Shown piece after piece: positions 1 through 49,791 of a stretch of 49,791 nt of DNA. The stretch covers positions 1 to 49,791 of the forward strand of contig VGIO01000003.1 of assembly GCA_016867855.1 (NCBI GenBank), read 5' to 3'. The stretch's first letter is position 1, and each line of letters begins with the position of its first letter. Source of the DNA: Calditrichota bacterium (GTDB lineage: Bacteria; Electryoneota; AABM5-125-24; Hatepunaeales; Hatepunaeaceae). A model generated the notes under the pieces. It was not told the origin of the DNA. It made no database searches and saw nothing but the letters and a program-made list of their open reading frames with translations. Made by a program: the position numbers and the translations under genes.

Positions 1-1
1 A

Positions 2-319
2 GTTCCGACGCCAAGAAAACTCGAGCCTGAAGAACGGCGGCTGAATTGGCTCGTCCACGATTTTCAAGGCCTTTCCGACAACATTTATGAAGCCGTGATG
101 GTCGCAGCGCATCGCGCCCGTCAAATCGGCCGACGACAGAAACGCGAAATTGAAGACTTTAAATCGTCGCTGGCGAATGTCGAAGAGAGCCTCGACGATG
201 AGAATAATGCCAACCGGGGCATCGACCATTTCCAACACTCCAAACCGACCGTCCTGGCTTTGAAAGAGTTGCGCGAACGCAAGTATCGATATTATTATCC
301 GGAACATTTAAGAAAATGA
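2..319 (+). CDS. rpoZ: RNA polymerase omega subunit (5' partial)
   Basis: Frame is open from base 2 (VPTPRKLE...SDNIYEAVMVAAHRARQI...KPTVLAL). NIYEAV...RARQI and KPT..AL are typical of Bacteroidota-type RpoZ. Lies directly before coaBC. Confidence 0.85.
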   Translation, partial: VPTPRKLEPEERRLNWLVHDFQGLSDNIYEAVMVAAHRARQIGRRQKREIEDFKSSLANVEESLDDENNANRGIDHFQHSKPTVLALKELRERKYRYYYPEHLRK

Positions 320-371
320 ACGGACTTTCAAATACTGATGCTGATGTTGATTTTTTAATTGGGTCGGTTAA

Positions 372-1583
372 ATGATGAGCCTACTTACAGGCAGGCGCAT
401 TCTTTTGGGTGTAACGGGTGGGATCGCGGCTTATAAAGCGGTTTATTTAACGCGGGAAATTGTGCGCGCCGGTGGCGAAGTCCGCGTCTTAATGTCCGCG
501 GCGGCTAAGAAGTTCGTTGCTCCGTTGACCTTTTCGACGCTGACCGGGCATCCGGTTCTGGATGAAATGTTCCCTGACCCTGCGCCGGTCGACCCGGTGC
601 ATTTATTGCCGGGACAATGGGGCGATATTTTTGTCATCGCGCCGGCGACAGCCGATTTCATCGGAAAAGTCGCTAACGGACTTGCCAACGATATACCCTC
701 GGCCGCCGCGATGGCGTTTCGAGGTCCAATACTATTAGCCCCGGCGATGAATCCCCGGATGTGGAACAACTCGGCAGTGCAGGATAATGTCGCCCGGCTG
801 CGCTTAAGAGGCTTGCATTTCATCGGACCTGAGCGCGGTGATATGGGAGGCGTTCACGAGCAAGCCGGCATCGGTCGGATGAGCGAGCCGGCAGCGATCT
901 TCGACCGCATCGAAGAATTGCTCTATCCCGATAAATGTTGGATGAATCGCCGCGTTGTAGTAACTGCCGGCGCGACCTGCGAACCGTTTGACCCGGTGCG
1001 CTTCATCTCCAATCGTTCCAGCGGTAAAATGGGCGATGCCGTCGCCCGTCAAGCCAGATTGATGGGCGCCGAGGTTTTCCTGATTCGGACAAACTCGGCT
1101 ATTGGCGAGCCGCCGTCCGGCGTCGAAATTATAAAGGTCGATACTGCGGCTGAAATGGCCGATGCCGTAAAAGCCCTGTTTCCGACCGCTGACCTGCTGA
1201 TTATGGTGGCGGCTGTGGCGGATTGGCGGGCTAAAACTGCCAGCGCTGGTAAAATTAAAAAACATACCGGCATCCTCACTCTCGAATTAGAGCCTACCGA
1301 AGATATTTTACTTTGGGCAGGTAAAAATCGGCAAGAACAGGTAATCGTCGGCTTCGCGCTGGAAACCGACGACCATATCGTCAACGCCCGGCGCAAATTA
1401 GAAGATAAAAATGTCGATATAATCGCGCTAAACGACCCGACGAGCGCTGATTCTGTCTTCGGCGGCGATTCGATTAGACTGACCATCTTGAAAACTTATT
1501 GTGAGCCGCTCGAATTGCCGGCTATGTCCAAACGGGAAGCAGCAGCGAGACTATTAAGCGAGGCGTATGGGTATCTTAAATAA
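372..1583 (+). CDS. coaBC: Phosphopantothenoylcysteine decarboxylase/ligase
   Basis: GVTGGIAAYK, APATA, PAMN, VRFISNRSSGKMG, AAVAD and VGFALET motifs. Confidence 0.97.
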   Translation: MMSLLTGRRILLGVTGGIAAYKAVYLTREIVRAGGEVRVLMSAAAKKFVAPLTFSTLTGHPVLDEMFPDPAPVDPVHLLPGQWGDIFVIAPATADFIGKVANGLANDIPSAAAMAFRGPILLAPAMNPRMWNNSAVQDNVARLRLRGLHFIGPERGDMGGVHEQAGIGRMSEPAAIFDRIEELLYPDKCWMNRRVVVTAGATCEPFDPVRFISNRSSGKMGDAVARQARLMGAEVFLIRTNSAIGEPPSGVEIIKVDTAAEMADAVKALFPTADLLIMVAAVADWRAKTASAGKIKKHTGILTLELEPTEDILLWAGKNRQEQVIVGFALETDDHIVNARRKLEDKNVDIIALNDPTSADSVFGGDSIRLTILKTYCEPLELPAMSKREAAARLLSEAYGYLK

Positions 1584-1632
1584 ACCTGTGCAGCGAGCGG
1601 TTATTGCCGACAGCCGATATTCATAATGGACT

Positions 1633-1743
1633 GAGGTAATTGCAAAAGTGTTGGATTTATTAACTGATGGCAAGGCGGACGCCCTCGTCCGCCTTGCCAT
1701 GGTCCGAGTTTTCTGGATTAATCATCACTTTTGCAATTAGCTC
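1633..1743. mobile_element. MITE family A, internally deleted copy (111 bp)
   Basis: Ends GAGGTAATTGCAAAAGTG...CACTTTTGCAATTAGCTC, flanked by GACT on both sides. Lacks 40 bp of the central region found in other copies. Confidence 0.9.
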
Positions 1744-1772
1744 GACTGTATGGACTCAATGGACTTTCCCAT

Positions 1773-1816
<44 letters not shown>

Positions 1817-2512
1817 TTGACAGGTAGTCCTCGCCAAGACGCAATATCGTTTTTACAGCAACTCGCCGAATCCGAACCGGTCATCATACTTGAACCAGTC
1901 GCGCTGGATAAAAGGAAGCTTTTAGCCGAAATCGAGCGCACGGCGGCGGATTGTCGTAGATGCAATTTAGTCGACGGGCGGTTGAATGTCGTGTTCGGCG
2001 TGGGCAATCCGGCGGCACGTTTGATGTTCGTCGGCGAAGGTCCGGGCGCCGACGAAGACCGCCAGGGCGAGCCTTTCGTAGGCAAAGCCGGCCAGTTGCT
2101 CAATCGCATCATCGCCGCAATGGGTTATAAGCGCGAGGATGTCTATATCGCCAACATTGTCAAATGCCGTCCGCCGAGCAACCGCGAACCGTCGACTGTT
2201 GAGGCGGCTGCCTGTCTGCCTTATCTGCGCCGCCAAATCGAAATCATCGCCCCTCAGGTTTTGGTCGCGCTTGGCAAAACCGCCGCGGTCTATTTGCTGA
2301 ATTTAAATCCGTCCACCGCCGTCAAAGACTTACGCAATCGGATATTGGAATACAATGGGATGCCGCTCGTCGCAACTTACCACCCGGCCGCGTTGCTGCG
2401 CAATCCGGAGTATAAAGCCGGCGCCTGGGCCGATATGCAGGTCGCAATGAAACTGCTGAGCGGTGAGATTCAGTGGAAATCAAATAAAGAAGACATCTTA
2501 TCAAGTTCATAA
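1817..2512 (+). CDS. Uracil-DNA glycosylase, family 4 (Fe-S)
   Basis: Cxx[21 protein letters not shown] and YHPAALLR motifs. Start moved from 1667 to TTG 1817 because 1667-1816 is MITE plus microsatellite; the start is inferred. Confidence 0.9.
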
Positions 2513-2579
2513 TGCCGATGAAATCCAAGTTCCTGGCTGGCCGGAAATTCTCTATCGTCGGTTGAAATGGAATTGACCT

Positions 2580-4046
2580 ATGGCTGAAGACCAAACCGAA
2601 ACCCGCCGCGTCCGACGCAAAACAACCAAGCCTTCTAAAGACCTTATTGCTGGACGCGTTCCGCCGAATAGTCCCGAGATGGAGCGCGCCGTGCTGTGCG
2701 CCGCCCTAATCGATCCCAACGGGATGACGAAGGTCGTCGATGTTCTGACGGAGCGTAGTTTTTACGACCGCCGGCATCAAGTCATCTTCGCTGCGATGCT
2801 GCGCCTGTTCCAGCAGGCGGCGCCCATCGACATTCTAACTGTCAGTGAGGACCTGCGTCAGCGGAACGAATTGGAGGTGGTCGGCGGCGATGCTTATCTG
2901 GCGCAGTTGAGCGGCGAAGTCGCCACCTCGGCGCACGCTGAACATTATGCGCGCATCGTGCAAGACCGCTATGCGCTGCGCGAGTTAATCCATCAGTCGA
3001 CCAAGTTTGCCGAGGAAGCATTCGAGGTTCCCGATGCTGCGGAACTGCTCGATCGTGCAATGGGGATGTTGTATGATATATATTATCGCCGGCGCAGCGG
3101 CGGCTTTGAACCTCTACGGCAGGTCGTCAATCAGACCTGGGAGTTCTTGGACAGCCAGCACCGCAAGCGCGACCAAAAACTCACCGGCGTCGGCACCGGC
3201 TTCGAACGACTCGACGAGTTGACCAGTGGATTTCAGAATGGCGAGTTGATAGTCATTGCCGGCCGGCCTTCGATGGGCAAAACGGCTTTCAGCCTCGACC
3301 TGGCGCGCAACGCCTGTTGGCTGCATCAAGTCCCGGTCGCCTATTTCTCGCTGGAGATGGCCGCGATGGCGATATGCCTGCGGATGTTAGCGGCTGAAGC
3401 CCGCATCGAACATCACCGCATCCGCACGCCTTATCGATTGAATGAGTCGGAATGGCCATTAGTCGCGCAGACGGCCGGCAGGCTGGCTGAAATGCCATTT
3501 TTCATCGATGACACCGGCAATTTAGGTCTCAACGAGCTGCGCGCCCGCGCCAGAAGGCTCAAGCAGCAGCATAACATCGGCATCATTTTCATCGACTACC
3601 TGCAATTGATGCAGCCGCCTAAAGCCGACAACCGCGAGCAGGAAGTCGCGCAAATTTCGCGTTCACTGAAGGGTTTGGCGCGCGAATTGAATATACCGGT
3701 CGTTACGATGTCCCAGTTGTCGCGCGCTGTCGAACATCGCGGCGGCGATAAAATCCCCCAACTCGCCGACCTGCGCGACTCCGGCGCCATCGAGCAGGAC
3801 GCTGATGTCGTGATGTTCATCCACCGCAAGAAACAATATAAGAGCGGTCTGGAAGAGGAAGACGACGGCGAAGCGGTCGATAACACCGCCCATATCATCA
3901 TACGCAAGCAGCGCAACGGTCCGACTGGCGCCGTCGAATTGATCTTCAACGATGTCTATACCCGCTTCGAAGAGAAAGAGAGCGCCGACTATGTCCCGGT
4001 TCATTACGCCAAATCCGGCGCAGCCGAAGAACCCGCGCCGTTCTAA
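2580..4046 (+). CDS. dnaB: Replicative DNA helicase
   Basis: GRPSMGKT, FSLEM, IDYLQL, SQLSR, DLRDSGAIEQDAD and KQRNGPTG motifs. Confidence 0.98.
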   Translation: MAEDQTETRRVRRKTTKPSKDLIAGRVPPNSPEMERAVLCAALIDPNGMTKVVDVLTERSFYDRRHQVIFAAMLRLFQQAAPIDILTVSEDLRQRNELEVVGGDAYLAQLSGEVATSAHAEHYARIVQDRYALRELIHQSTKFAEEAFEVPDAAELLDRAMGMLYDIYYRRRSGGFEPLRQVVNQTWEFLDSQHRKRDQKLTGVGTGFERLDELTSGFQNGELIVIAGRPSMGKTAFSLDLARNACWLHQVPVAYFSLEMAAMAICLRMLAAEARIEHHRIRTPYRLNESEWPLVAQTAGRLAEMPFFIDDTGNLGLNELRARARRLKQQHNIGIIFIDYLQLMQPPKADNREQEVAQISRSLKGLARELNIPVVTMSQLSRAVEHRGGDKIPQLADLRDSGAIEQDADVVMFIHRKKQYKSGLEEEDDGEAVDNTAHIIIRKQRNGPTGAVELIFNDVYTRFEEKESADYVPVHYAKSGAAEEPAPF

Positions 4047-4196
4047 TGAAGTTGCAAATTGACAAATTGCAAGATATAAGTTGACAAATTGAAAGCTGAA
4101 AGAAGATTAAATCCATATTGTCTATTTCGTCTAAATTGCCCATAAAATCGAACAACAGTCATTTAAGTTATTTTCAAACTATTTCGCTAAATCACA

Positions 4197-6374
4197 TTGC
4201 CTCGCTCGACGGCTGCACGACAATTCACGGCGGAAAAGAACCGACTCCTTAATAAACTAAAAAGTTATCACCGCCGCTGGAATCCGGACCTCATTACGCG
4301 CGCGTTCGACTTCGCAGCGCACATTCACCGCGAGCAAAAAAGGCAATCCGGCGAGCCTTATTTTATGCATCCGCTGGCTGTGGCTAACATTCTGGTCGAA
4401 CTGAAATCGGACTATATCGCCGTCGCCGCCGGTCTGTTGCACGATGTCGTCGAAGATTCGAGCGTTACCATCGACGACTTGCAGGAACAGTATGGTTCCC
4501 AAGTCGCATTGTTAGTCGATGGCGTCACAAAAATCGGTGAGCTGCGGTTTCGCTCTTGGGAAGAGCAGCAAGCCGAGTCGATTCGCAAGATGCTGTTGTC
4601 GATGCTGAAGGACATTCGCGTCATTCTGATAAAGTTCGCCGACCGTCTGCACAATATGCGCACAATACAGGCGCTGCCGGAGGCTTCCCAGCGCCGCATC
4701 GCGCTCGAGACGCGCGATGTTTACGCTCCGCTGGCGCACCGTTTGGGCATCGCCCGCATCGCCCGCGAGATGGAAGACCTGGCTTTACAAGCGCTTGACC
4801 AAGTGGCTTATGCAGAAATTTCCAACCGGATTGCCGTGTCGAAAGAAGACCGGCAGAATATCATCGACGAGTTCATCCGGCCGGTGCGCCGGGAACTTAA
4901 ACGCATTGGTATCCCGACTGAAATCGACGGTCGAATTAAGTCTGTCGCCAGTATTTATAATAAAATCAAATGCCAAGGCCGCCAGTTCGACGAGATCCTC
5001 GACCTGCTCGCCATCCGCATCATCGTGCAGGAAAAAGAGGAATGCTATCGGGCGTTGGGCGTCGTTCATGAATTGTTCACGCCGGTTACCGAGCATTTCA
5101 CCGATTACATCGCCCTACCCAAATCCAACCTCTACCAATCGCTGCATACCAAGGTGCGCGACAACCAAAATCGCATCGTAGAGGTGCAGATTCGCACTGA
5201 AGAGATGCACTCTATCGCCGAAAACGGCATTGCTTCCCACTGGCGCTACAAAGCAGGCGAGACCAAGCCGGATGAACTGGACGAGCATTTCACCTGGATA
5301 AGGTCGCTGATGGAGGCACAGCAAGAGGCGGCAGCAACCGGCGAATTTATGGAATCCCTAAAAATCGACTTGTTTCAGGATGAGATTTTCGTTTGGACTC
5401 CCAAAGGTCAATTAACTCAATTGCCGCGCGGCGCTACGCCCATCGATTTTGCCTTCGCTATTCACAGCGATATTGGGCTGCACGCCATCGGCGCCAAAGT
5501 CAACGGCAAAATCGTGTCGCTGAGCCACCTGCTGGAATCCGGCGATGCTCTGGAAATCCTGACTTCGCCGCGCGCCCGGCCTAACGCTGAATGGTTGAAA
5601 TTTGTGCGCACTTCGCGCGCCCGCAACCGCATTAAACGTTGGTTTCACGACACACGCTACGACGAGTCCATCCGCTTGGGCGAAGAACTAATTTCAGGCG
5701 AATTAGTTCGGCTCAGGCTGCCCTCGGACAATGGCGGAATCGATGAAATCGCCCTTTCGTTCGGATATAAAGAGAAGACCGACTTCTATTCAGCCGTCGG
5801 TTCAGGACAAATAACCCTCGGACAGGTGATGCGCAAACTCGTGCCGCGTGTAGCCCAAGGCAAAGAGGGTCTAATCAGCCGCATCATCCAGCGCGTCGAC
5901 GGCGAACGCGGACTTAGAATCGGCGACCTGGATAATTTAGTCGTGAAAATCTCCGGCTGCTGCAGTCCTCTGCCCGGCGACCCGATAATCGGTTTCCAGA
6001 TCCCCGGCCAAGGCGTGCGCATTCACCGCACCGATTGCAGTCTGATTGCCGGCTTGCTGGAAGATGAGCGCAAAATCATCAATGTGGCTTGGGATGTCGA
6101 AAAAGACGATCGCTTCAAAACTAAAATAAGAATTGTCGCTGACGACCGTCCTAATCTGCTGCGCGACATCACGCAAGCCATCGGCGCTCTGAAGGTCAAT
6201 ATCGTGCGGGTCGAGTTTCATATCGAAGATAATCTGACTATCGGCACGATGGAAGTCGAAGTCGCCAATCTTCCACACTTGACGAAATTGATTGGACGCA
6301 TCAATAACATCCGGGCGATATTGCGGGTGGAAAGAATGGATGTCGCGGTTAATTCAGAAATGGTTAAAGTATAA
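4197..6374 (+). CDS. relA: Bifunctional (p)ppGpp synthetase/hydrolase (RelA/SpoT)
   Basis: HD domain (LLHDVVED), KFADRLHN, YQSLHT, EVQIRT, TGS (TPIDFAF) and a C-terminal ACT domain. TTG start. Confidence 0.96.
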   Translation: MPRSTAARQFTAEKNRLLNKLKSYHRRWNPDLITRAFDFAAHIHREQKRQSGEPYFMHPLAVANILVELKSDYIAVAAGLLHDVVEDSSVTIDDLQEQYGSQVALLVDGVTKIGELRFRSWEEQQAESIRKMLLSMLKDIRVILIKFADRLHNMRTIQALPEASQRRIALETRDVYAPLAHRLGIARIAREMEDLALQALDQVAYAEISNRIAVSKEDRQNIIDEFIRPVRRELKRIGIPTEIDGRIKSVASIYNKIKCQGRQFDEILDLLAIRIIVQEKEECYRALGVVHELFTPVTEHFTDYIALPKSNLYQSLHTKVRDNQNRIVEVQIRTEEMHSIAENGIASHWRYKAGETKPDELDEHFTWIRSLMEAQQEAAATGEFMESLKIDLFQDEIFVWTPKGQLTQLPRGATPIDFAFAIHSDIGLHAIGAKVNGKIVSLSHLLESGDALEILTSPRARPNAEWLKFVRTSRARNRIKRWFHDTRYDESIRLGEELISGELVRLRLPSDNGGIDEIALSFGYKEKTDFYSAVGSGQITLGQVMRKLVPRVAQGKEGLISRIIQRVDGERGLRIGDLDNLVVKISGCCSPLPGDPIIGFQIPGQGVRIHRTDCSLIAGLLEDERKIINVAWDVEKDDRFKTKIRIVADDRPNLLRDITQAIGALKVNIVRVEFHIEDNLTIGTMEVEVANLPHLTKLIGRINNIRAILRVERMDVAVNSEMVKV

Positions 6375-6418
6375 TGATTAATGCTGATGCTGATGTTTAT
6401 GCTGATGCTGATGCAGAT

Positions 6419-6856
6419 GTGAAGTTTGATGGGGCTATTTTGGCGGTGGATTATGGTTTGAGGCGCTGCGGATTGGCGGTATGCGACACCGAGCGGCGGC
6501 TGGCGGTCGGCATTGGCGTGTTGACAGGCTTAGCCGGCCGGGCTTTGACCAGGGCGGTAAAGCGCGAGGCAGAACTGCGTCGGATTAATGAAATTGTCGT
6601 CGGACTTCCTTGTGCGAGCGGTGCCAGCGGCTGCGCAGCCGCCGCTGGCGCAGAACGCCTTAGCCAAGCCTTGGGAAAAAGCGGAATGATTGTGCATCGC
6701 TGGAATGAAGCCTATAGCACAGCCGAAGCGCTGTCCGCAAAACGCCATTACGGCAATAGCCATAATAAACCGCGCGGCTGGGAAGATGAGGCTGCTGCGG
6801 TGTTAATATTGCAAAACTATTTGGACTGGCTGAAGAATAAACAGGAAAAGTCGTGA
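6419..6856 (+). CDS. ruvX: YqgF/RuvX family nuclease
   Basis: ILAVDYGLRRCGLA, VVGLP, WNEAYST and DEAAAVLILQNYL motifs. Start is either ATG 6374 (adding an AD repeat from GCTGAT units) or GTG 6419. Confidence 0.85.
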   Translation: MKFDGAILAVDYGLRRCGLAVCDTERRLAVGIGVLTGLAGRALTRAVKREAELRRINEIVVGLPCASGASGCAAAAGAERLSQALGKSGMIVHRWNEAYSTAEALSAKRHYGNSHNKPRGWEDEAAAVLILQNYLDWLKNKQEKS

Positions 6857-7908
6857 GTAAAAAGAATATATCCGAGGATACTCCGCGTCAAGCCGAGAGT
6901 TCAAAATCGAACTTCAAGAAGGTAATCCGGTTTGGCGTAGTCGGCGCCGGAGGTATTTCACAGGTCGCGCATTTACCCAACTTACGGCAGGAGACTGGCG
7001 TCGAATTAGTAGCCCTGTGCGACAGCGACCCGCAGCGCGCCGCTTTAGTCGCCGAGCGGTTCAATGTGCCGGTCTGGTTCGACGAGCCGGACGCGATGTT
7101 CCGCCATACCAAACTCGACGCGGTCATCATCGCTGCGCCGACCATAACGCATCCGGCGCTCTGCCGCCTGGCGCTGGAAAGCGGCGTCGATGTGATGCTG
7201 GAGAAGCCCTTCGCCCGCACACCGGAAGAAGCCCGTTCCATCGTCGATTCGGTCGTCCGCACCGGTAAGAAGTTGATGGTGGCGATGAACCACCGCTTCA
7301 GACCGGATACCTTGCATTTGCAGCGCCTCATCCAAAAGGGCGAACTGGGCGAAATCACAATGGTGCGCGCCGGTTGGCTCAAACGTCTGGGCGTCTGGGG
7401 AAGGCCATATTGGTTCACAGATCCGAAACTTTCCGGCGGCGGTGTATTGTTTGATTTAGCGGTGCAGATGATAGATTTGGCGTTGTTTCTGCTGGGTTTT
7501 CCGGCGGCGTTGGAAGTCGCCGCCGGCATATCCAGCAAGACGCTGGAATTGGAGGTCGAAGACTCAGCGGCTATCTTTATACGATTGGCGGATGATATTC
7601 CCTTTCTATTGGAAGTCGCCTGGGCGAACTGCGACGACCACGACAAAGCCTATACCTGGATATCCGGCACGCACGGCGTCGCGACGCTCAATCCGCTGCG
7701 CATCACACGTCGGCAAGCCGACCAAACGATGAAGGTTAAACTGCCGTCTTTTGGCGACGAAGTCAAATTATACCAAAATTCGTTCCGCGCTGAGTTGGCT
7801 TATTTTATCGATTGCGTCCGCAAACAGGAGCAGCCGTTATCCACTGCGGCTGAAGCATTGCAGGTAACCGAATTGATAGCCAGTTTATCCAAAGCCGGCG
7901 GACGGTGA
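6853..7908 (+). CDS. Gfo/Idh/MocA family oxidoreductase
   Basis: GVVGAGGI Rossmann motif, EKP and GGGVLFD. Confidence 0.92.
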   Translation: MSKKNISEDTPRQAESSKSNFKKVIRFGVVGAGGISQVAHLPNLRQETGVELVALCDSDPQRAALVAERFNVPVWFDEPDAMFRHTKLDAVIIAAPTITHPALCRLALESGVDVMLEKPFARTPEEARSIVDSVVRTGKKLMVAMNHRFRPDTLHLQRLIQKGELGEITMVRAGWLKRLGVWGRPYWFTDPKLSGGGVLFDLAVQMIDLALFLLGFPAALEVAAGISSKTLELEVEDSAAIFIRLADDIPFLLEVAWANCDDHDKAYTWISGTHGVATLNPLRITRRQADQTMKVKLPSFGDEVKLYQNSFRAELAYFIDCVRKQEQPLSTAAEALQVTELIASLSKAGGR

Positions 7909-9425
7909 AACTATTTCCGCCTCAACCGCGTCTCATTGCAGCCACAGCCGGCGCCGCGCTGGCTCTCGCCGCGCCGCCGTTGAACTTATATTTTTTAGCG
8001 TGGATTGGGCTTCTGCCGTTGATGTATTCGATATCACGAAATCCACGCGGCGCTTTCGGACAGGGCTTTGCCGCCGGTTTTATTTTCAATGTCGGCGTTC
8101 TTTATTGGCTGGCTTTGAACGATGGAACGCATTGGGCGGTGGCGACGCTGTCGATGTTAATTACGGTTTTTATTTTAGCCGCGGCTTGGGGAACAGCCGC
8201 GTGGATATTTGGCTGGCTGTTCAGGCGCTTAGGCGCGGCGGCGTTTTTAGCGCTGCCGTTTTCCTGGACGGCGTGGGAAGGTTGGTTAGGTCATCTTGGT
8301 GAAATCAGTTTCCCCTGGCCGCTGCTTGCATTGACGCAGGACGGTTTCGCGCCGATTTTACAAATAATGGAATTCACCGGTGTCTGGGGAGTTTCGTTCT
8401 GGGTCGCCGCGCTCAATACGGCGATTTTCTTTATCTGGCGAAATGAAACGCGAACTCAGCGCTGGTTCGGATTTGCCGGATTAGGTCTGTTGAGCCTAAT
8501 CCCCTTCATAGCCCAATGGCATGCCTATTCGCATTACGATATAAAATCTCCAACCGCCTGCATTATGGTCGTGCAGGGCAATATTAAGGCGGAAGATAAA
8601 TGGATTAAGGGCGGCGATTATAGTTATGTTATATATGATTCGCTGACACGTTTAGGCGCTGAGTCGGGCGTTGATTTGGCGGTCTGGCCTGAAACGGCAA
8701 TTCCAGAAAATCTAATGTATCACGTTTTCACGCAGGAGCGCGTCGGTCGGTTGGCTGACGAGACCGGCGCGGCGATTATCACCGGCGCGTCAGATTATAT
8801 ACGTCTGGAGAGCCGTTCCCGTCCTCTCAATGCGGCGTTTCTAATACTGCCGCGCCAAGGTATCGTTGACCGTTGCGCTAAGCGGCAGTTAGTCCCGATG
8901 GGCGAGCGCGTGCCTTTTCAATGGCTCATCCCGTCGCTGGGCAATCTGAACTTTGGACAGGCGGAGTTTATGTCCGGCCCGCAACCGGTTGTCTTCAAAG
9001 TCCCATTAGGCCGCGACACCCTGCGGTTTCCAACGCTGATATGCTACGAATCGGCATTTCCCAATTTGACGCGGGATTTTGTCCAGTGCGGCGCTAATTT
9101 TCTGACCGCTATTTCCAACGACGCCTGGTATGGCAGGAGTTCCGAGCCGGCGCAGATAACGGCGCTCAGTCGCTTCCGTTCTATTGAAACGCGGCGGGCG
9201 ATGGCACGGGCTTCCAATACAGGCTACTCCTTCCTCTGCGACCAATTGGGGCAGATAGTTGCACGCACGAAACTTTTCGAGGCGGCTTGGACGGCCGCGA
9301 TACTGCCGCTATGTTCCGAAACCACCTTCTATGTTCGCTTCGGCGACTGGCTACTCGTCCTAGCTTTTATCGGCTATATCGGATTTCTTTGCTGGGGCTT
9401 TTTCAAATGTCGAAAGAATGTTTAA
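7905..9425 (+). CDS. lnt: Apolipoprotein N-acyltransferase
   Basis: Multi-TM N-terminus, VQGNI, WPETA, K..LVPMGE, ICYE, SNDAWY and NTGYS. Confidence 0.96.
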   Translation: MKLFPPQPRLIAATAGAALALAAPPLNLYFLAWIGLLPLMYSISRNPRGAFGQGFAAGFIFNVGVLYWLALNDGTHWAVATLSMLITVFILAAAWGTAAWIFGWLFRRLGAAAFLALPFSWTAWEGWLGHLGEISFPWPLLALTQDGFAPILQIMEFTGVWGVSFWVAALNTAIFFIWRNETRTQRWFGFAGLGLLSLIPFIAQWHAYSHYDIKSPTACIMVVQGNIKAEDKWIKGGDYSYVIYDSLTRLGAESGVDLAVWPETAIPENLMYHVFTQERVGRLADETGAAIITGASDYIRLESRSRPLNAAFLILPRQGIVDRCAKRQLVPMGERVPFQWLIPSLGNLNFGQAEFMSGPQPVVFKVPLGRDTLRFPTLICYESAFPNLTRDFVQCGANFLTAISNDAWYGRSSEPAQITALSRFRSIETRRAMARASNTGYSFLCDQLGQIVARTKLFEAAWTAAILPLCSETTFYVRFGDWLLVLAFIGYIGFLCWGFFKCRKNV

Positions 9426-10033
9426 TGAGTGACCGCAATATTTCAACCTCATTATTATTAGCAGTATTAGTCATTAGTCATCTTATTCTGCCTAATATTA
9501 TTGAAGCAATATCTCTCTTACCGTATGCTGATGGGATTCTGGGAGAGTGTTTGACGGCCGGTAATTATGATGAGTTGCAGCAGATTGGTGGACACAGCGG
9601 ACAATTTGGACAATATGCGCGCGACGACTTGTCGACAGTCTTTCTTAATCGGACTGCAAGGAAGCCAAGTTCTTCATTTGCACTTAACTGTTGCCAATAT
9701 CATTGGAACTATAACATATTAATGGGGTCAGAATATAGCGTCTCCTCTCCCTCCGTTTGCGGGGGGATGAAAGGGGGGTGTAATGACTATTTGATAACCT
9801 CCCCCCTTACTCTCCCCCGCAAACGGGGGGGAAAAGACAATTACACAGCAAACTATATTCCACCCTCATCAATATATGGAATTAATGGAGCATTAACAGC
9901 CGCGCCGCCAGATTCGGCTAAATCTTTTATTAGTCATCAATCAAATATCGCCAGTCAATACCTAGTTCCGGCTGCTATAACCATCGGCGCCGGATTAATC
10001 GTCTATTTAATTTACGCAACGCGAGGTCGTTAG
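9425..10033 (+). CDS. Hypothetical exported protein with C-terminal membrane anchor
   Basis: ATG overlaps the lnt stop (TAATG). Hydrophobic N-terminus and a C-terminal TM followed by RGR. Contains an internal palindromic repeat. The ORF-track start at 9287 lies inside lnt. Confidence 0.6.
   Translation: MSDRNISTSLLLAVLVISHLILPNIIEAISLLPYADGILGECLTAGNYDELQQIGGHSGQFGQYARDDLSTVFLNRTARKPSSSFALNCCQYHWNYNILMGSEYSVSSPSVCGGMKGGCNDYLITSPLTLPRKRGGKDNYTANYIPPSSIYGINGALTAAPPDSAKSFISHQSNIASQYLVPAAITIGAGLIVYLIYATRGR
9745..9836. repeat. Inverted pair of CCCCCGCAA(A/G)CGGGGGG palindromes inside a CDS
   Basis: Arms 9745-9779 and 9797-9836 are imperfect reverse complements. Same motif as the family B cargo. 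Confidence 0.8.
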
Positions 10034-10776
10034 TGCGTAGAGTTTTGTTTTTAAAATTAATCGTCGGTCTAATCATAATCGGCTGCGCCTCGTCGCCGGA
10101 ACTGACCAAGATGGAGCCGGACGCTGCCTACCGCTATCTGGAGAGTCAGTTCAACAAGGGAAAATATCAAGCCGCTGTCGATGGGCTGAACTTTTTCACG
10201 CTCAATTATTCGGGGTCGGCATTAGTTGACTCGGCGCAGTTTATGTTAGCACAGGCGCATCTCAACTTGAAGGAATACTTACTGGCTGCGGAGGCTTTTT
10301 TGGAATTGACCCAGCGTTTCCCGCGCAGCCCGCTTGTGTCGGAGGCGATGTTCTTTCAAGGCCATTGCTACTACAAACTATCGCCGCGCTACGACCTCGA
10401 CCAGGAATACACTAACCGCGCTATCGAAGCGCTGCAGACATTCATCGACTTCTATCCCGATTATCGCGTTCGCACGACCGAAGCGGAACGCTTGATAGCC
10501 CTCTGCCGCGACAAATTGGCGCAGAAGGATTATATGGCTGGGATGATTTATTTTAAAATGAAGAATTTCATGTCGGCAGCGATATATTTTCAAAGCGTCA
10601 TCGACAAATATTACGATTTGGAATGGTCAGCCAAAGCCGCCTTTTATTTAGGGCAGACCTTAGCCGCCGACGAACGGGGGGAGGACGCCAAAATCGTCTA
10701 TCGTCAATTTCTCGTGAAATATCCCGACCATCCTTGGCGTGCGAAAGTTGAAATAGCATTAAAGAAGTTACCATAG
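10033..10776 (+). CDS. bamD: Outer membrane protein assembly factor BamD
   Basis: Lipobox IIGC, TPR repeats, DQEYT..AI...FI..YP and KLA.KDY..G..Y. Confidence 0.9.
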   Translation: MRRVLFLKLIVGLIIIGCASSPELTKMEPDAAYRYLESQFNKGKYQAAVDGLNFFTLNYSGSALVDSAQFMLAQAHLNLKEYLLAAEAFLELTQRFPRSPLVSEAMFFQGHCYYKLSPRYDLDQEYTNRAIEALQTFIDFYPDYRVRTTEAERLIALCRDKLAQKDYMAGMIYFKMKNFMSAAIYFQSVIDKYYDLEWSAKAAFYLGQTLAADERGEDAKIVYRQFLVKYPDHPWRAKVEIALKKLP

Positions 10777-10777
10777 T

Positions 10778-10963
10778 AATCATCATCCCGCACCGCGGTG
10801 CAACGTAAGATGAAAGGACACCCCCCTTAATCCCCCCGCAAGCGGGGGGAGAAGCGAGCATCAGTCGCAAGCGGGGGGAGAAGCAAGCATCAGTCGCAAG
10901 TGGGGGGAGAAGCAAGCATCAGTCGCAAGCGGGGGGAGAAAGCGCATCTATTTTCCGAGTAAT
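10778..10963 (+). mobile_element. Repeat element family B with three extra 29-bp units
   Basis: AAT-CATCATCCCG...GTGCAAC..AAGATGAAA...ATTTTCCGAGT-AAT. Internal GCAAGCGGGGGGAGAAGC(G/A)AGCATCAGTC x3. Confidence 0.85.
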
Positions 10964-11012
10964 ATGCGGATTGAAGGCGGCTATAATAATTAATCCAAAT
11001 TTTCAAAATTGA

Positions 11013-12888
<1,876 letters not shown>

Positions 12889-12937
12889 ATGACTAAAATC
12901 TCAAACACCAAGCACTTAAGCACTCAAGCACATTTCA

Positions 12938-14170
12938 ATGCGCGTCCTAATCGCTGTCGGACACAGCGGTATCTATGCCGGCGGGGCGCATCAGGCGCTC
13001 TACAGCCTAATCGGACTTAAGCGGGAAGGCGTCGAAGTTGGGGCGGTTTGGGGTCCCGACGCCGAGAACGACCCTCACGGTTTCGACCGCTTGAAAGAGT
13101 TGGATATTCCCTTTTGGATCCTGCCGATTCACCGCAAGCCGGACTGGCGAAATATAAGGGCTTTCAGAAGAATCATCATCCCGCTGCGCGGTGCAACCGA
13201 AGATGAAAGGACACCCCCCTTCATCCCCCCGCAAGCGGGGGGCGAAAGCGCGTCTATTTTTCGAGTGATATTGCAGGAATTCAAGCCGGATGTGGTCGAA
13301 GCGGTTAAATCCGGCGCGCAGTATTATACGCTGACTGCCGGGATAGGTTTAAACCGGCACGCGCTTGTATTCTACCGCGGTATCAGCCGGCCGATGGATT
13401 ATTTTCAGGAATTCAAATACCGGCTTAAACGAGTCGATAAAATCATCGCTAATTGCCGCGATTTGAAAGAGATTATGACGCGAAGCGGGCGGATTCCAGT
13501 CGAAAAGGTCGAGGTTGTGCCTGGCGAGTTCGACCCAGCTTGCAGTGAGCCGGACCAGGTCGATGCGAGCGGATTGCGCTCCGAGATGGGAATATCAGAC
13601 GGAGTTCCCGTCATCATCCAATTGGGGAATTATGCGTCCTGGCGCGGTCAGGTGTTTACCCTCAAGGCTGCTAAGATACTTAAAAACCGCGGCTATCGGT
13701 TTCATCTGGTATTCTGCGGGCGGGAGACCGATGTTCTAAAGCCTCTGGTGAAGGAACTAGGATTGAACGAATGCGTTACCCTGTCGCCGTATCGGCGCGA
13801 CCCGCAGCGGGTGCTGAAAATGTCCAACATCGCTGTCAATGCCTCCACTGCTAACGAGAGCCTGCCCGGCTCGCTGCTGAACATTCAGGCGATGGGCGTG
13901 CCGGCAGTAGCGACGACTATGCCCGGCGCGAGCGAAATTGTCGAAGATGGCGTTACCGGCTGGCTTGTTCCTCCCGGCGATGTTGAAGCCCTGGCTGACC
14001 GGTTAGCGAGGCTGCTGGCGCTGCCCAAGGCAGAAAGACAGGAATGGGGAAAACGCGCTTATGCCCGGGCGCATCGTCTTTTCTCTTCCGAAAGCCGGAC
14101 GGCAAAACGTTTGAAAGTCTATCGACAAGCGATTGAAATTCGCAAATTGAAAAATGAGGGAACAAAATGA
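12938..14170 (+). CDS. Glycosyltransferase family 4 with an in-frame 32-aa repeat insertion
   Basis: GT-B motifs (GGA, ESLP, AMGVPAVAT, EIVEDGVTGWLVPPGD). Family B element at 13171-13269. Confidence 0.9.
   Translation: MRVLIAVGHSGIYAGGAHQALYSLIGLKREGVEVGAVWGPDAENDPHGFDRLKELDIPFWILPIHRKPDWRNIRAFRRIIIPLRGATEDERTPPFIPPQAGGESASIFRVILQEFKPDVVEAVKSGAQYYTLTAGIGLNRHALVFYRGISRPMDYFQEFKYRLKRVDKIIANCRDLKEIMTRSGRIPVEKVEVVPGEFDPACSEPDQVDASGLRSEMGISDGVPVIIQLGNYASWRGQVFTLKAAKILKNRGYRFHLVFCGRETDVLKPLVKELGLNECVTLSPYRRDPQRVLKMSNIAVNASTANESLPGSLLNIQAMGVPAVATTMPGASEIVEDGVTGWLVPPGDVEALADRLARLLALPKAERQEWGKRAYARAHRLFSSESRTAKRLKVYRQAIEIRKLKNEGTK
13171..13269 (+). mobile_element. Repeat element family B, minimal 96-bp form, in frame within a CDS
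   Basis: Same ends as the copies at 10778 and 25677. Encodes IIIPLRGATEDERTPPFIPPQAGGESASIFRV. Confidence 0.9.
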
Positions 14171-14283
14171 AAACATACCGCTGCACGGTTTGCGGTTATG
14201 AGCATATCGGCGACCAGCCGCCCGACATCTGCCCGGTCTGCGGGGCGTCGAAAGAAGCATTTGTCGAAGTAAAGAGACAATGA
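14167..14283 (+). CDS. Small rubredoxin-like protein (38 aa)
   Basis: Manual translation gives MKTYRCTVCGYEHIGDQPPDICPVCGASKEAFVEVKRQ (CxxCG-x11-CPxCG). ATGA overlap with the GT stop. Absent from the ORF track. Confidence 0.88.
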   Translation: MKTYRCTVCGYEHIGDQPPDICPVCGASKEAFVEVKRQ

Positions 14284-14477
14284 TGCGTATTTCAACAATA
14301 GCCGTCGTTGCGCTAACCGGTCTGCTTTTATTTTGCACCGGTAATACGAATGCCAACCAGGTGGGGCGACTACGGTGGTCATCCATAATTCAATACAGCG
14401 CTGCTTTTTATGAAGCCGGTCTGGGGCATCCTTTGACCGGCACTAGATTTCAGCAGATTAGTATATTCGTCAAATAG
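14280..14477 (+). CDS. Small hypothetical protein with signal-peptide-like N-terminus, or a gene remnant
   Basis: ATGA overlap with the rubredoxin stop and a hydrophobic N-terminus. No recognisable domain. Confidence 0.3.
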   Translation: MMRISTIAVVALTGLLLFCTGNTNANQVGRLRWSSIIQYSAAFYEAGLGHPLTGTRFQQISIFVK

Positions 14478-14493
14478 CGGCCATCCAAACCTA

Positions 14494-15312
14494 ATGATAT
14501 CCTTTGCCGACGCCTTAGTGAACAACCTTGAAACTTCCATCTGCCGTGAGTTTTTCACTCGCTTGCAAGCCGCAAATAAGTCGCTGCTAATGCTCGACTA
14601 TGACGGCACTTTGGCGCCATTCAAGGTCGCGCGGATGAAAGCCGTCCCATATTCCGGTGTGGTCGATAGATTGAACCGGTTGAGTCGGACCGGCGCCGCG
14701 GTCGTGATTATCTCCGGTCGGCCGGTCAAGGAGGTCCAAAAATTATTAGCCGTCCGGATGCCGTTAGAAATTTGGGGCTGCAATGGCTATGAAAGAGTCA
14801 CATCCGACGGCAAGTATCGTCGCTATCGTTTGGGGCCGGAAGTCGAAGACGCTCTAGATAAGGTTCAATATCTGATCGTCGGTTTTGGTTTAAAGAAACG
14901 GATGGAGGTCAAAGTCGGCGCGGTTTTACTGCATTGGCGGGGGCAGAGAGCCTCGATCATCGAGACGCTCAGACTATTCGGCGAGAATTTATTCGACATT
15001 TACACTATTCAGGGCAAGACTGAAGTCAAGCCTTTCGACGGCGGCATCGAACTGCGGGCGACATCGCGGGATAAGGGCCTGGTCGTGCGCGAGTTGAGCG
15101 CGAATTTGGACGCCGACACGCCGGCGGCTTATCTGGGCGACGACACCACTGATGAAGACGCCTTTGCAGCGCTGCGGGATGACGACCTGCCGGTTTTAGT
15201 CCGACGGGAGTTCAGACCGTCGAAAGCCAAGGCCTGGCTGAAACCTCCGCGCGATTTATTAAAATTCTTGGATTTATGGGAAAAATCGATTAAATTTAAT
15301 ACTAAAGGTTGA
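14494..15312 (+). CDS. otsB: Trehalose-6-phosphate phosphatase
   Basis: LDYDGTL, ISGR, LHWR, DKG and GDDTTDEDAF motifs. Adjacent to otsA. Confidence 0.95.
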   Translation: MISFADALVNNLETSICREFFTRLQAANKSLLMLDYDGTLAPFKVARMKAVPYSGVVDRLNRLSRTGAAVVIISGRPVKEVQKLLAVRMPLEIWGCNGYERVTSDGKYRRYRLGPEVEDALDKVQYLIVGFGLKKRMEVKVGAVLLHWRGQRASIIETLRLFGENLFDIYTIQGKTEVKPFDGGIELRATSRDKGLVVRELSANLDADTPAAYLGDDTTDEDAFAALRDDDLPVLVRREFRPSKAKAWLKPPRDLLKFLDLWEKSIKFNTKG

Positions 15313-15391
15313 TACTGTTTCCGAGTTCACAGATTCAATGTGCAATATGATGCATTAAGAGCGCGTTAAAGCGGTGAACTCGGAACAAGCA
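15313..15391. repeat. Short inverted-repeat element
   Basis: TGTTTCCGAGTTCAC (15316-15330) and GTGAACTCGGAACA (15374-15387). Confidence 0.6.
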
Positions 15392-15409
15392 CAATAACAA
15401 AGCAGGCGA

Positions 15410-16927
15410 ATGAAATCCAATCGGCGTTCGACACATCCTGCGCCGGAGTCGGGAATCGCCCGGCTGGTCGCTGTCTCCAACCGCCTGCCGATAGCCCTGC
15501 GCAAAGTCGGCGGCAAGTGGCAGATTCAACCGGGCGGCGGGGGCTTAGTTACGGCTATTTCGCCGGTCTTGCGCCATCGCGGCGGTCTCTGGATTGGCTG
15601 GTCGGGGACGACGGAAGAAGTGAACTGGGAAACCGAGTTGGACGGGGCGTCGTTGTCCGCGGGATATACATTAGTGCCGGTAACCTTGACGCACGACGAA
15701 GCCGAGAATTTTTATCTCGGTTTTGCCAATCAAATCATCTGGCCCTTGTTTCACGATTTGCAGACCCGTTGCAATTTCGAACCAATATTTTGGCGCTATT
15801 ATCTGCAGGTTAATAATAAGTATGCTTCGGTCATCGCCAGCCATAGTCAGCCGAGCGATTTTATTTGGGTTCACGACTATCATCTAATGACCATCGCCCA
15901 GTCGCTGCGCGCATTGGGTATTGAGCGTAAAACCGGCTTCTTTCTACATATTCCTTTCCCACCGGTGGATATTTTTTTTCGTCTGCCGTGGCGTGCGCAA
16001 ATCCTGCAGGCCTTGCTTGAGTTTGATATCCTCGGTTTCCAAACCCTGCGCGACCGACGCAACTTCATTCAATGCCTCCAATACCTTTCTCCCAGTTTAA
16101 AAACATCGGGGCATGGCGCGGTGTTGACTGTCAACATCGCCGGGCGGTCGGTGCGCATCGGTAGTTTCCCCATCAGCATCGACTTCGACGAGTTTGCTGT
16201 TCATTCAGCCTCGCGCGAGGTCGAATCGCGCGTGCGCTGGCTGAAGGAATCGATGCTCGGCTCGCAAATTGTGTTGGGCGTCGATCGGCTGGACTATACG
16301 AAAGGTTTGCCGGAACGGTTGAACGCTTTTCGTCTGGCGCTGCAAAATCATCCGGATATAAGGCGGCGGTTAACATTCGTGCAAGTAGTCGTGCCATCAC
16401 GCACGGATGTTTTGGAGTATCAAGCGCTCAAAGCGGAAGTCGAGCAATTGGTAGGCGAAATCAACGGCGAGTTCACAACCGCCGGCTGGGTGCCGATTCA
16501 TTATATTTTTCGCAATTTGCAGCGCGACGAACTATTGGCTTATTACCGGACGGCGCAAGTCGCGCTGGTGACGCCGGTCAAGGACGGTATGAATTTAGTG
16601 GCTAAGGAGTATTGCGCCTGCCATTTGGATGATGACGGAGTATTGATTCTATCGGAATTTGCGGGTGCGGCGGCGGAATTGCAGCGCGGCGCGCTGTTAG
16701 TTAATCCTTACGATGTCGAAGGCGTCGCACAGGCTATCTACAAAGCCTTCTCGCTGTCAGCCGATGAGAAGCGCGCGCGGATGCGGCGGCTGCGCGACAG
16801 CATAAAAAAACGCGACATCTACTACTGGGTGGATTCTTATCTCAAAGCCGCGCTGTCGAAGAAACTGCACGATTTCCCGATGGTGGAGGATTATGTCCCG
16901 CCGATTTTGCTGCGAACAGAAATATAG
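15410..16927 (+). CDS. otsA: Trehalose-6-phosphate synthase
   Basis: [48 protein letters not shown] and SEFAGAA. Confidence 0.97.
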
Positions 16928-16948
16928 AGCCGGTCCGCTAAATCGAAT

Positions 16949-17072
16949 TGTCCGAGAATACCGGTATCCGCTGCTGCCCGGTCGTGGTCGGCAGCGTAAT
17001 TATAGGAATTACAATGTTTTGCTGTTGACTACGGTGAGTCGACGGCGGGGAATTTCACATTCTCGGACAGCC
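16949..17072. repeat. Degenerate inverted-repeat element with two internal hairpins
   Basis: TGTCCGAGAAT (16949-16959) and ATTCTCGGACA (17059-17069). Confidence 0.55.
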
Positions 17073-17076
17073 AGAA

Positions 17077-18024
17077 ATGCCTGAGCGAGCAGCGGCTCAT
17101 ACCGCGCTGTCTCCCGGTCCGGAGAAACTCTGGGATGCCGCCGCCGGGTTCATATCCTCGATTGCGCTGGAGAAGGGATTGGCGGTCAATACTCAACAAG
17201 CCTACCGGCGCGACTTGGCAGACTTCATCGATTTTACAACGCGCACGGGGATAGGAGATTGGGCGTCGGTAACTCCCCGGCAGATAACACAATATGTGAG
17301 TGAATTAATCGAGGTCGGCGCAGCGGAAGCCACGGTAGGCCGGCGGCTGTCGGCGTTGCGCGGCTTATTCGCATTTCTCACGCGCGAAAAATACATCTCC
17401 AGCGACCCTTCCGAAATCGTCATCGGGCCGCGCCTCAAGCGCAAATTGCCGGAAGTCCTGTCGGTCGAAGACATCAAATTACTAATTTCAGCCGTCGATA
17501 TATCCTCGCCGGCAGGTTTGCGCGACTGGGCGATGCTCGAATTAGTCTATGGCTGCGGTCTGCGGGTTAGCGAATTAGTAAATGTTAAGTCAGCCGATTT
17601 CCTCTTCGGCGGGGAGATTTTAAGGGTGTTGGGAAAAGGCTCAAAAGAACGGCTTGTGCCGGTAGGCGGCTGTGCCCGGGCTGCGCTGGTGGAATATCTG
17701 CAAAAAGGCCGTCCGGCGTTGATGCGCGATCCTAAAGCCGCCCGCGACAGACTTTTTCTTTCGGTTAAATTAGGCAAACCGTTGACGCGCGTTGGCTTCT
17801 GGGCTTTACTGAAGGAAATTGCTCTGCGCGCCGGTCTATCGCGCCGTGTTACGCCGCATATTTTCCGCCACTCTTTTGCTACTCACCTGTTAGAAGGCGG
17901 CGCCGGGCTGCGCGATGTCCAGGAACTCCTCGGACACGTTTCAATCGACACTACGATGATTTACACTCATATCGACCGCACGCATCTCATCGAAGTTGTG
18001 CGCACCTTTCATCCAAGAAATTGA
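17077..18024 (+). CDS. xerD: Tyrosine recombinase XerD
   Basis: EKGLAVNT..AY..DL, GLRVSEL, GKGSKER, HIFRHSFATHLL, LGH....TT.IYTH and FHPR. Confidence 0.93.
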   Translation: MPERAAAHTALSPGPEKLWDAAAGFISSIALEKGLAVNTQQAYRRDLADFIDFTTRTGIGDWASVTPRQITQYVSELIEVGAAEATVGRRLSALRGLFAFLTREKYISSDPSEIVIGPRLKRKLPEVLSVEDIKLLISAVDISSPAGLRDWAMLELVYGCGLRVSELVNVKSADFLFGGEILRVLGKGSKERLVPVGGCARAALVEYLQKGRPALMRDPKAARDRLFLSVKLGKPLTRVGFWALLKEIALRAGLSRRVTPHIFRHSFATHLLEGGAGLRDVQELLGHVSIDTTMIYTHIDRTHLIEVVRTFHPRN

Positions 18025-18036
18025 CTCTGCCATAAA

Positions 18037-18060
18037 GTAGCCCGGCTTCTTGAAGCCGGG
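18037..18060 (+). repeat. REP-like palindrome GTAGCCCGGCTTCTTGAAGCCGGG
   Basis: GTAG tetramer plus hairpin. A degenerate second copy lies at 28382. Confidence 0.65.
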
Positions 18061-18096
18061 AATTACCGCTATGGTTGCAGTAATACCCATTGGAGC

Positions 18097-18134
18097 AAAA
18101 AAACCTTGCCCCGGACGAACCGGGGCAAGGGATT
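18097..18134 (-). terminator. Intrinsic terminator of the cytochrome gene
   Basis: 11-bp perfect stem CCTTGCCCCGG/CCGGGGCAAGG, 5-nt loop, T7 tract on the minus strand. Confidence 0.85.
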
Positions 18135-18170
18135 TGATCAGCAGATTGGAGATGCCCTGTCTGATCATTT

Positions 18171-20183
18171 TTACTTCAAGAGAATCAATTTCTTACTAGC
18201 GTTGAAGCCGGCGGCTTCCATCCGCAGGATAAAGACGCCCGAAGGATGCCCGGCTAACATCACCAAGGCTTTGTAGGCGCCGGCTTTCTGCTCGCCCGAT
18301 ATGATGGTCTGGATTTCACGCCCAGCCATATCGAATACCTTCAGACTAACGAAGCCGTCGTTTGCCAATGTATAGCCGACTACCGAAGTTGGATTGAATG
18401 GATTAGGATAAGCCTCGCTGAGCGAATAGCCCAGCGGCGCTGGACCTTCGACTTTCTCAATGCCTAAATTTTCGCGGTCAGCAAGCGCGGCTTGCAGCAG
18501 ACCTTTGGCATATCCAGGATTGTGCAGACCGCCGGAGCCGTCGCTCTCGACGAATTTGTAGTTATAAGCGGCGCGCAGTTGAGCCGATGTATATCTGTTA
18601 GTAACTACGACTGTAGGTTCGCCGACCGGCGGCAGCAACATCGCTAGCGCGGTCATCAAACCCTGTATTTCGGCTTTAGCCGATTCCTGTCTTCCATCGC
18701 CGTCCCAGTCATCGACGCCGATGTCGTCGAACGACCTGTCGATATCGTCGTGGCAGCGCACGCAGGCTTCGATATGTTCAGCGCCGTCGTCTGATTTCAT
18801 CGCGAACGAATGGTCGCCTAACTTCAGATAACCCGGCGCATTCGGATCTTCCGGTCCGGAACTCATATGGCAGCCAACGCAGCCGTTCTCGATGATTCGT
18901 CCGTGCGGTGTGGACTCAATTTCCCGGCCATATTCGATAGCATTTGTGCCGGCTACCATATCGCTCTGGTTGCAGTAGTGTGGGCCGAAGCGGTCGGAAT
19001 AGCGCTGGACATAAGTTACGGCGTTGCGGCGGGATTGGTGGCAGTTGGCGCAAATGTTCCCCAGGTCGAAATTGACTTCGACGCCATTTTGCAGTCTCAC
19101 CGGCGTAACCGTGCGGACTTGATGCTCGTTAGTCGCATCGTGCGGATTATGGCAGACCGCGCAGGTGATAGGGAGGTAGGTTAAGTCTTTCAAAGAATCA
19201 GGCACGCCTGCCAAGTGGTCGAGAAAGCCGACGCCACTGTGGCAGCGCACGCAGCTTGGGCGGCTCTCTTCCGGCGGGCGCGAGTGTCCTGAATTATCCC
19301 ACTGATAAGGCCGGGTGTGATGTGTGCCGGAGTCGTGGCATTTGGCGCAGACGCCTGTCTCCAGTGAAACTGTCATCTTATTATCGGAATTATTACCCAT
19401 ATGCGCTGAGCCTGGTCCGTGGCAGTTTTCGCATTGGATGTTCGCCATTTTGGCGGTTTCCGGGAAGCGCACTTTCATTGTGTCCCAAGTTCCCGGGCGC
19501 AGACCGCCGCGGGCGCTGTCTAGGAAGGTCCAACCTTCCTGGCGCGCCATATCGTCGAAGCCGTGGTTGACGGCTAATGAGTCGGTGTTATAACCGACGA
19601 CGTGGCAACGCACACAAGAAGCCCGCCAACTCATACTTTGCTGACCATCGATAGCGCGTGCAAAGACATCGCCGTGTTTCGTTTCGCTCCACGGACGAAC
19701 TTTTTGGTCAACTTGTCCGTTGTGACAGGCGGCGCATTGGGGAACTTGCGGATTGCCGACGATGCTGCCGACGCCGACATAATTCGCGGCGTTCACCGCC
19801 AATTCCACCGCGTCGCTTTGACCGGCGGCAGTGGTTACGCGCAGAGTGATTCTATATGTTCCGCGCAGGTCTGGAGTGAATTTGACCACCGCGACATTAG
19901 CCGCGCTTAGAGCCGCTTGCGAATTGCGCGGGCGCGCCGCCATCGTCCAAGCCCAGGCTGTTACGGCTGTATCGCCGGGATTACCGGTTAAATAGACTAT
20001 CTCGCCGACGCCGACATTCGGTAGTCCGGTTGAAGGTTTGTCGTATATATCGAGCGTATCCCTTGCGACCGTCCGATCTGAAACGGCCAGAACCTTAATT
20101 ATGGCTGTGGACTGGGCAAAGGAAGTCATCACCAAAGTCAGCAATAAACAAATTGCCCCCAAAGCGATTACGAACTTTCTCAT
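18171..20183 (-). CDS. Secreted nonaheme c-type cytochrome with Ig/PKD-like N-domain and C-terminal secretion/sorting tail
   Basis: Signal peptide and nine CxxCH motifs (CAACH, CVRCH, CENCH, CAKCH, CVRCH, CAVCH, CANCH, CVGCH, CVRCH). AAYNY..V.SDGS.GLHNP.YA helical region. Tail AYPNPFNPT...VFDMAGREI...PSGVFILRM...KKLILLK. AGGAG RBS. Confidence 0.9.
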   Translation of the reverse strand: MRKFVIALGAICLLLTLVMTSFAQSTAIIKVLAVSDRTVARDTLDIYDKPSTGLPNVGVGEIVYLTGNPGDTAVTAWAWTMAARPRNSQAALSAANVAVVKFTPDLRGTYRITLRVTTAAGQSDAVELAVNAANYVGVGSIVGNPQVPQCAACHNGQVDQKVRPWSETKHGDVFARAIDGQQSMSWRASCVRCHVVGYNTDSLAVNHGFDDMARQEGWTFLDSARGGLRPGTWDTMKVRFPETAKMANIQCENCHGPGSAHMGNNSDNKMTVSLETGVCAKCHDSGTHHTRPYQWDNSGHSRPPEESRPSCVRCHSGVGFLDHLAGVPDSLKDLTYLPITCAVCHNPHDATNEHQVRTVTPVRLQNGVEVNFDLGNICANCHQSRRNAVTYVQRYSDRFGPHYCNQSDMVAGTNAIEYGREIESTPHGRIIENGCVGCHMSSGPEDPNAPGYLKLGDHSFAMKSDDGAEHIEACVRCHDDIDRSFDDIGVDDWDGDGRQESAKAEIQGLMTALAMLLPPVGEPTVVVTNRYTSAQLRAAYNYKFVESDGSGGLHNPGYAKGLLQAALADRENLGIEKVEGPAPLGYSLSEAYPNPFNPTSVVGYTLANDGFVSLKVFDMAGREIQTIISGEQKAGAYKALVMLAGHPSGVFILRMEAAGFNASKKLILLK

Positions 20184-20208
20184 CTTTTCTCCTGATTTAA
20201 ATTGAGAA

Positions 20209-20226
20209 TTGTGTAAAATTACACAA
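20209..20226. promoter_or_regulatory. Rex-like operator
   Basis: TTGTGTAAAATTACACAA, an 18-bp palindrome matching TTGTG-N8-CACAA. Confidence 0.55.
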
Positions 20227-20323
20227 TATTATATTAACTTTGTTGTAATTGGCTCACCTTTGTCCTATAAATACATTTATAATCACTAAACTAAAGCGAG
20301 CGTAAAATTATTAGGTTTATAGT

Positions 20324-20339
20324 AGCAAATCTTATGCCG
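20324..20339 (-). promoter_or_regulatory. Sigma54 -24/-12 promoter
   Basis: Minus strand CGGCATAAGATTTGCT fits GG-N10-GC with TTGC. Oriented toward the cytochrome, about 140 bp upstream of its ATG. Confidence 0.65.
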
Positions 20340-20361
20340 TTTTTAGTAGGACAAAACAGAC

Positions 20362-20511
20362 GAGCTAATTGCAAAAGTGATGATTAATCCAGAAAACTCA
20401 GACATGGCAAGGCGGACGCCCTCGTCCGCCGAAAACCAAGCCTAGAATGCGGCGGACGAAGGCGTCCGCCTTGCCATCAGTTAATAAATCCAACGCTTTT
20501 GCAATTACCTC
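20362..20511. mobile_element. MITE family A (150 bp), TSD AGAC
   Basis: GAGCTAATTGCAAAAGTG...CGCTTTTGCAATTACCTC, with AGAC at 20358-61 and 20512-15. Confidence 0.92.
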
Positions 20512-20588
20512 AGACTTGTAAGATTTGGAGTTATTAAAATAATATCGTAATTTATGTTTTGGTAGATACAGGCAAATAATAAGAGGCG

Positions 20589-20755
20589 TCATACCAATTT
20601 GCATTCATAATGAATAAAGGGATTCAAAATTAACAACGGATTAAACGGATAGAACGGATTAACCTAGCGGCTTTACAGGATTATTCGTTTCATCCGTTTA
20701 ACCTGTGTGACTTTATTTCGACATTTATCATCTGATCGATTGCGACTTGGTGTCA
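20589..20755. mobile_element. MITE-like family D
   Basis: TCATACCAATTTGCA...TGCGACTTGGTGTCA imperfect TIRs with internal inverted 9-bp AACGGAT repeats. A closely similar copy lies at 49663. Confidence 0.75.
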
Positions 20756-20947
20756 TTTAGTATTTACGCGTAAAACACTTCATATAAATATAATTACATT
20801 TTTCTAAAAGTCAATATCAGAATAATCTCCAATCTTAAAAAAACGACCGTTCCCAAAGGTTCGTCACGCGGCTTCAGCCTAAGGAAGAATATTCTTACAC
20901 GGACAGCGTCTGTTTTAGGCGCCGACAGCCCCGGCGGTCGGGTAGCC

Positions 20948-21553
20948 ATCACCGGCGCCAATTATTTAACTATTTTACGTCTGCTGATCGTCCCGCTGTT
21001 TTGGATTTGCTTCTTCAATCCGGGTTGGTTGGTCCAGTTTATCGCTACCCTGCTGATAGCCATCGGCGCATTGACCGATATGTGGGATGGCAGATTAGCG
21101 CGCCGCCGCGGGCAAATCACGCCGTTCGGCAATTTTATGGATCCGCTGGCCGATAAATTGTTAGTCCTTTCAGCCTTTTGGGCGCTGCTCATTCGAGAGA
21201 ATCTGGGCGGCTTTCAGATATCAGCGCTCATTCTCGTTTCGATTATCACTCTGCGCGAAATTGCCCTGACCATCCTGCGCGTATATAAAATCCGCAGCGG
21301 TTCGTCCTTGCAGACCAGTCTCTGGGGCAAATGGAAAACCGCCGCCCAACTCATCACTATCCTGCTAACTTTCACGCTTTTTAATCTACGCGCCTTTGCA
21401 ACAGCGCGTGAAGTTTCTATTCCGATTTTAAACGACGTGATAATGAACATAACGATAACAATTTTACTGACAATCTGTATGTTGACATCGGTTATTTCGG
21501 GGTGGTTATATTTGAAAGATATGTTTAGAGACTTAAATGGACAAGATGGCTAA
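20948..21553 (+). CDS. pgsA: CDP-diacylglycerol--glycerol-3-phosphate phosphatidyltransferase (start uncertain)
   Basis: DMWDGRLARR.GQIT.FG.FMDPLADK and GKWKT. The conserved ANYLTILR helix is in frame upstream of the first canonical start (21029). Confidence 0.9.
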   Translation: MTGANYLTILRLLIVPLFWICFFNPGWLVQFIATLLIAIGALTDMWDGRLARRRGQITPFGNFMDPLADKLLVLSAFWALLIRENLGGFQISALILVSIITLREIALTILRVYKIRSGSSLQTSLWGKWKTAAQLITILLTFTLFNLRAFATAREVSIPILNDVIMNITITILLTICMLTSVISGWLYLKDMFRDLNGQDG

Positions 21554-22037
21554 AACGGTCTCAAATCGAATGTTTAGTGGTGTGGCTATTCAGATTGCTA
21601 CCCTAGGTCCGGTTGGCCGTCTACCGGTGGCGCCTGGCACTTGGGGCAGCGGCGCTGCGGCTATATTATGGTGGTGGCTGGCAGGCGTGTTTCAGTTTGC
21701 ACTCCTGGCTTCGTTCATCGTCCTGCTGGCGATTTTATCGATTATAGTCTCCACTATCGCCGAGCGGTGCCTAGGCTGCGACGCCCGGCCGATTGTCATC
21801 GACGAGGTTGTTGGGCAGTGGTTGGCGCTGCTCTGGTGTCCGCATAGTTGGATTTGGTTCGCCGGTGGATTTATATTGTTTCGCGTGTTCGATATATTCA
21901 AACCTTTTCCCGTTCGGGCATCCCAGAAACTGCCCGGCGGTTGGGGTGTAACGATCGACGATATATTAGCCGGACTTTATGCTGCATTATGTTTATACTT
22001 CATTGGGAGATTTTTCGATGGACTCGGGACGCTGTGA
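21546..22037 (+). CDS. pgpA: Phosphatidylglycerophosphatase A
   Basis: APGTWGS, IVIDEVVG, FRVFDIFKP and GVTIDDILAG. Start is 21537 or 21546. Confidence 0.95.
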   Translation: MAKTVSNRMFSGVAIQIATLGPVGRLPVAPGTWGSGAAAILWWWLAGVFQFALLASFIVLLAILSIIVSTIAERCLGCDARPIVIDEVVGQWLALLWCPHSWIWFAGGFILFRVFDIFKPFPVRASQKLPGGWGVTIDDILAGLYAALCLYFIGRFFDGLGTL

Positions 22038-23349
22038 ATTAATCGTTGTCGGGGATGAAATTCTACTTGGTCAGACGCTGGACAGCAACAGCCGCTACAT
22101 CGCCCGCCGGTTGACCGACAACGGAATGCGGCTGCACTGGATTTCGGTTGTCCCGGACGATAAAGACGAGATAAAAACCGCGCTCGACCGAGCCACTGGG
22201 CGCGCTTCAGCGGTGATTATAACCGGCGGATTAGGCCCGACTGCCGATGATTTCACCCGTCCGGTTATCGCGGGATTTTTCGCTGACAACTTAGTTTGGC
22301 GGCAGGATTTAGCGGATGCGATTTTAGCGCGTTTCGAGAAGCGCGCAATTCGCCCCTCGCCGGGCTGGGAGACAATGGCTTATTTTCCCAGCCGTGCCGC
22401 CGCCATTCCCAACGCCCACGGCGCCGCGCCGGGGATACATTATAATTATGTCCGCGACCACAAAGGCGCGACGGCGGTAGTGACGCCTGTTGCAGATTCG
22501 TTACAGTCTGTTGCCATTGAACCCGTCTTCAGAGAAGCCGGGCGGCAATTATTCGCCCTGCCCGGCGTCCCAGTCGAGATGCGCGGGATGTTTGAAGACT
22601 ATATCTTGCCACGTTTGATTGCAGCGCGCAAGGGCGTATTTAAGTCGCGCATATTCAAGACGGTGGGCGCCGGCGAGACGCATTTGGCAGCCTGCATCGG
22701 CGACCCGGCGGTTTTGGCGCCGGCAACGCTCGCCTTCCTGCCCAGCCTCGACCAGGGCGTCACCTTGCGTCTATCCTGCTCCGGCGACGATGTAAACTTA
22801 GTCCACCCTGTCCTTGAGAAAGGCTCGGCTATAATCAGAACGGCGATTCAATCTTATATTTACGCTACAGAGGAAATCCCTTTGGAAGCGGTCATAATCG
22901 ATATTTTGCGATATCGCGGCTGGAAGGCCGCGTTTGCTGAGTCTTGCACTGGCGGGATGATTTCCGCGCGCTTAACTTCCATCCCCGGTGCTTCGGATGT
23001 CTTCGAGCGCTGTTTTGTTACCTATTCCAACCAAGCCAAAGTCGAACTATTAGGAGTCGCGCCGGATATTATCGAGAACTACGGCGCAGTCAGCGAGCAA
23101 TGTGCGCGGGCAATGGCCGAGGGCGCTTGTCAGCAAGCCAAGGTTGATATTGCCATCAGCGTAACCGGCATCGCTGGGCCGGGCGGCGGAACTGTGGAAA
23201 AACCAGTCGGATTAGTCTATATCGGTGTAGCCGACCGCGGCGGCAGCAAAGTCAAGCGTTTCACCTTTGCCGGCGACCGCGACGACAACCGGCGGAGGGC
23301 CGCCTTAGCCGCGCTGACGATGTTATATCGTAAGTGCATCAATGCCTAA
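22018..23349 (+). CDS. cinA: Competence/damage-inducible protein CinA (MocF plus PncC domains)
   Basis: GDEILLG, TGGLGPT.DD, LPGVP.EM, AESCTGG, GAVS and TGIAGPGGG. ATG 22018 preferred. Confidence 0.95.
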   Translation: MDSGRCELIVVGDEILLGQTLDSNSRYIARRLTDNGMRLHWISVVPDDKDEIKTALDRATGRASAVIITGGLGPTADDFTRPVIAGFFADNLVWRQDLADAILARFEKRAIRPSPGWETMAYFPSRAAAIPNAHGAAPGIHYNYVRDHKGATAVVTPVADSLQSVAIEPVFREAGRQLFALPGVPVEMRGMFEDYILPRLIAARKGVFKSRIFKTVGAGETHLAACIGDPAVLAPATLAFLPSLDQGVTLRLSCSGDDVNLVHPVLEKGSAIIRTAIQSYIYATEEIPLEAVIIDILRYRGWKAAFAESCTGGMISARLTSIPGASDVFERCFVTYSNQAKVELLGVAPDIIENYGAVSEQCARAMAEGACQQAKVDIAISVTGIAGPGGGTVEKPVGLVYIGVADRGGSKVKRFTFAGDRDDNRRRAALAALTMLYRKCINA

Positions 23350-23363
23350 GTGTAATGTGCGAG

Positions 23364-23432
23364 GTCATTCGAACGGAGTGAAGAATCTCGTCTCCAAACC
23401 CAGACGAGGCTCTTCACTGCGTTCTGAGTAAC
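23364..23432. repeat. Palindromic repeat family C
   Basis: GTCATTC-GAACGGAGTGAAGAATCTCG...CGAGGCTCTTCACTGCGTTCTGAGTAAC. Related copies at 25617 and 42148. Confidence 0.75.
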
Positions 23433-23518
23433 CAAATTCCGTCTTTGACAGGATTTAGGTTCTAACTCTTTTTAACTTCTTTAACTTTCTAACTTTCTAA
23501 CTTACAACCGGATATCAA

Positions 23519-24748
23519 ATGCATAAATTAACCATCGACGACCTTGAATTGCGCGGTAAGCGCGCCTTTGTGAGGGTGGATTTCAATGTGCCGCTCTCAG
23601 CGGAAGGCAAGGTCGAAGACGACACACGCATTGCGGCTTCACTGCCGACATTGCGCAAAATCCTGCTCGCAGGCGGTTCGGCGGTTGTCGCCAGTCACCT
23701 TGGCCGGCCCAAAGCCAAGCGCGAGGAAAAATATTCGCTTAAACCGGTCGCGGATAAACTGCGGGAGTTGACCGGCTGGCCGGTTAAGTTCGTCCCGGAT
23801 TGCATCGGATTGGAGGTCGAAGCCGCTGCCCAGGCGCTTAAGTCCGGCGAAATTCTGCTGCTGGACAATGTCCGTTTCTACCCGGGCGAGGAAGCCAACG
23901 ACCCGGCTTTCGCCGCTCAGTTCGCCAAATTGGCGGATTACTATATCAACGACGCCTTTGGCTCGGCGCACCGGGCGCATGCCTCGACGCATGCTGTGGC
24001 TGGACATTTTCCCGGTCGAGCCGCTGCCGGTTACTTGATGGAGAAGGAACTGGCGTATCTCGGACGCGCGCTGGCTAATCCGCAAAGACCGTTTGTCGCG
24101 GTCATCGGCGGCGCGAAGATATCGACGAAAATCGATGTCCTGCGCAACTTGCTGAAGATGGTCGATTTACTGCTCATCGGCGGAGCGATGACTTATACCT
24201 TTGAGAAAGCCAAAGGCGGCAAGATTGGCAAATCGTTGTGCGAGGAAGATAAAATAGATGCCGCCAAGGAGATTCTCGCTTTGCCTGAAACCGGCAAATT
24301 GCGCCTGCCGGTCGATTCGCTCACGGCGCTAAATCCAGACGCCGTATGCGAGTCGGAAGTCGCCGGACAGAAAATCAAGCACATCTGTTGGCGCATACGG
24401 TTGTCCAATGCCATCCCGGATGATGAAATTGGCTTCGACATCGGGCCGGAAGCGGTGTCGGATTTCACAAAAGCAATTGCCGGCGCTAAAACTATCGTCT
24501 GGAACGGTCCGTTAGGAATGTTCGAGAAAGACTTGTTCGCCGGAGGGACGAAGGCGGTCGCACGAGCATTGGCGGATTTGACGGCGGCCGGCGGCATTAC
24601 AGTTGTCGGCGGTGGAGATTCCGTTGCGGCGCTGGAAAAATTTGGGCTGTCCGATAAGATGTCCCATATATCGACCGGCGGTGGAGCGTCGCTGGAATTT
24701 TTAGAGGGTAAAGTTCTCCCCGGTGTAGCCGCTTTGACGGATAAATAA
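23519..24748 (+). CDS. pgk: Phosphoglycerate kinase
   Basis: RVDFNVP, SHLGRP, DAFGSAHRAHAS, GGAK, WNGPLG and STGGGASLE. Confidence 0.98.
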   Translation: MHKLTIDDLELRGKRAFVRVDFNVPLSAEGKVEDDTRIAASLPTLRKILLAGGSAVVASHLGRPKAKREEKYSLKPVADKLRELTGWPVKFVPDCIGLEVEAAAQALKSGEILLLDNVRFYPGEEANDPAFAAQFAKLADYYINDAFGSAHRAHASTHAVAGHFPGRAAAGYLMEKELAYLGRALANPQRPFVAVIGGAKISTKIDVLRNLLKMVDLLLIGGAMTYTFEKAKGGKIGKSLCEEDKIDAAKEILALPETGKLRLPVDSLTALNPDAVCESEVAGQKIKHICWRIRLSNAIPDDEIGFDIGPEAVSDFTKAIAGAKTIVWNGPLGMFEKDLFAGGTKAVARALADLTAAGGITVVGGGDSVAALEKFGLSDKMSHISTGGGASLEFLEGKVLPGVAALTDK

Positions 24749-24823
24749 TTTCAAAACACAGAGGCACAGATGACACAGAGTAAAATCTCGGCGCTCTCTG
24801 TGTCTCTGTGTTAAAGGAGTCCT

Positions 24824-25582
24824 ATGCGGGAAATCGTTATTGCCGGCAATTGGAAGATGAACACCTTGCCGGCCGAGGGCGTTATTTTGGCTCGGGCTGT
24901 TGCAGATGTAACTGCAGCGATGACGCAGGTTCTGGTCGTAATTTGTCCGCCGGCGACACATCTGAAAGATGTCGTCGAAGCCGTGCGCGGCACATATATC
25001 GGCGTCGGCGGGCAGAATGTGCATTGGGAGAAGTCCGGCGCTTACACCGGCGAATTGTCGGCGGATATGTTGCTGATGATCGGCGCTAAATGGGTCATCA
25101 TTGGGCATTCCGAGCGGCGCAAGTATTTTGGCGAGACCGACGAAACGGTCAATAAACGTGCTAAACGGGCTTTATCGGCAGGACTGCGCCCAATCGTTTG
25201 CATCGGCGAGACTTTGGAGGAGCGTCAAGCCGGCAAGACCTTTGAGGTCTTAATGCGGCAGGTAAAAATCGGGTTGGACGGGCTTGTATTAAAGGGCCGC
25301 GGCGGACTGGTCATAGCCTACGAGCCGGTTTGGGCTATTGGCACCGGCGTCAACGCCACGCCGGAGCAGGCGCAGGAAGCGCACTATTTCATCCGCGGCT
25401 TGTTGAAAGTATCATACGGCGATGAAATTGCCGACCAAACCGTCATCCAATACGGCGGCAGCGTAACCGATGCAAATGCTGTCGAATTGATGGCTTGCCC
25501 GGATGTGGACGGCGCACTGGTGGGCGGCGCTTCGCTTAAAGCGGATGTATTCGGGAGAATTGTCAAGGCAGGAGTGAAATAG
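24824..25582 (+). CDS. tpiA: Triosephosphate isomerase
   Basis: GNWKMN, GHSERR, AYEPVWAIGTG, YGGSV and LVGGASL. Confidence 0.98.
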   Translation: MREIVIAGNWKMNTLPAEGVILARAVADVTAAMTQVLVVICPPATHLKDVVEAVRGTYIGVGGQNVHWEKSGAYTGELSADMLLMIGAKWVIIGHSERRKYFGETDETVNKRAKRALSAGLRPIVCIGETLEERQAGKTFEVLMRQVKIGLDGLVLKGRGGLVIAYEPVWAIGTGVNATPEQAQEAHYFIRGLLKVSYGDEIADQTVIQYGGSVTDANAVELMACPDVDGALVGGASLKADVFGRIVKAGVK

Positions 25583-25616
25583 AAAGATTATCCTAACTCG
25601 GTAGAAATGGCGGTTA

Positions 25617-25836
25617 TTCATTCCGGACGAAGTGAAGAATCTTGTTCAGGATGAGATTTTTCACTTCGTTTGGAGGAATCATCATCCCGCTGCGCAGTGC
25701 AACCTAAGATGAAAGGACACCCCCCTTCATCCCCCCGCAAGCGGGGGGAGAAGCGAGCAACAGCCGCAAGCGGGGGGAGAAGCGAGCAACAGCCGCAAGC
25801 GGGGGGAGAAAGCGCATATATTTTACGAGTAATGAC
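25617..25836. repeat. Family C palindrome interrupted by a family B element
   Basis: The right arm ...CACTTCGTTTGGAGGAAT is completed by GAC only after the B element. Confidence 0.7.
25677..25833 (+). mobile_element. Repeat element family B with two extra 29-bp units
   Basis: AAT core at both ends. Length is 96+58 bp. Confidence 0.85.
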
Positions 25837-25858
25837 GCGTCTGCGACGCGTTTCGCAT

Positions 25859-25994
25859 TAGAACGCGGCTTAAAAGTCTTTTCGTATGTCCAATCGAATG
25901 CTGCAGGGTGTCCACACTCTGCGGAAATACCAATCTTTACAGCAGGATGGGGACATCCTGCTGCAAGATGCGAAAAGACTTTTGAGCCGTGCTA
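25859..25994. mobile_element. MITE-like element E
   Basis: TAGAACGCGGCTTAAAAGTCTTTTCG...CGAAAAGACTTTTGAGCCGTGCTA, with an internal GCAGGATGGGGACATCCTGC hairpin and a degenerate inverse. Single copy in the window. Confidence 0.65.
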
Positions 25995-26086
25995 TAAAGA
26001 TAGATGACTGCATCGGAAAAGACTTTAGGGGAATAATATAAATAGTCATCTACTAGCATAGCCATTTATCATCAGCATTGGCATTG

Positions 26087-27031
26087 TCATCTTTTCATAA
26101 GAATACTCAACGCAAACGAATAGAGAATGTTCTCCGGATTTTCCGAGCGGGAGGTAAGGATGATAGGGAACGGCGCGCCGACGATGACCGAAGCCGACGA
26201 AGCGCCGCAGAGTGTAATCAGCGATTTGAACAGGACATTGCCGACATGGATGTTATTGACGACCAAGATGTCGGCTTGACCTGCGACTTGGCTTTTCATC
26301 TTTTTCTTCTCAACAGCGTGCGGATTAATTGCCAAATCCAGCGACAGCGGACCATCGACCGAGACGCCCTTGGGGAACTGTCCGCGCTCGCTCATCTTGG
26401 CAATGATAGCCTCCTCCAAGGCTACAGGCATACCGGGCGTCACAGTTTCGACCGCGGCTAACAGGGCAATTTTCGGCTCTTTAATACCCAATCCGTTAGC
26501 GAACTCGGTCGCATTTTGGATCAACTTGAGACGCTCCGGCAGCTCGGCGTTGACGACTAAGGCGCAATCGGTTAGAAAGAGCAGCCGGTCGATAGGATAC
26601 ACATTCAGCACGACGATATTTGTCCACAGACCGCCCGGCTTGCGCAGTCCGAGTTCAGGGTCGAACAGGGCGGTGAAAAAGTCGCGCGCCAGGAGATTGC
26701 CACGCATCAGAATATCCGCCTTGCCTTCCTGAATCAGTTTCACTGCTTTCACGGTTGCCGTATGATGGTCTTTTTCGACGATGATTTTCCAATTTGAGCG
26801 CTTTTCGCCTATTTGGTCGAGCATTTCGTTGATATGCCGTTTATGCCCGATTAAGATCGGCTCGATTAAACCCTGCTTTCTCCCCAGCGCGAGACCCTTC
26901 AAGGTCAATTTATCCTGCGCCACCGCTTCGACAATGCGATAAGGTCCCTGTTGTTTGACTGACTCTTGAGCCTTGACATAAATCTCATCCAGTGAGCGGA
27001 TGGGCTCGTCGATGTTTATATTAAATTTCAT
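26087..27031 (-). CDS. Phosphate butyryl/acetyltransferase (PTA_PTB family), paralog 2
   Basis: ADILMRG, KIALLAAVE, DGPLSLDLA, GN..FKS and ILTSRS. Confidence 0.9.
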   Translation of the reverse strand: MKFNINIDEPIRSLDEIYVKAQESVKQQGPYRIVEAVAQDKLTLKGLALGRKQGLIEPILIGHKRHINEMLDQIGEKRSNWKIIVEKDHHTATVKAVKLIQEGKADILMRGNLLARDFFTALFDPELGLRKPGGLWTNIVVLNVYPIDRLLFLTDCALVVNAELPERLKLIQNATEFANGLGIKEPKIALLAAVETVTPGMPVALEEAIIAKMSERGQFPKGVSVDGPLSLDLAINPHAVEKKKMKSQVAGQADILVVNNIHVGNVLFKSLITLCGASSASVIVGAPFPIILTSRSENPENILYSFALSILMKR

Positions 27032-27040
27032 TTGAGCGCC

Positions 27041-27991
27041 CTAACCTTTCTTGAGAAAGTGAGAAACGACTACTGCCAAGGCAATGGATGCCAGTTTATT
27101 GAAGGCCGGGTCGGCGCGGGAAACCAGACTAATGGGCGCTTTGGCGCCGAGTATGACGCCGGCGAAGGAAGCCCCGCCGAACTGAATCAGCGATTTGGCG
27201 AGGATATTACCCTCCTCAATCGAATTTGCCACGACGATGTCGGCATTTCCGGCGACATCCGATTTGATATTTTGATATTCGACGGCTTGCGGCCAGACCG
27301 CCGTGTCGAAACTCATCGGTCCGTCGATGTAGCATTGCTTAATCTGCTCACGCTGCGCCATTTTAGAAAGGGCTGCGGCTTCGAAGGTCTCCGGAAACGC
27401 TTGAACTACATAATCCACCGTTGCCAGCATCGCCACGCGCGGCCGTTCGATGCCCAGCGCCCAACCCACTAACACCGCGTTGCGGATGATATCAATTTTC
27501 TGTTCGAATGTTGGCTTGATGACCATCCCGCCGTCGGTAACGCCTAAGAGTTTCGGATATAACTTAGGCGACAGAATAGCGGTGTGCGCTAGTAGGCCTT
27601 TGCGGCGCAAGCCGTATTTTTGCCTTAGGACGCTTTTTAGTAATTTAGATGTCGGCAGGATGCCTTTCATTATAATATCGGCTTGACCGATGGCGACCGC
27701 CATTGCGCAGCGCTCGGCGGATTCATCGTCGTCGGCCGTGTGTATAATATTGAATTCGGCCGGTCGGCTGTTGTGTTGTTCGATGAGCGCGCCGATTTTA
27801 GCGCTGTCGCCGAACAGCATCGACTGGGCGATACCGGCTTCTTGGGCTTTGACGGCGGCTTCGATCGCGGCGTCGTCGTGTGCCGCGGCGACAGCGACTT
27901 TATGCGGTTCGCCGCTCCCGCTGATTTCGCGGGCGCGCTCGAGGATCGCTTCCATTGTTGTCAAGTGCGGCAGGGAGATTTTTTTAGGCAT
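27041..27991 (-). CDS. ptb: Phosphate butyryltransferase, paralog 1
   Basis: VAVAAAHD, ADIIMKG, TDGGM, DGPMSFD.A, GNILAKS and VSRAD. Confidence 0.88.
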   Translation of the reverse strand: MPKKISLPHLTTMEAILERAREISGSGEPHKVAVAAAHDDAAIEAAVKAQEAGIAQSMLFGDSAKIGALIEQHNSRPAEFNIIHTADDDESAERCAMAVAIGQADIIMKGILPTSKLLKSVLRQKYGLRRKGLLAHTAILSPKLYPKLLGVTDGGMVIKPTFEQKIDIIRNAVLVGWALGIERPRVAMLATVDYVVQAFPETFEAAALSKMAQREQIKQCYIDGPMSFDTAVWPQAVEYQNIKSDVAGNADIVVANSIEEGNILAKSLIQFGGASFAGVILGAKAPISLVSRADPAFNKLASIALAVVVSHFLKKG

Positions 27992-28089
27992 TAATTGTTT
28001 GTTATTTATTGAAGAGTCGAAAAATATACAATCTTAAATATATCAAAACCTTATTGTTTAAGCAACTATGAAAAGAGCGCAGTCAGAAT

Positions 28090-28107
28090 TTGGAAAAAAT
28101 TTCACAA
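28090..28107. promoter_or_regulatory. Possible Rex-like operator upstream of the ptb pair
   Basis: Minus strand TTGTGAAATTTTTTCCAA: one perfect half-site and two mismatches in the other. Confidence 0.4.
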
Positions 28108-28187
28108 TGATATATTTTGGATGGTTAGGTATTGTGTGAAGGCAATACCGAGTTGCCATCAAAAGATTATAAACTGCGCCAAGAGAT

Positions 28188-28338
28188 GAGCTAATTACAA
28201 AAGTGATGATTAATCAAGAAAACTCAGACCAAGGCAAGGCGGACGCCCACGTCCGCCGAAAACCAAGCCTAGAATGCAGCGGACGAGGGCGTCCGCCTTG
28301 CCATCAGTTAATAAATGCAACACTTTTGCAATTACCTC
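28188..28338. mobile_element. MITE family A (151 bp), TSD AGAT
   Basis: Same TIRs, with AGAT at 28184-87 and 28339-42. Confidence 0.92.
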
Positions 28339-28381
28339 AGATTAACAGCAGATTCTACAGATTACGCGGATGTGTAATCGG

Positions 28382-28405
28382 GTAACCCGGTTTCTTGAAG
28401 CGGGA
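28382..28405 (+). repeat. Degenerate copy of the 18037 REP-like palindrome
   Basis: GTAACCCGGTTTCTTGAAGCGGGA. Confidence 0.5.
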
Positions 28406-28462
28406 TTAAAATAATTAGGGTTCACTTTGACATTCAAACGTTCATCTCAAAAATAAAGACCT

Positions 28463-30841
28463 ATGAAACTTCGCTTAGCCGGGATATTCTGCTTAAGTTT
28501 GTCCCTGATGCTGTTTGAATTGACTTTGATACGCGCCTATTCGGCGACGCTGTTTTATCATTTTGCCTTTATGGCTATCTCGGTGGCGATGCTGGGGCTG
28601 GCCGCTGCCGGTCTGACAGTTCATCGCGTCGGGCACTGCTTCCGCGCCGACAATCAAGCAGTCTGGGCTGGACTTTGGACGGTTTTTTTTGCAGTTTCCG
28701 TTCCGGCGGTGATGTGGTTAGTTTTTCGCATTCCAGTGAATGCTTATCTGCCGCCGAACCAAATCGGCGGCAAATTGACGGCCATATATTTGCTGTCGGC
28801 GCTGCCGTTCTATTTCGCCGGTTTGACTATCAGCGGCTTGTTCGCGGCGCGCTATAGGGAAATAGGAAAACTCTACGCTTGGGATTTAGTCGGCGCAGGT
28901 TTGGGCGCGCTGGCGATTATCCCGCTGCTCAATTGGGCCGGCGGTGAATCAGCCGCGTTTTTCATCTCCATCCTGGGCTTTGTCGCCGCAGCGCTGTTCT
29001 GCCGCGGCTTTAGGCGGCGGATAGCCGTCGGACTCGCCTTCTTGATGTTGGCATTGGGCGTCACCAACGACCGTTTCGGCTGGTTGGAGATTATTTACAG
29101 CAAGGGCCAGAAATTAGCCGGGCTGGACATTCGTTATAATAAATGGAACTCTATTTCGCGCATTCTGGCGATACCGTTTCGCCCCGGCACCGACGCAGCC
29201 TATACCTGGTGTCCATCGCCGAACTATCCGCTGCCGACGATGGAGCATTTAAGTCTGATGATCGACGACGGCGCAGCTTCGCCGGTTCTGCCGTTCGATG
29301 GTCGTAATCTGTCGCCCATCCAATATTTGCTGTTCGATTTGACCGCCCTGCCGCACCGTCTGCGCGGCGGCGGCGAGACTCTAATCATCGGCTGCGGCGG
29401 TGGAAGGGATGTGCTGACCGGACTCTTAGCCGGCGCCAAACGAATCGACGCAGTGGATATTAATCCTTTAGTCTTCGATGCGATGAACGGCGCCTTGTCT
29501 TCGTTCAACGGGCATTTGTATAGTCACCCGCAGGTAACTCCGGTCGTCGCCGAAGGGCGCGCTTATGCCCGCCGTCATAAGGGCGAATACGATTTAGTGC
29601 AGATTGCGATGATCGACACCTGGGCCGCGACCAGCGCCGGGGCTTATGCGCTCAGTGAGAACAGTCTCTACACCGTCGAAGCCTTTGTCGATTACATCCA
29701 CGCTTTGAAACCGGATGGAATGTTCAGTTTCACGCGCTTCTTTTTCACGCCGCCGCGGCAGGCGCTGCGTTTAGTTTCGTTGTTCCTTGCCGCCGCTGAG
29801 CGCACCGGCATCGAGCAGCCCGACCGCTGCATACTGGTCGCCAAATATGAAAGCCTCGCCACGCTGATATTTAAGAAAGAACCTTTCAAGCCTGAAGAGA
29901 TACTCAACTTCCGTCGCGACCTATCCGAACTCGGCTTCGACCTCGTTTATTCGCCCGACCAGCGCCCCAATCCATTCTTTAAGAATTTAATTGAGTCTAA
30001 TAATCGCCTTGACTTTTACGAACGCTATCCCTTCGATGTAACGCCCTCGACCGACGAGCGTCCATTCTTCTTCAATATCTTGAAAATGCGCGACTTTTTG
30101 CGTGTATTTGAGATTAAAGAAGGTCAGAAATTCAATTACTATGCCACCTATACGCTGTTGGTCCTGTTGTTTATATCGGTGGTTTCGACTGTCGTTGTGC
30201 TGTTGCTGCCGATCGCTATTTGGGGCGAGAGGTCCGCTCGTTTTCAGGGACGCTGGGCGCTTTTAACCTATTTTGTGTGTATTGGTTTGGCGTATATTAT
30301 GATTGAGACGGCGTTGTTGCAGCGTTTTGTCCTTCTGCTGGGCAATCCGCTCTATTCGGCGGGAATAGTCGTGGCTGCGATGCTGGCGTCCAGCGGCTTG
30401 GGCAGCCTTTATTGGGGGCGGCTGGGGCCGGCGAATCGAGCCAAAAGCCTGCGGACAGCGTTCTATATCATTGTTATCGGATTGACGCTTCATATATTAA
30501 CAGGTTCTAAATTAATCCATTATCTATTGCCTTACTCAATAGTAATAAAAATCATCGCCGTTGGGATGTTATTGCTGCCGCTGGGTTGGGCGATGGGATT
30601 TCTGCTGCCGGCGGGGATAACCGCCGCCGGCGCACGCGGACCCGGCACGGTGGCATGGTGCTGGGCGGTGAACGGCGCTGCCAGCGTGGTCGCGGCGCCG
30701 TTGTCCGTCGCCTTGTCGATGAGCCGCGGCTTCAACGCCACGTTAATCTGGGCGGCGCTCTGCTATATAACCGCCTTCGCCCTCCAGTATTTCATCATAT
30801 CACGTCGGATTCAAAGCACGTCGGCCGTGGAGGTTGGATAG
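28463..30841 (+). CDS. Spermidine-synthase-like SAM-binding polytopic membrane protein
   Basis: TM bundles flank a class I SAM domain (LIIGCGGGRDV, VDINP, AEGR, YDLVQ, ENSLYTVEAF, TDERPFF). WAVNG near the C-terminus. Confidence 0.8.
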   Translation: MKLRLAGIFCLSLSLMLFELTLIRAYSATLFYHFAFMAISVAMLGLAAAGLTVHRVGHCFRADNQAVWAGLWTVFFAVSVPAVMWLVFRIPVNAYLPPNQIGGKLTAIYLLSALPFYFAGLTISGLFAARYREIGKLYAWDLVGAGLGALAIIPLLNWAGGESAAFFISILGFVAAALFCRGFRRRIAVGLAFLMLALGVTNDRFGWLEIIYSKGQKLAGLDIRYNKWNSISRILAIPFRPGTDAAYTWCPSPNYPLPTMEHLSLMIDDGAASPVLPFDGRNLSPIQYLLFDLTALPHRLRGGGETLIIGCGGGRDVLTGLLAGAKRIDAVDINPLVFDAMNGALSSFNGHLYSHPQVTPVVAEGRAYARRHKGEYDLVQIAMIDTWAATSAGAYALSENSLYTVEAFVDYIHALKPDGMFSFTRFFFTPPRQALRLVSLFLAAAERTGIEQPDRCILVAKYESLATLIFKKEPFKPEEILNFRRDLSELGFDLVYSPDQRPNPFFKNLIESNNRLDFYERYPFDVTPSTDERPFFFNILKMRDFLRVFEIKEGQKFNYYATYTLLVLLFISVVSTVVVLLLPIAIWGERSARFQGRWALLTYFVCIGLAYIMIETALLQRFVLLLGNPLYSAGIVVAAMLASSGLGSLYWGRLGPANRAKSLRTAFYIIVIGLTLHILTGSKLIHYLLPYSIVIKIIAVGMLLLPLGWAMGFLLPAGITAAGARGPGTVAWCWAVNGAASVVAAPLSVALSMSRGFNATLIWAALCYITAFALQYFIISRRIQSTSAVEVG

Positions 30842-32320
30842 TTGCCCCGTTCGCTGCGCTTTAGAATTTTAAGTTTTTTAGCGGCTGTCGGTTTAGTCTC
30901 GATTGTTGTTGTCGCGCTGATTATCAACCATATTTTGGTCAGACAACAGCGCAATCGACTCGATACCCGCCTGTCGATGATTTCGATGATGGCGCACGCC
31001 TGTCTGCGCAACCTGATGTTAAATGAACACCAGAATGAGTTGCGGGAGTTTATACTACGGTTCGGTGAAAACGCTCCGCTGGTCGGGCTGAGGCTCATTT
31101 CGCCGGAAGGCATTGTGACGATATCCCATCAGTCAGAAGAAGAAGGGAAGCCCTATCGGGCATTTGATAAAGTCAAATTCGACGGCGAATGGAATCATTT
31201 TATACAAAAGGACGACGCCGGCGGACCTATATTGACATCTTTGTCTCCGGTGCGTCGGCAGCCTTCCTGTATCGCTTGTCATCCCGGACCGCCGGGGATT
31301 ATGTCGATACTCAACGTAGATATATCCGCCAAGGAAATAACTGGCGCGCTGGCTTTGACCCAGTTGCTATTGATAGGCTCATCGCTGTTTATGGCGCTGT
31401 TATTCGTCGGCACGGCGTTTATGGTGCATTTTCGTTTTGTTAAATCGTCGCTGCATAAGATAATAAGCGGAATAAGCCAACTTGAACAGGGTAATTTTGC
31501 CGCGCGCATAGACCTTGAACAGAAGGATGAACTGGGCCGCTTAGCAGGGCATATCAACCGGCTGGGCGACCGCCTCGCTAAAATGCGGCGGGCATTGGAT
31601 AATTCGCACCAGGCTGAATTGGAGCGCGCCGAGCGGATGGCTTCGGTCGGCGAGTTAGCCTCTTCCATTGCCCACGAAATAAAAAATCCGGTCGCAGGCA
31701 TCGCCAGCGCGATGGAAGTGCTTTCGGCCGAACTGCTTCCCGGCGACGAACGGGAGGTTATCTTTGCTGAAATATTGAATCAAACTCAGCGCGTCAACCG
31801 CGCCGTCAACGACCTGCTTTCTTATGCGCGTCCTTCGCTGCCGGAGTTAGCGCTTGGCAGCCTGAACGAGCCGCTTCGCCACGCCTTGACTCTGCTCGAA
31901 GCCCGGCGCAAGGGAGCCAATGTCGCTTTGGAAATACGACTCGACCCACATCTGCCGCCAGCGCTTTTCGACCCGCAGCAGATGCAGCAGGTTTTTGTCA
32001 ACCTTATTTTCAATGCCTTGCAGGCGATGCTGTCCGGCGGGACGCTGAAAATCGCGAGCGGCTTTGAAAACAAGGAACTTTTCGCCTGCATCAGCGACAC
32101 CGGTGTTGGAATACCCAAAGAAATTATGCAGGACATATTCAAGCCATTCTTTACGACCAAACATCAGGGGACAGGCTTGGGGCTGTCCATCTGCCGTTCT
32201 ATCATCGAAAACCACCACGGGAAGATTGAGGTTTATTCCACGCGCGGCGAGGGTTCGACTTTTAAGGTAATCCTGCCCGGCGATAGAAACTTGACCGAGA
32301 AACATAACCTTGAGCGGTAA
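30842..32320 (+). CDS. Sensor histidine kinase with periplasmic heme-c motif
   Basis: TM, periplasmic domain with CIACH, TM, HAMP, AHEIKNP, N-box NLIFNA, DTGVG and GTGLGL. Confidence 0.93.
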   Translation: MPRSLRFRILSFLAAVGLVSIVVVALIINHILVRQQRNRLDTRLSMISMMAHACLRNLMLNEHQNELREFILRFGENAPLVGLRLISPEGIVTISHQSEEEGKPYRAFDKVKFDGEWNHFIQKDDAGGPILTSLSPVRRQPSCIACHPGPPGIMSILNVDISAKEITGALALTQLLLIGSSLFMALLFVGTAFMVHFRFVKSSLHKIISGISQLEQGNFAARIDLEQKDELGRLAGHINRLGDRLAKMRRALDNSHQAELERAERMASVGELASSIAHEIKNPVAGIASAMEVLSAELLPGDEREVIFAEILNQTQRVNRAVNDLLSYARPSLPELALGSLNEPLRHALTLLEARRKGANVALEIRLDPHLPPALFDPQQMQQVFVNLIFNALQAMLSGGTLKIASGFENKELFACISDTGVGIPKEIMQDIFKPFFTTKHQGTGLGLSICRSIIENHHGKIEVYSTRGEGSTFKVILPGDRNLTEKHNLER

Positions 32321-33713
32321 GGTCCTTATCATCGACGATGAAAAATTGATTCGCTGGTCGCTGGAAAAAAATCTGAAGAACCTTGACTATCAGGTCGAAT
32401 CAGCGGCTTCCGGCGAAGAGGGACTAAACCGGTTCGATATCTTCTGCCCGGAAGCGGTAATCCTGGATAACAAACTGCCGGGAATGCAAGGTTTGGATGT
32501 TTTAACCGAACTACGCACGCGCGACCCGCGGCTGGTCGTGCTGTTTATGACCGCCTTTGGAACAATCGAGACAGCGGTCGAAGCGATGAAGCGCGGCGCT
32601 TACGATTATGTCAACAAGCCCTTTGTCTTCGACGAAGTCAGGCAGTTGCTCGAGAAGGGTCTTTATGTCCAGCGTTTGGACAGCGAAGTATCGCGGCTGC
32701 GCGCAGTCGAACGTCGTCAGTTTGACACTGCCAATGTGATAATAAATTCGCTCCGGATGCGCGAAATTATCTCGCTGGTAGATAAAGTCGCGCGCAGCGA
32801 GGCGCATACTGTGCTGCTCACCGGCGAATCTGGCACGGGTAAAGACCTCTTCGCCCGTGTCATTCATCAGCGCAGTTTCCGCAGCGCTCTACCGTTTATA
32901 ACAATCAACTGCGCCTCAGTGCCGGAAACACTTTTGGAAAGCGAACTGTTCGGACACGAGAAAGGCGCGTTCACCGACGCCAAAAGCGCCAAACGCGGTC
33001 AATTTGAACTGGCTTCGGGAGGTGTGGTCTATCTTGATGAAATCGGCGAAATTCCACTCGGGCTGCAAGTAAAATTGCTGCAGGTGATAGAGAACCGTGT
33101 CTTTCGCCGCGTTGGTGGCGTCAAAGATATTCGCATCGATGTCCTCATCATCGCCGCGACTAATATCGACCTTGCCGCCGCTGTCGAGCGCGGCAGTTTT
33201 CGCCGTGACCTGTATTACCGGCTGGAACTAATACCGATTCATATACCGCCGCTGCGCGAACGACGCGCCGACATCGTCCCGATCGCCGAGTATTTTATCC
33301 AACGCTTCAATCAGGAGTTTCATAAGAAATTTGTCGGGCTTTCTGGGGAAGTCAAGGATGTTCTCGCGGATTACGATTGGCCCGGCAATATCCGGGAACT
33401 GCGCAATGTCATTGAGCGTATCATCATACTTGAGAACGATGACTCAATCCGGCTTGAGCATCTGCCGTTTGACTTGCGCCGGTTGTTTGAGACAGTGAAG
33501 ATGTCTTCGGGCATACTGCCGGTGCAGGATTTAGGATTGGTCATCCCTGATGGAGGTTTATCGTTGGAAGCCGTCGAGCATGAATTGGTAGTCAAAGCGC
33601 TGGCTAAATGCGCTTACAACCAGACCCGCGCCGCCAGACTGCTCGATATAACCCGCGATTCGTTACGCTATAAAATGAAGAAGTTCAATTTGTTGAGTAA
33701 ATTGCAAAAGTGA
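32310..33713 (+). CDS. Sigma54-dependent response regulator (NtrC/AtoC family)
   Basis: REC domain, GESGTGK, ESELFGHEKGAFTDA, WPGNIREL and a Fis HTH. Confidence 0.96.
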   Translation: MSGKVLIIDDEKLIRWSLEKNLKNLDYQVESAASGEEGLNRFDIFCPEAVILDNKLPGMQGLDVLTELRTRDPRLVVLFMTAFGTIETAVEAMKRGAYDYVNKPFVFDEVRQLLEKGLYVQRLDSEVSRLRAVERRQFDTANVIINSLRMREIISLVDKVARSEAHTVLLTGESGTGKDLFARVIHQRSFRSALPFITINCASVPETLLESELFGHEKGAFTDAKSAKRGQFELASGGVVYLDEIGEIPLGLQVKLLQVIENRVFRRVGGVKDIRIDVLIIAATNIDLAAAVERGSFRRDLYYRLELIPIHIPPLRERRADIVPIAEYFIQRFNQEFHKKFVGLSGEVKDVLADYDWPGNIRELRNVIERIIILENDDSIRLEHLPFDLRRLFETVKMSSGILPVQDLGLVIPDGGLSLEAVEHELVVKALAKCAYNQTRAARLLDITRDSLRYKMKKFNLLSKLQK

Positions 33714-33845
33714 TGATTAATCTAGAAAATTCAGACCATAGCAAGGCGGACGCCCTCGTCCGCGGAAAACCAAGCATAGAATGCGGTGGACGAGGGCGTC
33801 CGCCTTGCCATCAGTCAATAAATCCAACACTTTTGCAATTACCTA
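33695..33845. mobile_element. MITE family A (151 bp), TSD TGTT, overlapping the regulator's 3' end
   Basis: TGTT at 33691-94 and 33846-49. Supplies the last codons and the stop of the regulator. Confidence 0.92.
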
Positions 33846-33920
33846 TGTTGTAACAAAGAGTCCATATTGTCCCTAAAGTCCATTTCGTCCAAAAAGAACA
33901 ATCAAATTTAGAGGTCTTTT

Positions 33921-35045
33921 ATGCCCAAATACCGCATTGCCTGGATGCCTGGCGACGGCGTCGGCAATGATGTGATGGATGCGGCTCGCATCGTCCTGCA
34001 TTCCGTCCAACTGGACGCAGAATATATCCCCGCCGATATCGGCTGGGAGTTCTGGAAGAAGGAAGGCGACCCGCTGCCGCCGCGCACGTTAAAAATCCTG
34101 GGTGAAACCGATTGCGCTCTGTTCGGCGCGATTACTTCCAAACCCAAGGAAGAAGCCGCGGCAGAATTGAATCCCGAATTACAGGGTAAAGGATATGAAT
34201 ACTTCAGTCCGATTGTCCGGCTGCGCCAGGAATTTGACCTGCATACTAACATAAGGCCTTGCAGGGCTTATGCGGGAAATCCTTTAAATTATAAAGAAGG
34301 CATCGATATCGTCATCTTCCGCGAGAATTCGGAAGGGCTTTACGCCGGTATCGAGTTTCATCCTTTGCCCGATAATGTGCGGGCGGTTTTAGAAACGGCG
34401 CATAAGAAAATGAAACGTTTTTCAGCTGTGCCGTCCGGTGAGATAGCCATTTCGACCCGCCTAATGACCAAACAAGCCTGCGCGCGTATCGTGCGCAACG
34501 CTTTCGAGTTTGCGCGCAAATATAAACGCCGGTCGGTTACGGTGGTGGATAAACCTAATGTGCTGCGCGAGACCGGCGGGCTGATGATGCGAACTGCCCG
34601 CTTAGTCGCCAAGGATTATCACGAAATCCCTCTGTATGAAACCAACATCGACGCGCAATGTATGTGGCTGCTGAAAAATCCCTTCGATTACGATGTAATG
34701 GTAGCGGAGAATATGTTCGGCGATATCCTATCCGACCTCGCGGCGCAATTAGTTGGTGGATTGGGCTTTGCGGCTTCAGGCAATATCGGTGACAACTACG
34801 CGGTTTTCGAGCCTACCCACGGCTCAGCGCCCAAATATGCCGGACAATACAAGGTCAATCCTATGGCGATGCTGTTGACGGTGAAAATGATGCTGGATTG
34901 GCTCGGCGAGACCGACAAAGCCGCGCGCGTCGAAAATGCCATCGCGCAGGTCATCAAGGAAGGCAAGGCGAGGACTTACGATATGGGAGGCAAATCGACA
35001 ACATTAGAGGTTGCCGATGTAGTCGCAAAGTTTGCAGCCGCGTGA
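33921..35045 (+). CDS. Isocitrate/isopropylmalate (possibly homoisocitrate) dehydrogenase family
   Basis: [28 protein letters not shown] and FEPTHGSAP. Substrate not resolvable by eye. Confidence 0.9.
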
Positions 35046-35152
35046 ATTGTTTGAATCCCTAATCCGGCGCTTATAGCTAGATTAAGGTTTAACTTTTTAA
35101 TTTTTTAACTTATTAACTTGTCATCTTAAGCAAATTTAGATGAGTGCATTAC

Positions 35153-35181
35153 TTGACACATAATGTTTCAGGTGATATATT
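35153..35181 (+). promoter_or_regulatory. Sigma70-type promoter
   Basis: TTGACA-17 bp-TATATT with an extended -10 TG, upstream of the TPR gene. Confidence 0.6.
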
Positions 35182-35213
35182 GAATTATCGAATTCAGGAG
35201 CCTTATCATTCGT

Positions 35214-38200
35214 TTGCTTCCCAAATTACACCCGTTTGCTTCAGCGCCGGTAATTATCATCATAACTTTCAGCGCTTTATCGGCGGCGCCTGCCCTGCTG
35301 GACGGACGAGCAGCGGTGTCGGAGCAGGAATTCGCCTTTGCTGTGGGGCTTTATCGCGACGGCTTGTATCAGATGGCAGCGGCGCGTTTAAGCGAATTTC
35401 TCTTGCGCTGGAGCGATGATGAGCGCGCGCCGCAAGCGCTCTATCTGCTCGGCGAATCGTTGTTTCAGTTGAATCAGCAGGCTTCGGCGTGCGATGCGTT
35501 CCGGCGGCTGCTCGATAAATATCCCCATCATAAACTTACAGATTCAGCCCGTCTGCGTTTAGGGCAAGCCTATCTCGAAGCCGGTCAAACCTCGGCATCA
35601 ATCGATGTTTTGCGGCAGGCGTTGAGGAGCCAGCCGCAGACATCGTTACTACCGGACATATTATACTGGCTGGGCGAAGCCCTCGCTGCGGCCGGCGATA
35701 CAGTCTCGGCTTTAGATACTTACAACCGGCTTCTGAAGTCCTATCCACAGCATAAATACACCGCTTGGGCGGCTTATTCCATCGGCAGTATTTATGAGCA
35801 GCGCGGCGACACCGCTGCGGCGACGGCGGCTTATGAGACGGTCTGGAAGGATTATCCTCAGACCCAGCCGGCAGAGTCGGCGCGCTTTCGCGCCGGCAGA
35901 CTCTATTTTCAGCGCGGTATGAATCTTAAAGCCCGTCAGGCTTTGACGCCGCTGGCGGAACTGCCCAATTTAAGCCAAATCCATCTCCAATCCTTGTTCC
36001 TTTTAGGCGAAATCGCCTATTTTGAGAGTAATTTCAGCCAAGCCGAAAGTTATTACCGGCTGCTCTTAGCCGTAGATTCGACATCGGAGACTGCAGCACG
36101 GGCTTATTTTGCTTTAGGCTGGGCGTCAGCCCAGCAGAATCGCTGGCCGGCGGCGGCTGATGCATATATATCGGTCGCCGAACGCTTCCCCCAGCACCAG
36201 TTGGCCGGCGATGCTATCGTCGAAGCCGGCGGCGTTTTACAGAAAGCCGGACGCGGTGAAGCCGCTGCCGAATTGTGGCGCCAGGCGCTACAGCGCTATC
36301 CAGACCAACCGCTGGCGGCGCGCGCCGCGCTCGAACTGAGCCGCTTCTATTTAAAGAACGACAAACCGGCTGAAGCCGACCGGACTTTACGCCAGATATT
36401 AACTAAACTTGAGCCGTCCGACCGGATTACAGCCTATCGCTTATTAGTCAATGCCAACGAAGCCTTGAATGATTTTAAGGCTGCATTCGATTTTGCCCGG
36501 CAAGGCCTCTCTATTCAATCCAGCGGCGAAGACGAAGCCGAGTTGTTGTTCAGCGCCGGATATTTGGGCTATCGAACTGAGAACGATTCGCTGGCGCAGA
36601 AGTATCTCGAAACCCTACTTGAGCGTTATGCGAATAGTCCCCGTCGGATGGAGAGTTTATTTTATTTGGGGGAGGCGCGTTTTCGCCGTGAAGATGCAGT
36701 CGGCGCTGAGTCGGCTTACCGCGCCCTTATCGAGAACTATCCGAATTCCAAACTTTTAGAGGAGGCTCGCTACGGGCGGGCTTGGGCGCTTTATAAGATG
36801 AATAATTACCGCGCCGCCGCTCAAGCCTTCGCTGAATTTATTAAATTGCATCCGCAGAGCCGTTATGCTTCCGATGCTGCGCTGCGCATCGCTGACAGCC
36901 GTTTCAGCGCCAAGGAATACAGCGGCGCCGAAACCGCTTACCGGCAGTTTATTGCGTCGGTCGAAAAACAGGCGGCGCAACAATTAGAAAAACAACGTGT
37001 GGATTATCAGATCGCGGTCTGCCTGCTCAAAGCCGACAAGTTCACATCGGCGGCGGAAGCCTTCGCCGCGCATATTATCCGCTTTCCCGAGTCGGAACTT
37101 GCCGATGATGCGGCTTATATGCACGGCTGGGCGTTGTTCCGCGCCGGCCGGCTACCGGAAGCGGCCGACGCTTACAAGCAGTTTCTGACGGCTTATCCTC
37201 TATCGCCCTACACCGCACAAGCCGCTTACGGCCTGGCGGATGTTTATTACAATTTAAAGGACTATAAGAGCGCAGCCGCTGCTTATGAGAACATTATCAA
37301 GAAGTATCCTCAATCACCACTGGTGGGCGACGCCGTCAACGGTTTGCAATGGTGCGCCTTGCAGTTGGGCGACATCGAGCGCGGTGTGCGTGTCGCTGAG
37401 AATTTCGCCCGTGAAAATCCGAATAGTCCGCTGGTCGATGATGTCGCGTTGCGCATCGGCGATTTATTCTATAATTCCGGCGATTTCGCCCGCGCTGAAC
37501 AGGCTTACAAACGACTAAGCGAGCAATATCCGCAGAGCGAGCATATTCCGGCGGCTGCATATTGGCGCGCCAAGAGCATTTTGGACGGCTTCGACACCGG
37601 ACGAGCGGTCGATGTTTGGCGGGAACTTGCCGCTAAAGACAGCAAAAGCCATTATCGTGCGATGGCGTTCTATCAGATGGGGCAGATTTTTTACGCGCAA
37701 AAGAAGTTGAGCGACGCCGGCGGGATGTTTGAGGCGCTGCGGACGAATTTTCCTTCGTTAGACTTGGCTCTGGAAGCACAAATTTACCTTGCCAAAATAG
37801 CGCGCGCGAATGGTGATTTGAGCGCGGCGACAGCAGCGCTCGCCCCGCTGCTCGAACGCGCCGACAAAGGCGAGATAGCCGCCCGGGCATCTTTAGAGTA
37901 TGTTTATATTCTAAAGAGTCTAGGAAAATATCAGGAAGCGCTGGAGAGGGCGGCAAAGTTGGCCGTCGGCCGCGCCGATGTCATTGGAGCAGAGGCTCAA
38001 TTCACAGTTGCTGGATTGAAGGTTCAATTAGACCGCCGGGCGGAGGCGGTGGACGACTATTTGAAGGTAAAATACTTATATAATCTTTATCCGCAGTGGT
38101 CGGCGCCGGCACAAATCGAAGCCGCCAAATTAAAGGCGGAACTCGGAGACGCCAATGAAGCCCGGCGCATCTTGACGCGTTTGCGCAACGACCACGGCGA

Positions 38201-38249
38201 CGATGAATGGGGCCGGCGCGCGGCGGAATTAATCTCGACGCTTAGATGA
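35214..38249 (+). CDS. Large exported tetratricopeptide-repeat protein
   Basis: Hydrophobic N-terminus and many TPR_6/BamD-like repeats (A...Y..L...YP.S....A). Confidence 0.88.
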   Translation: MLPKLHPFASAPVIIIITFSALSAAPALLDGRAAVSEQEFAFAVGLYRDGLYQMAAARLSEFLLRWSDDERAPQALYLLGESLFQLNQQASACDAFRRLLDKYPHHKLTDSARLRLGQAYLEAGQTSASIDVLRQALRSQPQTSLLPDILYWLGEALAAAGDTVSALDTYNRLLKSYPQHKYTAWAAYSIGSIYEQRGDTAAATAAYETVWKDYPQTQPAESARFRAGRLYFQRGMNLKARQALTPLAELPNLSQIHLQSLFLLGEIAYFESNFSQAESYYRLLLAVDSTSETAARAYFALGWASAQQNRWPAAADAYISVAERFPQHQLAGDAIVEAGGVLQKAGRGEAAAELWRQALQRYPDQPLAARAALELSRFYLKNDKPAEADRTLRQILTKLEPSDRITAYRLLVNANEALNDFKAAFDFARQGLSIQSSGEDEAELLFSAGYLGYRTENDSLAQKYLETLLERYANSPRRMESLFYLGEARFRREDAVGAESAYRALIENYPNSKLLEEARYGRAWALYKMNNYRAAAQAFAEFIKLHPQSRYASDAALRIADSRFSAKEYSGAETAYRQFIASVEKQAAQQLEKQRVDYQIAVCLLKADKFTSAAEAFAAHIIRFPESELADDAAYMHGWALFRAGRLPEAADAYKQFLTAYPLSPYTAQAAYGLADVYYNLKDYKSAAAAYENIIKKYPQSPLVGDAVNGLQWCALQLGDIERGVRVAENFARENPNSPLVDDVALRIGDLFYNSGDFARAEQAYKRLSEQYPQSEHIPAAAYWRAKSILDGFDTGRAVDVWRELAAKDSKSHYRAMAFYQMGQIFYAQKKLSDAGGMFEALRTNFPSLDLALEAQIYLAKIARANGDLSAATAALAPLLERADKGEIAARASLEYVYILKSLGKYQEALERAAKLAVGRADVIGAEAQFTVAGLKVQLDRRAEAVDDYLKVKYLYNLYPQWSAPAQIEAAKLKAELGDANEARRILTRLRNDHGDDEWGRRAAELISTLR

Positions 38250-39409
38250 ACGCCTTGCAACTCACGGCGCAAGTTGTATTTTGGCTGACGCTGGGTTTGG
38301 TATTTGTTTCTTATTTTGGTGTTTCGATTATATTGACTTTGGCAACGTGTGGCCGCAAGCCGCGTGATATTCCTTCCGATGCACCGCTGCCGCGCTTATC
38401 CATATTAATACCTGCCTACAACGAGGCGCGCGTCATCGGCGAGAAACTGCGCAATATGCTCGCGCAGGATTATCCGTCTGAACTGCGCGATATCGTCGTT
38501 ATATCTGACCAATCGACCGACGCAACCGATGAGACGGTCAAAAGTTTTGAAGGCGCTGGCGTCAAATTAATACGGACTGAAAAGCGGTTGGGTAAGTTCG
38601 GCATATTGGACGCTTATGTGTCTCAAATGCAGAATGAGATTGTAGTCATAATCGATGCGAATATGATGTTGGCGTCTGGAGCGCTGCGAAATCTGGCTAG
38701 ATATTTCGCTGACTCAGAAGTCGGGCTGGCGGGGGGGAATACGATTTTTAAATTGAGCATCTCCGACGACAGGCCGCCGAAAGGCGAATTAATATATCAT
38801 AATTTTGAGACTTATTCTAAAACTTTAATGAATCGGCTTGGCGCCGTAGTCAGTGTTTATGGCGGATTTTATGCTTTTCGTAAGGCGCTGTTCCGTCCAA
38901 TTGGGCGAAAGCCGGTGCATGACGATGTTATGCTGCCGATAGAAGTCTTGGCTGCGGGTTATCGAACGCATTTTACTGAAAATGCCGTCGCAACAGAAAT
39001 CATTGCCTCTTCGCGCAAGGAATTCAAGCGTCATATTCGCCTTTCAGCATACAGTCTGAACAGTCTGACGCGTGCGCTGAAAATATCCGCCAAAGCCGGT
39101 CCAAAGATCTTCATTATTGTCTTTGTGAACAAAGTTCTGCGTTGGCTGTCGCCATATTTATTGGGATTAATGTGTCTCGCCTTGATACCGCTGCTCAAAT
39201 TAGGTTTAGTGTATCCCTTTATCGCCGGGATAATTGCGTTTGGAATAGCCGGGGCGGCGCTGGGAGGCTTAGCCTATTTATTTGGATTTCATATTTTCAT
39301 CATCAGCGCGATGTTCTATTTTGCATTTATCAATTTTGCGGCTTATATTGGATTATTTCGTTGGCTGGGGGGAATTAAGCCCTATTGGACGCAACAGAGG
39401 AAGGGCTGA
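38246..39409 (+). CDS. Glycosyltransferase family 2, membrane-bound
   Basis: SILIPAYNE, SDQSTD.T, DAN, DD and terminal TMs. ATGA overlap with the TPR gene. Confidence 0.9.
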   Translation: MNALQLTAQVVFWLTLGLVFVSYFGVSIILTLATCGRKPRDIPSDAPLPRLSILIPAYNEARVIGEKLRNMLAQDYPSELRDIVVISDQSTDATDETVKSFEGAGVKLIRTEKRLGKFGILDAYVSQMQNEIVVIIDANMMLASGALRNLARYFADSEVGLAGGNTIFKLSISDDRPPKGELIYHNFETYSKTLMNRLGAVVSVYGGFYAFRKALFRPIGRKPVHDDVMLPIEVLAAGYRTHFTENAVATEIIASSRKEFKRHIRLSAYSLNSLTRALKISAKAGPKIFIIVFVNKVLRWLSPYLLGLMCLALIPLLKLGLVYPFIAGIIAFGIAGAALGGLAYLFGFHIFIISAMFYFAFINFAAYIGLFRWLGGIKPYWTQQRKG

Positions 39410-39557
39410 TGGAGCCTGTGGATTGTTTGAACGAAATTAACAAAATAAATAAGCGGATAAGGTCGGTGAATAAAACAGATTGAATGCAACATCGATTAAC
39501 TTCCCAATTTACACCTTACACCTTACAACCTACAGTTTATAACTTTCTAACTTCCTT

Positions 39558-42104
39558 ATGAAAATCAAACCGTTTCATGTCATCCCCAATCTGCCCGAGC
39601 CGCTGAAGGCGCTGCGGAGCATCGGGATGAACACTTGGTTCACTTGGAATTGGCCGGCTGTTCAACTATTTTTGCGACTCGATGCGCCAACTTGGGAGCA
39701 ATGCCGCCAAAACCTAATTATGATGTTAGGCCAACTGCCGCAGAAGTTGTATGACGAGACGGCGCTCGACGACAGTTTCATCGCCAATCTGCAGCGCGTC
39801 GAAAACCTGCTCAATGAATACTTGGCGGCGCGGACCTGGTTCGACGAATACCATCCTGCAGAGAGCGACCTGCGGGTGGCTTATTTTTCGATGGAGTTCG
39901 GTTTGGGCGTCAGCCTGCCGGTCTATTCCGGAGGATTAGGGCTGTTAGCCGGCGACCATCTGAAAGCCACCTCCGACCTCGGCACGCCGTTAGTCGGCGT
40001 CGGATTGCTCTATCAGCAGGGATATTTCGAACAGTATCTGAACATCGACGGCTGGCAAGGTGAGCGCTATCCCATCAATGACTGGTATAATATGCCGGTA
40101 TCCCGTGTGAAAGGCAGCGACGGCAAGCCGTTGACGGTTGCAGTTGATTTAGCCGGCGAGACCTTGACGGCGCATATCTGGAAAGTGCTGGTCGGGCGAA
40201 CTTGCCTGTATCTTTTAGACGCCAATATTTCGGAGAATCCGGCGCATCTGCGGCGCATCACCTCGCAACTCTACGGCGGCGACCGCGAGAACCGCTTGCG
40301 GCAGGAGATTCTGCTCGGCATCGGCGGTGTCCGGGCGCTCGAAAAACTCGGCATCCAGCCGACAGTCTATCATATGAACGAAGGGCATTCGGCTTTCCTG
40401 GCGCTCGAACGGCTGCGCAGGTTGATTAAGAATTATGGACTCACCTTTGCCGAAGCCCGCGAAGCAGTCTGGTCATCGACGGTCTTCACTACCCACACGC
40501 CGGTGCCGGCTGGCAACGAGGTCTTCGAATGGGGCTTGATACAAAAATACTTCAAATCCCTGACCGACGGATTAGGTTTGACTTGGGAGCAGTTCCAGCA
40601 ACTGGGGCAGGAGGAGCCGGGTCGGTCGCCTGAGTTCTCGATGACCGTGTTCGCCTTGAAATTAGCCGCGCACTGCAACGGTGTCTCCAAACTGCACGGC
40701 AAGGTGTCGCGGAATATGTGGCGAAAGATATGGCTCAATCTACCGGAAGATGAGATTCCCATCGGCAGTATTACCAACGGCATACACACTAAGTCGTGGA
40801 TATCGCACGATATGGAAGAACTGCTCGTTCGTTATATCGGGCCGAAGTTTATCGAAGAGTATTGGAATCCTAAATTATGGGAGCGGGTGGACGCCATACC
40901 GGACGGCGAATTATGGCGGATTCACCAGATTCGCAAAGAACGGCTCATTTTCTTCAGCCGCAAACGGGTCAAGAATCAATTGCGCCGCCGCGGGGCTGGC
41001 TCGTCGGAGATTCAAGCCGCTGAGGAAGTGTTGTCGTCGGACGCGTTGTTAATCGGCTTCGCGCGGCGGTTTGCGCCTTATAAACGCGCCGACCTTTTAT
41101 TACGCGATCCGGGGCGGTTGATCCGTTTGCTGACCAATAGCGCCCGTCCAGTCAATCTGATAATTGCCGGCAAGGCTCATCCGCAGGAAAATCCCGGCAA
41201 GGATTTAATTCGCAAAATCGTTCATTTCGCCAATCAACCTGAAGTCCGCAATCATATGATCTTCCTTGAAAATTACGACATCAATGTCGCGCAGTATATG
41301 GTGCAAGGGATGGATGTATGGCTTTCCAATCCGCGTCGCCCGCAGGAAGCCTCCGGCACGAGCGGTATGAAAGCCTGCTGCAACGGCGCGCTCAATGTCA
41401 GCACGCTCGACGGCTGGTGGGACGAGGCTTACACGACCGAAGTCGGCTGGGCGATTGGCTCGGGCGAGATGTATGACAACGATGAAGAGCAGGACCGCGT
41501 CGAATCGGAGGCGCTGTTCCATCTGCTCGAAAACGAGGTTATACCGCTGTTTTACGAGCGCGACCGCACCGAATTGCCGCGCAAGTGGATTGCGATGATG
41601 AAGCGCTCGATGAAAGTCCTCGGCGCTCAATTCAACACCGGTCGGATGGTGCAGGAATATATTGAAAAATACTATATTCCCGCTCATCGCGCCGGGCAGG
41701 CGTTAACCGGCGACAAGGCGCAAATTGCCCGGCAAATCGCCAAATGGCGCGAACGGGTTATGAAAGCCTGGCCTGGTGTGCAGGTGATTTCAGACGATAT
41801 CGGGCAGGACCTCGAATTAGTCGCCGGCGAGACGCTGCCGGTTAAAGTGCGCGTCAATTTAGGCGGGCTGTCACCGGACGATATTACAGTCGAAGTTATT
41901 CACGGCAATGTCAACGGCGACGGGCAATTCAGCAACTATGTCCTGACGCGTTTGACCTATATTGGCGAGTCTGATGGGTTGGCGCGCTATGAAGGCCGCA
42001 TCGTCTGCGCCGTGACCGGCATGCAAGGCTTTGCGGTGCGCGTAAGACCTTACAATCCGGAATTAGTGCATAGCCTTACGCCGTTGGTGATGACTTGGGA
42101 ATGA
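39558..42104 (+). CDS. glgP: Alpha-glucan (glycogen) phosphorylase
   Basis: YSGGLG.LAGD, NEGH, FTTHTP, ARRF..YKR and EASGTSGMK (PLP lysine). Confidence 0.97.
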   Translation: MKIKPFHVIPNLPEPLKALRSIGMNTWFTWNWPAVQLFLRLDAPTWEQCRQNLIMMLGQLPQKLYDETALDDSFIANLQRVENLLNEYLAARTWFDEYHPAESDLRVAYFSMEFGLGVSLPVYSGGLGLLAGDHLKATSDLGTPLVGVGLLYQQGYFEQYLNIDGWQGERYPINDWYNMPVSRVKGSDGKPLTVAVDLAGETLTAHIWKVLVGRTCLYLLDANISENPAHLRRITSQLYGGDRENRLRQEILLGIGGVRALEKLGIQPTVYHMNEGHSAFLALERLRRLIKNYGLTFAEAREAVWSSTVFTTHTPVPAGNEVFEWGLIQKYFKSLTDGLGLTWEQFQQLGQEEPGRSPEFSMTVFALKLAAHCNGVSKLHGKVSRNMWRKIWLNLPEDEIPIGSITNGIHTKSWISHDMEELLVRYIGPKFIEEYWNPKLWERVDAIPDGELWRIHQIRKERLIFFSRKRVKNQLRRRGAGSSEIQAAEEVLSSDALLIGFARRFAPYKRADLLLRDPGRLIRLLTNSARPVNLIIAGKAHPQENPGKDLIRKIVHFANQPEVRNHMIFLENYDINVAQYMVQGMDVWLSNPRRPQEASGTSGMKACCNGALNVSTLDGWWDEAYTTEVGWAIGSGEMYDNDEEQDRVESEALFHLLENEVIPLFYERDRTELPRKWIAMMKRSMKVLGAQFNTGRMVQEYIEKYYIPAHRAGQALTGDKAQIARQIAKWRERVMKAWPGVQVISDDIGQDLELVAGETLPVKVRVNLGGLSPDDITVEVIHGNVNGDGQFSNYVLTRLTYIGESDGLARYEGRIVCAVTGMQGFAVRVRPYNPELVHSLTPLVMTWE

Positions 42105-42147
42105 GTTATTATACATAGCGACATTATTCTTTGCGTTTCTTATATAT

Positions 42148-42226
42148 TTCATCCTGAACGAAGTGAAGGATCTCGTCCTAAAGATTTACTTATCCAGATG
42201 AGATCCTTCACTTCGTTCAGGATGAC
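42148..42226. repeat. Palindromic repeat family C (possible bidirectional terminator)
   Basis: TCATCCTGAACGAAGTGAAGGATCTC...GAGATCCTTCACTTCGTTCAGGATGA perfect long stem between convergent genes. Confidence 0.85.
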
Positions 42227-42249
42227 GACATCTTACGCTTGACATAGCG

Positions 42250-42447
42250 CTAGTGCCTCGTTGCAAAAGAAACTGGCATTATTGTATAGACAGGAGGACA
42301 GGCGTTCCTGCCTGTCCACTTTGCAGCCAGATCTCCCAGGACAGGCAGGGACGCCTGTCCACTTTGCAGCCAGATCTCCCAGGACAGGCAGGGACGCCTG
42401 TCCTCCTGTCCGACATACTGGAAGCCATTAATGTAAGTGAACATTAG
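42250..42447. mobile_element. MITE-like element F with REP-like cargo and a 43-bp tandem duplication
   Basis: Weak TIRs CTAGTG...CATTAG. GGACAGGCGTTCCTGCCTGTCC and its inverse. Exact 43-bp repeat at 42318-42360 and 42361-42403. Confidence 0.6.
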
Positions 42448-42586
42448 CGGCTTTTATTCGTTTTATCTGTTCGAGTTGTTAATCCAGAATATCATAATGA
42501 AAGTTATTTGTATAATAGACTGCGAATTGTCATTAAATGTGTCGCTCTGCGCGCGGTGAAATGCTTCTCTCGTCGCCGCATTAGTT

Positions 42587-43216
42587 TTATTTCAAGACCA
42601 GCGCTGCGCATTCTTTAGGCGTTGGTGCAAATAACACCGTGTTGTGATTAGGGACGACCCTATGCACGACCGGCTGCCAGAAGCGTGTCAGGCATACAAT
42701 CGGGTGTTTGGGGACGAAGCCTTTAAGTTGCGTTTCGATCGCCATCGAGAGTTCGACTAATGTGCCGCTCGAACCGGGCAGGACGATATAGCCTTCCGCC
42801 AGCCAGATGAGCGCCAGCAGCCGCTGGTCCCAGCGCGTGACCTGCCACTCGTGGTCGATATATAGATTTGCCGATTTTTCAGGTAGGTTTTCGCAGGTTA
42901 CGCCGACGGTTGTCCCGCCGGCCGCCCGCGCGCCGGCTGATGCGGCTTCCATCAACCCGCCATAACCCCCATTCATCACCACCGCGCCCCTGCGGGCTAA
43001 CTCCGCGCCCAATTTAAAAGCATTCTGCCAGATGGCGCTGCCGGCATCGACTTGCGCGCTGCCAAACACTGATATGAAAGGCAGATTAACCCTTCCGCTC
43101 GAATCCCAGATCTGTCTTTTACGTTGCAACAAGACTTTGAACCAAGGGTCGTCGATAAGTGTAATCTCACCAGCCGACAAAACCGGATAAAAGGCTTCAT
43201 CAGATTGATATTGCAT
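42587..43216 (-). CDS. LOG family nucleotide phosphoribohydrolase-like protein
   Basis: SVFGSA, GGYGGLMEA and LPGSSGTLVEL. Confidence 0.88.
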   Translation of the reverse strand: MQYQSDEAFYPVLSAGEITLIDDPWFKVLLQRKRQIWDSSGRVNLPFISVFGSAQVDAGSAIWQNAFKLGAELARRGAVVMNGGYGGLMEAASAGARAAGGTTVGVTCENLPEKSANLYIDHEWQVTRWDQRLLALIWLAEGYIVLPGSSGTLVELSMAIETQLKGFVPKHPIVCLTRFWQPVVHRVVPNHNTVLFAPTPKECAALVLK

Positions 43217-43223
43217 CTATAGC

Positions 43224-43357
43224 ATTTCTTAGAAAATGACGGTTTTAGATCAAGAAAAGGACTATATAGACATTATGGACTATATGGATAACATTAAGGC
43301 TGTTAGCGCTCAAGACTATTTTCATCTTTGGTTGCACCGCGCCGCGAGATGATGTTT
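43224..43357 (-). mobile_element. Family B frame with a different cargo
   Basis: Minus strand AAA-CATCATCTCGCGGCGCGGTGCAACCAAAGATGAAA...ATTTTCTAAGAAAT. The interior is a 9-bp TAGTCC repeat rather than the G-rich palindrome. Confidence 0.65.
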
Positions 43358-44048
43358 ATTCTTGATTAGATTGCAAATTATTATAATCCTGGATATACTC
43401 ATTCCTCCGATACTTCTTGCATAAATAAACACCAAGATATACTACCGGCGTGTCCAGCAGGGCAATTGTCCATTTGATGATCAGCATCCCGATTATCATA
43501 TTAATGATGGGCATTGTTCCGTAGAATGCCAGGGTGATGAAAATGGCGGTGTCAAGAAGTTGCGATATTATGGTGGCGATGTTATTGCGCAGCCAGAGAA
43601 AACGGCCGCCGGTGCGGCGGCGGATGAGATGAAAAAGCCAGATATCGTTGGTCTGACTTATTAGGTATGCGATTAGGCTGGCGATAGTTATACGGGCGGT
43701 GGAGCCGACGACTTTAGTCCAGCCAGCCTCGCCGTCCCAGAATGGCGCGGCCGGCAACAGCCGTGCGATGAGTATTAAGAGCAGCACAAGGATATTTACA
43801 AAGAAGCCAGCCCAGACGGCGCGCTGTGCGGCGGCTTTGCCCCAGGTCTCGGATATAATATCGGTAATGACGAATGTCGCGGCGTAAGCCACCGCGCCAG
43901 CCGGGAAGATGAGTAATCCGAATACCGGCAGGGGGATTGCGGCGATTTTCGCAGCCAGAACCTGCGATATAACTAAACTCCCCACAAAAGCGGCTAAAAA
44001 ATAATCGTAAATCTTATGCGAGGATGAGATGTAGTTTTGATTATTCAA
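43356..44048 (-). CDS. Queuosine precursor (preQ0/preQ1) transporter, Vut_1/YhhQ family
   Basis: TDIISE.WGK, RITIASLIAYL.SQ..D, LWLRNN..T..SQLLDT and DTP motifs. TTG start. Confidence 0.92.
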   Translation of the reverse strand: MNNQNYISSSHKIYDYFLAAFVGSLVISQVLAAKIAAIPLPVFGLLIFPAGAVAYAATFVITDIISETWGKAAAQRAVWAGFFVNILVLLLILIARLLPAAPFWDGEAGWTKVVGSTARITIASLIAYLISQTNDIWLFHLIRRRTGGRFLWLRNNIATIISQLLDTAIFITLAFYGTMPIINMIIGMLIIKWTIALLDTPVVYLGVYLCKKYRRNEYIQDYNNLQSNQE

Positions 44049-44060
44049 ATGTTGATGGTT

Positions 44061-44211
44061 GAGGTAATTGCAAAAGTGTTGGATTTATTAACTGATGGCA
44101 AGGCGGACGTCCTCGTCCGCCGCATTCTAGGCTTGGTTTTCGGCGGACGAGGGCGTCCGCCTCGCCATGGTTTGAGTCTTCTGGATTAATCATCACTTTT
44201 GCAATTAGCTA
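44061..44211. mobile_element. MITE family A (151 bp), TSD GGTT
   Basis: GGTT at 44057-60 and 44212-15. Lies 12 bp upstream of the transporter start. Confidence 0.92.
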
Positions 44212-44244
44212 GGTTGTTTGAAATTAATTCTCATAAAACATTCA

Positions 44245-45099
44245 TTACACTTCTTTAATCCATCTCCCGGCTGCGAAACTCGCTGACAATGCGCCGATTA
44301 ATATACCGGCGGCGATTAAACCGCCTAAAATCAACAATCCGGGTTTGGCTTGGATTCCCCAGCCGTAGATGAGAAACTTAAACACGGCATAGGTTATCGC
44401 GCCGGCCACCAGCCCGCTGAACAGCCCGTAATAAAATCCCAGCGCGGTGAAAGGACCACGCGCCATCCAACGCGTTCCCCCCGACAGCAAAATCACCCGA
44501 ATAAACTCCATCCGCGACTTTATCGCGCCCATCACTGTCAAAACCGACAATACGATGGATATCAAAAGCGTCGTTCCAACGGCGAGCGCCGATTTTTGTC
44601 CGATGTCCTGATAGAGGTTTTGCAATTGGGATAATAACTCGCCTTCGTAGATGACTTCGTCGATGCCGGGGCAGTCTTTGAGTGCGTTGGCGACCGACTG
44701 CCAGGCGATTTGTGGGTAAGTGTCCGTCGCCAGAGTCACCACTATCGACGCCGGCAGGGGATTATATTGCAGGACATCCAGGATATCCATTCCGAATTCA
44801 GCGTTGAATCGCTTGGCGGCTTCGTTGCGCGAGATAAACCGGGCGGTTTTCACATACGGATGGCGGCGTATAGTAGTCAGCGCCGTCTCAATTTGGGTCG
44901 TATCGGCGGCGTCTTTGAAGAAGGCTTCGATTTCGAAGCGTCCGAGCAGCCCGCGATTCCATTCCTGTAAGATTGCATAACCTGTAATCGTCAGTCCAAA
45001 GAGTGTCAGCGTAATTATGAGCGTCAGCAGCGTCAGCAAGCCGAGCAGCCCCAGGTTGCGAAACGACAGCCAGCCCTCTTTGAGCGCGAAGCCGATCAT
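44245..45099 (-). CDS. ftsX: Cell division permease FtsX
   Basis: TM, periplasmic domain (FISRNEA, NPLPAS), three TMs. Coupled to ftsE. Confidence 0.88.
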   Translation of the reverse strand: MIGFALKEGWLSFRNLGLLGLLTLLTLIITLTLFGLTITGYAILQEWNRGLLGRFEIEAFFKDAADTTQIETALTTIRRHPYVKTARFISRNEAAKRFNAEFGMDILDVLQYNPLPASIVVTLATDTYPQIAWQSVANALKDCPGIDEVIYEGELLSQLQNLYQDIGQKSALAVGTTLLISIVLSVLTVMGAIKSRMEFIRVILLSGGTRWMARGPFTALGFYYGLFSGLVAGAITYAVFKFLIYGWGIQAKPGLLILGGLIAAGILIGALSASFAAGRWIKEV

Positions 45100-45746
45100 T
45101 GCCGGAAGACCCGTCCGTCGTCCATTTTATAGACGATGGGTTTGACAGATTCGAAACGTTCCGGCTGGTGGGTGGCGACCAATACCGCCATACCGGACTG
45201 GCTGCAATGGTGGAGGAGGTCGATAATGCCTGCGGAGGTCAGGGCATCGAGGTTGCTGACGGGTTCGTCGGCTAACAATAAAAAGGGTTCGTTGACTAAG
45301 GCGCGGGCGATGGCGGCGCGTTGCTGCTCACCAGTGGACAATTGTGGCGGATAGCTGTGGATTTTATGCGATAGATGAACGCGGGAGAGGACTTTCAAAG
45401 CGCGCGCCTTAGCATGGTTAAGGTTCGGTTCGCAGATGGCCGCCAGACGGACATTTTCCAGCACACTGCGGTCTTCGAGTAATTGTAAATTCTGATGCAC
45501 AATGCCGAGCCGTCGGCGCCACAGCGGTTTATGAGCATCCTTCATCGAACTCGTGCGGAACTTTTCCAGCGTCAGGTCGCCGGCGTCCGGCGTCAACTCT
45601 AACGAAATTAGTTTTAGCAGCGTCGTCTTGCCGGCGCCGGTGCGTCCGACGAGCAGCGCGAAATCGCTGGGACGCAATTCCAGCGAAATGCCGTTAACAC
45701 CGGCGCCGCCAGGGTAGTGAAAGGAAACATTCAGAAGTTTCAGCAT
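45096..45746 (-). CDS. ftsE: Cell division ATP-binding protein FtsE
   Basis: GRTGAGKTT, RRRLGIV.Q, LSTGEQQR, LLADEP and ATH. Confidence 0.9.
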   Translation of the reverse strand: MLKLLNVSFHYPGGAGVNGISLELRPSDFALLVGRTGAGKTTLLKLISLELTPDAGDLTLEKFRTSSMKDAHKPLWRRRLGIVHQNLQLLEDRSVLENVRLAAICEPNLNHAKARALKVLSRVHLSHKIHSYPPQLSTGEQQRAAIARALVNEPFLLLADEPVSNLDALTSAGIIDLLHHCSQSGMAVLVATHQPERFESVKPIVYKMDDGRVFRQ

Positions 45747-45852
45747 TGTGAAAGTAGATAATATTCGATAAGAGTCTGATGAACAAAGTTAACGGCGCTA
45801 AGAGGACAGATGATTTTTATGACTCTGAAAATCGCATTATGTGCATTGGCGT

Positions 45853-46641
45853 TCAGATGGCTTTTGGACGACATAAAAAATGCACGCGCATCGAATTTTT
45901 ATGCGCCGGCTGGCGCCGATATTCATCAGTTTTTTCTAATATCGACCAGCCCGCCCGGATTAATTGTTTTTCGATCTCGCTAAGTCTATAGATTCGCTGC
46001 CTGTGAATCTCAATTAAAGGTTCAGGCTGCCCGGCGAGCGTAATTTCAAAGCGATTCTCCTGCATCATCGAAACAGAGTCGTATTGCATTTTACGAACAT
46101 AGTGGTAGTCTTTGCCTTGGCCGGTTTCGCAGCGGTCCGTAAAATGTAGGCGCGAATTGATGTCTGTGCAGACATCAAATAAGAACAGGCATTTGACTTT
46201 AACAACCTTCCGCACGCGTTCGAAGTAGGCGCAAAGGGCATCCTCTGTGAGCATATAGTTGACAGAATCGTAAAGACACAACACTGCGTCGAAAGCGCTC
46301 GCGGTCTCAAAATTGTTGAAATCCGCGGTGAAAAAGCGCGGCGTATGGCGCAAACCGGCGGCTTTGCGCCGGGCGATTTCGACCATTTCAGCTGAGCGGT
46401 CGAATGCCTCGAGTTGGTAGCCGTAGAGCGTTAAAAGAACTGTTATGCTGCCTGTGCCGCAAGCGCATTCCAGAATGTTCGGCGGCGATTTAGTATTTGG
46501 CGATGGCAGTCCGTGCGAATTCAACACATCGAGGACGAAGCGCGCCCAGCGCGGATAATCCACATGCGCCATAACATCGTCGTATATTCGCGCTAAAGCC
46601 GAATAAGGTTGAACTGATGATGACAATGATGATGACGACAT
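45853..46641 (-). CDS. Class I SAM-dependent methyltransferase
   Basis: YD.VM..VDY..W, ECACGTG and DSVNY. Confidence 0.9.
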   Translation of the reverse strand: MSSSSLSSSVQPYSALARIYDDVMAHVDYPRWARFVLDVLNSHGLPSPNTKSPPNILECACGTGSITVLLTLYGYQLEAFDRSAEMVEIARRKAAGLRHTPRFFTADFNNFETASAFDAVLCLYDSVNYMLTEDALCAYFERVRKVVKVKCLFLFDVCTDINSRLHFTDRCETGQGKDYHYVRKMQYDSVSMMQENRFEITLAGQPEPLIEIHRQRIYRLSEIEKQLIRAGWSILEKTDEYRRQPAHKNSMRVHFLCRPKAI

Positions 46642-46672
46642 CAGGTCGCGTCAGGCATCGATTACCTACAGG

Positions 46673-46800
46673 CGAGGTGTAAGGAGAAAGGTGTAAGGTG
46701 TAAGTGAGTAAGCAAGGATTTAATAGGCTCGCAAGTTGAAGAATATCTATAATTGAATTTATCTTTACTTACACCTTACACCTTATAACTTTCCAACTTC
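46673..46800. repeat. Inverted arrays of the 7-bp TTACACC repeat
   Basis: An AGGTGTA array faces a TTACACC array. The same motif and a TAACTTTC(T/C)AACTTC tail occur at 39508-39556. Confidence 0.7.
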
Positions 46801-46806
46801 AAAGGT

Positions 46807-48003
46807 TTAGTGGTGTCCGTTCTTCCTCAGGAAGGCCGGCACATTCAGGTCTGTGGGCGGCTCGCCTTCCAGGTCCACTTCAAGCAACCGGCGCGGCGCT
46901 TCGCGCTGGGGTAGAGCCGACTCCAAATCGAGTCCGGTGCGGAACTTCGGCGGCAATTCCATATCCGGCCGAATGCTCAAAGGCCGTGCATCGGCGCTCT
47001 TTTCCTTAAGCGGTGGCGGCGCGGCGGTCTTGGCTTTGTTAAAGCCGGTTGCAATTAATGTAACCCGGATGCTGTCGCCCAATTCTTCATCGATCCCGGT
47101 GCCGAATAGGATATTGGCGTCTTCGCCGACGGCTTCACGTACAGTCATACCGGCGTCGTTGACTTCCAACAGCGTCATATTGGACGAGCCGGTAATTTGC
47201 AGCAGGACGCCGGCTGCGCCGGCTATCGACAAATCTTCCAGCAGGGGCGAGGAAATGGCGTATTGCGCTGCCCGTTTGCCGCGCTCTTCGCCACTGGCGA
47301 CACCGATGCCGATCATTGCATCGCCGCCATACTGGATGATGGTCTGAACATCGCGGAAATCGAGATTCCAATCGCCGTATTTCTGGACGATGTTGGTGAT
47401 GCCGGTGGTGGCGTTCATCAGCACGCTGTCGGCTTTCTCAAAGGCTTCCTTGAGCGTGGTGTTGATTTCGACGATGCCGAGCAAACGCTGGTTGGGAATT
47501 GCAATCAATGTATTGACCTGCGCGCGCAGGGCTTTGATGCCGCTTTCAGCCACTATCATCCGCTGCCGGCCTTCGAATACAAAGGGCAGTGTAACGATGG
47601 CGACGGTCAGGGCATTGAGGCTGTGGGCGATTTCAGCCACGATGGGCGAAGCCCCAGTGCCGGTGCCTTTGCCCATCCCGGCCGTTAAAAATATGAGTTC
47701 GCTGCCGAGAAGCGCTTCCTTGATAAGTTCCCGGTCCTCTTCGGCGGCTTGGCGTCCGATGTCTGGATTGGCGCCGGAGCCTTGCCCTTTAGTAAGTTGA
47801 TGACCGATTTGAACCTTGTGCGTAGCCAGGCTTTGCGCTAGCGATTGAGTGTCGGTATTAACAGCGACGAATTTTATGCCTTTGACGCCGGATTGAATCA
47901 TCCGGTTAACGGCATTGCAGCCGGCGCCTCCGATGCCGACGACCGTCATTAATTCGTTCATTATCGGTTCGTCAGCTAATTCGATGCGCATTGTCTCGAA
48001 CAT
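46807..48003 (-). CDS. ftsZ: Cell division protein FtsZ
   Basis: GIGGAGCNAV, NTD, PFVFEG..R, NLDF.D, IATGF and C-terminal VPAFLRK. Confidence 0.97.
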   Translation of the reverse strand: MFETMRIELADEPIMNELMTVVGIGGAGCNAVNRMIQSGVKGIKFVAVNTDTQSLAQSLATHKVQIGHQLTKGQGSGANPDIGRQAAEEDRELIKEALLGSELIFLTAGMGKGTGTGASPIVAEIAHSLNALTVAIVTLPFVFEGRQRMIVAESGIKALRAQVNTLIAIPNQRLLGIVEINTTLKEAFEKADSVLMNATTGITNIVQKYGDWNLDFRDVQTIIQYGGDAMIGIGVASGEERGKRAAQYAISSPLLEDLSIAGAAGVLLQITGSSNMTLLEVNDAGMTVREAVGEDANILFGTGIDEELGDSIRVTLIATGFNKAKTAAPPPLKEKSADARPLSIRPDMELPPKFRTGLDLESALPQREAPRRLLEVDLEGEPPTDLNVPAFLRKNGHH

Positions 48004-48193
48004 TGGATGACTCCTTGGATATTTAATTTAATAAAAGACTTAGTTTGAGGCTTTTTATATGCTGTTTTCTAAGAAAAACTTGCCGATGTTCCGGTGGAAA
48101 TCGCAAGTAGGGCATTCCCGGACAACCTATTTAGGTTTTTATTTTACAGCGCGCATTTTAGTTTTATTTTCATCATCATCATCACATTGATAT

Positions 48194-48283
48194 TCGTCTG
48201 CCGAAAACCAAGCATAGAATGCGGCGGACGAGGGCGTCCGCCTTGCTATCAGTTAATAAATCCAACACTTTTGCTATTACCTC
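48194..48283. mobile_element. MITE family A, half copy
   Basis: One TIR plus the central region only. Confidence 0.85.
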
Positions 48284-48299
48284 ATTAGTCATTCAATTA

Positions 48300-49559
48300 T
48301 CAAACCTTAAGCAAAACCGTTTCGACTGCTGCCCGCACCGATGCCCAGAGGCCGGTCGCAGCGCGTGGATGCTGGCGTGTGGAAGCGGATTCGACTGCTT
48401 CAGGATTTTTAAGAGCGAACAAAATTAATCCTACGGCGGCTGAGAAAGCGGGATTATGCACTGTATCCGCCAGTCCGTAGATGCCGCGCGGGCAGCCGAC
48501 GCGCGCCGGACGCTTAAAGACTTCCTCGGCTAACCTTGCCGCGCCTTTCAGCAGCGCGCCGCCGCCGGTTAGCACGATGCCGGCAGCGATGAGTTCGTTG
48601 TAGTCGACGCGTTTGATTTCGCGTCGCGCCAGCCGGAATATTTCGTCCATTCGATCGCGGATAACGGAATTCAATTCGATAGGGTCAACGATGCGGCCGG
48701 TGAAATCACCGCTGGGTTCAAGATTGATAGACTGGCTGTCGTTGGCAGGCGGCAGCGCGCCGCCCTTTTCGATTTTCAGTTTTTCAGCCGCATCCGGCGG
48801 AACGCCGATGACATGGGCGATGTCACGCGTGATATTCCCGCCGCCGTAAGGTATGACGGCCGTATGCCGAATAGCCTTCTCGTGCCAGATTGCCAGGTCG
48901 GTTGTGCCGCTGCCGATGTCCAACAACGCTACGCCGAGATCCTTCTCATCTTCGCTTAGGACAGCGTAACTAGCGGCTAACGGCGCGAGGACAGTTTGAT
49001 GTAGATTGATGCCGGCGCTTTTCACGCAGCGATTGATGGTCTGCGCCATCGAAGTTTGTCCGGTTACGATATGCACATCGGCAGCCAGCCGCATTCCGCT
49101 GATACCGATGGGGTCGCAAATTCCCGGCTGGGTATCGACGGTATAACTTTGAGGCAGGACATGGATGATTTCACGGTCGGTCGGCAGAGAAATTTCGCGC
49201 GAACGTTCGAGAACGCGGTTCACATCGATGGGATTAATAATTCGTTCGCGATCGGTGGACTTAGTTTGACTCACGGTGACTACGCCGCGGCTGTTGAGCG
49301 AGCGGATATGCTCGCCGGATATGCCGACATAAGTGTCGCGCACTTTGACGCCAGCCATCTGTTCCGCTTCGTCCAGTGCATCCCGTATCGAATCGATGGC
49401 TTTCTCCATCTCGACCACCACACCTTTACGAATTCCGTGCGAAGCCACTGTTCCTACACCGACGACCTGAACCTCGCCATCATCCACAATTTCGGCTATG
49501 ACCGCGCCGATTTTCGATGTTCCGAGGTCTATTCCAACCACTGTTTCTATTACTGGCAT
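48300..49559 (-). CDS. ftsA: Cell division protein FtsA
   Basis: GIDLGTSKI, DIGSGTT, AEKLK, VLTGGGA and a C-terminal amphipathic helix. Upstream of ftsZ. Confidence 0.97.
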   Translation of the reverse strand: MPVIETVVGIDLGTSKIGAVIAEIVDDGEVQVVGVGTVASHGIRKGVVVEMEKAIDSIRDALDEAEQMAGVKVRDTYVGISGEHIRSLNSRGVVTVSQTKSTDRERIINPIDVNRVLERSREISLPTDREIIHVLPQSYTVDTQPGICDPIGISGMRLAADVHIVTGQTSMAQTINRCVKSAGINLHQTVLAPLAASYAVLSEDEKDLGVALLDIGSGTTDLAIWHEKAIRHTAVIPYGGGNITRDIAHVIGVPPDAAEKLKIEKGGALPPANDSQSINLEPSGDFTGRIVDPIELNSVIRDRMDEIFRLARREIKRVDYNELIAAGIVLTGGGALLKGAARLAEEVFKRPARVGCPRGIYGLADTVHNPAFSAAVGLILFALKNPEAVESASTRQHPRAATGLWASVRAAVETVLLKV

Positions 49560-49662
49560 CTTTACTCTCGCTTTTTATCAAGTTGAAAGTTAAAAAGTTT
49601 GAAAGTTGGAAAGTTTGAAAGACAATTGGTTCAAAATGGATTCAATGATGACAGGTATTATT

Positions 49663-49791
49663 TCATACCAATTTGCATTCAAATGAATAATAAAGGGATG
49701 CAAAATTAACAACGGATTAAACGGATAGAACGGATAACATAGCGGCTTTACAGGATTATCCGTTTCATCCGTTTAATCTGTTGTGAATTTG
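49663..49791. mobile_element. MITE-like family D, second copy (cut by the window end)
   Basis: Closely matches 20589-20710. Confidence 0.8.

Follow-up and report, generated by a model that had tools for sequence, protein, structure and literature searches.

The window analyzed here is a 49,791-nucleotide stretch of contig VGIO01000003.1 from a Calditrichota bacterium (assembly GCA_016867855.1). The list of open reading frames of this window contains, on the minus strand, a frame of 670 aa that starts with ATG and encodes a c-type cytochrome precursor. The features of the gene and its product are as follows.

18171..20183, minus strand: whole gene of the nonaheme c-type cytochrome precursor, 670 aa (ORF list, CxxCH count, Pfam and NCBIfam matches)
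20189..20193, minus strand: Shine-Dalgarno sequence AGGAG, spacer of 5 nt to the ATG (read from the sequence)
20115..20183, minus strand: Sec signal peptide, aa 1-23, likely cleaved after SFA (read from the sequence; AF2 helix)
19785..20099, minus strand: PKD-like Ig β-sandwich domain, aa 29-133 (AF2 strands, fold and profile matches)
18474..19739, minus strand: nonaheme core and C-terminal three-helix bundle of the OcwA/OmhA fold, aa 149-570 (profile and structure matches)
19317..19322, minus strand: His288-His289, aligned with the HH pocket over the open-site heme 2 of OcwA (alignment; excerpts of PMC6703420)
18693..18713, minus strand: DDWDGDG acidic loop (DxDxD), aa 491-497, possibly Ca-binding (conservation)
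18516..18542, minus strand: DGSxGxHNP helix, aa 548-556 (invariance and OcwA alignment)
18174..18410, minus strand: T9SS type A C-terminal sorting domain, aa 592-670 (TIGR04183, fold, in-silico docking)
18104..18130, minus strand: intrinsic terminator about 40 nt past the stop codon (11-bp stem, nine GC pairs, T-run)

A preliminary description of this DNA had stated that the gene stands alone, with its own terminator and with neither a porin nor a quinol dehydrogenase nearby, and this was confirmed. The terminator, read from 18130 to 18104, is strong as judged by its stem; across the region, four terminator-like sites were counted against a shuffle mean of 3.9, indicating no excess. The Pfam-annotated flanking genes between 12938 and 25582 encode a glycosyltransferase, trehalose-phosphatase, trehalose-6-P synthase, a XerD-like recombinase, PgsA, PgpA, CinA, Pgk, and Tpi. 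Among them, no porin, cytochrome, quinol dehydrogenase, or redox partner gene was found. The neighbors are housekeeping genes, and the gene does not adjoin a cluster of the pcc/mtr type. On its contig, it is the sole ORF with at least three CxxCH motifs. Upstream of the gene, no match to a sigma-54 promoter was found, and a Bacteroidetes-type −7-like motif located 449 nt upstream was judged not meaningful. Similarly, the five sigma-70-like sites in the region showed no excess over the shuffle mean of 3.4. Upstream Rfam matches to miRNA precursor models, all below the gathering score, were explained by a dispersed palindromic repeat. The DNA recurs in eight sequencing runs, all of them lake-water metagenomes, and no RNA run is listed among the eight.

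The signal peptide and the Ig/PKD-like region named at the outset were both borne out. The signal peptide was read from the sequence by eye rather than with a predictor, as MRK, a hydrophobic stretch, and the junction of SFA with QS, and the AF2 model of the whole protein (pLDDT 87.6, pTM 0.81) shows a helix at residues 2-18. The strands within aa 29-133 were modeled with a pLDDT of about 86-96. This β domain matched the PKD folds 2yrl and 6ihb, each with a Z score of 7.8, and the KIAA0319L PKD profile with an E value of 1e-6, while the Pfam K319L-like PKD model scored 17.1 bits, which is under its cut-off of 27.

CxxCH occurs nine times, with starts at aa 150, 190, 251, 279, 311, 341, 378, 435, and 474, and a motif scan of the 670-aa protein found neither CxxCK nor CxxxCH. 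Across the family, 192 of 235 cores carry nine CxxCH motifs. Profile searches matched the protein to OcwA of Thermincola potens JR (6i5b, E 8.2e-27) and to OmhA (6qvm, E 7.6e-14); across the HMMER stretches, each of the nine CxxCH motifs lines up with one of OcwA. In excerpts of its paper, OcwA is described as a nonaheme terminal reductase located at the cell surface, with activity toward iron oxides, nitrite, and hydroxylamine (PMC6703420; Costa et al. 2019; PDB 6I5B). Residues 133-571 of the AF2 model were superposed on residues 43-525 of OcwA chain 6i5b_B with a Z score of 13.7 (319 residues, rmsd 3.6 Å, 28% identity), and the comparison with OmhA chain 6qvm_A gave a Z score of 13.9 (342 residues, 6.9 Å). 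The three-helix bundle of the model consists of helices 502-516, 533-547, and 556-567. These comparisons show homology of the heme core to OcwA and OmhA, and the proposed likeness to OcwA, including an NrfA-like helical C-terminus, held in both profile and structure. Profile matches place NrfA, octaheme nitrite reductases, and MccA in the same fold family; the NrfA match was limited to the C-terminal part (E 1.9e-8), and the catalytic CxxCK of NrfA is absent. Furthermore, the MtrC-like model PF22113 scored 43.3 bits, with its best stretch only at aa 139-200, a partial match of 58 residues in a protein with nine and not ten hemes, and the structural matches listed include no chain of the MtrC family.

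The motif scan also recovered the DDWDGDG loop and the helical DGS.GLHNP region, with GLHNP at aa 552, that the preliminary description had pointed out. In an alignment of 36 homologs, D492 and D494 of the acidic loop were invariant, and they were kept in 90-96% of the 235 cores. OcwA has no counterpart of this DxDGDG loop in the alignment, and the loop possibly binds Ca. D548, S550, G552, H554, and N555 were likewise invariant, and DGSxGxHNP aligned with the same motif of OcwA; His554 is likely a distal heme ligand. The AF2 model is heme-free, so that heme ligation and any open site of the protein are predictions. According to excerpts of PMC6703420, OcwA has two penta-coordinate hemes (2 and 5), each beneath an HH motif. 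The pocket over heme 2 aligns to His288-His289 and the pocket over heme 5 to F-G. H289 was kept in 85% of 165 tailed cores and 70% of 70 tail-less cores, and H288 in 47% and 37%, respectively. Additional conserved ligand candidates were found, namely eight His residues and Met440 (89-100% of 235 cores), which would be enough to hexacoordinate nine hemes. A reading of all-bis-His ligation from nine conserved non-motif histidines was withdrawn, since OcwA, whose histidines are also sufficient, keeps two open hemes (excerpts of PMC6703420).

The C-terminal tail begins with YPNPFNP at aa 592 and ends with KKLILLK at aa 664. When sorting-domain models were run on it, TIGR04183 matched with 32.1 bits, above its cut-off of 23, and reached 36.5 bits when the whole genome was scanned, PF18962 scored 21.6 bits, under its cut-off of 27, and FlgD_ig was insignificant in the Pfam search (12.4 bits, E 0.16). 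The β-sandwich of the tail (aa 583-670) matched solved C-terminal domains with Z scores of 8.9 (8qb1), 8.5 (8glk_D), 9.1 (6za2), and 8.2 (5m11), and also resembles 7pq4, although unrelated Ig sandwiches score alike, such that the fold alone does not discriminate. We also modeled the complex of the tail with PorV encoded by the same genome. The ipSAE was 0.88 compared to 0.06 for the best control; 58 of 80 solved complexes attain the docking mark used, as do two of 110 mismatched pairs. The runs shared at least 97% of their contacts, with a partner pLDDT of at least 90. The predicted interface on the tail consists of the invariant residues 593-597, 621, 649, 665, and 670. Because complexes of this kind have been solved, the pass shows likeness to them, and the predictor may have memorized PorV-CTD structures. 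Moreover, the motif residues of the tail were invariant across 36 aligned homologs whose identity was only 37-76%. These results support the tail as a T9SS type A sorting domain, and its recognition by PorV is predicted in silico. Of the former assignment to a FlgD-Ig/Por sorting domain, the Por part stands as type A, on the TIGR04183 score, the CTD fold, and the PorV docking, whereas the FlgD-Ig part does not.

The secretion and maturation machinery was searched in the assembly, which comprises 294 contigs and is 94% complete. Sorting-tail matches were found in 148 ORFs, 145 of them above the TIGR04183 cut-off. The T9SS components for which a search had been suggested were all present: SprA matched with 660 and 160 bits in the profile search, PorU with 364 and 224 bits, split across two contig ends with overlapping translations, and PorV with 115.3 bits for PF19572 (cut-off 27) and 217.7 bits for NF033710 (below 250). 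The PorU and PorV genes are adjacent. Cytochrome maturation genes of System II were likewise recovered, as ResB and a CcsA-like ORF; the ORF beside ResB was considered as CcsA and is not recognizably so, the CcsA-like ORF being located on contig C1. Profile searches of the genome gave no match for GldL or GldM (TIGR03513, TIGR03517, and PF12081), and for GldK, TIGR03525 reached at most 69.5 bits against a cut-off of 350, with generic FGE-sulfatase matches only. No gldKLMN-like operon was found beside the FGE-sulfatase ORFs. As for sensitivity, the GldM model finds its target in a Flavobacteriales genome and misses it in all four other FCB genomes (Ignavibacteriaceae, Zixibacteria, Caldithrix, and Rhodothermales), and is thus insensitive outside Flavobacteriales. 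With GldK, GldL, and GldM undetected, the parts recovered from the 94%-complete assembly do not by themselves establish a complete T9SS.

Other multiheme genes of the genome bear on electron supply. Contig C31, which is unlinked to the cytochrome gene, carries a pcc-like cluster in which a predicted outer-membrane β-barrel is accompanied by two cytochromes, one with 11 hemes and the other a lipoprotein with 8 hemes. The barrel protein (401 aa) gave an all-β model of about 24 strands with a pLDDT of 66.3, which is of moderate confidence and built on three sequences. Foldseek gave 316 matches to it at E ≤ 1e-3, and those at the top were without exception barrels of the outer membrane. On this model, the cluster is a candidate trans-outer-membrane conduit. 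Geobacter-like pcc porins have also been reported for Ignavibacterium and Melioribacter, according to excerpts of PMC6137239. A Rieske/cytochrome b complex that includes 4-heme and 9-heme cytochromes is encoded on a further contig (C6). The preliminary description had proposed that export by a sorting tail is used instead of a porin-cytochrome conduit. This claim was not supported. The same genome contains the C31 cluster as a candidate conduit, and secretion would bring the protein to the outside without itself moving electrons across the membrane.

The distribution of the family was also analyzed. The sorting tail was kept in 114 of 120 close relatives, and it was present in 67 of 150 diverse core representatives, the other 83 being tail-less. 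Strong orthologs were found in three of 15 relatives of the same family and in none of 25 genomes from other families of the phylum; this sparseness indicates that the cytochrome is not a core respiratory gene. A Caldithrix homolog is 53% identical, and its gene is syntenic. When loci were searched with the whole protein, most matches covered only the tail, and one of the 80 loci kept had a full-length homolog. Relatives from cultured strains include Stygiobacter electus and Melioribacteraceae bacterium 4301-Me. NCBI labels this family, which is hundreds strong, as T9SS type A sorting domain-containing protein. No paper linking T9SS/Por tails to multiheme cytochromes was found in the open-access and bioRxiv texts searched (some queries covering the best 20-25 of 182-741 hits), and a mention in print is possible. 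Similarly, the literature searched gave no demonstration of a covalently heme-loaded protein exported by any T9SS. The earlier suggestion of a candidate new route therefore calls for qualification, as the gene is one of hundreds whose affiliation to T9SS type A had already been given by NCBI, although no paper discussing the family was found.

We conclude that the protein is a T9SS-addressed variant of the OcwA-type surface cytochromes, with its export and function predicted, and that this lake bacterium probably places a cytochrome outside its outer membrane, as judged from sequence. We propose, as a reading somewhat better than even, that an OcwA/OmhA-type cytochrome is exported by T9SS for terminal electron transfer at the surface and is fed by a separate porin-cytochrome cluster. 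The proposal builds on sequence, fold, family, tail identity, the presence of machinery, and in-silico docking, from which we infer all steps of localization and electron flow. The N-terminal signal peptide would direct export through Sec, and System II (ResB and the CcsA-like protein) would attach heme covalently in the periplasm. PorV would then recognize the type A tail of the folded holo-protein, which would pass through the SprA translocon across the outer membrane. The tail would be removed by PorU, after which the cytochrome would be anchored at the surface or released. Outside, it would carry out terminal electron transfer to insoluble or large acceptors, such as Fe(III)/Mn(IV) oxides, humics, or partner cells, and small substrates might additionally react at an OcwA-like open heme. 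Electrons would be supplied from the C6 Rieske/cytochrome b complex with its multiheme subunits, through the C31 porin-cytochrome cluster, to the secreted cytochrome.

The acceptor, the direction of flow, and the need for a conduit could each be read otherwise. The protein could be a T9SS-exported enzyme for small soluble substrates, such as nitrite, hydroxylamine, sulfite, or tetrathionate, serving detoxification or respiration and not the reduction of solid acceptors. This agrees with the presence of NrfA, octaheme nitrite reductases, and MccA in its fold family, with the turnover of nitrite and hydroxylamine by OcwA, and with the alignment of His288-His289 to the pocket above the open heme 2 of that protein (excerpts of PMC6703420). 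However, the CxxCK motif is absent, the second HH pocket is replaced by F-G, H288 is kept in fewer than half of the tailed cores, and the eight extra His residues and Met440 could hexacoordinate all nine hemes. In addition, the nitrite kcat of OcwA is just 1 per min, a slow turnover (excerpts of PMC6703420), and small substrates enter the periplasm, such that export would be unneeded. We regard this enzymatic role as unlikely. Alternatively, the location may be as proposed but the flow reversed, with Fe(II), reduced humics, or a syntrophic partner donating electrons that the surface cytochrome passes inward. Multiheme conduits are in principle reversible, relatives of OcwA and OmhA are tied to Fe(II) oxidation in Dethiobacter in the excerpts consulted, and the lake waters in which the DNA recurs have redox gradients. 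The sequence gives no indication of direction, and the characterized homologs OcwA and OmhA are reductases (excerpts of PMC6703420 and PMC7829351), and we consider inward flow quite improbable.

Two further readings concern the conduit and the tail. If T9SS export replaced the porin-cytochrome conduit, electrons would have to arrive without a trans-outer-membrane wire, for example by soluble shuttles; neither a porin nor a cytochrome adjoins the gene, and OcwA binds FMN tightly (excerpts of PMC6703420). This is very improbable given the C31 cluster, with its predicted barrel and two multihemes, one of them a lipoprotein, the pcc porins known from Ignavibacterium and Melioribacter (excerpts of PMC6137239), and the fact that secretion alone gives no electron path. 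Finally, we give hardly any credence to a periplasmic cytochrome with a non-functional remnant of a tail. The PF18962 score below cut-off, the motor genes undetected by profile search, and the tail-less majority of the diverse core representatives would fit a remnant. Nevertheless, the motif residues are invariant among homologs that have diverged to 37-76% identity, nearly all close relatives retain the tail, the TIGR04183 cut-off is passed, and the tail docks in silico on its own PorV through invariant residues.

To our knowledge, what is understood of extracellular electron transfer in diderms comes nearly all from Shewanella and Geobacter, and far less is known of how multiheme cytochromes are placed outside the outer membrane in other phyla. 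An OcwA-like core with a T9SS tail, conserved in hundreds of FCB-group proteins, gives this large and environmentally abundant group a specific answer that can be tested. Since some relatives are cultured, the export hypothesis can be tested at the bench. If it is true, covalently heme-loaded redox proteins join the known cargo of T9SS, and the combination of an OcwA-like core with a TIGR04183 tail becomes a simple genomic marker to predict electroactivity in metagenomes. More tentatively, and at somewhat less than even chances, we suggest that T9SS is a general assembly route for outward-facing respiratory multihemes across the FCB superphylum (Calditrichota, Ignavibacteriota, KSB1, Rhodothermales, and other Bacteroidota). 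The OcwA-type core would be re-addressed by swaps of its C-terminal tag according to the host envelope. The FCB group would use the T9SS CTD; Verrucomicrobiae, Sumerlaeota, and Anaerolineae have C-termini of other conserved kinds, and the monoderm Thermincola has no such tag. Were the route general in FCB, many abundant heterotrophs of sediments and lakes would be unrecognized electroactive organisms.

Compared with known systems, the protein shares with OcwA, as described in excerpts, nine CxxCH motifs in one-to-one correspondence, a c554-like and NrfA-like core, the three-helix bundle, DGSxGxHN, and the HH pair that in OcwA lies over heme 2. OcwA, however, comes from a monoderm with no outer membrane to cross, and carries neither a T9SS tail nor the DxDGDG loop nor a PKD-like domain at its N-terminus. 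OmhA of Carboxydothermus ferrireducens, an undecaheme S-layer cytochrome of extracellular Fe(III) reduction (excerpts of PMC7829351; PDB 6QVM), has a homologous heme core and helical C-terminus. It differs by its eleven hemes, its association with a Gram-positive S-layer, and the absence of a T9SS tail. According to excerpts of PMC7829351, OcwA groups within a subclade whose nonahemes come from Gram-negative bacteria; they mention no secretion tail. With the type A cargo proteins of the Bacteroidota T9SS (RgpB, mirolase, and NucA), the protein shares a Sec signal, a C-terminal β-sandwich of about 80 residues with matching profile and fold, and a PorV interface, which is predicted in our case. 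That cargo consists of hydrolases, adhesins, and nucleases, whereas the cargo here is a predicted heme-loaded respiratory cytochrome of a host outside Bacteroidota in which GldK, GldL, and GldM were undetected. Similar to pcc clusters of the Geobacter type, the C31 cluster has a three-part layout, in which a barrel is joined by a periplasmic multiheme and by a lipoprotein multiheme that bears the Geobacter C4xC/C2xCH motif; the cytochrome gene lies outside this cluster, and we infer the relation between the two. In Shewanella, type II secretion delivers MtrC and OmcA to the cell surface, where MtrAB supplies them with electrons. We propose the same logic here, in which a folded holo-multiheme crosses the outer membrane by general secretion and is fed by a porin-cytochrome module, although the fold family and the secretion system differ and the gene is unlinked to the putative conduit. 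T9SS would thus act as type II secretion does for MtrC and OmcA, localizing the cytochrome without replacing the trans-membrane conduit.

The T9SS-tailed nonaheme cytochrome was found to be a real and well-defined feature. Its gene and the signal behind it are as follows.

18171-20183, minus strand: nonaheme cytochrome ORF of 670 aa, in the ORF list of the window
18130-18104, minus strand: strong intrinsic terminator 3′ of the cytochrome ORF (11-bp stem, 9 GC pairs, T-run)

An AGGAG lies 5 nt ahead of the ATG. Nine CxxCH motifs start at aa 150, 190, 251, 279, 311, 341, 378, 435, and 474, and motif counting over the whole 670-aa protein detected no CxxCK; by the same count, every motif quoted in the preliminary description was at its place. 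Pfam matched Cytochrome_C7 (47.5 bits) and, partially, the MtrC/MtrF domain (43.3 bits). The AF2 model (pLDDT 87.6, pTM 0.81) comprises three parts: a beta domain (aa 29-133), which resembles PKD domains on structure alignment (Z 7.8), a heme core ending in three helices, and a beta-sandwich at the C-terminus (aa 575-668).

The cytochrome gene is the sole long minus-strand ORF inside a ~25-kb plus-strand run (372-25582), and its annotated neighbours (12938-25582) are housekeeping genes. It also adjoins a XerD-like recombinase. On a contig of an uncultured Caldithrix, a 53%-identical homolog lies, in divergent orientation, next to counterparts of the window's CDP-alcohol phosphatidyltransferase and CinA genes; placement beside pgsA-pgpA-cinA is common to both. 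Upstream of the gene lies a dispersed repeat; the genome contains 90 copies of its 15-nt seed. Matches to Rfam miRNA models in this upstream region were spurious, being accounted for by the repeat.

20403-20480, minus strand: REP-like dispersed repeat, a 78-nt near-perfect palindromic hairpin
near 1664 and 44092, plus strand, and near 28307 and 33814, minus strand: further copies of the hairpin seed (window copies mostly in intergenic gaps)

We then analyzed the C-terminal tail, which had been described as a FlgD-Ig/Por secretion sorting domain. The T9SS type A part of this claim was borne out, as TIGR04183 matched aa 592-667 with 32.1 bits (cut-off 23) and the ORF scored 36.5 bits in the genome-wide scan; the FlgD-Ig label was not, since Pfam FlgD_ig was insignificant. 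Pfam Por_Secre_tail reached 21.6 bits, under its 27-bit cut-off. The tail fold resembled solved T9SS C-terminal domains (8qb1, Z 8.9; 8glk_D, Z 8.5; 6za2, Z 9.1; 5m11, Z 8.2), although unrelated Ig sandwiches reach similar scores. Docking of the tail (aa 583-670) to PorV of the same genome (aa 25-364), each partner being supplied as an alignment, scored 0.88 against 0.06 for the best control, a likeness rather than proof of binding by this copy because like complexes have already been solved. In calibration, 58 of 80 complexes with solved structures attained the docking mark, as did 2 of 110 mismatched pairs. Runs shared at least 97% of contacts with a partner pLDDT of at least 90, and the invariant tail residues are predicted to fall within the docked interface.

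The preliminary description had proposed searching the genome for SprA, PorU, and PorV and for cytochrome maturation genes. The window is a contig of a 3.10-Mb assembly (294 contigs, 94.3% complete), and profile scans recovered all three T9SS components from it. SprA (660 + 160 bits) occupies an entire small contig, and PorU was recovered in two pieces.

contig C111, 7489-10473, strand not given: PorU piece, 364 bits
contig C5, locus L005, 2708-3835, strand not given: PorU piece, 224 bits

The split is an assembly artefact, because translations of the two contig ends overlap. PorU carries a T9SS-type tail at its own C-terminus, and the PorV gene directly follows PorU; PorV scored 217.7 bits on NF033710 (under the cut-off of 250) and 115.3 bits on PF19572 (cut-off 27). 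Curated models detected no GldM, GldL, or GldK in the genome, nor was an operon-like neighbourhood for Gld motor genes seen there. The GldM model found its target in a Flavobacteriales genome (370 bits) but missed the Ignavibacteriaceae, Zixibacteria, Caldithrix, and Rhodothermales controls, so its silence here is uninformative. The energising part of the T9SS may, outside Bacteroidia, be too divergent for curated models, or different. The maturation genes were likewise present as ResB and a CcsA-like ORF, indicating System II heme attachment. TIGR04183 gave 148 matches across the genome, 145 over the cut-off including the cytochrome, and a custom tail HMM found 145 ORFs with a C-terminal tail, among which the window cytochrome is the only multiheme protein; one further ORF has a single CxxCH. 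Export of the cytochrome by the T9SS is predicted as likely.

The cytochrome belongs to a widespread family that goes undiscussed in the literature searched. Of 8000 proteins scored in a word-indexed search, 728 reached E ≤ 1e-3, and 114 of the best 120 carried the tail by the custom HMM; source names among the best matches included Calditrichaeota, KSB1, Rhodothermales, Ignavibacteria, Melioribacteraceae, Stygiobacter electus, and Bacteroidetes. Searching exhaustively with only the heme core (aa 135-585) as query yielded 2186 representatives at E ≤ 1e-3 (399 at E ≤ 1e-30), with the tail present in 67 of the 150 core representatives listed. Tail-less cores, for example from Verrucomicrobiae, Anaerolineae, and Sumerlaeota, end shortly past the HNP helix or in other recurring C-termini (P0130, P0161, P0122, and others), which may serve as further modules for addressing or anchoring, each particular to its lineage. 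One such motif, FYRVxxxP, recurs in clusters named Verrucomicrobiae, and another, DYPD(I/M)xLRGP, in a cluster bearing the name Sumerlaeota. Proteins with two or three OcwA-like cores and 18-24 hemes were also observed; the tandem-core members P0121, P0122, P0123, P0208, P0240 and their like have 18-26 CxxCH in 1026-1946 aa.

A FastTree tree was built from 158 of 235 full-coverage cores, namely all exhaustive-search representatives, every third word-search match, and five named proteins. The tail label requires 14 changes on this tree, at least 10 being forced by well-supported branches, while shuffled labels gave a mean of 50.7 and none of 500 shuffles was as low as 14. The window protein lies inside a purely tailed clade of 10 (support 97), tail-less forms make up two coherent clades (32 and 24 rows), and several lone tail-less tips within tailed clades resemble truncated ORFs. 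As the tree was made quickly and has no root, we do not derive an order of events from it. In a set of 40 relatives, strong orthologs over the full length (54-58% identity) occurred in 3 of 15 same-family genomes, two of which also encode a ~980-aa long form; none of 25 genomes from other families of the phylum had a strong ortholog, the matches there being weak or tail-only.

Export by the sorting tail had been proposed to operate instead of a porin-cytochrome conduit. This proposal is not borne out at the genome level, since a conduit candidate, the pcc-like cluster, is encoded in the same genome, where ten ORFs carry at least three CxxCH.

contig C31, locus L090, 6465-9571, minus strand: pcc-like cluster of three co-oriented genes (predicted barrel, 11-heme, and 8-heme lipoprotein)
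contig C6, locus L091, 7125-10955, minus strand: Rieske protein and cytochrome b, flanked by 4-heme (c554-like) and 9-heme (C-terminal membrane anchor) cytochromes

The C31 genes encode three products: one of 401 aa, which has a signal peptide and belongs to no Pfam family; one of 304 aa with 11 hemes; and one of 323 aa with 8 hemes, the C4xC/C2xCH motif known from Geobacter, and a lipobox. Only three relatives of the 401-aa protein were detectable, one from Calditrichaeota. Its model (~24 antiparallel strands, pLDDT 66.3) retrieved outer-membrane barrels as all top Foldseek matches (316 at E ≤ 1e-3), and it is a predicted outer-membrane beta-barrel. Geobacter-like pcc porins are on record for Ignavibacterium and Melioribacter in an earlier report (PMC6137239). 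The C6 complex is a candidate for a quinol oxidase that would supply multihemes of the periplasm. Together, the two clusters mean that other proteins can plausibly bring electrons to the outer membrane and through it. For the cytochrome with the T9SS tag, the best reading is that of the outermost module. Two further multiheme ORFs, on C86 (3-1349, minus strand; 11 hemes) and C235 (1-720, plus strand; at least 6 hemes), have an HNP helix ending without a sorting tail; both reach contig ends, and the former also matches the NapC/NirT N-terminal region.

No link between multiheme cytochromes and a T9SS or Por tail was found among the open-access papers listed by full-text search; where the Melioribacter genome paper treats Por domains, they are tied to CAZymes only. 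The OmhA paper (PMC7829351) places OcwA in a subclade whose nonahemes come from Gram-negative bacteria, so diderm relatives of OcwA are already in print, whereas among the open-access papers listed the tail is not.

Finally, the heme core was compared with solved structures. When the profile of 36 aligned homologs was searched against PDB sequences, the top match was OcwA of Thermincola potens (6i5b, E 8.2e-27), whose nine heme motifs were all in register, as was the DGSxGxHN helix, followed by the undecaheme OmhA of Carboxydothermus ferrireducens (6qvm, E 7.6e-14) and then by NrfA and octaheme nitrite reductases. Foldseek with the AF2 model similarly placed OcwA and OmhA at the head of its list. 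VIA-align superposed residues 133-571 on OcwA (Z 13.7, 319 residues, 3.6 Å, 28% identity) and the model on OmhA (Z 13.9, 342 residues, 6.9 Å). The cytochrome is securely identified as a nonaheme of the OcwA type that bears a T9SS type A tail. Among the 235 full-coverage cores, the non-motif residues H170, H261, H300, H348, H402, H427, H458, and H554 and Met440 were 89-100% kept. As described in the OcwA report (PMC6703420), hemes 1, 3, 4, 6, 7, and 8 of OcwA are bis-His, heme 9 is His-Met, and hemes 2 and 5 are open beneath HH motifs; iron oxides, nitrite, and hydroxylamine are all substrates that OcwA reduces. By homology, extracellular electron transfer would be the best-supported function of the window cytochrome. 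In the alignment, the first HH of OcwA corresponds to H288-H289, whereas the second HH corresponds to F-G; H289 is retained in 85% of the cores with a tail and in 70% of those without one.
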